This document shows, in pieces, positions 1 to 64,000 of a stretch of 64,000 bases of DNA. This stretch comes from Octopus bimaculoides (taxonomy: Eukaryota). Under the pieces are notes generated by a model, which ran no database searches, was not told where the DNA came from, and worked only from the letters and a program-made list of their open reading frames with translations. Position 1 is the stretch's first letter; each line of letters opens with the position of its first letter. The position numbers were made by a program, and so were the translations under genes. The stretch is from positions 7,959,007 through 8,023,006 of the forward strand of contig NC_069006.1 of the NCBI RefSeq assembly GCF_001194135.2. The letters run 5' to 3'.

Positions 1-89
1 GGGTGGGTGCAGGAAGAATAAGAAGACGTCCATGGGGGGCAGGAAGAACTCAAATGAAGAAAGAGAGAGAGAGAGAGTCATTTCAAGAG

Positions 90-136
90 TCAAGTAGAAT
101 CTTTTCCTACAATATCACAGGGATTGTTTATGGCAT
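90..136 (-). CDS. Tentative terminal coding exon of the HIRIP3-like gene (D|AINNPCDIVGKDST-stop)
   Basis: Good acceptor GTTTGTCTTTTTCAG|AT, phase-1 compatible, followed by TGA. No recognisable homology, so the true end may lie elsewhere. Confidence 0.3.
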
Positions 137-334
137 CTGAAAAAGACAAACGAAACTCAGGTCACAGACTTGAAAAAAGGAAAATTATTTTTAAAAATAC
201 CACAATCAATAATAATAATAATAATAAATAATAACAAATATTAATAAATAAATAATAGCAAATATTAAATAATAATTAATATCAAATATTAATAAATGAT
301 AATAGTAATAAATAATAACAAATAATAATAATAA

Positions 335-760
335 AGAAAAGAAATACTGCTAGATGGCCAGATATCGTGATCATCCACAAAGATGAAAAAGAAGCAAAGA
401 TAACAGCTGTTTGCAATACCAGGCGATTCGAGGGTGAAATGTAAGGAAACCGAAAAGAATGAGAAATACCAGCCACTGCGGGACGAGATAGGAAAGTTAT
501 AGGGCATGAGGAAAGTAATGGTGATACCAGTGGTAATTGGGACATTGGGAGCAGTTTCCAAGAGCTTTGAACAACATATTAAAAATATTGGAGCTGCTGT
601 CAGGCTCGAAGTGATCCAGAAGACAGCACTGTTGGCTACAGCTCGCATTCTAAGGAGAGTATTGCCTCTTTGAGTCACAGAAGAAGGCATTACTTGAAAC
701 CTTTGGTGATTTGTTGTTGTCTGCTTTCAAGTAAAGAATACCAGTAATTAAGAACTATGT
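335..760 (+). mobile_element. 5'-truncated R4/Dong-type non-LTR retrotransposon fragment (REL endonuclease C-terminus + 3' UTR)
   Basis: Plus-strand translation RWPDIVIIHKDEKEAK...AIPGDSRV..KE.EK.EKYQPLRDEIGKL*GMRKVMVIPVVIGTLGAV...IQKTALLATARILRRVL, with a stop and a frameshift. Embedded in (AAT)n. Confidence 0.7.
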
Positions 761-1396
761 GAGAGTATTATTATTGTTATTGTTATACTCTTTAACGTGT
801 TTCAGTCATTTGACTGTGGCCATGCTGGAGCACTGCCTTTAATTGAGCAAATCAACCCCAGGACTTATTCTTTGTAAGCCTAGTACTTATTCTATCGGTT
901 TCTTTTTGCCGAACCGCTAAGTTACGGGGACGTAAACACACCAGCATCGGTTGTCAAGCAATGTTGTGGGGAACAAACACAGACACACAAACATACACAC
1001 ACATGTATATATACATACATACAATGGGCTTCTTTCAGTTTCCGTCTACCAAATCCACTCACAAGGCTTTGGTCAGCCCGAGGCTATAGTAGAAGACACT
1101 TGCCCAAGATGCCACACAGTGGGACTGAACCCGGAACCATGTAGTTGGTAAGCAAGCTACTTACCACACAAATCCATTCTACCATAGACACAAGGTCTGA
1201 AATATTGAGAGAGGGGACAAGTCGATTATATTAACCCCCAATGTTACACTGGTACTTATTTTATTGACCCTGAAAGGGTGAAAACCAAAGTTGACCTCGG
1301 TGTAATTTGACCTCAGAACGTAGCGACGGGCGAAATACCGCTAAGTATTTCACCCGGTGTGCTAACGATCGTGCCAGCTTACCATCTTTCACTGAA

Positions 1397-1428
<32 letters not shown>

Positions 1429-1654
1429 ATAATAATAATGGTTTCAAATTTTGCCACAAGGGCATCATTTTGGGGGAGAGAATGAGTCGATTACATCAAC
1501 CCCAGTGTTTCACTGGTACTTAATTTATCGACCCCCAAAAGGATGAAAGGCAAAGTCGACCCTGGTGGAATTTGAACTCAGAACGTAGTGATGAGCGAAA
1601 TACCGCTAAGCATTTCGCCCAGTGTGCTAACGATTCTGCCAACTTATCACCTTA

Positions 1655-1779
1655 ATAGAACTGCATGCATAAAGTACTGTCAGTCTGAAGTCCCTTATTG
1701 GGACTTGACAAACAGTGTAAACCCCCAGTAGACCTATCTTTAATCAACAACCTCACGATATTGTATACTGTGCGATGTC

Positions 1780-1810
<31 letters not shown>
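1655..1810 (+). mobile_element. Short R4/Dong-type 3' end with (TAA)n tail
   Basis: Near-identical to 39360-39510 (GCATAAAGTACTG...GACTTGACAAACAG...GATGTCTATAATAATAAT). Confidence 0.55.
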
Positions 1811-1813
<3 letters not shown>

Positions 1814-3190
1814 GTTTCTGGTTTAAGGCAACCAGTTGGTCAGTGGTTGGCTTTAGCAGAGTTTACTATTGTGAGACCCTTTGAGTCAGGCCTCTCATCA
1901 ACCTCAAAAAAAGGCTCAAAAGAAATAAGGGCCCATATGGCCCGCGCTCCTCTTTCTCTCTTTGACTAAATGGTTAACTTAAACAAGAAAAAAAAAAGGC
2001 AGCAGAAAATGGACCCAGGTCATTCTCGAAGGACCCACTGGATATCATAGTAATCGGAGAAACGCATGATGCATGAAAATAAGAGGTGATGGTCACGGCT
2101 GGAACCACCTTGATCACAAGTCAGCTCCATCANNNNNNNNNNNNNNNNNNNNNNNNNNNNNNNNNNNNNNNNNNNNNNNNNNNNNNNNNNNNNNNNNNNN
2201 NNNNNNNNNNNNNNNNNNNNNNNNNCCCACACACACACACGTGCAATATGTATAGTTACCTTTGGCTCCTTTTATTTAGTTTTGTTTGGTCTATGTTTCC
2301 GTATCGCTTCCAGACCCTTCACTGTCCACAATTCCTTTCAGGTTATGGAAGCTTTCGGGCTTAGATTTTACTATTTTAGCAGGAGAATTTTCCACAGAGA
2401 AAAACCCTTTTCGTTTCCGACGGGATCGACCTGCAACATCAACAAAAGCAATAATGCAAGGTTAAACATACATATAAAAAGGGTGAAGGGTAAAGAGCCC
2501 CTTCGGTCATGAATGACCATGGGATTGCACCTAGAAAGTTACCTTCCAAGGCACAAGTCTGGGCAAGGCTGTTTATGGAAGACCAGCAGTTGCCCATCTC
2601 CATGCCAGCCTCCCCTCTCCGCGCCATTGATGTTATCCAAGGGAATGGAAAAGGGGCCAATACAGCTTGGCACCAGTAATGTCGCAGCTCATTTCTACAG
2701 CTGAATGGACTGGAGTAACGTGAAATAGTGTCTTGCTCAAGAACACAACACGCAGCCTGGTCTGGGGATTGAACTCCCTACCTCATGTTTGTGAGCCCAA
2801 CACACTAACCACTGAGCCATGTGCCTTCGCACAAACAAATATACATATATATATATATACATACACTTACACACACATATATACATACACATACAAACAA
2901 ACACATATATACAGGTAATTGAAGGTTAGCCCTTGAACAGAGGAGGGAGAAGATGAATAATCCCCTCGTTTTTTTTTGTTTTTTTTTTTTTCTGAGAGAG
3001 GGGGATCACATCTATTCATTGATGAAGAGCAGCTTAGTAGTTCAACAGTTTCTGATAAAGGACAGTTTGTGATGAGGACCTAGTCAGTAGCCCCATAACG
3101 TGTGGCAGTGGGCTGTAGCTTAGCAGCCCAACATCGTTTGCTCTGTTCCTGATGTAAAATGATTCTAAAGCAGTTGTTGCCAGGACTTAC

Positions 3191-3280
3191 CTGAATCACA
3201 AGATATAATATTGTCCTTGTTTAGCTGTTTAGCTTCACGCAACAAACGTATTCTTTCCGCAGCCTTCAATGTTGGACGGC
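3191..3280 (-). CDS. HIRIP3: HIRIP3-like coding exon 6 (G|RPTLKAAERIRLLREAKQLNKDNIISCDS|G)
   Basis: Acceptor TGTTTCAG|GC and donor CAG|GTAAGT; 90 nt, phase 1 to 1. Matches human GTPSLGKCRALKEQREEAAEVASLDVANIISGSG (recalled). Confidence 0.85.
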
Positions 3281-4772
3281 CTGAAACACAATAAATCAAC
3301 TAATTAATTCATCTGATAATTACAGCGCTTTATTTAATCAACTTAAGAATCCTCATTAAAAATGTACAATCTTGTGCAGGCCAAGAAATTATTATTGTTA
3401 TTATTAATAAGGTGGTGAGCTGGCAGAATCGTTAACATGCTGGGCAAAATGCTTAACAGTATCTCATCCATCCTTATATTCTGAGTTCAAATTCCACCAA
3501 GGCCAACTTTGCCCTTCATCCTTTCAGGGTCGATAAATTAAGCACCAGTGAAACACTGGGGTCGATGCAATCGACTATTCCCTCCCCTAAATTTCAGGCC
3601 TTGTGCCTTTAGTAGAAATTAAATATTATTATATAGCAGGCAATTTTTATTTGTCTGGTGGCTGTAGCGAAAGAGACAGTATGGTGGACTCGTTTGAAAG
3701 GGCTAAAGTCAGACACTTTCCTTCTTTGGCTAAACCCTAATCAACTTTTTCAAGTTCTACTTGAAAAGGAAGTTGAGGGTGGAAAGGCAAGTGTTGCCTT
3801 GTAGCAAGTTTGTTGAAAGGTGGGCGAATGTTGGAAGAGTGGCCAGTGTAAAAGGACCAATTCTGAGCATACACTTGTGAAAGATAAAAGAAGGGCTCTT
3901 GCCCTGCTGATCAAGCACCCATGGCTTTTGTGGGTTTTTCCACGAGGACCTTTAAAGGGCTTCCCCTACTGGGATTTTACATTGTTTAATTTCTATTGTT
4001 TACATGAGGAAAACCCATTGTATCGTACTATGTTGTCGCATGTGCCTTTATGTTGGTTTATATTAGCCCTTGTGGCCAATAAAAGAATTTATTATTATTA
4101 TTATTATTAATAGGTATTCAGCAACATTTTGTCCATCTTTACGTTCTGAGTTCGACTCTGCCTTTCATCCTTTCAGGGTCAATAGATTGAGTACTAGAAT
4201 TGATTCAATGAACTTATCCCCCATTGCCCCGAAATTGTTGGCCTTGTGGTGCCAAAACATGAAACCGTTATTAACAGACAGGTGGGCAACTGGAAGAACA
4301 GTCAGCATGCTGGGGGAAAAATTGCTTGGCAGTATTTTGTTTGTGTTTATGTTCTGAATCCAAAAGCCACCAAAGTGGACTTTACCTTTCATCCTTTCAG
4401 GGTGGATGAAGTACTGGGATTGAAGTAAGCAACTAGTCCTCTCCCACAAAATTTAAAACCTTCTGCCTACAACAGAAAGGATTATTATTATTATTATTAA
4501 CCCTTTCGTTACAATATTTCTAAGTACCGATAGAATAAGTTCCAAGCTTTAAAAAAGTCCTTTCAAAAAATAAGCCCTGGGTGTCTTTTAAGAAAATAAG
4601 TCCTGATTAAAACCCTTCAGGGCAGTGCCCCAGCATGGCCACAGTCAAATGATCGAAACAAGTAAAAGAAAAAAGGCAAGTAAAAAGAATTGTAAGGAGA
4701 GAGAGAGGGAGGGAGAGAAAGAAGAAAGATAAGGAAAGAAAATGGTGCATCATCCACTTGGAACCAACTTAC

Positions 4773-4950
4773 CTGTCATACCAGCATCTCTTAATATTTC
4801 TCTCAAGCGTTTACATTTCTGTTTGTTTGTCTTCAAATCTTGGAATTCTTTCTTATAATTGACAAAGAGTTCTGCAGCTCGGCAGATTCTTCGAAACAGT
4901 TTCACCTGAGAGCTTTCTTCAACAGAATCGGTCGTCACTTTAGCACTGAC
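4773..4950 (-). CDS. HIRIP3: HIRIP3-like coding exon 5, C-terminal CHZ-like domain part 1 (VKLFRRICRAAELFVNYKKEFQDLKTNKQKCKRLREILRDAGMTG)
   Basis: Matches human RLKRYIRACGAHRNYKKLL...ERLSILRAELEALGMKG (recalled). Donor CAG|GTAAGT at 4772; tandem CAG/AAG acceptor at 4953 or 4950. Confidence 0.85.
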
Positions 4951-5229
4951 CTTCTGTTTCGGAAAAAGCGAAAGTAAATGAATGAAACAAGGAAAGGTGG
5001 TGCCCCGGCATGGCCACAGTCCAATGGCGGAAACACAACAAAGAAAGAAGAAATAAAACAAAGAAATTAATATTAAAAAGTAAACTTTACAACTTCTCAG
5101 TCTGTCTTGTCATCCACACATGGAAGAATAATACATTCATAAAAAATCTGCTTCAATGAATTCTGGCTGATCCAAGGAAAACTGGGGGAAAAGGGGGGGA
5201 CGTTGAAACACTGATGAGCTGGATGAACG

Positions 5230-5600
5230 GACAGACAGATAGGGAGGTCAGTACATAGATAAATAGGTAGTTAGACAGACATATATAGACAGACAAATAT
5301 ATAGACAGACAGATAGACAGATGGGTAGATAGATAGACAGATAAATGGATAGACAGAGATAGATAGATAGACAGACAGATAGGTAGAGATAGATAGACAG
5401 ACAGGTAGATAGACAGAGATAGATAGATAGACAGATAAATGGATAGACAGGTACGTAGATAGATAGACAGATAGGTGGACAGACAAATAGGTAGATATAT
5501 ATATAGAGAGAGAGACATGTAGATAGATAGACAGACAGACAGACAGGTAGATAGATACATACATACATAGAGACATATAGACACATACACAATTGTGCAC
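5230..5600. repeat. Compound (GATA/GACA)n tetranucleotide microsatellite
   Basis: Direct reading of the sequence. Confidence 0.9.
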
Positions 5601-5878
5601 ATATTAAAAACAAGATTTGAAACAAACTAATACATTGTAGATATGGTATATTTAGTAGAAGCTTTAGGTTTTAAAACTGTTCCTCTGAGCTTTGAGTTAG
5701 TGATATTGTGAAACATCTCAAGATTGGCAACAAAAAAACTTGCACTAAGAATTTGTGAAGCTTCAGCTTCCAGAAGAGTGTGTGTGGGGTGTATAATATA
5801 CTTGTGTGTGTGTAATATGTTTGTGTATGTTTTGTGTGGGGGAAGGGTAGATGGTGGCTGAATAAACCTGACACTCAC

Positions 5879-6034
5879 CTTTGTACTGGTGTTTTTCTTG
5901 GTGCATGACATATTTGATGATGATGACAGTGATGACGACAACGATGAAGTGTCCGAGTCTGTGTCCTCTTCCTCTTGCCCATTACATCCATTCTTGGAAT
6001 CACCTTCGTCACTGTCCTTTACTTCAGCTGATGC
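5879..6034 (-). CDS. HIRIP3: HIRIP3-like coding exon 4 (ASAEVKDSDEGD...KKNTSTK), acidic/Ser-rich
   Basis: Donor AAG|GTGAGT at 5878. The acceptor AAG|GCA at 6035 is the first AG after a long AG-free stretch and keeps phase 0. An alternative CAG at 6028 would need phase 1. The acceptor is weak. Confidence 0.7.
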
Positions 6035-6040
6035 CTTTTG

Positions 6041-6072
<32 letters not shown>

Positions 6073-8272
6073 TATACATACACATACCAGGTGAGTTTGT
6101 TTTAGTTTCGTGTTTTTTGATTTTTTTTTTGTTATCGATGGTGGTCATGAGATGGAGAGGATTAAAAGACAGCAAAATACATTTGTAGTTATTCTCCACA
6201 AAAGAAAACGGTTTGCAAAACAGAGGAATTACTCCAGTTTCATGATAAAGGCAAAAAAAAAAAAAAAAACCTGCAGACTTCCTCACAGAAAAATGGATTG
6301 AAATACGTTAACTTCTCCACCAAAATGGCAGACAAAAAATATTACATAAACAATAATAAAAGAAAATGCTTGTGAAATGAATATCAAAAGGCATCCCAAC
6401 CATGGCTATCCCCTCTTTATGTTCTACAGGCAATGCAACTAAAACTACAGTGTGTTATGTGGCGTTCTTTAAGATGGTAAGATATGGTTTAACAGTTTAG
6501 CATTTAAACTAGTTGTATCCAGGGTGCAAATATTCTGCTTGTCTTATATTCAAACTGGTCAGATCTGGCCTTTCACACCTATCCTACAATGTCGTTTCTA
6601 ATAAATAAACAATCACATCATTGAAATTTCAAAGCTATGAGATAATCCAGAATTAATTTTAAATGATGTGAGGTGAATGCTAAAGCGTCAACGGCGATCT
6701 GGCTTCTCTTTGAAGCAGCTTCAGTGATCCCTACAGAGCAATGGTTTCCAACCATTTTTGACCTAGGGAACCCTTTGATGTCTATTTTATGCCAATGGAC
6801 CCTCATCGCCATTCAATGTTTGAAAAATCCTATTTTATTTTTATAATTAAATATTATCATTATTGTCATTGTTTGATGTCCGCTTTCCATGCTGGCATGG
6901 GTTGGATGGTTTGACTGAGGACTGGCAAGCCGGGAGTTTGCACCAGGCTCCAATCTGATCTGGTAAGGTTTCTACAGCTGGATGCCTTTCCTAACGCCAA
7001 CAATTCCAAGAGTGTAGTGGATGCTTTATATGCGCCACCGGCATGGGGGCCAGCCAGGTGGCACTGGCATCAACCACGCTTAAATGGTGCTTTTCACATG
7101 CCACCAGCACTGACATCAGCCATCCTTGAATGGTGCTTATTTTATAATTATTTATTAAAGATTGTATAAAAAAAATTTTACTGCACACAATTTTTAACAA
7201 CAAAATCTTATATGGGCCCTGATCGAGAACCTCTACTATGGAAGATCTCTCACTGGTTTCAGGAAGATTTTGGTATTCACAGGGTAACATTCAGGCCTCA
7301 AACTATTGAAGGCCATGTCTGAGCAGAGCTGTGGAGTCTGTACATGATACCTTTGACTCTAAATTTAAGCAGAGCAATGGAGTCAACACACAATATCTAT
7401 GATTCTAACTATGACTCTGGTTCATTGGTTTATGCTACAAGTAACCCTGACTCTTATGTCTGTAATTAGACTAATCACAAATCTCTTTCATTGATCAAAA
7501 GTATAGAACCATAAACAGCCAAACTGGAATCATCATCAGGCTACACTTTAGCATCTTAAATTAAAATTTGGGTTTAACCCTTTTGGCACCATATTTCAGT
7601 TGGAAAACACAGTTTTGTTTCATTTAATTTTTATAATAATAAAGAATTTAATAAAGTAACTTTGTTGAGTCAAACGAAATTGTGGCCAATGCCAGTGCCA
7701 CCTGATTGGTTCCTATGCCTGTAGCATGTAAAAAGCACCCACTACACTCTCAGAGTGGTTGGTGTTAGGAAGGGCATCCAGCTGTAGAAACCTTACCAGA
7801 TCAGATTGGAGCCTGGTGCAGCCTCCTGGCTTGCCAGTCCTCAGTCAAACCGTCCAACCTATGCCAGCATGGAAAGTGGATATTAAATGATGATGATTAT
7901 TAAGCTAGTATTTGATATAAATTAAAATGGAATTTTGGTGTCAGGCTTAAATTTGGATCACTTAAACCCTTAATTTTGAAAATAGTGAAAAATTCAGTCA
8001 AAATAACTTTGTCATTATTAATCTGGGTGTTTGGGACATAAATAAACATGAAATTTTGATGGAAGGTTTTAATTTAGATCACTTTAACCCTTTTGTTACC
8101 ATATTTCTGTTGAAATACACTTTGTTTAAATTAATTATGAAAACAAGAAAGAATTTAGTAAAATTATTTTTTGTTATCATTAATCTGGTGTTTGGAACAC
8201 AAGATGAAGTTTTTAAGGAAATAGGAGAGTATTGTAGTTTGCTTGAAGCATTGTGTATTGTTTGTAAAGAAT

Positions 8273-8469
8273 AAAAAGTTTAGGAAGGTATAACAATGCA
8301 CTATATACCAGTTGTAACTTGGTAAACTATAGCAGAGACTCCAGCAAATAAGATCTGGAGAAGGAATTCTAATTCCGAAATATCATCGGACTACAGTTTA
8401 CCAAGTTACAACAGGTATATAGTCCATTTTTTGTTCTATAGTGCATTGTTATACCTTCCTAAACTTTTT
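8273..8469. mobile_element. Small palindromic MITE (~195 bp)
   Basis: 33-bp perfect TIR AAAAAGTTTAGGAAGGTATAACAATGCACTATA plus a second inner inverted pair (TTGTAACTTGGTAAACT). Confidence 0.75.
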
Positions 8470-8874
8470 TTTTTTTTAAGGAAAGTTTAAATTTAGAACG
8501 CTTTAAAACCAGGAATTTGTATCACAGAACCAGGGTCAGTGTCAGGTAGGTTGATATTGAAAGGATTAAATGCTCCAGCTAGGCTGTTGAGGCCTTTTTG
8601 ATATCAATTATTAGAGAAGTTACAAATAATTATGCACAACACAATGCTTGGAAAAAAAAATTCTTTTTACAAAAAAAAAGTGACCGTTTTAATCAAAAAG
8701 ATAGAAAAGAAATAGACTATAAAAATATCATAAAAGAAAATAAGAAACACCATTGTCTACCATTTCAAAAATTTAAAATACATCAAAGAATTAAAAGATT
8801 AAACAGTTAAAGCTCTAAAAAAGAATAAGTAACTGTTTTGAGAGAAATAAATCACAATAAGATTAATAATCCTG

Positions 8875-9094
8875 TACGAGGGGATGCTGAAAAGTTCCTG
8901 GCTTTAAGGGTATAATAAAAGGCCTGGTTGGTGGCCCAACCTTCCGGGTTCTTTTACAGGGCTTAGAAAAACTGAAGGACCACTGCAGTAACTGCGTGAA
9001 TCTGGAAGAGGAACATGTTGAATAAAATCATAATTAACCGATTCTCCTGTATTTTCTTTTACCCAAAGCCAGGAACTTTTCAGCACCCCCTCGT
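8875..9094 (+). mobile_element. Mariner-derived MITE, ~220 bp; a second degenerate copy follows at ~9150-9375
   Basis: TIRs CGAGGGG(A/G)TGCTGAAAAGTTCCTGGCTT / AAGCCAGGAACTTTTCAGCACCCCCTCG. The interior retains the transposase C-terminal codons. Confidence 0.75.
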
Positions 9095-9115
9095 GTGTGT
9101 GTGTATATATGTGTA

Positions 9116-9147
<32 letters not shown>

Positions 9148-10211
9148 ACACAAGGGGGCACTGGAAAGTTCTTGGCTTTAAGGGTATCATAAAAGGCCTG
9201 GGTGGTGGCCCAACCATCCGGGTTCTTTTACAGGGCTTAGAAAAACTGAAGGACTGCTACAATAGGGTGTGTGAATCTGAGAGGGGAATATGTTGAAAAT
9301 AAAATCATAATTAACTAACCCTCCTGTGTTTTCCTTTACCCCAAATCAGGAACTTTTGGATCATCCCCCACCCTGTCTTGTAGAAGGGATGCGAATGACA
9401 CAAAAGATTGCATTAAATGAAATTAGAATGATTTTGATGTTGATGTATGTATATATATATATATATATATATACATACAAGAAATGAGGGCAGGGAATCG
9501 TCAATTAATAATAGAATTAATAATTAACAATTTTGCCAAGTAGTTCAGTATGAAAAAACCTTTATCGGTAAGACCATTTATCATCATAAATATAAGGGAT
9601 TAGCAATTGAGTTGCTTCTCCAACATACTGAAAATTTAGAAATAGCAGTCAAAGAACTACTGATTCCAAACTACAAATTTTTCTCTAAAACGGATGGCGA
9701 TATTTATGGCACACATTTGATATCTCTAAGTTAGATGGTTAAACCGTAATCCCTCCACACGGGACTTATTTTCATACGGGACTATTTGTGGCGCACATGG
9801 AATGGATTTCTTTGGGGTGGGGTGNNNNNNNNNNNNNNNNNNNNNNNNNNNNNNNNNNNNNNNNNNNNNNNNNNNNNNNNNNNNNNNNNNNNNNNNNNNN
9901 NNNNNNNNNNNNNNNNNNNNNNNNNNNNNNNNNNNNNNNNNNNNNNNNNNNNNNNNNNNNNNNNNNNNNNNNNNNNNNNNNNNNNNNNNNNNNNNNNNNN
10001 NNNNNNNNNNNNNNNNNNNNNTCGTACCCAATTAACTAAAGGCTTGTTTTGTTTGTGCTTTTCCCTCCGGTTTTTTGTTCTATGTGTGCCATAAATATCG
10101 CCATCCGTTTTAGAGAAAAATTTGTAGTTTGGAATCAGTAGTTCTTTGACTGCTATTTCTAAATTTTCAGTATGTTGGAGAAGCAACTCAATTGCTAATC
10201 CCTTATATTTA

Positions 10212-10268
<57 letters not shown>

Positions 10269-10889
10269 TATATATATACACATACACAATGGGCTTCTTT
10301 AAGTTTCTATCTACCAAATCCACCCACAAGGGTTTGAACAGGCTAGGGCTATGGTAGAAAGTCACTTGCTTGCGGTGCCATGCAGTGAGACTGAACCCGA
10401 AACCATGTGGTTCAGAAGCAAACTTCTTACCACACAGACATGTCCACACCCACGTTAGCTAAATGTGTGTCACCAGACCTCCTACTGCGAAAGGTGCGGT
10501 CTAGAATGGCAGTTTATTACAAGTGTCTCTCTCTCTCTCTCTAGGACTATGGAATGTGACAATAAACAAGGAGAGGTGGAACTAACAGAAATAGTCACAT
10601 TTTCACTTGTTTTTATTCCAAGAAACACACCCACAAACACTAACAAAATATATATATATATATATATGGAAATTTTAATTTCTTGGTTGGTTCTGCATGA
10701 TCTCATCCACTTGAGTTTTCAATGCAAAACAAACTTGACAGCATGTTTACACACCAAACGCATATATACACAGATACATATATACACACGCATACCTTAT
10801 AAAACATTGTTTTGTGTTTATTCTAACTTGTAATGGTTTTTTATTATTTTTTTTATTAATTGACATTTTCTATACGTGACTGTTTAATC

Positions 10890-12670
10890 ATGCCACATAC
10901 AAAAGAATCCTTGGAACTGTCTGAATTTCAAAGAGGCCGTATTGTGGGTCAACCTGACAGTGGACTTAGCGTAAAATCGCAGAAAACCTTGGGATCCCGC
11001 TTTCCACAGTTAATAGAGTGATTGTGCAATTCACCAAAGAGGAGAAGGAGTCCACATCACCTCAACCAGGGCCCTCTGACAGGACCCTTTGTTAAGAGAA
11101 GTGTGGAGGATAATCCTCGTTGCAGGGCCTCTGACAGGACCCTTTGTTAAGAGAAGTGTTGAGGATAATCCTCGTTGCAGGGCCTCTGACAGGACCCTTT
11201 GTTAAGAGAAGTGTTGAGGATAATCCTCGTTNNNNNNNNNNNNNNNNNNNNNNNNNNNNNNNNNNNNNNNNNNNNNNNNNNNNNNNNNNNNNNNNNNNNN
11301 NNNNNNNNNNNNNNNNNNNNNNNNNNNNNNNNNNNNNNNNNNNNNNNNNNNNNNNNNNNNNNNNNNNNNNNNNNNNNNNNNNNNNNNNNNNNNNNNNNNN
11401 NNNNNNNNNNNNNNNNNNNNNNNNNNNNNNNNNNNNNNNNNNNNNNNNNNNNNNNNNNNNNNNNNNNNNNNNNNNNNNNNNNNNNNNNNNNNNNNNNNNN
11501 NNNNNNNNNNNNNNNNNNNNNNNNNNNNNNNNNNNNNNNNNNNNNNNNNNNNNNNNNNNNNNNNNNNNNNNNNNNNNNNNNNNNNNNNNNNNNNNNNNNN
11601 NNNNNNNNNNNNNNNNNNNNNNNNNNNNNNNNNNNNNNNNNNNNNNNNNNNNNNNNNNNNNNNNNNNNNNNNNNNNNNNNNNNNNNNNNNNNNNNNNNNN
11701 NNNNNNNNNNNNNNNNNNNNNNNNNNNNNNNNNNNNNNNNNNNNNNNNNNNNNNNNNNNNNNNNNNNNNNNNNNNNNNNNNNNNNNNNNNNNNNNNNNNN
11801 NNNNNNNNNNNNNNNNNNCCTCTGACAGGACCCTTTGTTAAGAGAAGTGTGGAGGATAATCCTCGTTGCAGGGCCTCTGACAGGACCCTTTGTTAAGAGA
11901 AGTGTGGAGGATAATCCTCGTTGCAGGGCCTCTGACAGCAGAACAGCTGTCAAGTGTCCCCACAAACTTGGTTCCTATGGCGGAGAAGCAAGAAGGAAGC
12001 CACTTCTTTGACCAGCCTATATCGAGCAGAGAAAAGATTGGGTCAGTCAGATGGTGGAGAGGCCACTAGCATTTTGGGATACTGTGATATTCTCTGATGA
12101 GTCCAGATTTGCCGTATTTTCTGACAGTTGCTGAGTGTGGGTCTGGAGACTCTGTGATCAAGAATTTGATCTGTAAAGACTGCAGCCAACAATGCAACAT
12201 GGCAGCTATTCTGTGATGCTCTGGGGAGCAATTTGGAGCAATGCTCAATCAGAGCTAGTGGAGTGTGAGGGAAACATAAACTCAGATAAATATATGTCCA
12301 TATTGCAGAAAGGACTCCCTCCAATCTTCGCCAGTGGTGAAATGATTAAAGAAAACTCTTTATTTATGGAAGATGGGGCTCCTTGCCACATGGCTAAAAT
12401 TACCCAAGATTGGTTGGAAAAGAATGGCATTAAAAAACTTCCATGGCCTAGCCAGTCACCAGATATGAACCTTATTGAACACCTCTGGGACATAATGGAC
12501 AGGACACTTCATAAAAAGAACAAGAAAGCATCTTCAAAGCCAGATCTTTGAGATTACTGCATGAAACTTGGCAAGAAATTCCTCAAGGGAATATTCATCA
12601 TCTGATCATTAACATGCCTAATAGGGTCCTTGCATTGAAAAATGCAAAGGGAATGTCTACTAAATATTAA
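10890..12670 (+). mobile_element. Decayed Tc1-family transposase (DD34E-type) interrupted by a 55-bp tandem array
   Basis: N-terminus MPHTKESLELSEFQRGRIVG...[16 protein letters not shown]. Catalytic region VIFSDESRF, SVMLWGAI, FMEDGAPCH, WPSQSPDMNLIEHLW, ending AKGMSTKY*. Carries frameshifts and stops. Confidence 0.85.
11067..11938 (+). repeat. 55-bp minisatellite (CAGGGCCTCTGACAGGACCCTTTGTTAAGAGAAGTGTGGAGGATAATCCTCGTTG)n
   Basis: Three near-identical units before the N gap (11232-11818) and two or more after it. Confidence 0.9.
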
Positions 12671-15066
12671 ATATTCACATTATAACAATTAATAAATAAT
12701 TTGAACGTATCATTTCAGATCTAAATAAATTTTAAAAGGATGTCTATTTACATATACATATATATATATATATANNNNNNNNNNNNNNNNNNNNNNNNNN
12801 NNNNNNNNNNNNNNNNNNNNNNNNNNNNNNNNNNNNNNNNNNNNNNNNNNNNNNNNNNNNNNNNNNNNNNNNNNNNNNNNNNNNNNNNNNNNNNNNNNNN
12901 NNNNNNNNNNNNNNNNNNNNNNNNNNNNNNNNNNNNNNNNNNNNNNNNNNNNNNNNNNNNNNNNNNNNNNNNNNNNNNNNNNNNNNNNNNNNNNNNNNNN
13001 NNNNNNNNNNNNNNNNNNNNNNNNNNNNNNNNNNNNNNNNNNNNNNNNNNNNNNNNNNNNNNNNNNNNNNNNNNNNNNNNNNNNNNNNNNNNNNNNNNNN
13101 NNNNNNNNNNNNNNNNNNNNNNNNNNNNNNNNNNNNNNNNNNNNNNNNNNNNNNNNNNNNNNNNNNNNNNNNNNNNNNNNNNNNNNNNNNNNNNNNNNNN
13201 NNNNNNNNNNNNNNNNNNNNNNNNNNNNNNNNNNNNNNNNNNNNNNNNNNNNNNNNNNNNNNNNNNNNNNNNNNNNNNNNNNNNNNNNNNNNNNNNNNNN
13301 NNNNNNNNNNNNNNNNNNNNNNNNNNNNNNNNNNNNNNNNNNNNNNNNNNNNNNNNNNNNNNNNNNNNNNNNNNNNNNNNNNNNNNNNNNNNNNNNNNNN
13401 NNNNNNNNNNNNNNNNNNGAGTAGATAGACAGCCGACAACTGATGAAGGGTCCTTCCTCTGTGTTTACTTGTCCTGTTCCCCATTTTTTTTCTCGTTTAC
13501 ATAATGAACTTGTTTGTTTACGTATTTCATGTTGTTTGAACCGTTAGTGATGTCCTGTACCCATATATAGATGTTAATATAGATATACTATATATTATTT
13601 ATTATTTAATTCAACGCCATGCATCTATTTCCAAGTATATATACATACATACATATACACACACACACACACACACATATATATATGCATGTATATATAT
13701 TCTATCTTTTGTTTGTTTCAGTCATTTGACTGTGGCCATGCTGGGGCACCGCTTTCAAGGGTTTTAGTTGAACAAATCGACCCCAGAACTTAATAAACAA
13801 ATTTTTTTTAGGCCTAGTACTTATTCTATCAGTCACTTTTGCCGAACCCCTAAGTTACAGGGATGTAAACACACCAATACCAGCTGTCAAGTAGTGGTGG
13901 GGGATAAACACACACACACATAATTATATATATATATATATGACAGGCGTCTTTCAGTTTCTATCTACCAAATCCACTCACAAGGCTTTGGTCAGTCCAA
14001 GGCTACAGTAGAAGACACAAATAAAGTACCAGTATTCCTTTCATCTTCATCATTATCATTTAATGTTAGTTTTACCTTGCTGGTATGGGTTGGATGGTTT
14101 GACTGAGGACTGGCAAGGCTGGAGAGCTGCACCAGGCTCAAGTCGTCCGTTTTGGCATGGTCTCTACAGCTGGATGCCCTTCCTAACATCAACCACTTTA
14201 CAGAATGGACTGGGCACTTTTTACATGGCATAAACACCAGTGCTTCTTATGTGGCACCCTCACCAGTGCTTCTTATGTGGCACCATCACCAGTGCTTATG
14301 TGGCACTAGTGCCAGTGCTTTCGTTGTGGCACCTGTGCCAGCACCAACCAAGTACTGGGGAGTCAATGGAATCAACTTTCCCCAAGCTGGCAGAATCGTT
14401 AGAGTGCCAGAAAAAATGCTTTATGCTGTTCAAGATCTTTACGTTAAGAGTTCGAATCCTGCTCAGGCTAACTTTGCTTTTCGTCCTTTCAGAGTTGATA
14501 AAATAAAATAAAGTACAGGTCAAGTACTGGGGTCGATGTAGTTGACCATCCCCTCCCCTCCCCCTCCCCTCAAATCTGCTGGCCTTGTACCTATGAAGGG
14601 GCAGTGGGGTAGCAGAGTTGGTAGGGCATTGGAAGAAAAATGCTCCGCACTATTTATTACCGTTCTTTACATTCTGACATTAAATCCGGGCGAGGTTGAC
14701 TTTGCCAGTCGTCCTTTTTTGGGTGTGTGGGGGGGCGATAAAATAAAGTACCAATTAACGACAGGGGTCAATGTCATTGACTAGTAGCTCACCTTACTTA
14801 ATAAATTGCAGGCCTCATGCCAAAATTTCAAACCTTTATTATTATTATTATTATTATGCTTAGTGGTATTTCATCTGTCTTTAATGTTCTGAGTTCTAAT
14901 TCCACCAGGGTCGACTTTGCCTTTCATCCTTTGGGAGGGATGGGGGCAATAAAATAAGTACCAGTGGAGTACTGGGTCAATGTGATCAATTTACCTCCTC
15001 ACCCAAAATTGCTGGCCTTGAGTCCAAATTGGAAACCAGTATTATCAATATTATTATTATTATCAA

Positions 15067-15109
<43 letters not shown>

Positions 15110-15214
15110 ATAAACAGTACAACAGCAACAGCAACAATGAAAGCTGACATCAAAATTGAGTTCAGTTGGAAAGCAAAAGAAAGAAAACACAAAAGAAAAA
15201 GAGACAAGCAGAAG

Positions 15215-16135
15215 CAGTTTTGACTTTTATGGCTGTGCACACTGTCCTTGAGCAAGACACTTCATTTCACACTGCCCCAGTCCACTTGGATGGCAAAAAC
15301 GAGTAACTTTACAACAGACTGGTGTCCTGTCTAGGGAGGAATATATACCCCAGAGAAACTGACCGTACGCTCCTTATGGCTTCACCATACAGAAATAGAT
15401 TGGTGGAGGCGGATGGTTTAATGGTTAGGGGTGTCGGAGATATGATTGTAAGATTGCGGTTTCAATTCCTGGACTGAGTGATGCATTGTGTTCTTGAGCA
15501 AGACACTTCATTTCATGTTGTTCCAGTGCACTCAGCTTGTCAACATGATTAATCCTGTCCCGAAGTGGCATCCCCTCCAGAGAAACTAGGAAACCAACTC
15601 TATGTTCCTTACAAGAGTAATGAGGACTGACCATACAGAAAGAGGCTGGGGGAGATGCATAGCTTAGTGGTTAGGCTGTTGGACTAATGATTCTAAGATT
15701 GTGGTTTCAATTCCTGGACTGAGCAACGCATTGTGTTCTTGAGCAAGACACTTCATTTCACGTTGCTCCAGTCCACTCAGCTGGCAATAGTGAGTAATCC
15801 TGCGAGGGACTGGAGTCCTGTCCAGGAGGGAAATATACACAGCAGAGAAACTGGCCGTATATACCTTAGAGATTAATGTGGATTCACCATACAGAAATAG
15901 ACTGGTGGATGGCTTAGTGGTTAGGGTGTTGGATTCATGATCGTAAGATCGTGGTTTCAATTTCTGGTCTGGGTGATGAGTTATGACTTTGAGCAAGACA
16001 CTTTATTTCACGTTACTCCAGTCCACTCAGCTGGCAAAAACAAGGTTGCGACAGACCAGCATCCCATTCAGAAGGGAATATATGCACCAGAGAAACCTGA
16101 AAACCAACCCTATAATCCTTTCATATGACTCAGGA
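15215..16135 (+). mobile_element. Tandem array of ~4 tRNA-headed SINE units (~240-bp period) with a Meta-domain-like core
   Basis: Each unit has TTAGTGGTTAGG...GTGGTTTCAATTCCTGG...TTGAGCAAGACACTT.ATTTCAC...CAGTCCACTCAGCT...GACTGG..TCCTGTCCAGG. Units are joined by CCATACAGAAA.AGA.TGG. Confidence 0.7.
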
Positions 16136-16578
16136 AGGACCTTTATCCTTTATCCTATCTCCCCTATTAAATCACAATAACACTCCGCACTATCAGATGG
16201 GATCTCAAATGCAATGAGCTCATACGGTTGATACAGCACGTTGCCATAGCAATGCCAGCCCCTTGCCAACATCCTATCTGAGCATGTGGGCTGAAGAATA
16301 TGGTAAACAGCTTATGTTGCTTCTACAGCATTAACACTATATGGACATGAGCTGACCATCAAGGACTAACATTGAGAAGCTATCTTGAATTTGTCTCAAA
16401 TCCTGTTACTCTTCTCTAAATGCCTGATGAGATGGGTTCGTCCTACACACCCAGGAAACTTTATGTCATGTGAAGCTGAGTCAAACTGTTATTTAAATAT
16501 ACAAGTCATTCCTACCAAATGTGTTGAGTGCCACTCTGATTTGTCCACTCACTTGAATACACACATGTAGGAACACAT

Positions 16579-16615
<37 letters not shown>

Positions 16616-16912
16616 TCGTTTAACATCCATTTCCATGCTGACATGGGTTGGACGGTTTGACTGAAGACTGGTGAGCCAGAGGCTGCACCAGGCTCAATCT
16701 GGTCTGGCAAAGTTTCTACAGCTGGATGCTCTTCCTAACGCCAACCACTCCAAGAGTGTAGTGGGTGCTTTTAATATATATATATATATATATATCAATT
16801 TAATACACAATTACAAAAGGGCTACTGATGGTTTCATGCTTTTATGATACTTTAATTTGGCAGGAGTACTTTTGTTATTGATTCTACCTATATTGGATCT
16901 ATAAACTATATA

Positions 16913-17010
<98 letters not shown>

Positions 17011-17505
17011 CATATATATAGGTATATACATATATGTACATATACACACACACTGCACAAATGTATACACATGTATATATTATATACACAAATTCATTTA
17101 ATATTCTTGAAATGAAATATGGGATAAAACACACACACATATAAGCCAGAAATAATAAATTTTGTGCTTATTGTTAATTACAGTCTAGGAATCTTTTAGT
17201 TGAAAGAACTAAAGAAAATAAAAAAACATCCTGAAATGGTCAAGCATTCAGGGCCAAATTAACTTCTGCACAATAAAGAACGGCACGGTTGGATATTATC
17301 TCTCAGATATAACTTGCTCCTGATTTTAATATTCCATTTCTGTGCTTTCCTTTTGCCCAACAATTTTTGGTAAGGTTTCTTTTTTTTGTGTAAACGAAAA
17401 TGGGGGGGTGGGGGTGGAATGGTTGAAACTAAAAAAAAAAAAAAAAAGCAAACAAACCCACAAAACAAAATAAACACAGAAACATGCCTGAATAATAAGA
17501 CTCAC

Positions 17506-20160
17506 CAATCCACTGTGACATGGCGCCTCGACTGAATGGCCTGAGTGGGAGGAATTTTCCGAAACTAACACAACCAGTGAAGAGTATGGTATACGGACTA
17601 ATTTCACGATTGGCTGCCTCACCCCTAGATATTTAACCAATGAGTCGGTTTTGCAATTAAATCGCCTCCACTGCTCGGTACCTTGTGATACCGAAGAGAG
17701 CTCAGAGTTGTAAGTAGGGAAAGCTCGAGAGCCAGTGCCATGAAACTCACTAAGGGCCAAAACACTACGATCTTCAATTCTAGGAGCAGGTATGGTCTCA
17801 ACAGGAGGCAGAACCGTCATGTCAGAGTCGTCCCTGTCACTTGTCTCAAACAGTGAGTCTCTGCTTAAATGACTCTTCAATACTCGACAATCCCAGGGTT
17901 TAAAATTTTTCGGCAGCTGTGCGTCATGGATCGAACTAGGTGTTAGACATGTCATTTCTGGCATAAAGTCCTGTAAATAACAATGCTGACTCCGGTAAAG
18001 AGTCTTATAACTCTTCTTTTGTTCTGTGGTCTGTAACTCTGCTAACTCCTTATGGAAGTCAAACAATATGCTGTCATAGTCAAAGGAAAAGCTGTCTTTG
18101 CTGTCATTGTATTGGGTTAAAAAAGGGTGTGTTAGTGGGGTAACAAAAGGTTTTCTCACCTTTGGAGAAAGCTTGTCATCATCCATCCTATCATCACCTT
18201 TTGTCGTCATCGTTGTTGCTGCTGTATCACAAGTAGGCAAATCATTTTGCAATGCGTTATCACTTTCAGAATTGACAGGCACATTCTCTCGAATAATGCG
18301 CATAGTGTAAATGGAATTATCAGCACCTTCTTTTCCAGCATTCAAGGATCTGGATGCTGGGTTTTCACTGTCAGAGCTGTATAGTCCTTTCTCACGAATA
18401 ATCTTTACTTTGGACGTGAAGGCACAACCACCTTGCCCACTTTTACCACAAGATTTATTGCTTGATTCTTTGGAAGCAAGATGGTGCTTGGCACCACCAG
18501 CTGCGTAATTAATTAGTAGATCCTCATCACTGTCTGAACTGCTCGACCGTTTTTGATTCTGAGAATATAACAGTTTGATTTGCGAAAGTTTCAGGTCATC
18601 AGATTCGAATTCTGAATGTGACGATGATGCTGAAGAAACTAATTGTTGTGGCTGTTCATCTTGAGAATCGGACAATTTTCTTCTTTTTCTTCTGATCGTT
18701 TTTCTATTAAGATCAGAACTGGAATCAGAATCAGAGTCTGAGTCTTTAAGTATTTCCTTTTTAGACAAAGAAATTTTGAATGGCTTCACCGTTTTCTGTG
18801 TTCTGTTATTATCACATGCTGTTGCTTGATTCTTGGACTGTCCACTTTTCAATGCTTGACCGGAAGACCATTTCATTCGTGAAGTATTCAACACTGGACT
18901 TTCGGGATCACTTTCCTCTATGTTCTCCACTTTGAATGGACTTTTGCTATCGGAATCACTGGTGATGATTTTCTTGGCTTTCTTTGACTTCACATTTCCC
19001 AGGGTACTGTTTATGATACGGTTCCGAAACAGACGAATTCTAATTGGACTGTTATTTGACTCAGATGAATCACTTACCTGTATTAGCTTCTTCAGCTTGG
19101 CTGGCGGTGTGAAAGCACTATCGGAACTAACATTACCTGACTCAAGGGATGCTTTGTAAGGGCGGCTACGAACTGGTGTGCCCATCTCCTTCATAACATT
19201 ATTCTTCTCCGCAGTCACTTCCTGGCTATCGCTGGAAAGTAATGAGAACGGTGTGTTCCTGATACGTGAAACATTTTTCACAACTGACTCATCCGTCTCT
19301 TGTTCTACATCCTCATCACTGTGCAAACTGGTGACAGCATCACTGCTGTCTTCAAAAACAGACTGAAGAACCTCAAATGCTGACAATCTCTTTGAATTTG
19401 GAACCATCACCAATTTTCCTGATTTATCTTCTGTACAAGGTTTCAGAGACGATGAGATTTGGCATTCTTTTTCCTCAGAGACCTTTAAATCATTTCTGTC
19501 ATCGTTACAAGACACGTCAGCATCAGCATCTGGGAGAACTATGCTGGTTTCTGCAACAATGAGAGATGATTTTTTCTTACCACTTTGTTGTACAGATGTC
19601 AATTCTTTCTGAGTTGGTTTGGCAATGACTCGAATGTTTCTTCGAGAATGACTCATGCCAATTGTCTTACTCATCATTTTTGAACTTCCATGCACAGCAT
19701 CCTGCAAATTCCCATCACTCCCACCACCACTAACATCATCTTCATCTTCTTTGACTGCATCAGTCTCCAGATCTACCTCATCTTTTACATCACCATAGTT
19801 ATCTTCACTGCTTTTGACATTATCAACACTTTTGGCATCACTCTCCAAACTGACATCATTTTTTCGGTCAGTTCCAATATTTTGATCATCCTTGGCACCA
19901 GCCTTACAATTAGCAGCATCACCATTAATCTCACAACTACCATCACCATCACAATCATCATCATCATCATCAACATCATCAACAGACCCTGCTTCTTTTG
20001 GCAACTCACTTCCATTTTGGGCACCACTGCCTGATTTTTCTCTGGCGCTATCTGATATCTCCATCGTGCTCGTGTTCTCTGGTAAGACTGTCGTTTCTGA
20101 TGCTTTTGATGATGTTGTGTCTTTCATCTCAGTGTTTCTGTCATCTTCATCTGCAGATTT
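17506..20160 (-). CDS. HIRIP3: HIRIP3-like coding exon 3: giant 885-codon Ser/Asp/Glu/Lys-rich, mostly disordered central region
   Basis: Lies inside the 946-aa ORF 17326-20166. Strong acceptor (polypyrimidine + TTGCAG|AAA) at 20161 and donor TTG|GTGAGT at 17505; 2655 nt, phase 0 to 0, compatible with both flanking exons. Confidence 0.85.
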
Positions 20161-20324
20161 CTGCAAGGGGAGAGAGTAAAGGAAAAAAAATAAAAGAAAA
20201 AGAAATCAACATATTGCTTTAATTAAATAAATTTATTTTCATTTATTACATTTTTTGTCTTTAAGACAAACATGATTGCATACAGCCACACACAAGCTAT
20301 ATATATACCCCAATCATGTGGGTG

Positions 20325-20680
20325 TGTATATAGATATGTATATATACATATAACAGACATATATGTATATATATATATATACATATATACCACACACATA
20401 TACATGCATACACACATATATATATATACACACACATACACATATATATATACACACACACATATATATATATATACACACATACACATATATATACACA
20501 CACACATATATATATATACACACACACATACACATATATATACACACACATACACATATATATACACACACATACATATATATACACACATACATATATA
20601 CACATACATACATATACACACACACATGCATACATACATATATACATACACATACATACATATACACACACACATATATA
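20325..20680. repeat. Compound (TA/CA)n microsatellite; many others of this kind, e.g. 16915-17090, 48890-49170, 51040-51205, 60990-61430
   Basis: Direct reading of the sequence. Confidence 0.9.
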
Positions 20681-21065
20681 TGGTTTCTGTCTACCAGATC
20701 CATTCACATGCCTTGATGGGCCCAAACCTGCACTATAAAACACATGCCCAATGTGCTGTAGAGTCAGACTGAACCCAAGGCCACATGGTTGGGAAGCAAG
20801 CTTCTTAACCACACAGCCACGTCTGTGTCAATTCAGTAAAATAATTTTGTCCTTATTAGCTGGTGTTTGGAACATAAATAAACATAATTTTGATGGCAGG
20901 TTCTAATTTAGATCACTTTAACCCTTTTGTTACCATATTTTTGTTGAAATACATAGCTTTGGTTCCAACTAATTAAGAAAATAATGAAGAATTTGGTAAA
21001 AAATATTTGTCATTGGTATTTGGAACATTGAAATTTTGATGAAAGGTTTTTAAGTTTGACTCCTT

Positions 21066-21834
21066 GGTTGACTGGTAAATTCCACTGTGGTAAATAATTC
21101 CACCACGGAAAATTCCACCATAGATGAAATTATCATTATCATTATCATAATTTTTATCATCATCATTATCAAATCATTATTTAGAAGGGTTCCACGATGC
21201 TTAGCGCTCATCACTAACATTCACACATCCAAATTTGTGGCAACTATGCACCGCCCTTAAATCTGAGGGAGGATTAAGCGAGACAAAAGTTGCACAGGTT
21301 CAACCTGAAGACTCAACTACAAAAAAACCATCAAATAATTGATGCACGACTGAAGAAGCTACTTCAGGGATATCAAAATGAAAACCCTCTGCAATTTTTA
21401 AGAAGTATTGCACACAATTTGTCTTTAAAAAAATTTATTTTTAAATAAATTAAACTTTTTTTTTTTATCCTAAATCTGTTTCACAATATACTCACTATTA
21501 TTTTTTATCCAATTGTTATAATAAAATGTGTGCAGAAATTTAATCTTTTCTTTCTTTATCCCAAATTATATTATTTTTGAAATTTTGCGAGGAGTCTTTT
21601 TCATAGATTCTTGCTCGATGGGAGGACATTAAAGTGATCCCATCTCAATTGAAGTAGATTATAAAGATTATTTTCTATCTCACCTTCAGACTCTCTCTCT
21701 TCTTAAGACCTGAGAGATAGACAGATTAAATAACATAGGTATTGACCCATGGTCTAGAGAAACTGACCACAGTGATTATTAGCAGGCGGAATTTACCATG
21801 GTGGAATATACAGTGGAGGAATTTACCTAGAACC
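21066..21834 (+). mobile_element. Internally deleted MULE (Mutator-like) DNA transposon
   Basis: Inverted ends GGTTGACTGGTAAATTCC / GGAATTTACCTAGAACC with sub-terminal repeats. 21180-21425 translates with shifts to EGFH...HPNLWQL..LKSE...IDARLKKLLQGYQNENPLQFLRSIAHNL, typical of a MULE transposase C-terminus. Confidence 0.65.
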
Positions 21835-21840
21835 GACTCC

Positions 21841-22072
21841 TTAACCCCTTGCAGACAGATTTGGTACTGACAGTCTGTGCTGTGTACCTGGTATTAGGCC
21901 GTTCAGTAACTACATAATTTACATGCAAGGAATTTGACAGTGTGTTTACAGACTCTTCTTAGTGTAGCAGATTTGAGAACATGATGCCACACAGAGCGAG
22001 ACATTGCACTGCTCACACACACACACAGAGTTTCAATGTGGTCAGCACCACTTCCTGTCTGCAAGGGGTTAA
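21841..22072. mobile_element. piggyBac-type MITE flanked by TTAA
   Basis: Perfect TIR TTAACCCCTTGCAGACAG ... CTGTCTGCAAGGGGTTAA. The right TTAA is shared with the next TTAACCC-starting element. Confidence 0.7.
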
Positions 22073-22400
22073 CCCTTTTTTACCATATTTTTGTTGAAAT
22101 ACACTAAATTGCTTCAGTTTAGTTTGAAAACAACAAAGAATTTAGTGAAAAGCTGGGTGTTTCAAACGTAAATTAGCATGGAATGTTTACAGAAAGTTTT
22201 AAGTTTTATATCAGACAGGAAGTGTGTACCATAAGACCAAGGTTTTATGGTACACACTTCCTGTCTGATCTAAAACTTAAACTTTCCGTTAAAATTCTGT
22301 GGTCACAGATGGGATGGTATCAAAAAGAAGAGAAAAAAACAAAACAAAGACAAACAACAACCTGCCCCCTTTCTCTAAAGCAATGAAACCCCCAACTTAC

Positions 22401-22533
22401 ATCTTTTCCTACATTGAATTCAAACAACAACTTGATGATAACGTCGGTAAGGAGAGTCTTTTGCTCGGAATTCAAACTGGTTCTGTTTGAGTGCTGTAAG
22501 TATTGCTTCCGCACAATCTTCTTGGTCAGCAAG
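22401..22533 (-). CDS. HIRIP3: HIRIP3-like coding exon 2 (N|LLTKKIVRKQYLQHSNRTSLNSEQKTLLTDVIIKLLFEFNVGKD), DEK-C-like N-terminal helical domain
   Basis: Acceptor GTTGTAG|C and donor GAT|GTAAGT; 133 nt, phase 2 to 0. Aligns with human LTHSIVRRRYLAHSGRSHLEPEEKQALKRLVEEELL (recalled). Confidence 0.85.
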
Positions 22534-22677
22534 CTACAACAACAACAACAACAAACATAAATATAATAAACTGCTTGAAATAAACGAACTACAATCAAAT
22601 ATTTAAATAAGTACCACCACCACTACTACCATCATCATCATTCTCATCATCATCTTGTTGTTTAACCCATTAGCTTT

Positions 22678-23120
22678 TAACCCTTTCGTTACCAGCCTGG
22701 CTGAAACCGCTTCTGGCTCTGTAGTACAAATGTCTCGTTTTCTAAAGTTTTGAATTAAACTCTTCCACCAAACCTTAGTCACAATTTATGTTCCTAACAC
22801 TAGCTTAATGATAACTAAGTTATTTTACTAAATTCTTTGTTATATTTAAAATTAATTGAAAGAAACATAGAGCATCTCAAGAGAATTTGTAACAAAAAGG
22901 TTAAAATATATAGTAGAGAAACAATCCTTAACCCTTTCATTAACAACCCACCTGAAACTGCCTCTGGCCCTGTAGTACAAATGTCTTGTTTTCATAAGTT
23001 TTGAATTAAAATCTTCCACCAAACCTTAGTCACAATTCATGTTCCTAACACTAGCTGAATGATAACTAAGTTGTTTTACTAAATTCTTTGTTATATTTAA
23101 AATTCATACCAGTCATATCC
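22678..23120 (+). mobile_element. Two adjacent copies of a TTAACCCTTT-ended MITE (~220 bp); relatives at ~4497, 7575, 8085, 20918, 22070, 35435
   Basis: TAACCCTTTCGTTAC...GTAACAAAAAGGTTAA, with a near-identical interior repeated at 22930-23110. Confidence 0.6.
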
Positions 23121-23189
23121 TGGGTCCAAATATTCTAATTGTTTTATGTTCAAACTGGTTAGGTGAGCTTGGCTCCGTTAGTATTCATC

Positions 23190-23720
23190 ATCATCCTTTA
23201 ACGTCTGTTGTCCATGCTGGCATGGGTTGGACGGTTTGACTGGGCTGGTACACTGGATGCCCGTCCTAATGCCAACCACTCCGAGAATGTAATGGGTGTT
23301 TTTACGTGCCAATGGCATGGGTGTCATTTTTGTGTGACACCGGGGTGCATTTACATGTCACCTGCACAGGTGCCAATTTGCGTGACATTGTTATCTGCCA
23401 CAACTGTGATTTTGTTTGGCTTGATGGGTTTTCTTCTCAAGCATGACATAATGCCAATGGTCTTGGTCATTGCCTCCATGAGGCCCAACAGTCAAAAGGA
23501 ACTCAGCCACTTTGCCTCTGTGAGGCCCAATGCTTGAAAGGTGTTTTTTACATGCCACCAGTACGGGTGTACTTAGCTTGATGAGTCCTCTCAAGCACAG
23601 CACATCGCTAAAGGTCTCGGTCACCAGTCATTGCCTCAGTGAGGCTCAAAGTTCGAAGATCATGCTTCACCACCTCGACCTATGTCTTCCTGGGTCAACC
23701 TCTACTGCAGGTTCCCTCCA
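23190..23720 (-). mobile_element. RTE LINE 3' fragment (ORF end + UTR)
   Basis: The minus strand reads VEGTCSRG*PRKT*VEVVKHDLRTLSLTEAMTGDRDL, then the same UTR and tail. Other copies at ~6870-7130, 7690-7900, 14060-14350, 16610-16770, 25800-26820, 39510-39900, 40110-40430, 53570-54860, 56780-57420. Confidence 0.75.
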
Positions 23721-25241
23721 CAGAGATCTGCACTTCTTTACATACAGGGTTAAATTAAAATTTAGCATCTACAGTGAGATGTGTCTCTTCAGATAATTTA
23801 AACTTTGTGCGACGTATAAGTTTGCTTTTTAAATGTTGTTTATTCTTATCTCTTTACCTCTTTCCATACGATTAGGGCACTTTGTGGTCAAAATATCAAC
23901 TACAACATATTTTATTTCTTTACCAACATTATGCTTTCAGTTTTAAGATAAGCTGGCTTTGATAATGATTCAAGCATTAATTTGGTAGCCATTTTATGAA
24001 TCTCAGAACAATGAATGGCAAAGTCAGTTTTCAAAGTATTTGAACTCAAAACTTGTTTTTTCTTGAGCCTTACAACTTATAAGGCTGATTGCTCAGTTTC
24101 CATGGAGCTTAAGTGACCGAGATAATGCACTGGTTACAACAGTGAGGGTTCCAGTTGATCTGGTCAACGAAACTGCCTGCTCATGAAATTAACATGCAAG
24201 TGGCTGAGTACTCCACAGACATGCATACCCTTAACGTAGTTCTCAGGGAGATTCAGTGTGACACAGAGTGTGACAAGGCTGGCCCTTTGAACTACAGATA
24301 CTATTAATTTTTGCCTGTTGAGTGAACTGGAACAATGCAGAATAAAGTGTCTTGAATAAGGATACAATGCCCTGTTGGGTATTGAACTCACGACTTTACA
24401 ACTGTGAGGCGAATACCTCAACCACTTAGCCATGGGCCTTCAATATCTTTGAAGGCCCATGGCTTCATAAAAACAATACCCTCAAACAGGATGCCATAAA
24501 AACAATACCCTCAAACAGGATGCCAACAGGTTAGCAACTTTTGAAGGGAGGGGACAAATCCTATTTCTGCTAGAAATATGAACCAAATTCCTCTAAATCA
24601 CACCAGACCAAGATGGACAAACGCATCAGACAACAAAGTTAGAGATATATACACAAAGAAAAAAAAAATTAAATTAAAAAAAAAAACCCACCAGGAGTTG
24701 CGTGAGTATACCTGGAACACTTTTGCTCATAGGTTTGTGGGAAAAGGCACATGTGGAGTTAAACCACCACAACGAAATGGGCAACAATAGTTTATATACA
24801 AAGGCTAATCCAAGGAATTAACACTAACCCCTGTCCTCAGAAATAGCTGGGTCTTTGGACCAATGTACAACATTATTATTATCATTATTATTATTACTAT
24901 TATTATTATCATCATCAATATTATAGAAATAAGTAAAACATGCTGTGTCCTGAATTCCACCAAAGAGGGTTCTGCTAATCCCAGGATTACTGAAACTAAC
25001 TTTGATAACATGACAGCAATAAAATATTGAGTGAGTGTGTGTGTGTGTGAATGCATTATTAAGGTACGCTTATATCTATTTATCTATCTACTCCACCTCT
25101 CTCTCTCTCTCTCATATATATGTATGTATATGTGTATGCATGTATTGTGTATGCATTACGTATCTCTTTCTATATATATATATGTATGTATCCATACGTG
25201 TGAATGTATGTGTATATGTGTGTGTGTGTGTATGTATTATG

Positions 25242-25296
<55 letters not shown>

Positions 25297-27699
25297 NNNN
25301 NNNNNNNNNNNNNNNNNNNNNNNNNNNNNNNNNNNNNNNNNNNNNNNNNNNNNNNNNNNNNNNNNNNNNNNNNNNNNNNNNNNNNNNNNNNNNNNNNNNN
25401 NNNNNNNNNNNNNNNNNNNNNNNNNNNNNNNNNNNNNNNNNNNNNNNNTGTATATATATATATATGTATGTATACATATATGTATTAATGTGTGCGTGTG
25501 ATTTCATGTGTGTTTAATGCATGTGTGTTTAATGACAAAATCCAGAACAGCTGGTAAAATAAGAAAGTCAGGACTGAAAAACTGTAATCTAAGAAGGGTG
25601 GATGGGGTGAGGTGGGGTGGGAGTCGAAAGGTATTTGGGCAAAGTGTTGCGTAAATGTGAGACAATACAGCCTGATTGTCATGGTGATGGTGGTCGATAT
25701 TTATGGAGGAGATGCCTCAGTAAGACAGACATAAGTAAACAGATAGGCAGACAAATTTTACATAAGCAGACATATGTCTGCGTGTGTGTGTATACATATG
25801 TATCATTATCATCGTTGTTTAACGTCTGCTTTCCATGCTGGCATGGGTTGGATGGTTAGACTGAGGACTGGCAAGTCGGGAGGCTGCACCAGACTACAAT
25901 CTGATCTGGCAAGGTTTCTACAGCTGGGTGCCCTTCCTAACGCCAACCACTCTGAGAGTGTGGTGGGTGCTTTCACGTGCCACCGACATGAGAGCTAGTC
26001 AGGCAGTACTGGCAATGGCAACGCTCAAATGGTGTTTTTACGTGTCACCTGCACAGGAGCCAGTCCAGCGGCACTGGCAACGCCCTCGCTCGAATGCTAT
26101 TTTTCACGTACCACCGGCACAAGTGCCAGTAAGGCGATGCTGGTAATGATCACACTCGAATGGTGCTTTGTACGTGCCACCGGCACGGGGGCCAGTNNNN
26201 NNNNNNNNNNNNNNNNNNNNNNNNNNNNNNNNNNNNNNNNNNTGTGTGTGTATACATATGTATCATTATCATCGTTGTTTAACGTCTGCTTTCCATGCTG
26301 GCATGGGTTGGATGGTTAGACTGAGGACTGGCAAGTCGGGAGGCTGCACCAGACTACAATCTGATCTGGCAAGGTTTCTACAGCTGGATGCCCTTCTTAA
26401 CGCCAACCACTCAGAGAGAGTAGTGGGTGCTTTTTACGTGCCACTGATACGGGAGCCAGTCAAGCAGGACTGGCATCGACCATGCTCAAATGGTGTTTTT
26501 TACGTGCCAGTAAGGCAGCACTGTCGTCAGCCACGACTATGATTTCACTTGGTTCAACAGGTCTTCACAAGCACAGCACATTGCCCAACGATTGAAGGGT
26601 GCTTTTTTTTAAACGGGCAAGTTGTGTGACACTGGCATCGGCCATGACTACAATCTCACTTTGCTCGCCGGATCTCCTCAAGCATGGTATATCTCCAAAG
26701 GTCTCGCTCACTAGTCATTGCTTCTGTGATGCCCAATGTTTGAAGGTCATGCTTTACCACCTAATCCCAGGTCTTCCTGGGTCTACCACTTCCACAGGTT
26801 TCCTCCACAGTTAGGGTGTGACATTTCTTCACACAGCTGTCCTCATATATGTGTGTGTGTCTATATATGTATATATATGTATTCTTTTTATTGTTCCAGT
26901 CATTTGAATGTGGCCATGCTGGAGTACTACTGCCTTGAAGGGTTTTAGTTGAATGAACTGGCCCTAAAACTTATTTCTTAAGCCTAGTAATTATTTTATT
27001 GGTCTCTTTTGGTCAAACTGCTAAGTTATGAGGAAGTAAATACACCAACACCAGTTGTCAAGTGATGGTGGAGGGGACAAATACAGACACACAAAACATA
27101 TATACATATATATATACATACATACACACACACACATATATATGATGGGCTTCTTTCAGTTTCCCTCTACAAAATCCACTCACAAGGCTTTGGTCGTTCT
27201 GAGGGTATAGCAGAAGACACTTTTCCAAGGTGCCATGCAGTGGGGACTGAACCCAGAACCATGTGGTCGGGAAGCAAGTTTCTTACTGCGAGCTGGCAGA
27301 ATGGTTAGCATGCCGGACAAAATGCTCAGAGGCACTCCATCTGTCTTGACGTTCTGAGTTCAAATTAAGCTGTGGTTGACTTCGTCTTTCATCCTCTTGA
27401 GGTCAATAAAATAAAGTACCAGCTGTACACTGGGGGGAGGGAGGGGTAAATGTAATCGACCTGTCTCCTCCCCAACCCAAATTTCAGACCTTGTCAGCAT
27501 GCCAGGCAAAATGCTGAGTGGCATTTCGTCCGTCTGTACTTAGGAGTTCCGCCAAGGTTGACTTTGCCTTTCATCATTTGGAAGTTGATAAAATAAAGTA
27601 CCAGTTGGACACTGGGGTTCATGTAATTGACAAGTCCTCTCCCCCGAAACTCCAGGCCTTGTGCCTTTAGTAGAAAAGATTATTATTATTATTATTATT

Positions 27700-28066
27700 G
27701 TTACCTCTGCCTTAGCGAAGGTGGAGGTATTGTTTTCAATCGTGTTTGTTTGTTTGTCCGTGGACAAGATATCTCAAGAACCGCTGGATGAATTCAGATG
27801 AAACTTTCAGGAATGTTTGGCCTCATGACTAGCACAGACTGATTAGATTTTGGGATCAATCCGGTACAGGACAAGGGTTTTGGATTATTTTTCCTGTTTT
27901 TTTACTTAATTTTTGAGAGCAATCAGGTTCATTTTTAGTATTCGCATTTGTGAGAGCCATTGAGTTTATTTCAGATATTCTTATTTTAAAAATCATCTTT
28001 GGCTAATCGTTGAGAGGACGTTGGTGTTGCATTGGTGGAAGTTTGCGCTCTCTGGGAGCTCTTGTT
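27700..28066 (+). mobile_element. Helentron-associated non-autonomous element (HINE/DINE-like)
   Basis: 5' TTACCTCTGCC + short palindrome + GTTT microsatellite; 3' GGTGGAAGTTTGCGCTCTCTGGGAGCTCTTGTT; inserted in T-rich repeats. Confidence 0.6.
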
Positions 28067-28094
28067 ATTATTATTATTATTGTTATTATTATCA

Positions 28095-28325
28095 AGGCAT
28101 CGAGCTGGCAGAATCATTTGCATGCTGGAGGAAATGCTTAGCAGTATTTCGCCCATGGCTACGTTCCGAGTTCAAATTCTGCTGAGGTCAACTTTGCCTT
28201 TCATCCTTTCGGGGTTGATAAAATAAGTACCAGTAAAACACTGGGGTCAATGTAATCAGCTTATCCACTCCCCTCCCCCCAAAATAGCTGCCCTTGTGGC
28301 AAAATTTGAAACCATTATTATTATT
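28095..28325 (+). mobile_element. tRNA-derived SINE family C (GAGCTGGCAGAA... head), flanked by (ATT)n
   Basis: B-box-like GTTCTGAGTTCAAATTCC and conserved GTCGACTTTGCCTTTCATCCTTTCGGGG core. More than 20 copies, e.g. 1170-1655, 3410-3620, 4110-4270, 14380-15040, 27290-27680, 31000-31360, 38810-39200, 42575-42780, 60540-60770. Confidence 0.8.
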
Positions 28326-28984
28326 ATTATTNNNNNNNNNNNNNNNNNNNNNNNNNNNNNNNNNNNNNNNNNNNNNNNNNNNNNNNNNNNNNNNNNNNNN
28401 NNNNNNNNNNNNNNNNNNNNNNNNNNNNNNNNNNNNNNNNNNNNNNNNNNNNNNNNNNNNGTACCAGTTGAGTACTGGGGTTGATATAATCAACAATAAC
28501 CCCTCCCACAAACCAATGGCTTTGTACCAAAACTTCAAGCCATTATTCTTATTCCATTTTTATTACACATACACACACACACATTTTATATACACATACA
28601 ATTACATACTTATATGTCACACATATCTGTGGTATCTGACTATAAAAATTCCACTCACACACCATCAAAGAACCAACTGTGATGATGACAGAAGCCATTT
28701 GTCCATGTGACGTGTTACAAACTAGGACTGAACCCTTTTACCAGAGGGCTACGCACTACGAAATATACCTTCTAATCACAGAGTTTCATGCCTGCACACA
28801 AAGCAAATATTATCAAACAGCGACAATCCACCCATTACGATGTAGTAAATGTCATTTTAGTTAATCTGGCTTACAATGACTTCTTGTGTTGTTCAGCAAC
28901 CCACGTTTCCCAGGCGCTAAATACAATATGGCCTCTTTTATATTACATTAGATTACATTATATTATATAATACAAGATGGGTGG

Positions 28985-29188
28985 GTGGGGTGCTGGCTTT
29001 GTTTGGGTAAAAGAAAATACAAAATGATTTATGATTTTACTCAACATATTCCCCTCTCATATTCACACACTTATTGCAGTGGTCTTTCAGTTTTTCTAAG
29101 CCTTATGAAAGAACTCAGACGGTTGGGCCTCCAACTAGTCCTTTTGTTGTGACACCCTTAAAGCCAGGAACTTTTCAGCACCCCTCGT
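28985..29188 (-). mobile_element. Mariner-derived MITE, same family, opposite orientation
   Basis: Same TIR and reverse-complemented interior as 8875-9094. Confidence 0.7.
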
Positions 29189-29619
29189 GTGTGTGTGTGC
29201 ATATATACTGTGTATACCGTGTGGGTATATACACCATATATTTCCGTGTGTAAGACGACCTTTAGATAAGATGAGGTCAAAATTTGTAGAGAATTTCATG
29301 AATTCATTTTATATCTTTAGTATAAGACAACTGCTAAATTACAAAACAATCTGTGTACAGGTTAGCTTTAGCAACAAGTATATTTATAAATATTGGTCAT
29401 GTGAAGATGATGTTATTACAAATGTTTTTTACTTACTGTATCCTTAGAAATTAAAATAAACGAAATAACAGATCCATTTCTATATCATGATTTTTTCATA
29501 CACACGTCACCTAAAAGGGAACCTGATTCTTCTTTATCAAAACTTTATCGCTATCATAACAACTGCTAACAACAATACAATAATGGTGGTTCATATGACT
29601 GAAATGCCCTAAACAGTTA

Positions 29620-30090
29620 CAGTCAGCCTGGAGTATTAATAACCATTTACCTATACTTCGTATAAAATCACAAACTGTCAAGTCAAGTGAAATTTATAAT
29701 TATTTTATACCCACACCAATATGCAACCATCAGCAAAAAGAAGAAAATATGAGGCTAGTTTCAAATTGAAAGTTATAGAAGTAGCCAAGAGTTCAAACAA
29801 TTGTGCTGCTGCTAGGACATTCGATGTTACTGAGATGGTACAAGGGTGGAGAAAGAATGAGGAAAAATTAAGAGAAATGCCCAAACAAAAATGTGTAATG
29901 AGAAGAGGAGCCAATCGTTGGCCGAAGCTGGAAAATGTAGCAGAATGGTCCAGCAGAGACAGCATGGCTACATTGTAACATGAAATAAAACGAGATCTTA
30001 TGCCCTAAAATGGGATAAATTATATAAAGAAAAAAGTAAAGATTTTAAAGCAACAGTAGGCTGGTGCAATCGTTTTATGAACAGAAATTC
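29620..30090 (+). mobile_element. pogo-family transposase 5' fragment (Brinker-type DBD + CENP-B HTH), frameshifted
   Basis: KRRKYEASFKLKVIEVAKSSNNCAAARTF...WRKNE...RWPKLE, then in another frame DFKATVGWCNRFMNR. Confidence 0.75.
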
Positions 30091-32867
30091 ATCATGCATT
30101 ATCTTGCAGCTTCAAGATTTCACTGATGTGAGTGTTTATTTTTAGAGTGACATTGTAGGGTAGGTGTGAGAGGCTGGATATGGTTGGCTTGAATATAAAA
30201 TGGAGAATATTTGGGCTGGATATGGCCAGTTTAAATGTTAAATGGTTAAAGCAATTTAGTTGGAACCATTTTTCTTTCTTGCAGGTCATGTCTTTTAGAT
30301 TTATGAAGAAATCCCAAGAGCCTGTGGAGCTAGATTTTTCTTTAAAACTTTGGTGGAAGCACAGCACACACATTCTTCAACAGGGCCGTCAAGACTTTTG
30401 AAAGGAAGGATAATTCACGAAAAGTGATTCTCAGACTGAAGATGCGGTCTGAAGAATGCTGGAAGTAAAAATGGATTTTTTGGAAAGGTATCCTGCAACC
30501 TCTCCACAGTGTTTAATTGTATGTGCAGAGGTGGTCCCAAGGACAATGAGATAAATCCAAGGCATGGTTATTGCTAGTTGAAAACTAATTGTATGGTAAC
30601 AGACTAGCAGTGAGGAAGTGGGGAGGGGGAGCTAATTAAATTGACGAACTTCACCATCTCCCCCATCAACTCAGACAAAGATTTGTGGCCTTGTACCAAT
30701 TCAGACACACACACAAATACTAGATAAAGACAATGTGCTTCTCTTATGTCAACCAGTCCAGCAGCTTTTTATCAATATCAAAGAAATTGCACCTGTTGAC
30801 TGGAGCCCCTACAGACATTTAGACAGGTGTGTGTGTGTGTGTGTGTGTTTTGTGTGTGTGCACTTATCGCCCTCTCTTTCACAGCCGAAGCCACACAACA
30901 TACATCACCCAGTTTCACTATTGCTGTCGTTTATACCAGATGGACTGAAACCCTTCCGACCCATTCTAGCATGGAAGACCCACTTTCACTTCTCAGAATG
31001 TATGAGGAGAGATTGTTAGTATGCTTAGAGGCATTTCGTCCAAATTCAACTTTGCCTTTGATCCTTTCGATGTCAATGAAATAAGTACCAGTTACGCACT
31101 GGGGATCGATGTAATCAACCAGTCCCCTTGTCTAAAACCTTCAGGCCTTGTACCTATAGTAGCAAATATTATTAAGGCAGAAAGCTGACATAATTGTTAG
31201 CAGCATTCCGACTGTCCCCGCGTTCTGAGTTCAAATTCCGCCGAGGTTGACTTTGCCTTTCATCCTTTCAGGGTCAATAAATTAAGTACCAGTGAAACAC
31301 TGGGTCGATGTAATCAATTAACCCCATCCTCTCAAATTTCAGGCCTATAGTAGAAAGGATTATTATTATTATTATTATTATTATTATTTGCAGTAAAATA
31401 CAGACAGCTGGTGGTGTTAGTCACCTGCATCTATTCACACAATACATCTATTTTTATATAGCTTCTCTCTACACAAAGTGTCAATTTTTATTGAACAGTA
31501 GTTTCAATGCTAGTTAGTTACAGGTTTCCAGTGGAGCAGGATACAAGTAGGACACATTGCATAAACTATATTGCCATTGTTTAGCACCAAGTCAGCTCCA
31601 ATCAAGCGGATGTGCGATGAAAAGCCATTCCAGATACATTTCGGTCAACCTTTTGTTGGAATAACAATCACCAATGTGTTTCTTCTAGATAATAGGATAT
31701 GAATAAGGTGTGATCGGAGAGCGACCTGGTTTCTATTTCTAGCAGGTTGAACAACCTTGTTGAAGCTCCTTCAAATGATACTTTTTTTGTCTTTTACTTG
31801 TTTCAGTCATTCGACTGCAGCCATGCTAGGGTACCACCCTGAAGAATTTCTAGTCAAATGAATCACTCTGGTACTCATCTTTTTCTTAAAGCCTGGTACT
31901 TTTTCTACAGGTCGCTTTTGCCAAACCACTAAATTTAAGGGATGTAAACACACCAACACTGGTTGTGAAGTGGTGGTAGGACAAACAGGCATAAAAACAC
32001 ATACACATATATATAACAGGCTTCTTCCAGTTTCCATTTACTGAATCCATTCACAAGGCTTTGGTTGGCCCAAGGCTGTCACACAGTGGGACTGAACCTG
32101 GGACCACATGGTTGTGAAGCAAGCTTACCATATGGCGTTGCCTACCCTTTTACTTGTTTCAATCATTGGACAGCAGCCATACTGGGTTACATTTATATTC
32201 AAGATTGCATTGCACTAGAGTAAGTATGATAATTAGTTTTTCCACTGTGTCAGCTTATACAATTAATTATGTCCACTAATTGTTATATTCACACTATCCT
32301 ACTTTATAACACATTCCACGATGGAAGAATCTGGAAGATTTGGCTCCCGACCTTGAAATTGAAAGCTATACCAACCATTGAACTGGACGGTGCTACATAG
32401 TATCGAAGCTCCTGTCTTCTCCACTTTGAATAAGGATCCAGTATTGTTAACAGTTTGGGTTTTAAGGGTCTATGACTGTCCAATATTCTGCCAAACAACC
32501 TCAGAGATTTATGAGACATAGAAGTGGAGGTCTTCAAAGAGCGCGCACACACACACACACATATATATATATACATACACACACAGCAGGCTTCTTACAG
32601 TTATTCATCTACCAAATCCACTCACAAGGCTTTTGGTTGGTCTGGAGCTATAGGAGACACTTGACCAATGTGTCATGCAGTGGGACTGAACCTGGAACCA
32701 TGTGGTTGGGAAGCAAAATTCTTACCATACAGCTACGCCTACCCCACCCAACATCAGAGACTACAAAATCACAGAAAGATTTAAATGTGTTTGAAATGTG
32801 TATAACACATACGCTAATTAACTAAACTTTTCCAGATGTAGAGTGTTTTATTTAAAAAATTACCAAG

Positions 32868-33290
32868 GTGCAGGAGTGGCTGTGTGGTAAGTAGCTTACT
32901 TACCGACCACATAGTTCTGGGTTCAGTCCCACTGCGTGGCACCTTGGGCAAGTGTCTTCTACTACAGCCCCGGGCTGACCAAATCCTTGTGAGTGGATTT
33001 GGTAGACGGAAACTGAAAGAAGCCCGTCGTATATATGTGTGTGTGTGTGTGTGTATATATACATGTATGTATGTGTGTGTATATGTTTGTGTGTCTGTGT
33101 TTGTTCCCCCCACCATTACATACAACCGATGCTGGTGTGTTTACATCCCTGTAACTTAGTGGTTCGGCAAGAGAGGCCGATAGAATAAGTACTAGGCTTC
33201 CAAAGAATAAGTCCTGGGGTCGATTTGCTCGACTAAAAGGCGGTGCTCCAGCATGGCCACAGTCAAATGACTGAAACAGGTAAAAGAGTA
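32868..33290 (+). mobile_element. tRNA-derived SINE family A, full-length copy (~420 bp, internal TA/CA microsatellite)
   Basis: A-box TGGCTGTGTGG, B-box GGTTCAGTCCC, 3' end GTCAAATGACTGAAACA.GTAAAAGAG. Further copies at ~790-1170(-), 13700-14010(-), 26880-27290(-), 31780-32130(-), 36560-37110(-), 37470-37860(-), 44545-44940(-), 53220-53400(-), 56070-56290(+), 59660-60030(+), 60300-60445(-). Confidence 0.85.
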
Positions 33291-33598
33291 GAGAGTATAG
33301 TGTTGGGTGGACATATGCAGCCATGACAAGACAACAAAGACACGACAGGAAGAAGCTCAACCCTAACCCCTACCCGTTATCGTTGTAGTGACATCTGCCA
33401 TTCCAAAGTAACTGTCGTCATTGTTGTTGGTAAGGAAAGAAAAGAATGTTATCAGGCCACATCTGAGGTCATGTGACAAAAGGAAAACTGTTTCAGGCTA
33501 AGTTTACCTTGGGCAATGAATCATAAGTCACTTTAAAAGTCATTGACAAACAACATTTGTATTTACAGCCATTTTGTCCGTGCTAGCATGGGTTAGAT

Positions 33599-33949
33599 CA
33601 GTAATTCTCCACTGGGGTCCACGTAAGGTTTTTGTGGGGGACCATGCAAACAAAGTAGTAAGTTAGGGCCATGCAAGAAAATTAGTGAATTGGGTCCACA
33701 GTATTATTTTTTAGGGTATATGCAAAAATTTTACTTTAGATGGACTTTATGCAAAAAACAGCTGGGTTTCTTTCTCTGACATTTTACATATTTCAATCTA
33801 CAAAAGTTAATGAGTGGAAAAGCAAAATAGGAATTTTGAAAGAAGTTTCTATAAAACTATCTTTTAAATACAAAATGGCTATGGGGGTCCACCAGAATAA
33901 AATAGTAATCAAAGGGGTCTAGATAAAAAAAAACCGTTGTGAGCCACTG
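33599..33949. mobile_element. hAT-type MITE
   Basis: Ends CAGTAATTCTCCAC.GGGGTCC / GGGGTCT...GTTGTGAGCCACTG, resembling CAGTGGTTCTCAA hAT termini. A related partial copy lies at ~6735-6850. Confidence 0.45.
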
Positions 33950-34129
33950 TTAGATGAATGTATTTTAGGGACTTGTTTTACAGCCTGATTCCCTTCCTGG
34001 CGCTAACCTTTATTTCTTTTCTGAGTGGGGGTTATTTTACATATCTCTGAAGGCACAAAAGAGATTTGTTAACAGGAGAAACTGCTTGTAGCTTGTGACA
34101 AACACAGAGGGCTTCTATGTCAGAGTGCC

Positions 34130-34670
34130 ACTTATAAAGCACCCGTGCCAGCACCGCGTTAACACACTTGTGCCAGTACCACATTTAAACACTGGTGCCA
34201 GTGCCGCATTTAAACACCTGTGCCAGTGCCGCGTTAACACACCTGTGCCAGTTCTGCATTAACACACCAGTACCAGTGCCACGCTAACACACCTGTGTCA
34301 GTGCCATGCTAACACACCTGTGCCAGTGCCACGTTAACACACCTGTACCAGTGCTGTGTTTACACACCTGTGCCAGTCTGTGTTAAAACACTCGTGCCAG
34401 TGCTGCATTAGCAAAACTGTGCCAGTGTTGCATTGACACACTTGTACCAGTTCTGACCTGTGCCGGTGCCATGTAAAAACACCCATGCTGATGGCATATA
34501 AAGAGCACCCGGCACATTCTGTTAAGTGGTTGGCATTAGGAAGGGCATCCAGCCATAGAAACCATGCCACAACAGACAACTGAAGTCTGGACAGCTCCCT
34601 GCCAGCCAGCTCCATATCAAACTGTCCAAACCCATGCCATCATAGAAAGTGGACGTTAAATGATGATGAC
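34130..34670 (+). repeat. RTE 3' UTR with an expanded ~22-23-bp minisatellite (TAACACACCTGTGCCAGTGCCGCGT-like, ~14 units)
   Basis: Degenerate tandem units at 34135-34480 run directly into the RTE tail. Confidence 0.75.
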
Positions 34671-37600
34671 GTTGATGTACACCACCACTACCATCATCAT
34701 TTTTATACGCTCTTTCCCATTCTTGCATTGGTCAGATGGAATTTGTTGAGGCAGAGTTTTCTTCGCCAGGAAGCCCATGCTCTGCCAATCCTTGCCTGTT
34801 TTGAAGCTGGCTGGACATGTTTTCACAGAAGATTGGAAATGAACAACACTGCTTTTATAAAGCTGGTGCTTGTTTACAACCATCACAGGAAATCAAGGCA
34901 AAAAGCACAAACATACTGTTGTATAGTGAAACTGTATATCCTTCCCAGTAAAAAGTGGTAGGAGTGGGCCATTACAAATAGACCAGTAGGTGGTCGTCAA
35001 GAGAGGGTCGAGAGTCGAAGAGCTGAGAGTCAACAGTTCTAGTCAGTGTCTTGTGGAGCTATCAGCAATAGAAAGACAGAAGTTAGTGTATTACTATTCC
35101 GGTACGAAGAGATACAACGGTATCCGATGACTAGTAACTATTGTGGCTACTAATATACAACAGCAACTACAGTACAACAGTAGTCACACATCACACCAGT
35201 GGGAGGAACCCACTTTACGATACATACACACACACACATCAACATATATGTATATATATGGGCAGGCTTCTATCAGTTTCTGTCTACTGAGTCCATTCAC
35301 AAGGCTTTGGTCAGCTGGAGGCTACAGAAGAAGACCACTGTGGAATGGGACTGAACCTGGAACCACGAGGTTGAGAAACAAATCCTTCCCCACAGAGGAA
35401 TGCGTGTGACATTGTTGCATCATTTTCATCTCTAACTTAACCCTTTGACATTCAGATTACGGTCAAATGTAAAGCTTATTTATTCACATTGTTTTGAATT
35501 AATAAGGCATTATCTCACAGCTTTGAGATTACGATGTTGGGATTGTTTATTTTTAGAATGACATTGTAGGGTAGGTGTGAGAGTGTGGATGTGGTCAGTT
35601 TTAACATAAAACAAACAGGCAAAATATTTGGGCCAGATATGGCTGGATAAAATGCTAAACGGTTAAATCACCATTATCATCACCACCAACATTAAGTCTT
35701 AGAGGACACATTGGATAAAGCAGTCTTGGATACTCTATGACAAGATGGGCCTTTCTGGAATGTCTATGATCAAAGAGTAAACAGGGATGACCTGGGGCTA
35801 AACAACACCTGCTACACATTCTCAGATCATATTTGTAACATTTTTCTTTCACTACTTTAATCTGTGACTGCAGCACTTCCACCACTCTCCAGCATCACTC
35901 ATCATTATCAACGATTAATTATTTGAGCTAATGAAAGAGAGAGGGAAGGAGAGAGAGCCCATAGTCGTTTGAATGGTTATAAACAGCATCTAAATCTCCC
36001 TTAAATGATAACCTATAATCCTAAAGAGAGGACACAGTGGGTAATGAAGTTGTAGATACACAAAGAAAACAAAAAAAAAGATTAAAAGACGGGATAGGCA
36101 TGTCAGGAATGTCTTCCATCATAGACTTGCTCAGTCAGGGTCGACTTAATGCAAACTGTGTGAAAAACACATGAAATAAGCCTAGTTGGAACATTTGGTC
36201 TCCCAAACTTGCTCCATATGTTTGTTGATTTGTTTATGCCCCGTTAACTTAGCAGTCTGATAAAAATAACCAATAAAAAAAGTAAGTACTGGGTCAAGTT
36301 GTTCAATTAATACCATTCAAGGCTGTGCCCCAGCATGGCCACAGCAGTTCAATGACTGAAACCAGTAAAAGATACGAGGCATGTGTGCCTGTGTCTTGCA
36401 TGGAAAGCTGCAGGTTTTGGTGAGGAAGCCGAGAGTTTTGCTTTCAAAGAAATATGTTCCGTCGCATTTGTTCCACACACACAGTCCCTCAGCATCCGCA
36501 CCAACATCACATGAACGGAGGGATGGGATGGGCTGCTGCAAATCAAATATGCAATGTAGTATCCTTTGTCTTCAACTTGTTTCAGGAATTTGACTGTGAC
36601 CATGCTGGGGCACTGCCACGAAGGATTTTTTTGTAGAACATATCGACCCCAGGAGTTTTTTTTTTTTAAAAAAGGAAAGAAAAACGCCTGGTACTTATTT
36701 ATTCCATTGGTTTCTTTTGCCGATCTGCTAAGTTGCAGGCACATAAACACACCAACACTGCTTGTCAAGCGGTGGTAGGAGACAAACACAGACACAACCA
36801 CACACACTTTTTTCTTTGTTTCAGTCAAGAGACTGTGGTCATACTGGGGCACCACCTTGAAAAATGTTAGTCAAACGAATGGACCACAGTACTTATTCTA
36901 TCTGTCACTTCCACCCAACCGCTAAGTCACAGGAACATAAACACACACACGATGGGCTTCGTTCAGTTTCCATCTACCAAATCCACTCACAAGGCTTTTG
37001 GTCAGCCGAAGGCTGCAATAGAAGACACTCGCCCAAGGTGCCACGCGGTGGGACTGAACCTGGCGCCATGTGATTCGGAAGCAGGCTTCTTACCACACAG
37101 CTACGCCGGAGCCTATACGAATAAATGAATAAAATATTCCAAAATTGCATTTAGAACTCAATCCATGGCGCCACGTTACCTATTTAGAGAAAGGTATAAC
37201 ATTAGCGATAGAATACACTTCGGCAATTCAGGGGAAATAACTGAAAACAAACAACGAGACTAAATGGAAAACGTAATTTCTTCTATTCACATATTTTTTA
37301 AAATCCTTTAATTAACATTATTCTTTAATAATATTATTTTACATATATTAAAAAAATTTTATTTTGTGGCTATTGATAACCAAATGGCTGAAAGAAAGGA
37401 AGGAAAAAAAAACATCGAAAAATTGCAGACAGGCAGCAATGGGGGAGAATGTTCAATACTAAAGAGTTGCTTCCCTTCTTTTCTTTTATTTGCTTGTCAT
37501 TTGTCTGCGGTCATGCTGGAGCATCACTTTTTGTCGAACAAATCGACCCCAGGACTTATTCTTCGTAAGCCTACTAAATATTCTATGGGTTCTCTTTTGC

Positions 37601-38052
37601 CGAACCGCTAGGTTACGGGAACGTAAACACACCGACATTGGTTGTCAAGCGATGGGAGGAGGGACAAACACAGACACACGCATACATACATATATGTATA
37701 TACACAACGGACTTCTTTCAGTTTTTGTCTACCAAATCCACTCACAAGGTTTTGGTTGGCCCGAGGCTATAGTAGAAGACACTTGCCCAAGGTGTCACGC
37801 AGTGGGACTGAGCCGAGAACCATGTGGTTGGGAAGCAAGCTTCTTACCACAGTCATGCCAGAGCTGTTTAGGTAACAATAACACAGGGTTCACGTTGAAG
37901 TAAAACAACCATGGAAACATCAAGTGGTAGTTGAATACTGTAGTGTATAAGTACCAAATTCAATATAAACATTAGAGCCGACTCAGGACTGGTTCTAGGT
38001 GCAGTATAGGTATAAAAAAATGACACAAATGGGGTTTAAAATTTACGACCTG

Positions 38053-38255
38053 ACGAGGGGGTGCTGAAAAGTTCCTGGCTTCAAGGGTATCGCAAAAGGC
38101 CTTGTTGGAGGACTTTTACAGGGCTTAGAAAACTGAAGGACCGCTGCGACAAGTGTGTGAATCTGAGAGGGGAATGTGTTGAATAAAATCATAATTAAAT
38201 GATCCGCCTATATTTTCTTTCACCCAAAGCCAGGAACTTTTCAACACCCCCTCGT
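38053..38255 (+). mobile_element. Mariner-derived MITE, same family
   Basis: Intact TIR pair. The interior reads DRCDKCVNLRGECVE*, like mariner transposase ends. Confidence 0.75.
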
Positions 38256-38714
38256 GTGTATGTATGCATGTATGTATACATGGTGTGGTTAGTTACTGTC
38301 TCCTTCAGTGTGGCTCCTTGTGCACATGTCTTCTACTAAAGCCCCAGGCCCACCTAAGCTTTGTGAGTGGATCAGAGAGAGAGAGAGAGAGAGTGGGGGA
38401 AGAGAGAGAAATTCACACAGCTGATGGTAAACATATAAGTAGTCACCCAAAGCAGTTAACTGGGCACTCACATTTTTGATTAGTTAAAACAATTAAAATT
38501 CCATTCATACTGAAGAAAAAATGTCATTAGCGTGTCAATCCATGCCAAGGGAGACAACTCTGAAACTAATTAACAATCTGGAGTTAGACGATAAAACATG
38601 GAGGTGAGAGAATTCAAGATACGTTTCGATGTTTTTAAGGACTTCTCTCCTAAGCAACATCTTAACAGTATATACTATCCCTAAGAAACACTGAGATAAT
38701 ATTAGGGTTTACAA

Positions 38715-38717
<3 letters not shown>

Positions 38718-38773
<56 letters not shown>
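38718..38773 (+). repeat. Poly(A) run of ~55 nt
   Basis: Direct reading of the sequence. Confidence 0.9.
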
Positions 38774-38776
<3 letters not shown>

Positions 38777-39244
38777 CTGATTAAGCTGTTTTAAATAGTT
38801 TCCAAGTTTTGGCACAAGGCCAGCAATTTTGAGGCAGTGGGTAAATGAATTACACTGACCCTCACCACACACACACCCCACCCAGTGCACAGCTGGTGCT
38901 TATTGTATCGACCCCGAAGGAATAAAAGGCAAAGCTGAACCCGGTGGCATTTGAATTCAAAACGTAAGATTGAAAGAAATGCTGCTAGGCGTGGCTGTGT
39001 GGTAAGTAGCTTGCTTCCCAAACAAATGGTTCTCGGTTCAGTCCCAGTGCGTGGCACTTTGGACAAGTGTATTCTACTATAGCCTCAGGCTGGCCAAAAG
39101 GCAAAGTTGACCTTGGTGGAATTTGAACTCAGAACGAAATGTCGCTAAGCATTTTGTCTGGTGTGCTAATAATTCTGCTAGCTCACCACCTTAATGATGA
39201 TGATGATGATGATAATTGAGATTGCTAAGATGTGGCAGCTACAA

Positions 39245-39510
39245 GAGTTGAGCATAAAGGTTATCCCTATTGTCATCAGAGCATCAATCTGAAAAAACAT
39301 CTGGAAACCTTAGAAATACCCTACAATCTAGATGTATTGCAAAAGTTGGCATTACTTGGAACTGCACCAATATTGCATAAAGTACTGTGTCTGAGGGCCT
39401 TGTTGTGACTTGACAAACAGTACAAACCCCTGGTAGACACAATATCTTCAATCAACAACCTTACGCTATTATATACTGTGAGATGTCTATAGTAATAATA
39501 ATAATAATAA
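39245..39510 (+). mobile_element. R4/Dong-type 3' fragment with (TAA)n tail
   Basis: Translates to VIPIVI.A...LKKHLETLEIPYNLDVLQKLALLGTAPILHKVL, followed by a UTR and TAA repeats. Confidence 0.65.
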
Positions 39511-40979
39511 TCATTTAATGTCTGTTTTCCATGTTGGCATGGGTTGGATGGCATGACTGGAAATTGGCAAGCCAGGAGGCTGCACCAGGCTCCAATCTGA
39601 TCTGGCAATGTTTCTACGACTGGATGCCCTTCCTAATGCCAACCACTCCGAGAGTGTAGGGGGTGCTTTTTAAGTGCCACTGGCACGGGAGCCAGCCAGG
39701 CAGTACTGGCGTCAGCCATGTTTGGATGGTGTTTTTTAGGTGCCATTGGCATGGGAGCCAGTCAGGGCGGGGGATTGGGCTGGTATGGGAAGCCAGTCAG
39801 GTGGCACTGGCAACGACCCACACATGAATGCTGCTTATTGCATGCCACCAGCATGGGAGTCAGTCAGTCAGTCAGCCACAACTACAATTTCCATTTGATT
39901 GTGATTTGAGTAATAATAATAATCCTTTCTATTATAGGCACAAGGCCTGAAATTTTAGGGGAAGGGAGTTTGTCAATTATTTCAACTCCAGTATTTGATT
40001 GGTATTTATTTTATTGACCCCCACCCCACAAAAGGATGAAAGGCAAATTCAGCCCTGGTGAGATTTGAACCCAGAACATTTAAGTTGGAAGAAATGTTGC
40101 ATTTTGTCCCGTCTGGCATGTGAAAAAACATTCGAGTGAGGTCATTGCCACTGCCACTGGACTGGCTCCTGTGCAGGTGGCATGTAAAAAACACCACATG
40201 AGTGTGGCCGTTGCCAGTACCGCCTAACTGGCCCTCATGCCGGTAGCATGTAAAAGCACCCACTACACTCTCGGAGTGGTTGGCATTAGGAAGGGCATCC
40301 AGCTGTAGGAACATTGCCAGATCAGACTGGAGCCTGGTGTAGCCATCTGGTTCGCCAGTCCTCAGTCAAATCGTCCAACCCATGATAGCATAGAAAGCAG
40401 ACGTTAAACAATGATGATGGTGATGATGTTAATGATTCTAACAGCCTGCACCAAACTTCACTGTCTCCTTCAGCAAGGTTTTTATGGCATGATTCCCTTC
40501 CTAATGTCAACCACTTTATGAAGTGGACTGGGTGCTTTTTACCTGGTACTCGGCACCAGCGAGGTCTGATTAGTTCTAATAACTGACTTTTGGGGTTTAA
40601 GACCCAAAAGAAATGACCTCAAATTCCAAAATAATTGGAAATTTTCCTAAGTAAAGAAATCTTGATGCTTAGCAAGCAAAGCAACAAACTCCTGTCTGAT
40701 TGATTTATAAACATAAATGATTTGCTACAAAAATATACTGACATATATTAAACATTATGATTGAGACATGACAGCTGTATACCCCACCCCCTGAACTTGT
40801 CCCTCTACACCTCTAATCTCTTGTCAATTAGCACAGTCATCACCACCCTCACTACTACCACTACTCCTCCTCCCCCCTGCTGAAAGAGGGGTTTTTGTCC
40901 TGCAATTTACTTGGTGACTGTCAGTGTTGGTGTCACGTAAAAACACTGTTGCTGGCATAATGTAAAAGTCACCGTTGCT

Positions 40980-41815
40980 GGTTCAACCCCGAAAGGATGA
41001 AAAGTGAAAGATGACTTTAATGGAATTTGAACTCAGAATGTTTTTACAGACAAAATACCGCTAAGCATTTCGCCTGGCATGCTAACAGTTCTGCCAGCTC
41101 GTCACCTTAATAATAATAATAATATCAATAATAATGATTCAACTTTTGGCACAAGGCCAGCAAGTTTGGGGCAGTGAGTGAGTCAATTACATCAACCTCA
41201 GTGTGTAACTGGTACTTGTTTTATCGACCCCAGAAGGATAAAAGGCAAAGTCAACCACAGTGGATTTTGAACTCAGAACAAAGATGGGCAAAATGCTCAG
41301 CAGCATTTTGCCCGGCATGCTAACGATTCTGCCAGCTCACCACCATACTACTGCTACTACTAATAATAATAATAATGGTGATTTCAAATTTTTGCCATTA
41401 GGCAGCCTAAGGGGAGGAAGTTACATTGACCCCAGTGCGTGACTGGTACTTATTTAATCGACCCTGAAAGGATGAAAGGCAAAGTCGACCTTGGTGGAAT
41501 TTGAACTCAGAATGTAGCGGCAGACAAAATACCACTAAGCATTTTGCCCAGTGTGCTAATGATTCTGCCAGCTTGCTGCCTTACTACTACTACTACTACT
41601 ACTAAATAATAATCCTTTCTACTATAGGTACAAGGCCCGAAATTTCGGGGGATTACATCGACCCCAGTACTCAACTGGTATTTAATTTATCGACCCCAAA
41701 AGGATGAAAGACAAAAATCAACCCTGTCAGAATTTGAACTCAGAACAAAGAGAGACAAAATGTTGCTAAGCATTTTCCCCACTGTGCTAACAATTTTGCC
41801 AGCTCACCACCCTAC
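40980..41815 (-). mobile_element. Cluster of four family-C SINEs in the same orientation, separated by (TAA)/(TAC) repeats
   Basis: Repeated TTTGAACTCAGAA...GCTAAGCATTT...CTGCCAGCT at ~41030, 41270, 41500, 41735. Confidence 0.8.
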
Positions 41816-41834
41816 TACTACTACTAATAACAAC

Positions 41835-41876
<42 letters not shown>

Positions 41877-43569
41877 TATTCTTTTACTTGTTTCAGTCAT
41901 TTGACTGTGGCCATGCTGGAGCACCGCCTTTAGTCAAGCAAATCAACCCCAGGATTTATTCTTTGTAAGCCTAGTACTTATTCTATCGGTCTCTATTGCC
42001 AAACTGCTAAGTGACGGGGANNNNNNNNNNNNNNNNNNNNNNNNNNNNNNNNNNNNNNNNNNNNNNNNNNNNNNNNNNNNNNNNNNNNNNNNNNNNNNNN
42101 NNNNNNNNNNNNNNNNNNNNNNNNNNNNNNNNNNNNNNNNNNNNNNNNNNNNNNNNNNNNNNNNNNNNNNNNNNNNNNNNNNNNNNNNNNNNNNNNNNNN
42201 NNNNNNNNNNNNNNNNNNNNNNNNNNNNNNNNNNNNNNNNNNNNNNNNNNNNNNNNNNNNNNNNNNNNNNNNNNNNNNNNNNNNNNNNNNNNNNNNNNNN
42301 NNNNNNNNNNNNNNNNNAGGTGTACCTGTAATTCAGAAGGGCCAGCCACATCACATTCTGTATCATGCAGAATCTCCCTGAGAACTACATTAAATGTATG
42401 CATATCTGTGGAGTACTCAGCCACTTGTATGTTAATAAGCTGGCTGTTCTGTTGAACAAATTCAACTGGAATATACTTGTCGTTGTAACCGATGAAGTGC
42501 CAGTCTATTGAAGGCATGTGGTTTAGTGGTTNNNNNNNNNNATAATAATAATAATAATAATAATAATTCTTTAAGGTAGCGAGCTGGCAGAAACCTTAGC
42601 ACTCCGGGCGAAGTGCTTAGCAGCATTTCGTCTGTTGTTATGTTCTGAGTTCAAATTCCACCGAGGTCGACTAAATAAGTACCAGTTATGCACTGGGGTC
42701 GATGTAATCGACTTAATCCCTTTGTCTGTCCTTGTTTGTCCCCTCCATATTTAGCCCCCTGTGGGCAATAAAGACATAAATAATAATAGTCATTGAAGGG
42801 GCTTTGTTTCATGCTGCTCCAGTCCACTCAGCTGCCAAAAATGAGGTGTACCTGTAATTCAGAAGGGCCAGCCACATCACATTCTGTATCATGCAGAATC
42901 TCCCTGAGAACTACATTAAATGTATGCATATCTGTGGAGTACTCAGCCACTTGTATGTTAATAAGCTGGCTGTTCTGTTGAACAAATTCAACTGGAATAT
43001 ACTTGTCGTTGTAACCGATGAAGTGCCAGTCTATTGAAGGCATGTGGTTTAGTGGTTAGAAGGCTTGGCTCACAAATGTAAGTCTGTAAGTTCAATTCCC
43101 AGCAGGGTGTTGTGTCCTTGGTCAAGACACTTTATTTCATGTTGCTCTAGTCCACTCAGTGAGCAAAAATAAGTAGTACCAGTAATTCAAAGGGGCCAGC
43201 CTTGTCACACCGAATCTCCCCGAGGACTATGTTAAGGGCACGTGTGTCTGTGGAGTGCTCAGCCACTTGTGTGTTATTTTCACAAACAAGCTGTTTTGTT
43301 GATCGGATCAACTAGAACCTCATTGTCATTACCGAAGGAGTGCCAGTCACACTGAATCTCCTTGAGAACTACATTAAGGGTATACATGTATCTGTGGAGC
43401 GCTCAGCCACTTGCATGTTAATCTCACGAGCAGGCTGTTCTGTTGATCACATCAACTGGAGCTCTCACTGTCGTATCCAACAGTTTATATGCATGTATAT
43501 GTATATGCATACATAGCCAAGATGGGCTTCTTTCAGTTTCCACCTACAAAATCCTCTCACAAAGCTTCG

Positions 43570-44050
43570 TAAATGCGATCATTCACAAGGTCATCAAGAG
43601 ACGAATGGTCCAATTAAATCCTTTTGATGATAATCCACACCATACTGTAATTCTTGGTAAATTAACATGATGTTCCTCCATAATATGCATACCCTTAGGT
43701 CCCCATTGGGGTGGTTGAACCATTTGATTAAACTGTAACGTCATCACCTCAAATAATCTTTGTCAGAAAGTGTGCATTTTCTGAACATCTTGCCAAACTC
43801 CACTCTTTGATCTGGATTATCTTCTTTAAGAGGTTGGATTATTCTTGGAATACGACTTTTCCAATGACAGAACTTCAAAATGCAAACTGATGCACGCCTT
43901 TGAAATTCCTATCTCGTGGCATTCTTGAAGAATACAGATTTTCTTAAACTCTGGCAGTATGCTTCTAGTGCCCTTTTTTTGCTTTGTGGGGCTCTTCCAT
44001 ATCCATGGTCTTACAGAATATTTCTTGTAGACATCCTAAACAGTTCTATC
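43570..44050 (-). mobile_element. Heavily decayed Tc1/mariner-superfamily transposase fragment
   Basis: Minus-strand frames give [67 protein letters not shown]. The 5' end is interrupted by a GGAGTC-repeat hAT-like MITE (~44050-44296). Confidence 0.6.
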
Positions 44051-44964
44051 TTCTTCAAACCAGTGGAGTTGGAGTCAGTAAAACTATACCGACTCTTGAC
44101 TCTGACTCACAATGTCTTTATTCTTTAATAGAATCCAGTTATAACATATAGGCCGACTCAAAGTACAAGCATATGCTATATGAGATATGTAGACCACAAT
44201 CACTTAATTACATAAAGAGGAGTCATAGTCGGAGTCAGAGGTGCCAATAGTATAGGAGTCAGAGTCGATGCTTTTTGTTTTGACTCCACAGTCCTGCTTT
44301 AAACTCATCTCTAATTTGGATGATACTGAGTCATGTAGGTGGATCTGTTTAAAACTCCCTCCTAAACCCTCTTCTTTGCATTTTTAAACTTCCAGTAGCA
44401 CTTTAGGACACATTTCTCTTGCACAAGACTTAGTCTGGCTCCCTTCATTATTTTTAACGAGTTAAATCTAAAGAAGAAGAAAAAAAAAATGAAAATTGAG
44501 TTCTCAGATGTTGAAGTGCATATGTTCTTTTGGGACCCCTTTTTTTACTCTTTTACTTGTTTCAGTCATTTGACTGTGGTCATGCTGGAGCACCACCTTT
44601 AGTCGAGCAAATCAACCCCAGGACTTATTCTTTGTAAGCCTAGTACTTATTCCATCAGTCTCTCTTGCCGAACCATTAAGTTATGGGACGTAAACACACC
44701 AGCATCAGTTGTCAAGCGATGTTGGGGAGACAAACACAGACACATACATATATACACACACACACATACATACATATATGACAGGCTTCTTTCAGTTTCC
44801 GTCTACCAAATCCATTCACAAGGCTTTGGTTGGCCCGAAGCTATAGTAGAAGACACTTGCCCAAGGTGCCATGCAGTGGGACTGAACCCGGAACCATGTG
44901 GTTGGTAAACAAGCTACTTACCACACAGCCACTCCTACGCATCTGTATACATATACATATATAT

Positions 44965-45380
44965 ATGAGTAACAAAGATGTGTAGGTGTCAATTCATTAC
45001 GGCCGTTTCAAGAGACTCCTTTAATTGATTGATGAAAACCTTACATCAATTTAAAGAAACCGTTCTCGTCAGAGACTTCAAACATAAAGGATACAGTCAT
45101 TTCCTTAACATATTCACATCAATAATGAAAATATCATGAGTTCCATTATCAATGTGAATCCATTCTGCCACAGATATATCATAAGAAACAATGTACATAT
45201 TATGAGTTCCATTATTAATGTGAATAAGTTAAGGAAATGGCTGTCCTTTATGTCTGAAGTCTATGCGGTCATCCGACGAGAACGGTTTCTTTCAAGTGAT
45301 TTATTGTTTTCATTAATCAATTAAAGGAGTTGATTGAAACGGCCGAAATGAATTGACACCTGTACATCTTTGTTACTCAT
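44965..45380. mobile_element. Foldback element/MITE with ~150-bp imperfect TIRs
   Basis: ATGAGTAACAAAGATGT...GGTGTCAATTCAT..CGGCCGTTTCAA at the left is mirrored at 45225-45380. Confidence 0.75.
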
Positions 45381-45554
45381 TCATATTCTATTCACCCAAC
45401 TTGGAATCTGCACTTCATAAATACTATAGAAGGTACCATTACAAAAGGTACATGTCTGAATTACCAAGTGTGGATATCTTCACTTGGCTGGGTTGTGTTG
45501 TCTGCACACATGGCAGAAATATCAAGTACAAACACTCCTACACGGAGTCTTGAC

Positions 45555-46810
45555 ATTCATCATCATCGTTTAACGTCCGCTTTCCATGCTAGCATGGGTT
45601 GGACGATTTGACTGAGGACTGGTGAACCAGATGGCTACACCAGGCTCCAATCTGATTTGGTAGAGTTTCTACAGCTGGATGCCCTTCCTAATGCCAACCA
45701 CTCCGAGAGTGTAGTGGGTGCTTTTACATGCCACCGGCACGAAGGCCAGTCAGGTGGTACTGGCAACGGCCACGCTCAAAATGGTGTATTTTACGTGCCA
45801 CCTGCACAAGAGCCAGTCCAGGGGCACTGGCAACGATCTCACTCGAAAGTCTTTACACGTGCCATGGGCACAAGTGCCAGAAAGGTGACGCTGGGCACAG
45901 GTGCCATCACGATTTCGCTTTCACTTGCCCCAACAGGTCTTCGCAAGCCGAGTTTTGTGTCCATTTAGTTCGATTTCGATTTCACTTGCCTCAACAGGTC
46001 TTCGCAAGTGGAGTTTAGTGTCCAATGAAGGAAAGGTACACNNNNNNNNNNNNNNNNNNNNNNNNNNNNNNNNNNNNNNNNNNNNNNNNNNNNNNNNNNN
46101 NNNNNNNNNNNNNNNNNNNNNNNNNNNNNNNNNNNNNNNNNNNNNNNNNNNNNNNNNNNNNNNNNNNNNNNNNNNNNNNNNNNNNNNNNNNNNNNNNNNN
46201 NNNNNNNNNNNNNNNNNNNNNNNNNNNNNNNNNNNNNNNNNNNNNNNNNNNNNNNNNNNNNNNNNNNNNNNNNNNNNNNNNNNNNNNNNNNNNNNNNNNN
46301 NNNNNNNNNNNNNCCCTCAACTGCTAAGGCATGGCACGTTTTCACACAGCTATCCTATCCATTCTCACTACATGACCATACCAGCGCAATCGTCTCTCTT
46401 GCACACCACAACTGATGCTTCGTAAGTTCAACTTTTCTCTCAAGGTACTAATACTCTGTCTAGTATGCACACTGACATTACACATCCATTGGAGCATACT
46501 GGCTTCATTCCTTGCGAGCCTACGCATGTCCTCAGCAGTCACAGCCCATGTTTCACTGCCATGTAGCATGGCTGTTCGTACACATGCGTCATACAGTCTG
46601 CTTTTTACTCTGAGAGACCCTTTGTCACCAGCAGAGGTAGGAGCTCTCTGAACTTTGCCCTGGCTATTCTTATTCTTGCAGCTACACTTTCAGCGCACCC
46701 TCCCCCACTACTAACTTGGTCACCTAGATATCGGAAGCTATCAACTATGTCTAGTTTTTCTCCCTGGAATGTGGCAGAAGTTGTTTTCTGCACATTTACA
46801 GTGTTTATAG
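45555..46810 (-). mobile_element. RTE-clade LINE 3' portion: RT C-terminal fragment + 3' UTR + (GAT)n tail
   Basis: 46314-46810 encodes LDIVDSFRYLGDQVSSGGGC...RIRIARAKFRELLPLL / MLHGSETWAV...RRLRWYGHVVRM. Across the gap it continues into the abundant UTR ending GGAAAGCGGACGTTAAACGATGATGATG. Confidence 0.85.
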
Positions 46811-48926
46811 CTCCTGATATATATAGATAGACAGATACACACACATAAATATACATGACAGGCTTCTTTTTAGTTTCCTGTTACCAGATCCACTCACAAG
46901 CTAACTTCTTACAGCACAGCCACATATGTGCATATATATTGATCATCATCATTATCATGTAACGTCCGTATTCCACGCTGGCATGGGTTTGGAGGGTTTA
47001 ACAGCTCACGAGGCAGAAGACTGCACCAGGCTTCACCGTCTGTTTTGGCAGGGTTTTTTACAGCTGGATGCCTCTCCAAACACTAACCACCTTACGGAGT
47101 GGGCCGAGTGGTTTCTACGTGGCACGAACACAACACACATTAAATTCCTGATGAGTTAACAGTGTACTATAGAACATATCTATAGATTTATTAATCAACA
47201 GTATTGTATGAACAACTTAATACAAGATGCGTGGGCATTAACATGGGAAACAGCTGTATCCATTTTTCGACTTGTTCTGGAGTCTTCGTCAGCAGCTGTG
47301 TACTATCTTTAACTATCCAGAAACACAATGCTTATAAACCTACAAAGAAACAGGATCCCTAAATGTTCATATGTAACATTTTCGTGACAGCGAAATCGAT
47401 CATTAATTGTTTCGTTTCGTTGCTGTAAAGCACAATCATATATATATATATATAGAGAGAGAGAGAGGGGGGAACAGGATGGTAAACTGTATTGTGGAAT
47501 ATTCAGTTAAATTTGATTAAACCATATTTTTTTCATCGCCAGTAATTACCGCAATAAAAAGACCACTAAAACTCTCAATGCCGAAACTGTCAGTCACCGA
47601 GTCACACCTATTATGTATGAACATATTTTAGTGTAACGTGAAGAAGTTTAGAAGTTTAAGAGTGGACCAGACAAGTCTGTCGAGCGTCGATAAAAGTTCC
47701 AGCTGCGAATAAATAAATAAATAAAGGGATTATGATAATGTAAATTATTGAGAATCCAAACGCGTATTCCAAACGCTTTTGTCCTGTTTTTGAACTCATC
47801 ATAAAAGGAAATATAAATAGATAAATAAACCGAAACATACAGAATCAGATAGAATAGAGTCGCGTTTTTCAATACAGGTTTAAAAATAAAAGCTGTTCTC
47901 GGAAAGGAAGTAAATTTAAAAACACTTCACCCTAGAAACACAAATCCATCAAAGGAAAAGGACGATGTTATGAAAACGATAAAGACTTGACTTGCTAGTT
48001 TTAAATAAAGATTTGTCACTATTTGATTTTCACTTAACCAACCATAGCCTCCAACGTTCCAGTAGTAATAATGATAATGATTTCAATAATAATAATAACA
48101 TTGTTAAAAGAAACTTTTTTTAATAGTGTTTAGTGTGGTATGTGCTGTAAGGCAAAGTGTTTTTGTTCTGTTTAGTTTTCTAATTATTTGTTGTTTCCAA
48201 ACAACAAAATAAAAAATGGTTACAGATATGTCACCGGAACTCGAATAGAATTAGTTGCCTATTTTTTTTTTTTTTTTNNNNNNNNNNNNNNNNNNNNNNN
48301 NNNNNNNNNNNNNNNNNNNNNNNNNNNNNNNNNNNNNNNNNNNNNNNNNNNNNNNNNNNNNNNNNNNNNNNNNNNNNNNNNNNNNNNNNNNNNNNNNNNN
48401 NNNNNNNNNNNNNNNNNNNNNNNNNNNNNNNNNNNNNNNNNNNNNNNNNNNNNNNNNNNNNNNNNNNNNNNNNNNNNNNNNNNNNNNNNNNNNNNNNNNN
48501 NNNNNNNNNNNNNNNNNNNNNNNNNNNNNNNNNNNNNNNNNNNNNNNNNNNNNNNNNNNNNNNNNNNNNNNNNNNATATATATGAAATACACATTGGCAC
48601 TTATTTGACTTTTCGGCCATCAATAAGTTGGAAAACATCGTACGGCCGCGTCACTCGGGCATAGCTCTCCAAATCCTAATTCGAGGTCATCTCTGTCCCC
48701 ACCAAATGGGAGATGCCGACTCACTCCATTTCTTCCGATGGAGATTTGCGTTGGTCCCTAAACGCCATTGTCCAGAAAATCACGATTTGCCGAGACTCCT
48801 AAATGACAGGTGGTGGAGAAAGATATAAGCGGTGTATGTGCCCAAGCATGGCCACAACCTATAGGCTAATACACGTAAAACACACACACACATATATATA
48901 TTGTTGAGTATATATACTGATATGGC

Positions 48927-48957
<31 letters not shown>

Positions 48958-48980
48958 CACACACATATATACATATATAT

Positions 48981-49019
<39 letters not shown>

Positions 49020-49236
49020 GAAGACAAGCAAATTCACATATAAGTACGGTTTAACACTCAACCCACACATTATATAGATACACACACGAGTGTGTATATA
49101 TATATATATATGTATGTATATACATATATACACACACGTGTGTGTGTGTATATATATATATATACAGGTAATATATACATATTATATGTTCCGAATCTAC
49201 ACACATATGTGTATTTATATATATCTTAAATCTTAC

Positions 49237-49310
49237 TTGAAATCTTTGGTTTTGGAGAATAAATCGCGTACAAAGTCTTCCATACGTTGTCTTTCCTCAT
49301 CCACCTCCAT
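49237..49310 (-). CDS. HIRIP3: HIRIP3-like histone chaperone, coding exon 1 (MEVDEERQRMEDFVRDLFSKTKDF)
   Basis: ATG at 49310; donor AA|GTAAGA at 49236, phase 2, matching the phase-2 acceptor of the exon at 22533. The peptide resembles the HIRIP3 N-terminus (human MAREKEMQEFTRSFFRGRPDLS, recalled). Confidence 0.8.
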
Positions 49311-49319
49311 ATTTTCTCC

Positions 49320-49998
49320 TCCACATGCTACAACAACAATAACAATCACAAGAACCACAACATTACAAACTTAACACGCCTTCGTTGCACAGGAGAGTTC
49401 CATAAGGGCCATAAAAGTTCCAAGGGAGATCACTCTAACGCGCTGGTTCTACTCCCACTCTCTCTGTTTCTTCACCTCCTCCTTCTCTCTGACACCGCTT
49501 TTCTTTATGAATTAACTTTGTATTATATTTAAATAAACTAATTTAATTCTAAGAGCTAAGCCTACATCATATACACACACATATATATATACTTATATAT
49601 ATAAGTATATATATATATGTATAGTGTCGGAACTTTTTTAATTATTATATATGCTTGTAAGATAGTTTTAACAAAGCCAGGCTAAACACATGAACTGAGC
49701 CAAAGAAAAAAACAAAAGAACCCTCTTTCACAAAACTGACCCCCGCCACCACCATCGATTGTCTCTGGCCTCCACCGTCAGTCCCTTAACTCTGGCCAGA
49801 GGGGCAGAGAAGGGAGAGAGGAAGAGAGATGACCAGCAACGAAGGAAGAGATAGAAACTTTAGGAATTATTTGTGATGTTTCTTATTTTCCCACACAGCG
49901 GAATAAGGTTTGTTTTCGAAGATGTTTATAAAATACAAATGAATTTGTTATTGTTTTTCTTTTCCAAATATTTACTGTATCGTGTAGACATCGCGCAC

Positions 49999-50042
<44 letters not shown>

Positions 50043-50350
50043 ATTTGATATGAGACTGTGTTGAAAGTCAAGCAATTACAGCGCGGAAGACACGTAAGAT
50101 ATTTAAAAAGCATCGTGCTAAAAAGGAACTTCATTTAAACGTTTATTATTAAGTGAAGTTAACAGTCTTGGAGTGTGGTTTTTAAATATCAAATCTGTGT
50201 CTTCCACGCTATAATTGTGCGTGTGTGTTGTGAATGGATTAGTTGTCCATGAGTCAGAAAAAAAAAAGAGCTTCCGAGGAATCGTCGCTGTTGCCAAGTG
50301 CAATAGTTGGCGCGGAACTATCGGTAACATTCTAACCCGGTATATGACTT
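49320..50350. promoter_or_regulatory. Inferred bidirectional promoter / 5' UTR region between the HIRIP3-like (-) and SLX4IP-like (+) genes
   Basis: The genes diverge from this interval and CpG dinucleotides are visibly more frequent here than in the introns. Plus-strand donor-like sites at ~50093 (AC|GTAAGA) and ~50340 (CCG|GTATAT). The TSS cannot be located from sequence. Confidence 0.4.
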
Positions 50351-50371
50351 AACCAAGAATATACTGCTCGA

Positions 50372-50408
<37 letters not shown>

Positions 50409-51150
50409 GTGAAAAGGCTGAATTATATTTGATCCTTTAATTTGGAGGGTTCCAAAATTTGTGTGTGTATATGTTTTGCATGATTGTATGAAACTCGCAA
50501 AAATTTTCTGAGAATTTTTCCAAGAAGAATGTTATGAAGGAATTCTATGGGATGCTTGAACCAGAATTCCACCTGTATGTCTATGTAATATACTTAGCTT
50601 TGTGATTATTTCGGTTCACGCCTACAAAACTACAGAAGTATGAATTTCCCATTGCTCATTCTCTCTTCATATAAATTCATAATTTCCTGTGCAAAGAAAT
50701 CAATTATATTCTTCTACATTACAAGACCTACGCCTTCTCTCTCTCTCTTCTCTCCATTCTGTCTAATGACACGTTTCTTTGTGTCAGATAACATTTCTTG
50801 GATTAGATTCGTCTTGCGCCTTAACCAGACGTTGGGGGAAAGAAAAACTTCCTTAAGGTACAATGAAATCGTACGCGTATACCATAACCACGTATGAAAA
50901 TTGTCTGCTATTTAATATTTTAATCTGTTTACTTGAACTTATTTCGTTGTACATAGCAAGTTTTATGTAATATTGAGCAAGATAAAAGGACTCGATTGTT
51001 CCCGAAACTAAATTTGTAATGTTTGCAAAACATACATAAAAATGTATGTATGTGCATGCACATATATATATGTATGTATGTTTGTGCATACACACACACA
51101 TATGTATGTATGTGCATACACACACATATACATATGTATGCATGCACGTA

Positions 51151-51213
<63 letters not shown>

Positions 51214-52127
51214 CTACAAATGTGCTCACGACTTTGTTTCCTCATAACTTTCAGAAAAATGGATAAGTTTTCAATGAAATATTACAAATATATTCGACAT
51301 TGGTATATATTCTGATTATATTGGAATTTTATGTGGGAAAATAATTGGCGGGTTCGCACATACCTACACTGACATATTTTATTCAGTGAAAATTGCGATG
51401 TGTGCCAATATGCATGCGTGGATTTTTACTTTCTTTTGTTATTAAATTCTAAAATAATCGTAATTTACACAGTCCGAAAGATATTTGTTGACAAATTCAG
51501 TAAAAGTTACCGTTTTTCTGAACGTTATGAGGAAGCAAATTCGCAGGGACATACTTATGTAGACCAGTCTATAAATAAATATATATATAGACAGACATTG
51601 GAATTTCCTATTTAAGAACTTGTATATTAATCGCGATTTGACCGGCTTTAAATTTTGTAACGAAACCTTGAAGGGTTAATATCCTATTGATTCATTTAAT
51701 TTAACATTTCCGAAAATCTGATTTTGATAGAAAGGCAGGGTTATTAAAATGTCTATATAAACAATATCCTCTCGATTACAGAACGGAAAGGACCACTTAA
51801 GAAACAACATACTACATTTCATACATTTTACAAATAAATACCCATTTTATGTGACTGATTTACTAATATTAATTAAACCAAGTTAATTATCGTTTTCTTA
51901 GATATTTTATAAACATGAAAGTAACACACCGTAGAATTTTTTTGTAGACATTTGAATATCATACATATGTAGAGCAAATGATACTTTATTAGCAAACAAG
52001 GGAGCGTATAATTTCGATGACTAATTAAAATGACTTAATTACCATTTTATACGACAGTTTATAAACAATAAAATAGCATACTTTAGATTTAATAAAAAAA
52101 AAGATTCCGGGATTCCAGTTGTAATTT

Positions 52128-52248
52128 CCAGGGCCGGCCCCAGGGTTGCTGGCGACCTGGGTAAGCTGAACTACTGCATGTACAAGCTGACGGTTGTGGA
52201 AATTTCCGTGTCTTAGGCACCCCCTAGCACATGACGCCCCGGCCCTGG
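52128..52248. mobile_element. GC-rich hAT-type mini-MITE
   Basis: TIR CCAGGGCCGG ... CCGGCCCTGG. Confidence 0.55.
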
Positions 52249-55200
52249 TTATTTCTTTGTGGTCCCTTCCGGGAACTTCTTAAATACAGAGGTCCCGACG
52301 CATCTACGTAACCCTAACCACTAACCCTAAAACTAATCCCAAACCTAACCCCCTACATTGCTACGTAGATGCATTGGGATCACTGTATAGTGCCCCCTAT
52401 CGTTAGTGGCATACAAGGTATACAAGTGTGCCCTGATGGCTTTGTTTCCGCATAAGCCCCCCCATCCAGAAATCGATATTTTCAAATGATGTTCTTTACA
52501 AATACATTTCAGATGGTTTAGATTCGGATTATATCGAAATTTGAAATGAAATTTTTTGGGGGGGGGGGAATTTTGAAAAATTCGCTGTGTCGGCTTTGTT
52601 TCCTCATAACCTCAGAAAAATAGGTATTTTTTTAAATGACACTTTCTACAAATACCTTTCAGAGTGTGTAGATTACAATTATATTGGAATTTAATATGGA
52701 AAACAAAATTGGTACACACGCACACATATTTACAAAATGAAATTCGAAATTTCGTTTGTTCACCATTTGTCGTTTTCATATTAAATTCCGCTATAATCGT
52801 AATTTAAATACTCTGAAAAGTATTTGTAGCAAGTTTCATTTAAAAATACACGTTTTCCCAAAAGTTATGAGAAAACAAAGCTGACTCGTGAATTTTCTGA
52901 AACTCCTCACCCCAACCTTGTTGAACACAATTTCTTATATAATTGGAGAATCTTCACCATCTGAAACGTATTTGCAGAAAATTTCATTAGCAAGACCTTA
53001 CTGTGTTGGCTTGACTATTTTTATTGGGGTGAGATTTCTCCCTGAAATGTCACCAAAGAAAATGTATTCACATGATATCCCCCACTCCCTGTAAACACTT
53101 ATTTTTCGCAATCTCTGTAATGTAGTTGTTTTCCTTTATTAAAAGTTGTTTTGTTTTGTTTTTTTTATCAATCCTAATTGTTCTGATTGAGATAGGAGAC
53201 TTGAAAAAGCTTGCTTAATGTTTTACTCTTTTATTGGTTTCCATTATATGACTGGCCATGCAGGAGCACCACCTTTAGTCGAACAAATCGACCCCAGGAC
53301 TTATTCTTTGTAAGCCTAGCACTTATTCTATTGGTCTCTTTTGCCAAACTGCTAAGTTACAGGGACATAAACACACCATTGGTTGTCAAGCTATGGTGGG
53401 AGGAACGACAACTGTAATACTGCAATAGTGGAAGAGATGTGATATTGCACTGGGCTAAAACACTACCTGGACCGTAAGTAAAGCATGTGTAAAATTTGAA
53501 TGAAATTGGTTGTGTAGTTCTGAAGTTTTAGGGATTCACAGACTCACAGACACACATTCTCACCTTTATTGGACGGACCGAGACCTTTGGAAATGGGCTG
53601 TGCGTGAGAAGACCCGGCAAGCCAAGTAAGATCGTTGCCAGTGCCCCTGGACTGGTTCTTGTGCGGGTGGCACATGAGATGCACCATTTTGAGCGTGGCC
53701 GTTGCCAGTACCGCCTGACTGGCTCCTGTAGGATTTTCGAGCGAGATCGTTGCCAGTGCCCCTGGACTGGCTTGTGCGGGTGGCACATAAAAGACACCAT
53801 TTCGAGCGTGGCCGTTTTCGTGCGGGTGACACGTAAAAGCACCCACTACACTCTCTNNNNNNNNNNNNNNNNNNNNNNNNNNNNNNNNNNNNNNNNNNNN
53901 NNNNNNNNNNNNNNNNNNNNNNNNNNNNNNNNNNNNNNNNNNNNNNNNNNNNNNNNNNNNNNNNNNNNNNNNNNNNNNNNNNNNNNNNNNNNNNNNNNNN
54001 NNNNNNNNNNNNNNNNNNNNNNNNNNNNNNNNNNNNNNNNNNNNNNNNNNNNNNNNNNNNNNNNNNNNNNNNNNNNNNNNNNNNNNNNNNNNNNNNNNNN
54101 NNNNNNNNNNNNNNNNNNNNNNNNNNNNNNNNNNNNNNNNNNNNNNNNNNNNNNNNNNNNNNNNNNNNNNNNNNNNNNNNNNNNNNNNNNNNNNNNNNNN
54201 NNNNNNNNNNNNNNNNNNNNNNNNNNNNNNNNNNNNNNNNNNNNNNNNNNNNNNNNNNNNNNNNNNNNNNNNNNNNNNNNNNNNNNNNNNNNNNNNNNNG
54301 CGAGTGAAATCGAAATCGAAAATTGAAACAAATTCGTTGACTGGCACCCATGCCAACCTTCCTTAATTGGACACTAAACTCAGCTTGCAAAGACCTGTTG
54401 GGGCAAGAGAGATCGAAACTGAACCAAATTCGATGGCTGGCACCCGTGCCAGCGGAGCGCTAACAGCACCATCCGAGCGGGATCACTGCCAGAGCAGCAA
54501 TCTCGTTTCTGTGCTGGTGGCACCTAAAAAGCACCATTTGAGCGCAATAGTTTCCAGCTTCGCCATACTGGCACTTGTACCGGTGGCATGTGAACAAAAC
54601 ATTGGACAGAATCGTGTGCAGGTGGCACATAAAAAACAAATAACCCTATTGAGCGTGGCTGTTGCCAGTATCGGTGGACTGGCCCTCATGCCAGTGGCAC
54701 GTAAAAAGCACCCACTACACTCTCGGAGTGGTTGGCGTAAGGAAGGGCATCCAGATCAGATTGGAGTCTGGTGTAACCATCTGGTTTGCTAGTCCCCAGT
54801 CAAATCGTTCAACCCATGCTAGCATGGAAAGCGGACGTTAAATGATGATGATCATGATATATATCATCATCATCATCATCGTTTAACGTCCGCTTTCCAT
54901 NNNNNNNNNNNNNNNNNNNNNNNNNNNNNNNNNNNNNNNNNNNNNNNNNNNNNNNNNNNNNNNNNNNNNNNNNNNNNNNNNNNNNNNNNNNNNNNNNNNN
55001 NNNNNNNNNNNNNNNNNNNNNNNNNNNNNNNNNNNNNNNNNNNNNNNNNNNNNNNNNNNNNNNNNNNNNNNNNNNNNNNNNNNNNNNNNNNNNNNNNNNN
55101 NNNNNNNNNNNNNNNNNNNNNNNNNNNNNNNNNNNNNNNNNNNNNNNNNNNNNNNNNNNNNNNNNNNNNNNNNNNNNNNNNNNNNNNNNNNNNNNNNNNN

Positions 55201-55900
55201 NNNNNNNNNNNNNNNNNNNNNNNNNNNNNNNNNNNNNNNNNNNNNNNNNNNNNNNNNNNNNNNNNNNNNNNNNNNNNNNNNNNNNNNNNNNNNNNNNNNN
55301 NNNNNNNNNNNNNNNNNNNNNNNNNNNNNNNNNNNNNNNNNNNNNNNNNNNNNNNNNNNNNNNNNNNNNNNNNNNNNNNNNNNNNNNNNNNNNNNNNNNN
55401 NNNNNNNNNNNNNNNNNNNNNNNNNNNNNNNNNNNNNNNNNNNNNNNNNNNNNNNNNNNNNNNNNNNNNNNNNNNNNNNNNNNNNNNNNNNNNNNNNNNN
55501 NNNNNNNNNNNNNNNNNNNNNNNNNNNNNNNNNNNNNNNNNNNNNNNNNNNNNNNNNNNNNNNNNNNNNNNNNNNNNNNNNNNNNNNNNNNNNNNNNNNN
55601 NNNNNNNNNNNNNNNNNNNNNNNNNNNNNNNNNNNNNNNNNNNNNNNNNNNNNNNNNNNNNNNNNNNNNNNNNNNNNNNNNNNNNNNNNNNNNNNNNNNN
55701 NNNNNNNNNNNNNNNNNNNNNNNNNNNNNNNNNNNNNNNNNNNNNNNNNNNNNNNNNNNNNNNNNNNNNNNNNNNNNNNNNNNNNNNNNNNNNNNNNNNN
55801 NNNNNNNNNNNNNNNNNNNNNNNNNNNNNNNNNNNNNNNNNNNNNNNNNNNNNNNNNNNNNNNNNNNNNNNNNNNNNNNNNNNNNNNNNNNNNNNNNNNN

Positions 55901-55934
<34 letters not shown>

Positions 55935-57431
55935 GTATACATAAATACATGTGTCGAAACCATAATGATATCTGTGGGGCAGCTGATGATGGAATTATGT
56001 TGGATTGTTGGTATGGCTATGGAATAGTATCATAACACATCCTTTTGATATATATATATATATATATGTGTGTGTATGTATGTATGTATTTGTGTGTCTG
56101 TGTTTGTCCCCACCACCATTGATGACAACCGATGTTTGTGTGTTTACATCCCTGTAACTTAACGGTTTAGCAAAAGAGACCAATAGAATAAGTACTAGAC
56201 TTACAAAGAATAAGTCCTGGGGCCGACTTGTTCAACTAAAGGTGGTGCTCCAGCATGGCTGCAGTCAAATTGCCGAAACAAGTAAAGGAATAAAAGAATG
56301 AAAGAATCTAGTTGACTTTTGCTCTACATCACATTCCTTGTGAAAATATCTAAAAAAGAACCAAAAGAAAAGATCCACTCTGTTGTATTATAAGATGTTT
56401 CCCCCCTACCCTGTCTTCTCTCTTGTTAATTATTTATTCATTTATTCATACATTGATGTATTAATTTATTAATTTATTCATACATTAATGTATTAATTTA
56501 TTCATGTGTTTCCCAATAATCTGTTCATGTTTTCTAAACTAGTTTCTTTTTCTTTTGCACTTTTGTTGTTTGAGGGTACAACGCCCCCTGGTGAGAATAG
56601 TCTAGACCACTACAAGTAAACAATAGCAGTGTAAGCAAGTAGTTCGTGCTAGCTCCACAGTTCGTGTATTGATAGTTCAAAGTTCAGAGTTTCAGTTAGC
56701 GTGTTGGATTGTTGGTTCTTAAGATTGTTGTTACATTGCATGTGGTTACTGCCATTTGTTTCGATTACATTGTTGTAGCCATCATCATCGTCGTCGTCAT
56801 TTAACGTCTGCTTTCCATGCTGGCATGGGTTGGACTGTTTGACTGAGGAGTGGCGAGCCAGAAGGCTGCATCAGGCTCCAATCTGATCTGACAGAGTTTC
56901 TACAGCTGGATGCCCTTCCTAGCGCCAACCACTCAGAGAGTGTAGTAGGTGCTTTTACGTGCCACTGGCACGAGGGCCAGTCAGGTGGNNNNNNNNNNCC
57001 CTTCCTAGCGCCAACCACTCGGAGAGTGTAGTAGGTGCTTTTACGTGCCACCGGCACGAGGGCCAGTCAGGTGGTTCCAGCAACGACCACACTCAAAAGG
57101 TGTTTTTTATGTGCCACCTATTTGGGAGCCAGTCCAGCGGCACTGGCAATGACCATGTTTGAATGTTGTTTTTCTCATGCCACTGGCACATGTGCCAGTA
57201 AGGTGACGCTGGCAACGATCACGCTTGAATGGTGCTTTTTACATGCCACCGGCACAGAAGCCAATCAGCAGCCCTGGCAACAATGACACTCGGATGGTGA
57301 TTTTAACGTTCCACTGGCACAAGTGCCAGTCAGGCGGTACTGTCATCAGCCATGTCAGTGATTTTGATTTCACTTGCCTCAACAGGTCTTCACAAGCAAA
57401 GTTTATTTGTTTATCCATTAGGATCTAACGT

Positions 57432-57740
57432 GGAAGTGCAATGGTCCAGTGGTTAGGGCAGCGGACTCGTGGTCGGAAGATCGCGGTTTTGATTCCCAGA
57501 CCGGGCGTTGTGTGTGTTGATTGAGTGAAAACACCTAAAAACTTCACGAGGCTCCGGCAGGGGGTGATGGTGACCCCTGTTGTATTCTTTCACCCTAACT
57601 TTCTCTCACTCTTTCTTCCTGTTTCTTGAGTAACGCTGCGATGGACTGGCATCCCGTCCAGCTGGTAGGAATACCTACGCCATAGAAACCGAGAAACTGG
57701 ACCCATGACACTGGCTAGGCTTTAAAAGGGTGCATAATAA
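57432..57740 (+). mobile_element. tRNA-derived SINE family D with a Meta-domain-like tail
   Basis: Head GTGCAATGGTCCAGTGGTTAGGGCAGCGGACTC...TTCCCAGACCGG; tail GCGATGGACTGGCATCCCGTCCAG. Confidence 0.75.
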
Positions 57741-58109
57741 TTAGGATCTAACAACTTCTTAAGGCAATTACAAAATATCTCCATCACCACCACCTCCTTT
57801 AATCATTAGTAACCGACAATAAGACAACACTTTGTTTATCAACCTGTAAGAAAAAGCAGCCAAAATCTTCCTGGATTAAAAAAAAAAAAAAGACGAAGAC
57901 AATGGATTAAACTGGTTTAAGATACCCTTTCTGAAAAAATGGTGAGAGCACCTTTAATTATAGATCTGCTCTGTTGGAATTAACTACCAATGAATCAGGT
58001 TACAACAATGATTTTCTAGAATATTTGATTCCAACCCTTTCCAGATTACTTGCATTTTAAATTAATCAAATTTAATTAAATGTTCCTGCAATAACTAAAT
58101 GAAATAGGA

Positions 58110-58570
58110 ATACCTGCTGGTGCCACGTAAAAAGCACAGATGCTGGTGCTGCGTAGAAATTGCTGCTGCCACGTAAAAAGTGCTGGTGCCATGTAAAAAG
58201 TGCTGGTGTCGCATAAAAGGTGCTGGGACCATGTAAAAAAGTGCTGGTGCCACGTAAGAAGTACTGCGGCCACATAAAATGTGCTGGTGCCACATAAAAA
58301 AACACAGCTTATGGTGCCACGTAAAAAAACACTGACGCTGGTGCCATCTAAAAAGCAGTGGTGTTGGTGCCACGTAAAACCCACTGGTGCTGGCATCCTG
58401 TAAAAAGCACTGAGTACATGCTGTGTAGTGGTTGGTGTTAGGAAGGGCATCCAGCTGTAAAAACCATACCAAGTAGACACTGGAACCTGGTGCAGCTCCC
58501 AGCCTTGCCAGCTCTTGTTACACTGTCCAACCCATGCCAGCATGGAAAATAGGCATTAAGTAATGATGAT
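58110..58570 (+). repeat. RTE 3' UTR with an expanded ~20-22-bp minisatellite (TGCTGGTGCCACGTAAAAAG-like, ~12 units)
   Basis: Tandem units at 58120-58400, followed by GGAAGGGCATCCAGCTGT...CATGGAAA...TAATGATGATG. Confidence 0.75.
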
Positions 58571-59800
58571 GATACCAGTATATTAATACTGGACTGTGCA
58601 ATTTATCAGTAGACTAATTTGGTGGCCACAGGAATTTGAAGTTCCTGCTTGTAAATTAATGCAGATTATAAAAGATTCCAGACCACCACTGTTGGACCAG
58701 TAGCAGTAGTAGTAGTAATAGTAGTGGACAGCTAAGTGTGTATTTAGTCATCACCTAATGTAACATCCTCTTACTTGGTTAAAGAAGTCCTATGATTTTG
58801 CTGGTTGGCCATGTTCTTGTGAATGACAAGGATGATTCTTTTGTCAAAGAGTACTTAAATGAAGATGCAGAGTTTGTGCATAGCACCTTGGGCAAGCATC
58901 TTCTACAGCCAATGCTGTGTGAGTGAATTTGGTAAACGGAAACTGTGTGGAAGCCTATGTGCGTATATCAAAGCAGAAGACTGGAAAAATTTGCTATTAT
59001 TTCTAATCCCCATTACAGATGTTTCATTACCTAACTGGAGTTACAAAGGAATACATGTAGTAAAATATCTCCTATTAGTTATTCTTCAGACAGAGAATTT
59101 AAATAATACATGTATGTATCGACAGCCAACGTTGGTTTGTTTACATCCTGTAACTTAGCACGTTGGGTCAGGAAACCTATAGAATAGGTGCCAGATTTTA
59201 AGAATTTCCTGGGATTGACCTGTTCAACTAAAACCTTTCAGGGTGATGCCCCAGTATGGCCACAGTCCAATGACTGAAACCAGTTAGAAGTTCAAAGATA
59301 CGAACATCTTTTACTACAAAAAAAGAAATCTAAGTTCAGGTGACCTCAGCCATAAACTAAATTAATCCAATACTAAATACAGCACAGGTATAAAATATAT
59401 TGGCTCAGGTGTCAAACAACTTGGTTCATGTTTGATGTATGTCTGCAAATATTTATTTTAATAACAAGGTGTAAGACAGGATTGTGAGAGCATCAGAGAA
59501 AAATGTCTCTCGTGACATTTGTTCCAGCTCTTTACATTCTGAGTTCAAACCCTGCTGAGGTTAACTTTGCCGTTCATGCATTCATGGGTTTGATAAAATA
59601 AAGTACCAGGGGTCAATTGTATTCACTAATCCACTTCCTTCAAAATTTTTGGTCTTATGACTGGACCAAGCTTCCCAACTGCGTGGTTCTGGGTTCAGTC
59701 CCACTGCATGGAACCTTAGGCGAGTGTCTTCTACTATAGCCTCGAACTAACCAAAGACTTGTGAGTGGATTTGGTTGACAGAAACTGAAAGAAGCCCGTC

Positions 59801-59850
<50 letters not shown>

Positions 59851-61397
59851 TTCTCCCCTACCATCGCTTGGCAACCGATGTTGGTGTGTTTACGTCCCTG
59901 TAACTTAGCAGTTCAGCAAAAGAGACCAATAGAATAAGTACTAGGCTTACAAAGAATAAGTCCTGGGCTGATATGTTTGACTAAAGATGGTGCTCCAGCA
60001 TGGCCACAGTCAGCTGAAACAAGTAAAAAATTAAAGAATATGTATATATCATCATCATCATCATTTAATGTCCATGTTCCATGCTGGCATGGGTGGGATG
60101 GTACCACAAGAGCTGGTCAGGCACAAGCCGGCACCAAACTTCTGTGACTGTTAAATGATGATGGTGTTTATTAATATTTAGTGGAAGCACCAAAGTGACT
60201 CAAGGTCTGAGAGTTCCATGCAAAGTGCCAACACACAAAACTCTTGCGGGTTCTAGCGACATTTGCCACAAACGTTTTTGCCGCAGGAAAACTCACTTTG
60301 TATATTCTTTTATTTGTTAGTCATAAGATTACGGCCATGCTGGAGCACCGCCTTTAGTCAAACAAATGAACCCGACAGTTTATTCTTTGTAAGCCTAGTA
60401 CTTATTCTGCCAGTCTCTTTTGCCGAACTGCTAAGTTACAAGGACTAAGTAAAGAAGATAATTGAAAAATCCTTCAAAAGGTAAATATAAGGGTATTTGC
60501 ATAAAAGATTGCATAATAAATAGCATTTATCATATATTTCTTTATTGCCCACAAGGGGCTAAACATAGAGGGGCCAAACAAGGACAGACAAAGAAAGGGA
60601 TTAAGTCGATTACATCAACCCCAGTGTGTAACTGGTACTTTATTTATCGACCCCGAAAGGATGAAAGGCAAAGTCGACCTCGGTGGAATTTGAACTCAGA
60701 ACGTAACAGCAGACAAAATATCGCTAAGCATTTCGCCCGGTTCACTAACGTTTCTGCTAGCTCGCCGCCTTTCATATAATAAATAGCATTTATTATAATA
60801 AAACTTATTTGCTGTTCATCATAATTATTAGTTCTTAATGTGGACGCCATCTTGGACTTTGGCTACCATTTTCGATTTTCACATTGGCAATCATGTCTAT
60901 CTTCAAGAACATGTTTTAAACTATAGGTCTGCTAGACTGCGTATTTGTATCACCTTTTGAAGGATTCTTACAATATTTGACATTCATCCTATTCACTAAT
61001 ATATATATATATATGTGTGTGTGTATATATATATATGTGTATGTTTGTATGTGTGTGTGTGTATTTATACATATGTGTGTATGTGTGTGTGTATATATAT
61101 TTATACATATGTGTGCATGTATATTTATACATGTCTATGCATGTATATATATATGTGTATGTGTGTGTATATATNNNNNNNNNNATATATATATATGTGT
61201 GTGTGTATATATATATATGTGTATGTTTGTATGTGTGTGTGTGTATTTATACATATGTGTGTATGTGTGTGTGTATATATATTTATACATATGTGTGCAT
61301 GTATATTTATACATGTCTATGCATGTATATATATATGTGTATGTGTGTGTATATATATATTTATACATATGTGTATGCATGTATATATGTGTGTGTG

Positions 61398-61428
<31 letters not shown>

Positions 61429-61516
61429 ACTTCCTGCATTGTCTGCATACTGATAACTTCTCTTTTGTTTCTTTTTTCTCTTTTTCCCATTTTACTTCCA
61501 GGAATTCTTTGGAGCC

Positions 61517-63073
61517 ATGAATCTGAGTAACTTAAGACCACAATGCATCACAGAATACCTGCAAGTTGGGGACAACTTAGCTGTCCAGCTTCAGGTCCAT
61601 CCTATCACTGCCCCTGCATCGAAAGAGCCTGGTCTACCAGAGTATTGGTTCTCTGATCGCCATCTTCAGGAAGTTCTACAATTAATTAAAAAGCCTCTCT
61701 TTGACTGGATGCAAGGAAGCAGGGAAGATGAAAAACAGAAGAAAAACCATGAACCCAAAATCTTAACTGGTAATACAATAAGACTGGTTTATACGTTTAA
61801 GAAAAACCCTACAAGACAGTATTTTCTAATAATGAACTTAGACTCTGGTGCTAAAAGCCACATTAATAACCGTTTCCAAAATCTTTGTTTAAAAAGTGAA
61901 AAAATTGTTGTCTTTGTCTGTCGTAAAGAAAAAGGTTTTTCACCTTTGCTGACAGCTGTGTCCAACTCTGCCAATAAGACTTCAGAAACTTCCCAAACGT
62001 TAACAATTAGTGACTATTTCAGCAGCTGTGACAATAGTGAGGAACAATCGGGGTCCGTTTCTACTCAGTCGGGTGATGATAAGGTAACCAAAAGAGAAAA
62101 ACTGAAGAATATAGTGAGTCGAGAGAAACGGTTGCGTAGTCGGAAGAGAAACACTCAAGATTTAGTTGCTAAAAGTAAAGTGCCCGAAGTTCCTGAAGAC
62201 CAAGATTCTTTAAAATCGCCCAAAAAATCGGGTGAAAATAAGAACAAAGTTTCGAATACAGATGAAAATTCAAAGTCATGGAGAAGCCCCAAATCCTGTA
62301 AAAATGCCAAATTGGTAAGTGAAAAGAGCTCGAATGATGATTTGGTCAACAAAAAAATTATAAATAAACGTAACTGCATCAAAGAATTAGACAGTGATGG
62401 TAGCACGTCGTCGTGTGAGAACTTACCGTATTATGGTTTCTCAAAATCCAGTAATTCCGAAGACCTTTATATCTCCAGTTCCTTTGAGCAAGACTTGGAT
62501 TTCGAATCCTCATACGGTGGTTCGCCAGTGAAGAGTCCTTCGAAATTAAGCAGCATTGGTAATATCAGTGCCTCTACTGATACCACTCTGAACCAATCGG
62601 ACATGAATAAGAACGAAACGAAGACTAAAGAAAATTGTGAGAAAATGAAACTTCAAGGACTTAAAGACTCATATTCTTTGAAATCTGTTTTATGTTCTGA
62701 AGAAAATTCTGACACAGATTCGGTAAATATCAATGTGTTGAACTTAACTCCAAACCAGATTCTATTGTTAGTAAAAGACAGTAAACAGTATTTACGTAAT
62801 ATCTTCCAAGGGAAAGGAATAAGTTGGCGACATAAAATGTACAAAAACGGTGGAACTGACCGTCTACAACTAAATTATTTATGTTTTTGGGGCTGTCTGT
62901 CAAGCAGCCAGTTGGACAGTATCATGGAAGGTTTGTTCAAAATGTTCTGTAAACGACACATGAAGTATGCTGATTACGTGTCGAAAGTGCTGCTGGCCGA
63001 AATGATAACCAAGATCTACATGGACACTTGTCATCTCACTCACGAAGAGGCTGAGAGATTGCTTCAGAAATAA
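61517..63073 (+). CDS. SLX4IP: SLX4-interacting protein homolog (UPF0492 family), 518 aa, single coding exon, with an extra C-terminal helical domain
   Basis: Long non-repetitive ORF. Motifs WFSDRHLQEV, SEKIVVFVC, ISDYFSSC and REKLKNIVSR correspond to human WFSEQKKEEV, PDRFVVCVS, VSDYFAEC and RNALKEIVKR (recalled). A strong acceptor (long pyrimidine tract + CCAG) at 61500-61501 precedes GGAGCCATG, so the first exon(s) are non-coding. Confidence 0.82.
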   Translation: MNLSNLRPQCITEYLQVGDNLAVQLQVHPITAPASKEPGLPEYWFSDRHLQEVLQLIKKPLFDWMQGSREDEKQKKNHEPKILTGNTIRLVYTFKKNPTRQYFLIMNLDSGAKSHINNRFQNLCLKSEKIVVFVCRKEKGFSPLLTAVSNSANKTSETSQTLTISDYFSSCDNSEEQSGSVSTQSGDDKVTKREKLKNIVSREKRLRSRKRNTQDLVAKSKVPEVPEDQDSLKSPKKSGENKNKVSNTDENSKSWRSPKSCKNAKLVSEKSSNDDLVNKKIINKRNCIKELDSDGSTSSCENLPYYGFSKSSNSEDLYISSSFEQDLDFESSYGGSPVKSPSKLSSIGNISASTDTTLNQSDMNKNETKTKENCEKMKLQGLKDSYSLKSVLCSEENSDTDSVNINVLNLTPNQILLLVKDSKQYLRNIFQGKGISWRHKMYKNGGTDRLQLNYLCFWGCLSSSQLDSIMEGLFKMFCKRHMKYADYVSKVLLAEMITKIYMDTCHLTHEEAERLLQK

Positions 63074-63482
63074 GAATGAAGTAACAGCAACAACAACAAC
63101 AACACAGGCCTGTAACAATGATTGTCTTTGAGTTACCGTTTCCACAAGTGGGGTGACAACAGTTGGCTAAAAAAGAAAAAAAGAAAAGAATTGTTAGATT
63201 ATTTGCCCCACGCTAATTACAGGTATCTCAATGCAACTCAGTAATGCATACTTGAACAAGTCATTTAACTCTACTCTTTCCATAAAATTCTATTTTGATT
63301 CTGATAGTTTTCGTATTTTTTTGTGTTTTTTTCTCTCTCTCTCTCTTTTTTTTTTGATTTTTTTTTTTTAATTATGTATTTTGTTGGTAAAATCAGTAGA
63401 GCAACAACCAGTGTGCCTTGCAGTATCTAATCATGTTCCTTTGTTTTCAGAGTTCAAATCCTTGATGGAGAGACGCTTCAAT

Positions 63483-63517
<35 letters not shown>

Positions 63518-63557
63518 GAGAGAGGGAACCAAAGAAAGAGCTCAGTGAGGGTTTGGT

Positions 63558-63592
<35 letters not shown>

Positions 63593-63698
63593 AGATGTGA
63601 TTTACTAGAGAGAGAGGGAGGGATGTCTTTACTGAAGTAGAGAGTGAGAGAGGAACTGCAAGAGACTGTTAGCTTGTGTGTAAGAATGGTGCGGTGGA

Positions 63699-64000
63699 GG
63701 CGCAATGGCCCAGTGGTTAGGGTAGCGGACTCGCGGTCATAGGATCGCGGTTTCGATTCCCAGACCGGACGCTGTGAGTGTTTATTGAGCGAAAGCACCT
63801 AAAAGCTCCACGAGGCTCCGGCAGGGGTTGGGTGGTGAACCCTGCTGTACTCTTTCACCACAACTTTCTCTCACTCTTACTTCCTGTTTCTGTTGTGCCT
63901 ATAATTCAAAAGGGCCAGTCTTGTCACGCTGAATATCCCCGAGAACTACGTTAAGGGTACACGTGTCTGTGGAGTGCTCAGCCACTTGCACGTTAATTTC
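63699..64000 (+). mobile_element. tRNA-derived SINE family D, truncated by the window end
   Basis: Head GGCGCAATGGCCCAGTGGTTAGGG...GTTTCGATTCCCAG. The body matches 42845-43460, 24130-24430(-) and 2500-2830(-). Confidence 0.8.

What the first reader, a model, noticed from the sequence alone, without database searches (positions are those of the whole stretch)
62744..63070. SLX4IP homolog carries a C-terminal domain resembling the PWWP3A/MUM1 (EXPAND1) C-terminus
Seen: after a long disordered Ser/Lys/Asp linker, the ORF ends in ~110 aa of ordered, helical-looking sequence (SKQYLRNIFQGKGISWRH...SSSQLDSIMEGLFKMF...DYVSKVLLAEMITKIYMDTCHLTHEEAERLLQK). Recalled: human SLX4IP has no such domain, while human PWWP3A ends with AESHLRAILKSRKPSRWL...EGQLDLVVKYLQGVY...[32 protein letters not shown], showing the same three blocks in the same order. 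Inference: one protein joins an SLX4/XPF-binding telomere and crosslink-repair module to a module from a 53BP1-associated chromatin protein. This is either a lineage-specific fusion or an ancestral architecture lost in vertebrates. It is the best candidate for something undescribed in this window.
Basis: partly seen in the sequence, partly recalled or inferred. Interest (0 to 1): 0.75.

Follow-up and report, generated by a model that had tools for sequence, protein, structure and literature searches.

The report
Ancestral two-domain SLX4IP in octopus
The octopus version of the DNA-repair adaptor SLX4IP ends in a folded helical domain that humans have lost from SLX4IP but keep at the end of the chromatin protein PWWP3A, and this two-domain form runs from corals to amphioxus, labelled "uncharacterized" or "hypothetical" wherever a source names it.

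Summary
Window 61517..63073 (+) is one uninterrupted 518-aa ORF with three parts.

- **N-domain (aa ~5-219): SLX4IP.** A profile of 25 orthologues hits human SLX4IP (PDB 9qed_C) at E=7.7e-17. The AlphaFold model's best PDB match is 9qed_C (E=7.6e-6, TM 0.69).
- **Linker (~173 aa):** Ser/Lys-rich.
- **C-domain (aa ~405-518):** a confidently modelled seven-helix domain (pLDDT 85.8).

The C-domain is homologous to the PWWP3A/B C-terminal domain (Pfam PF20886), but only at profile level.
- hhalign of 35 SLX4IP-type C-domains against mammalian PWWP3A/B gives 89.5% probability, E=2e-6 and score 44.4. Shuffled controls score 11.4±3.3.
- Relatives P0006 and P0081 pass Pfam's own cut-off.
- The octopus sequence alone gets only a sub-threshold RTC4 hit.

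The N+C architecture occurs in cnidarians, molluscs, echinoderms and amphioxus. Human SLX4IP lacks the domain. It is therefore an ancestral architecture lost on the vertebrate line, not a lineage-specific fusion.

Every named orthologue is "uncharacterized" or "hypothetical". No paper found links the two families. The public O. vulgaris model splices away most of the domain.

The function of the C-domain is unknown. The likeliest role is a docking module that targets XPF-ERCC1.

This is a new variant of a known kind, of moderate interest.

The parts
49326..49416 (+). Candidate 5' non-coding exon. It corresponds to the N-terminal extension of the public O. vulgaris model.
   Evidence: tblastn of P0001 finds LQT*HAFVAQESS at 49363-49401. 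The ATG at 49326 is followed by an in-frame TAA after five codons, so the extension is not coding here. The boundaries are inferred and the evidence is weak.
61470..61501 (+). Polypyrimidine tract and AG splice acceptor just upstream of the coding exon.
   Evidence: Read directly from the sequence...ttttctctttttcccattttacttccAG|GAATTC. The O. vulgaris model joins an upstream exon here (EFLGAM against EFFGAM).
61517..63073 (+). Complete coding sequence of the octopus SLX4IP orthologue. It is 518 aa in one exon, with a TAA stop at 63071-63073.
   Evidence: ORF list and sequence. It is 93% identical to O. vulgaris P0001 over aa 40-512 of that model.
61529..62173 (+). SLX4IP N-terminal alpha/beta domain plus a following long helix (aa 5-219). 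It is the predicted XPF-binding module.
   Evidence: HMM envelope aa 5-219. An orthologue profile hits human SLX4IP 9qed_C at E=7.7e-17. The AF2 model has pLDDT 78.2, and its top Foldseek hit is 9qed_C at E=7.6e-6 with TM 0.69. W44/F45, V131/V132 and K96 match human W32/F33, V115/V116 and K91.
62174..62692 (+). Low-complexity Ser/Lys/Asn/Asp/Glu-rich linker (aa 220-392).
   Evidence: Composition is 36 Ser and 25 Lys of 173 residues. Linker length varies between orthologues, from about 20 to more than 1300 aa. Conservation is low. The DSDGSTSSCENLPYYGF motif is shared only with P0002.
62693..63067 (+). C-terminal seven-helix domain (aa 393-517; helices aa ~412-517). It belongs to the PWP3A-B_C / RTC4-like superfamily.
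   Evidence: HMM envelope. AF2 pLDDT 85.8. hhalign against PWWP3A/B gives 89.5%, E=2e-6. Relatives hit PF20886 at or above the cut-off. There is a sub-cut-off RTC4 hit at aa 483-517. There is no PDB match by fold or by sequence.
62930..62936 (+). Internal GT donor (G|GTTTGT) used by the public O. vulgaris gene model. Its use removes the last ~46 residues of the domain.
   Evidence: P0001 diverges after ...SIME. The read-through sequence is conserved in P0002 and P0003 and across phyla, so read-through is the conserved coding form.

Best explanation
The ORF is the octopus orthologue of SLX4IP in its ancestral two-domain form.

**Shown**
- The N-terminal alpha/beta domain is homologous in sequence and fold to the human SLX4IP domain, which binds the helicase-like (RecA2) module of the XPF nuclease.
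- The C-terminal ~115 aa form an all-helical domain homologous to the C-terminal domain of vertebrate PWWP3A/B (Pfam PF20886). It is weakly similar to the fungal RTC4-like domain.
- The same N-linker-C arrangement occurs in cnidarians, molluscs, echinoderms and amphioxus.
- Human SLX4IP lacks the C-domain.
- The C-domain is the most conserved part of the protein.

**Inferred**
- The N-domain clamps XPF-ERCC1, as it does in human.
- The disordered linker acts as a flexible tether.
- The C-domain is a docking module that binds a partner protein or a chromatin or telomere feature. It would thereby direct or regulate XPF-ERCC1 (with SLX4) at particular lesions.
- On the vertebrate line SLX4IP lost this module, and a copy survives attached to the PWWP chromatin reader of PWWP3A/B.
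For: **N-domain**
- Profile against the human SLX4IP chain: E=7.7e-17.
- Patiria orthologue against human: E=7.3e-10.
- PF15744 is passed by P0053 (68.6 bits), P0064 (38.6 bits) and P0058 (27.8 bits). All three also carry the C-domain.
- The top Foldseek hit is 9qed_C.
- Mutation-sensitive residues are conserved or partly conserved (PMC12804970).

**C-domain**
- The octopus protein finds copepod-type P0004 at E=4.5e-5 in 5.8e9 sequences.
- hhalign of the N+C set against the copepod clade gives 99.7%. Against mammalian PWWP3A/B it gives 89.5%, E=2e-6, about 10 sd above shuffles.
- PF20886 scores 28.0 bits on P0006 and 28.9 bits on P0081, against a cut-off of 27.
- 12 of 25 N+C proteins hit PF20886 and 10 of 25 hit RTC4, all below the cut-off.

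**Architecture**
- 49 sequences have both domains, always with N first and C last.
- Taxa are named and 72/76.
- One continuous ORF here excludes a gene-model fusion.

**Human lacks the domain:**; PMC12804970; PMC6863466.

**Domain company elsewhere points to chromatin:** PWWP in vertebrates and MBD in a tick.
Against: - The octopus protein itself hits neither PF15744 nor PF20886. Alone against the PWWP3A profile it is not significant. Membership therefore rests on profiles and intermediates.
- The R92 salt-bridge residue is Asn in octopus, and L16/V17 correspond to Gln/Leu. XPF binding is plausible but unproven.
- No function is known for the C-domain in any family.
- No solved structure resembles it.
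- No partner was tested.
- The public O. vulgaris model predicts an isoform that lacks most of the domain.
- The point of loss on the vertebrate line was not mapped. Tunicates, lampreys and fishes were not examined.
Confidence: 0.65

Rival explanations
1. The C-domain is best filed as a member of a broader RTC4-like superfamily. Its likeness to PWWP3A is only one branch of that family. There is then no special evolutionary or functional tie between SLX4IP and PWWP3A.
For: The only Pfam hit of the octopus sequence itself is RTC4, at E=0.0025. RTC4 hits recur in 15 of 21, 10 of 25 and 7 of 61 family members, mostly on profile positions ~74-112. Patiria P0053 scores 21.3 bits on RTC4 and does not hit PF20886.
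Against: All RTC4 hits are below the cut-off of 23.7 bits, and most cover only the last two helices. PF20886 matches cover nearly the whole domain (profile 25-136 of 141) and reach the cut-off in two relatives. The direct hhalign to mammalian PWWP3A/B spans 102 columns.
Confidence: 0.2
2. The main octopus transcript splices out of the domain at 62930|62931, as in the O. vulgaris model. The functional protein would then lack an intact C-domain, and the read-through ORF would be a minor or non-functional form.
For: P0001 (NCBI, O. vulgaris) ends ...SIMEE + 33 unrelated residues. A GT donor sits at exactly that point.
Against: The sequence after the putative donor is highly conserved. In that stretch, FCK.H.KY.DY..KVLL.E..IK..MD is shared with P0002 and P0003 and recurs in the consensus of orthologues that include bivalves, sea stars and cnidarians. 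The reading frame stays open to a stop at the conserved domain end. The same O. vulgaris model also has an N-extension that is not coding here, which suggests an automatic mis-model.
Confidence: 0.1
3. The resemblance to PWWP3A is chance or compositional similarity between two helical segments. The C-domain would then be an unrelated, invertebrate-specific SLX4IP domain.
For: The single-sequence comparison is not significant (probability 0.5%). Identity is only about 22%. The copepod-clade profile against the narrow mammalian PWWP3A alignment is weak (probability 3.3%).
Against: The hhalign score of 44.4 compares with 11.4±3.3 (maximum 17.7) for 100 column shuffles and 11.2 for the reversed alignment. 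The curated Pfam model, built independently, hits 7 of 21, 12 of 25 and 16 of 61 members, two of them at or above its cut-off. The blocks fall in the same order, and the domain sits at the extreme C-terminus in both families.
Confidence: 0.05

Closest known systems
Human SLX4IP (C20orf94; Pfam PF15744/UPF0492; PDB 9qed/9qee chain C)
   Same: The N-terminal alpha/beta domain is homologous in sequence (E=7.7e-17) and fold. W32/F33, V115/V116, K91 and the SDYF motif are conserved. The domain is followed by a basic helix (K.KLK.IV.R) and then a disordered region.
   Different: Human SLX4IP has 408 aa and a disordered C-terminal half with no folded domain (PMC12804970). The octopus protein adds a conserved seven-helix C-domain. 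Octopus has Asn at the position of the XPF-contacting R92. The octopus protein is too divergent to hit PF15744.
Vertebrate PWWP3A/PWWP3B (MUM1/EXPAND1, MUM1L1), C-terminal domain Pfam PF20886 (PWP3A-B_C)
   Same: The domain is homologous over about 100 columns. It shows the same three conserved blocks (hLR.I; QLD; VLLPE.I...AEE) and the same position at the extreme C-terminus.
   Different: PWWP3A/B carry a PWWP chromatin reader upstream, and the octopus protein has none. The RH and FCK.H.KY motifs of the SLX4IP-type domain are not kept in PWWP3A. PWWP3A has an intron after VLLPE, whereas octopus has none.
Fungal Rtc4 (restriction of telomere capping 4), RTC4-like domain Pfam PF14474
   Same: There are recurrent sub-threshold matches to profile positions ~74-112, which correspond to the last helices (YV.KVLL.E..IK.YMD).
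   Different: No match reaches the cut-off, and most cover only about a third of the model. No RTC4 sequence could be fetched for a direct comparison.
Arthropod C-domain proteins (copepod clade such as Tigriopus Tk09307; termite LOC110830764; tick MBD-containing protein)
   Same: The C-domain is clearly homologous (hhalign 99.7%) and is also at the extreme C-terminus.
   Different: Most have no detectable SLX4IP N-domain. They carry a Lys/Glu-rich region and a coiled-coil-like stretch, or an MBD, instead. P0072 is the exception and keeps an N-domain.
MAJIN N-terminal domain (PDB 6gnx, 6gny, 6j08)
   Same: The octopus SLX4IP N-domain model has fold-level similarity to it (Foldseek E about 1e-3, TM up to 0.65).
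   Different: Sequence identity is 9-12%, and no sequence-level relationship was tested. MAJIN is a meiotic telomere-nuclear envelope protein that binds TERB2, not XPF.

Membership tests
SLX4IP (Pfam PF15744 / UPF0492) | Match to the curated Pfam model at or above its cut-off (27 bits) | tested here: not met
   The octopus protein has no PF15744 hit even at E<=10. Orthologues with the same architecture do pass: P0053 68.6 bits, P0064 38.6 bits and P0058 27.8 bits.
SLX4IP (Pfam PF15744 / UPF0492) | Significant sequence relationship to experimentally characterised human SLX4IP | tested here: met
   A profile of 25 orthologues including the window protein hits 9qed_C at E=7.7e-17 over the N-domain. 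The cephalopod-centred profile finds the Pfam-positive Patiria protein at E=2e-54.
SLX4IP (Pfam PF15744 / UPF0492) | Fold of the XPF-binding N-terminal domain | tested here: met
   The AF2 model m55f41982e71f has 9qed_C as its best PDB match, at E=7.6e-6, probability 1.00 and TM 0.69 on the target.
SLX4IP (Pfam PF15744 / UPF0492) | Residues whose mutation breaks XPF/SLX4 binding in human (L16/V17, W32/F33, K91/R92, V115/V116) | tested here: inconclusive
   W44/F45, V131/V132 and K96 are conserved. R92 corresponds to N97, and L16/V17 correspond to Q24/L25. The residue roles come from PMC12804970.
SLX4IP (Pfam PF15744 / UPF0492) | Physical binding to XPF-ERCC1 / SLX4 | not testable with these tools
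   This needs pull-down or complex modelling. No multimer prediction was available.
PWP3A-B_C domain (Pfam PF20886) | Match to the curated Pfam model at or above its cut-off (27 bits) | tested here: not met
   The octopus sequence gets no hit. Relatives P0006 (28.0 bits) and P0081 (28.9 bits) pass. 12 of 25 N+C orthologues hit below the cut-off, the best at 18.9 bits.
PWP3A-B_C domain (Pfam PF20886) | Profile-profile homology to bona fide vertebrate PWWP3A/B C-termini over most of the domain | tested here: met
   hhalign gives 89.5%, E=2e-6, 102 columns and score 44.4. Shuffles give 11.4±3.3. The targets P0233-P0242 all carry precomputed PF20886.
PWP3A-B_C domain (Pfam PF20886) | Same three-dimensional fold as the PWWP3A C-terminal domain | not testable with these tools
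   No solved structure of the domain exists in the PDB copy, and no AlphaFold DB library was on hand. The octopus model is a seven-helix bundle.
PWWP3 protein family (PWWP3A/B as whole proteins) | MUM1-type PWWP domain upstream of the C-terminal domain | tested here: not met
   No PWWP hit appears in the octopus protein or in any of 25 N+C or 61 C-only relatives. The octopus protein shares a domain with PWWP3 but is not a PWWP3 protein.
RTC4-like domain (Pfam PF14474) | Match to the curated Pfam model at or above its cut-off (23.7 bits) over most of its 121 positions | tested here: inconclusive
   The octopus sequence scores 18.4 bits at E=0.0025, on profile positions 75-110 only. The best relative scores 21.3 bits. 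The hits recur but never reach the cut-off.

The most novel reading that the evidence does not exclude
The PWP3A-B_C / RTC4-like helical domain is the ancestral effector end of SLX4IP. It tethers XPF-ERCC1 (with SLX4) to a conserved chromatin or telomere partner. Vertebrates split this one protein's two jobs between SLX4IP (XPF clamp) and PWWP3A/B (chromatin reader plus the old effector domain). On this reading, human PWWP3A/B and SLX4IP still act on a common partner or pathway, and the PWWP3A C-terminus has an unrecognised role in XPF/SLX4-dependent repair or telomere recombination.
Probability: 0.2. Interest if true: 0.7.

Novelty: new variant of a known kind. Interest (0 to 1): 0.5.

Why it matters
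**For SLX4IP.** It is studied only in vertebrates. [quoted passage not shown] The ancestral protein ended in a folded domain that is better conserved than the XPF-binding domain. This implies an original function that vertebrate work cannot see. It also offers tractable invertebrate systems (sea star, Nematostella-like cnidarians, amphioxus, molluscs) in which to find it.

**For PWWP3A/B and RTC4.** The finding gives the orphan PF20886 domain of PWWP3A/B, and possibly RTC4, a concrete pathway context. That context is XPF-ERCC1/SLX4 crosslink repair and telomere recombination. The hypothesis can be tested with pull-downs.

**For annotation.** It allows dozens of "uncharacterized" or "hypothetical" invertebrate proteins to be named. 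It also flags a probable mis-model in the public O. vulgaris annotation.

Tried and rejected
- **Direct Pfam scan.** Scans of the octopus protein and of its C-domain gave only a sub-threshold RTC4 hit.
- **phmmer against PDB.** The octopus protein found nothing.
- **Foldseek of the C-domain model against PDB.** No match better than E=2.2, and all TM values were below 0.33. The fold has no solved relative.
- **C-domain profile against PDB sequences.** Nothing at E<=10.
- **Single-sequence hhalign to PWWP3A.** Not significant.
- **Concatenated N+C rows for the representative search.** I solved this by mixing full-length and partial rows.
- **Conserved linker motif.** DSDGSTSSCENLPYYGF looked like a possible phospho-SIM, but it is shared only with P0002. 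I dropped it.
- **Other domain partners of the C-domain.** No PWWP domain appears anywhere in the invertebrate set. I saw only single cases of MBD and UCH, and two weak PADR1_N hits. I followed up the MBD case only.
- **Origin of the vertebrate PWWP3A C-domain.** hhalign and Pfam scores point in different directions. This is unresolved.
- **Huen et al. 2010 (EXPAND1 domain mapping).** The paper is not held.
- **PWWP3A 2025 paper.** It says nothing about the C-terminal domain.
- **Exact-sequence look-ups.** The window protein and P0070 are not on record.
- **tRNA/SINE check at 63690-63770.** ARAGORN and Rfam found nothing meaningful.
Full report
**What is in the sequence**

Window 61517..63073 (+) is one uninterrupted ORF of 518 aa.
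- It starts five codons after a polypyrimidine tract and an AG acceptor at 61500-61501. The whole coding sequence therefore sits in one exon downstream of at least one non-coding exon.
- Its closest database relative is an Octopus vulgaris "hypothetical predicted protein" (P0001), 93% identical. The window therefore comes from a different Octopus species.
- The exact protein is not on record in the collection.

- An HMM built from orthologues places the C-terminal domain at aa 393-517.
- AlphaFold2, given 21 aligned sequences, models aa 393-518 with mean pLDDT 85.8 and pTM 0.80. The model has seven helices covering aa ~412-517.
- The preceding 173 residues are low-complexity: 36 Ser, 25 Lys and 16 Asn.
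- The C-domain is the most conserved part of the protein. Identity to P0002 is 62%, against 53% for the N-domain and 35% for the linker. Identity to P0003 is 38%, against 21% and 25%.

**The N-terminal part is SLX4IP**

The octopus protein itself does not hit Pfam PF15744. Its family does.
- A profile search of 1.84 billion representatives returned 655 proteins at E<=1e-3.
- Among the listed ones, the Patiria miniata protein P0053 passes PF15744 at 68.6 bits, Asterias P0064 at 38.6 bits and Amphiura P0058 at 27.8 bits. The cut-off is 27 bits.
- P0053 aligns to the solved human SLX4IP chain 9qed_C at E=7.3e-10.
- A profile of 25 orthologues that includes the window protein hits the same chain at E=7.7e-17.
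- The AlphaFold2 model of octopus aa 1-220 has pLDDT 78.2. Its best PDB match is 9qed_C, with E=7.6e-6, probability 1.00 and TM 0.69 on the target.

The cryo-EM paper behind 9qed (PMC12804970) lists residues whose mutation breaks the XPF interaction. Their octopus counterparts are in the table.

| Human residues | Octopus counterpart | Status |
|---|---|---|
| W32/F33 | W44/F45 | kept |
| V115/V116 | V131/V132 | kept |
| K91 | K96 | kept |
| R92 | N97 | changed (Arg in many other orthologues) |
| L16/V17 | Q24/L25 | changed |

That paper shows that the human N-domain binds the RecA2 part of the XPF helicase-like module. It makes no direct SLX4 contact in the solved complex. The C-terminal half of human SLX4IP is disordered.

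**The C-terminal part is a PWP3A-B_C-type domain**

On its own the octopus domain gets only a sub-threshold hit to the RTC4-like domain PF14474. That hit is E=0.0025 and 18.4 bits against a cut-off of 23.7, on profile positions 75-110. The link to PWWP3A comes from three independent routes.

1. *A chain of intermediates.*
   - The full octopus protein finds P0004, a 648-aa protein that shares only the C-domain, at E=4.5e-5 in 5.8 billion sequences.
   - P0004's relatives P0006 and P0081 pass Pfam's own PF20886 cut-off, at 28.0 and 28.9 bits against 27. The matches cover profile positions ~25-136 of 141.
2. *Recurrent sub-threshold hits.*
   - PF20886 is hit by 7 of 21, 12 of 25 and 16 of 61 family members.
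3. *A direct profile comparison.*
All 15 hits carry precomputed PF20886, and the recalled blocks occur verbatim in P0236 and P0243.
   - I compared them by hhalign with the 35 C-domains that come from proteins also carrying an SLX4IP N-domain. The result was probability 89.5%, E=2e-6, score 44.4 and 102 aligned columns.
   - One hundred column-shuffled controls gave 11.4±3.3 with a maximum of 17.7. The reversed alignment gave 11.2.
- The octopus sequence alone is not significant.

No solved structure resembles the domain, by fold or by sequence.

**The architecture is ancestral**

The N-domain is always at the start and the C-domain always at the extreme end. Linkers range from about 20 to more than 1300 aa. 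A more permissive search adds three more such proteins.

| Group | Sources named |
|---|---|
| Bivalves | Mya, Solemya, Dreissena, Potamilus, Sinanodonta, Mizuhopecten |
| Gastropods | Haliotis, Gigantopelta |
| Sea stars | Patiria, Asterias |
| Sea urchin | Lytechinus |
| Brittle star | Amphiura |
| Scyphozoan | Sanderia |
| Octocoral | Dendronephthya gigantea |
| Amphioxus | Branchiostoma lanceolatum |

- Human SLX4IP lacks the domain. The C-domain profile finds nothing in the full 408-aa chain. The family profile aligns only the N-domain and linker. The literature describes no folded C-terminal domain (PMC12804970, PMC6863466).
- In the octopus the two domains lie in one exon, so a gene-model fusion artefact is excluded.
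- The MUM1-type PWWP domain has no cnidarian or choanoflagellate homologue (PMC3457860). The helical domain was therefore probably part of SLX4IP before PWWP3A existed.

**Other carriers of the domain**

- A large clade of C-only proteins comes mainly from marine metatranscriptomes and includes a Tigriopus copepod protein. A termite protein lies on a separate branch.
- Most show no SLX4IP N-domain. One member of the large clade, P0072, keeps one at E=7e-20. These proteins may therefore be derived SLX4IP orthologues.
- A tick (Ornithodoros turicata) gene model joins a methyl-CpG-binding domain to the C-domain.
- The domain is thus found with PWWP in vertebrates, with MBD in a tick and with an XPF-binding module elsewhere. 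This company points to chromatin and DNA repair.

**How it most likely works**

- Shown: the homology of both domains, the conserved order, and strong constraint on the C-domain.
- Inferred: the N-domain clamps XPF-ERCC1 as in human. The linker is a flexible tether. The C-domain is a docking module for a partner or a chromatin or telomere feature, and it directs or regulates the nuclease.
- I give the identity and evolutionary claims about 0.9 confidence and the docking mechanism about 0.4.
- The domain is mildly basic, with net charge +6 over 113 aa. Direct nucleic-acid binding is therefore not excluded.

**Is it already known?**

- Every named orthologue is "uncharacterized" or "hypothetical".
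- P0001-P0004 have no precomputed Pfam domains.
- Under Pfam cut-offs, none of the 38 N+C proteins I scanned would receive both domains.
- Only one paper in the held library contains both SLX4IP and MUM1, and it is a transcriptomic study of stroke. No listed paper links SLX4IP with RTC4, PWWP3A or EXPAND1.
- I rate this a new variant of a known kind: two known modules in an undescribed, ancient combination.

**Annotation caveat**

The public O. vulgaris model leaves the domain at a GT donor that corresponds to window 62930|62931 and appends 33 unrelated residues. It also adds an N-terminal extension whose counterpart here (49326-49416) has an in-frame stop. The read-through sequence is conserved across phyla. 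The model is therefore probably wrong or describes a minor isoform. Transcript data are needed to decide.

Noticed in passing
window 62930-62936 and 49326-49416: The public O. vulgaris model (P0001) splices out of the C-domain at G|GTTTGT. It also adds an N-terminal extension that is interrupted by an in-frame TAA in this window. It is likely an automatic mis-model or a minor isoform.
   Followed up: partly
window 60977-61430: A TG/TA-rich microsatellite block contains an assembly gap (N run at 61175-61184). The gap is flanked by two nearly identical ~170-bp copies, immediately upstream of the coding exon. This may be an assembly artefact.
   Followed up: no
window 61517-62176 (model m55f41982e71f): After human SLX4IP, the next-best fold matches of the octopus SLX4IP N-domain are MAJIN chains from the meiotic telomere complex MAJIN-TERB2 (6gnx, 6gny, 6j08). 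Foldseek E is about 1e-3 and TM reaches 0.65. This may be a distant fold relationship between two telomere-associated proteins.
   Followed up: no
window 17326-20166 (-): A 946-aa open reading frame rich in Ser/Asp/Glu/Lys has no Pfam hit. It is probably a large disordered coding exon of a neighbouring gene on the opposite strand.
   Followed up: partly
P0168 (locus L005, Ornithodoros turicata GCA_037126465.1): A tick gene model joins an N-terminal methyl-CpG-binding domain (PF01429, E=2.4e-12) to the same C-terminal helical domain. It could be a real architecture or a fused model.
   Followed up: partly
P0072 (430 aa, marine metatranscriptome): One member of the otherwise C-only, copepod-like clade retains an SLX4IP N-domain (E=7e-20). 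This hints that the arthropod C-only proteins are derived SLX4IP orthologues.
   Followed up: partly
window 63690-63770: A tRNA-like stretch (…GGCCCAGTGGTTAGGG…GGTTTCGATTCCCAGACCGG…) looks like the head of a tRNA-derived SINE. ARAGORN finds no tRNA in 55000-64000. Rfam, run on 63300-64000, gives only a chance-level SCARNA7 hit at 63385-63532.
   Followed up: partly
window 62393-62446 (aa ~293-310): An acidic/Ser-rich motif followed by hydrophobic residues (DSDGSTSSCENLPYYGF) is shared only with P0002, the closest non-Octopus relative. It resembles a phospho-regulated SUMO-interaction motif.
   Followed up: partly
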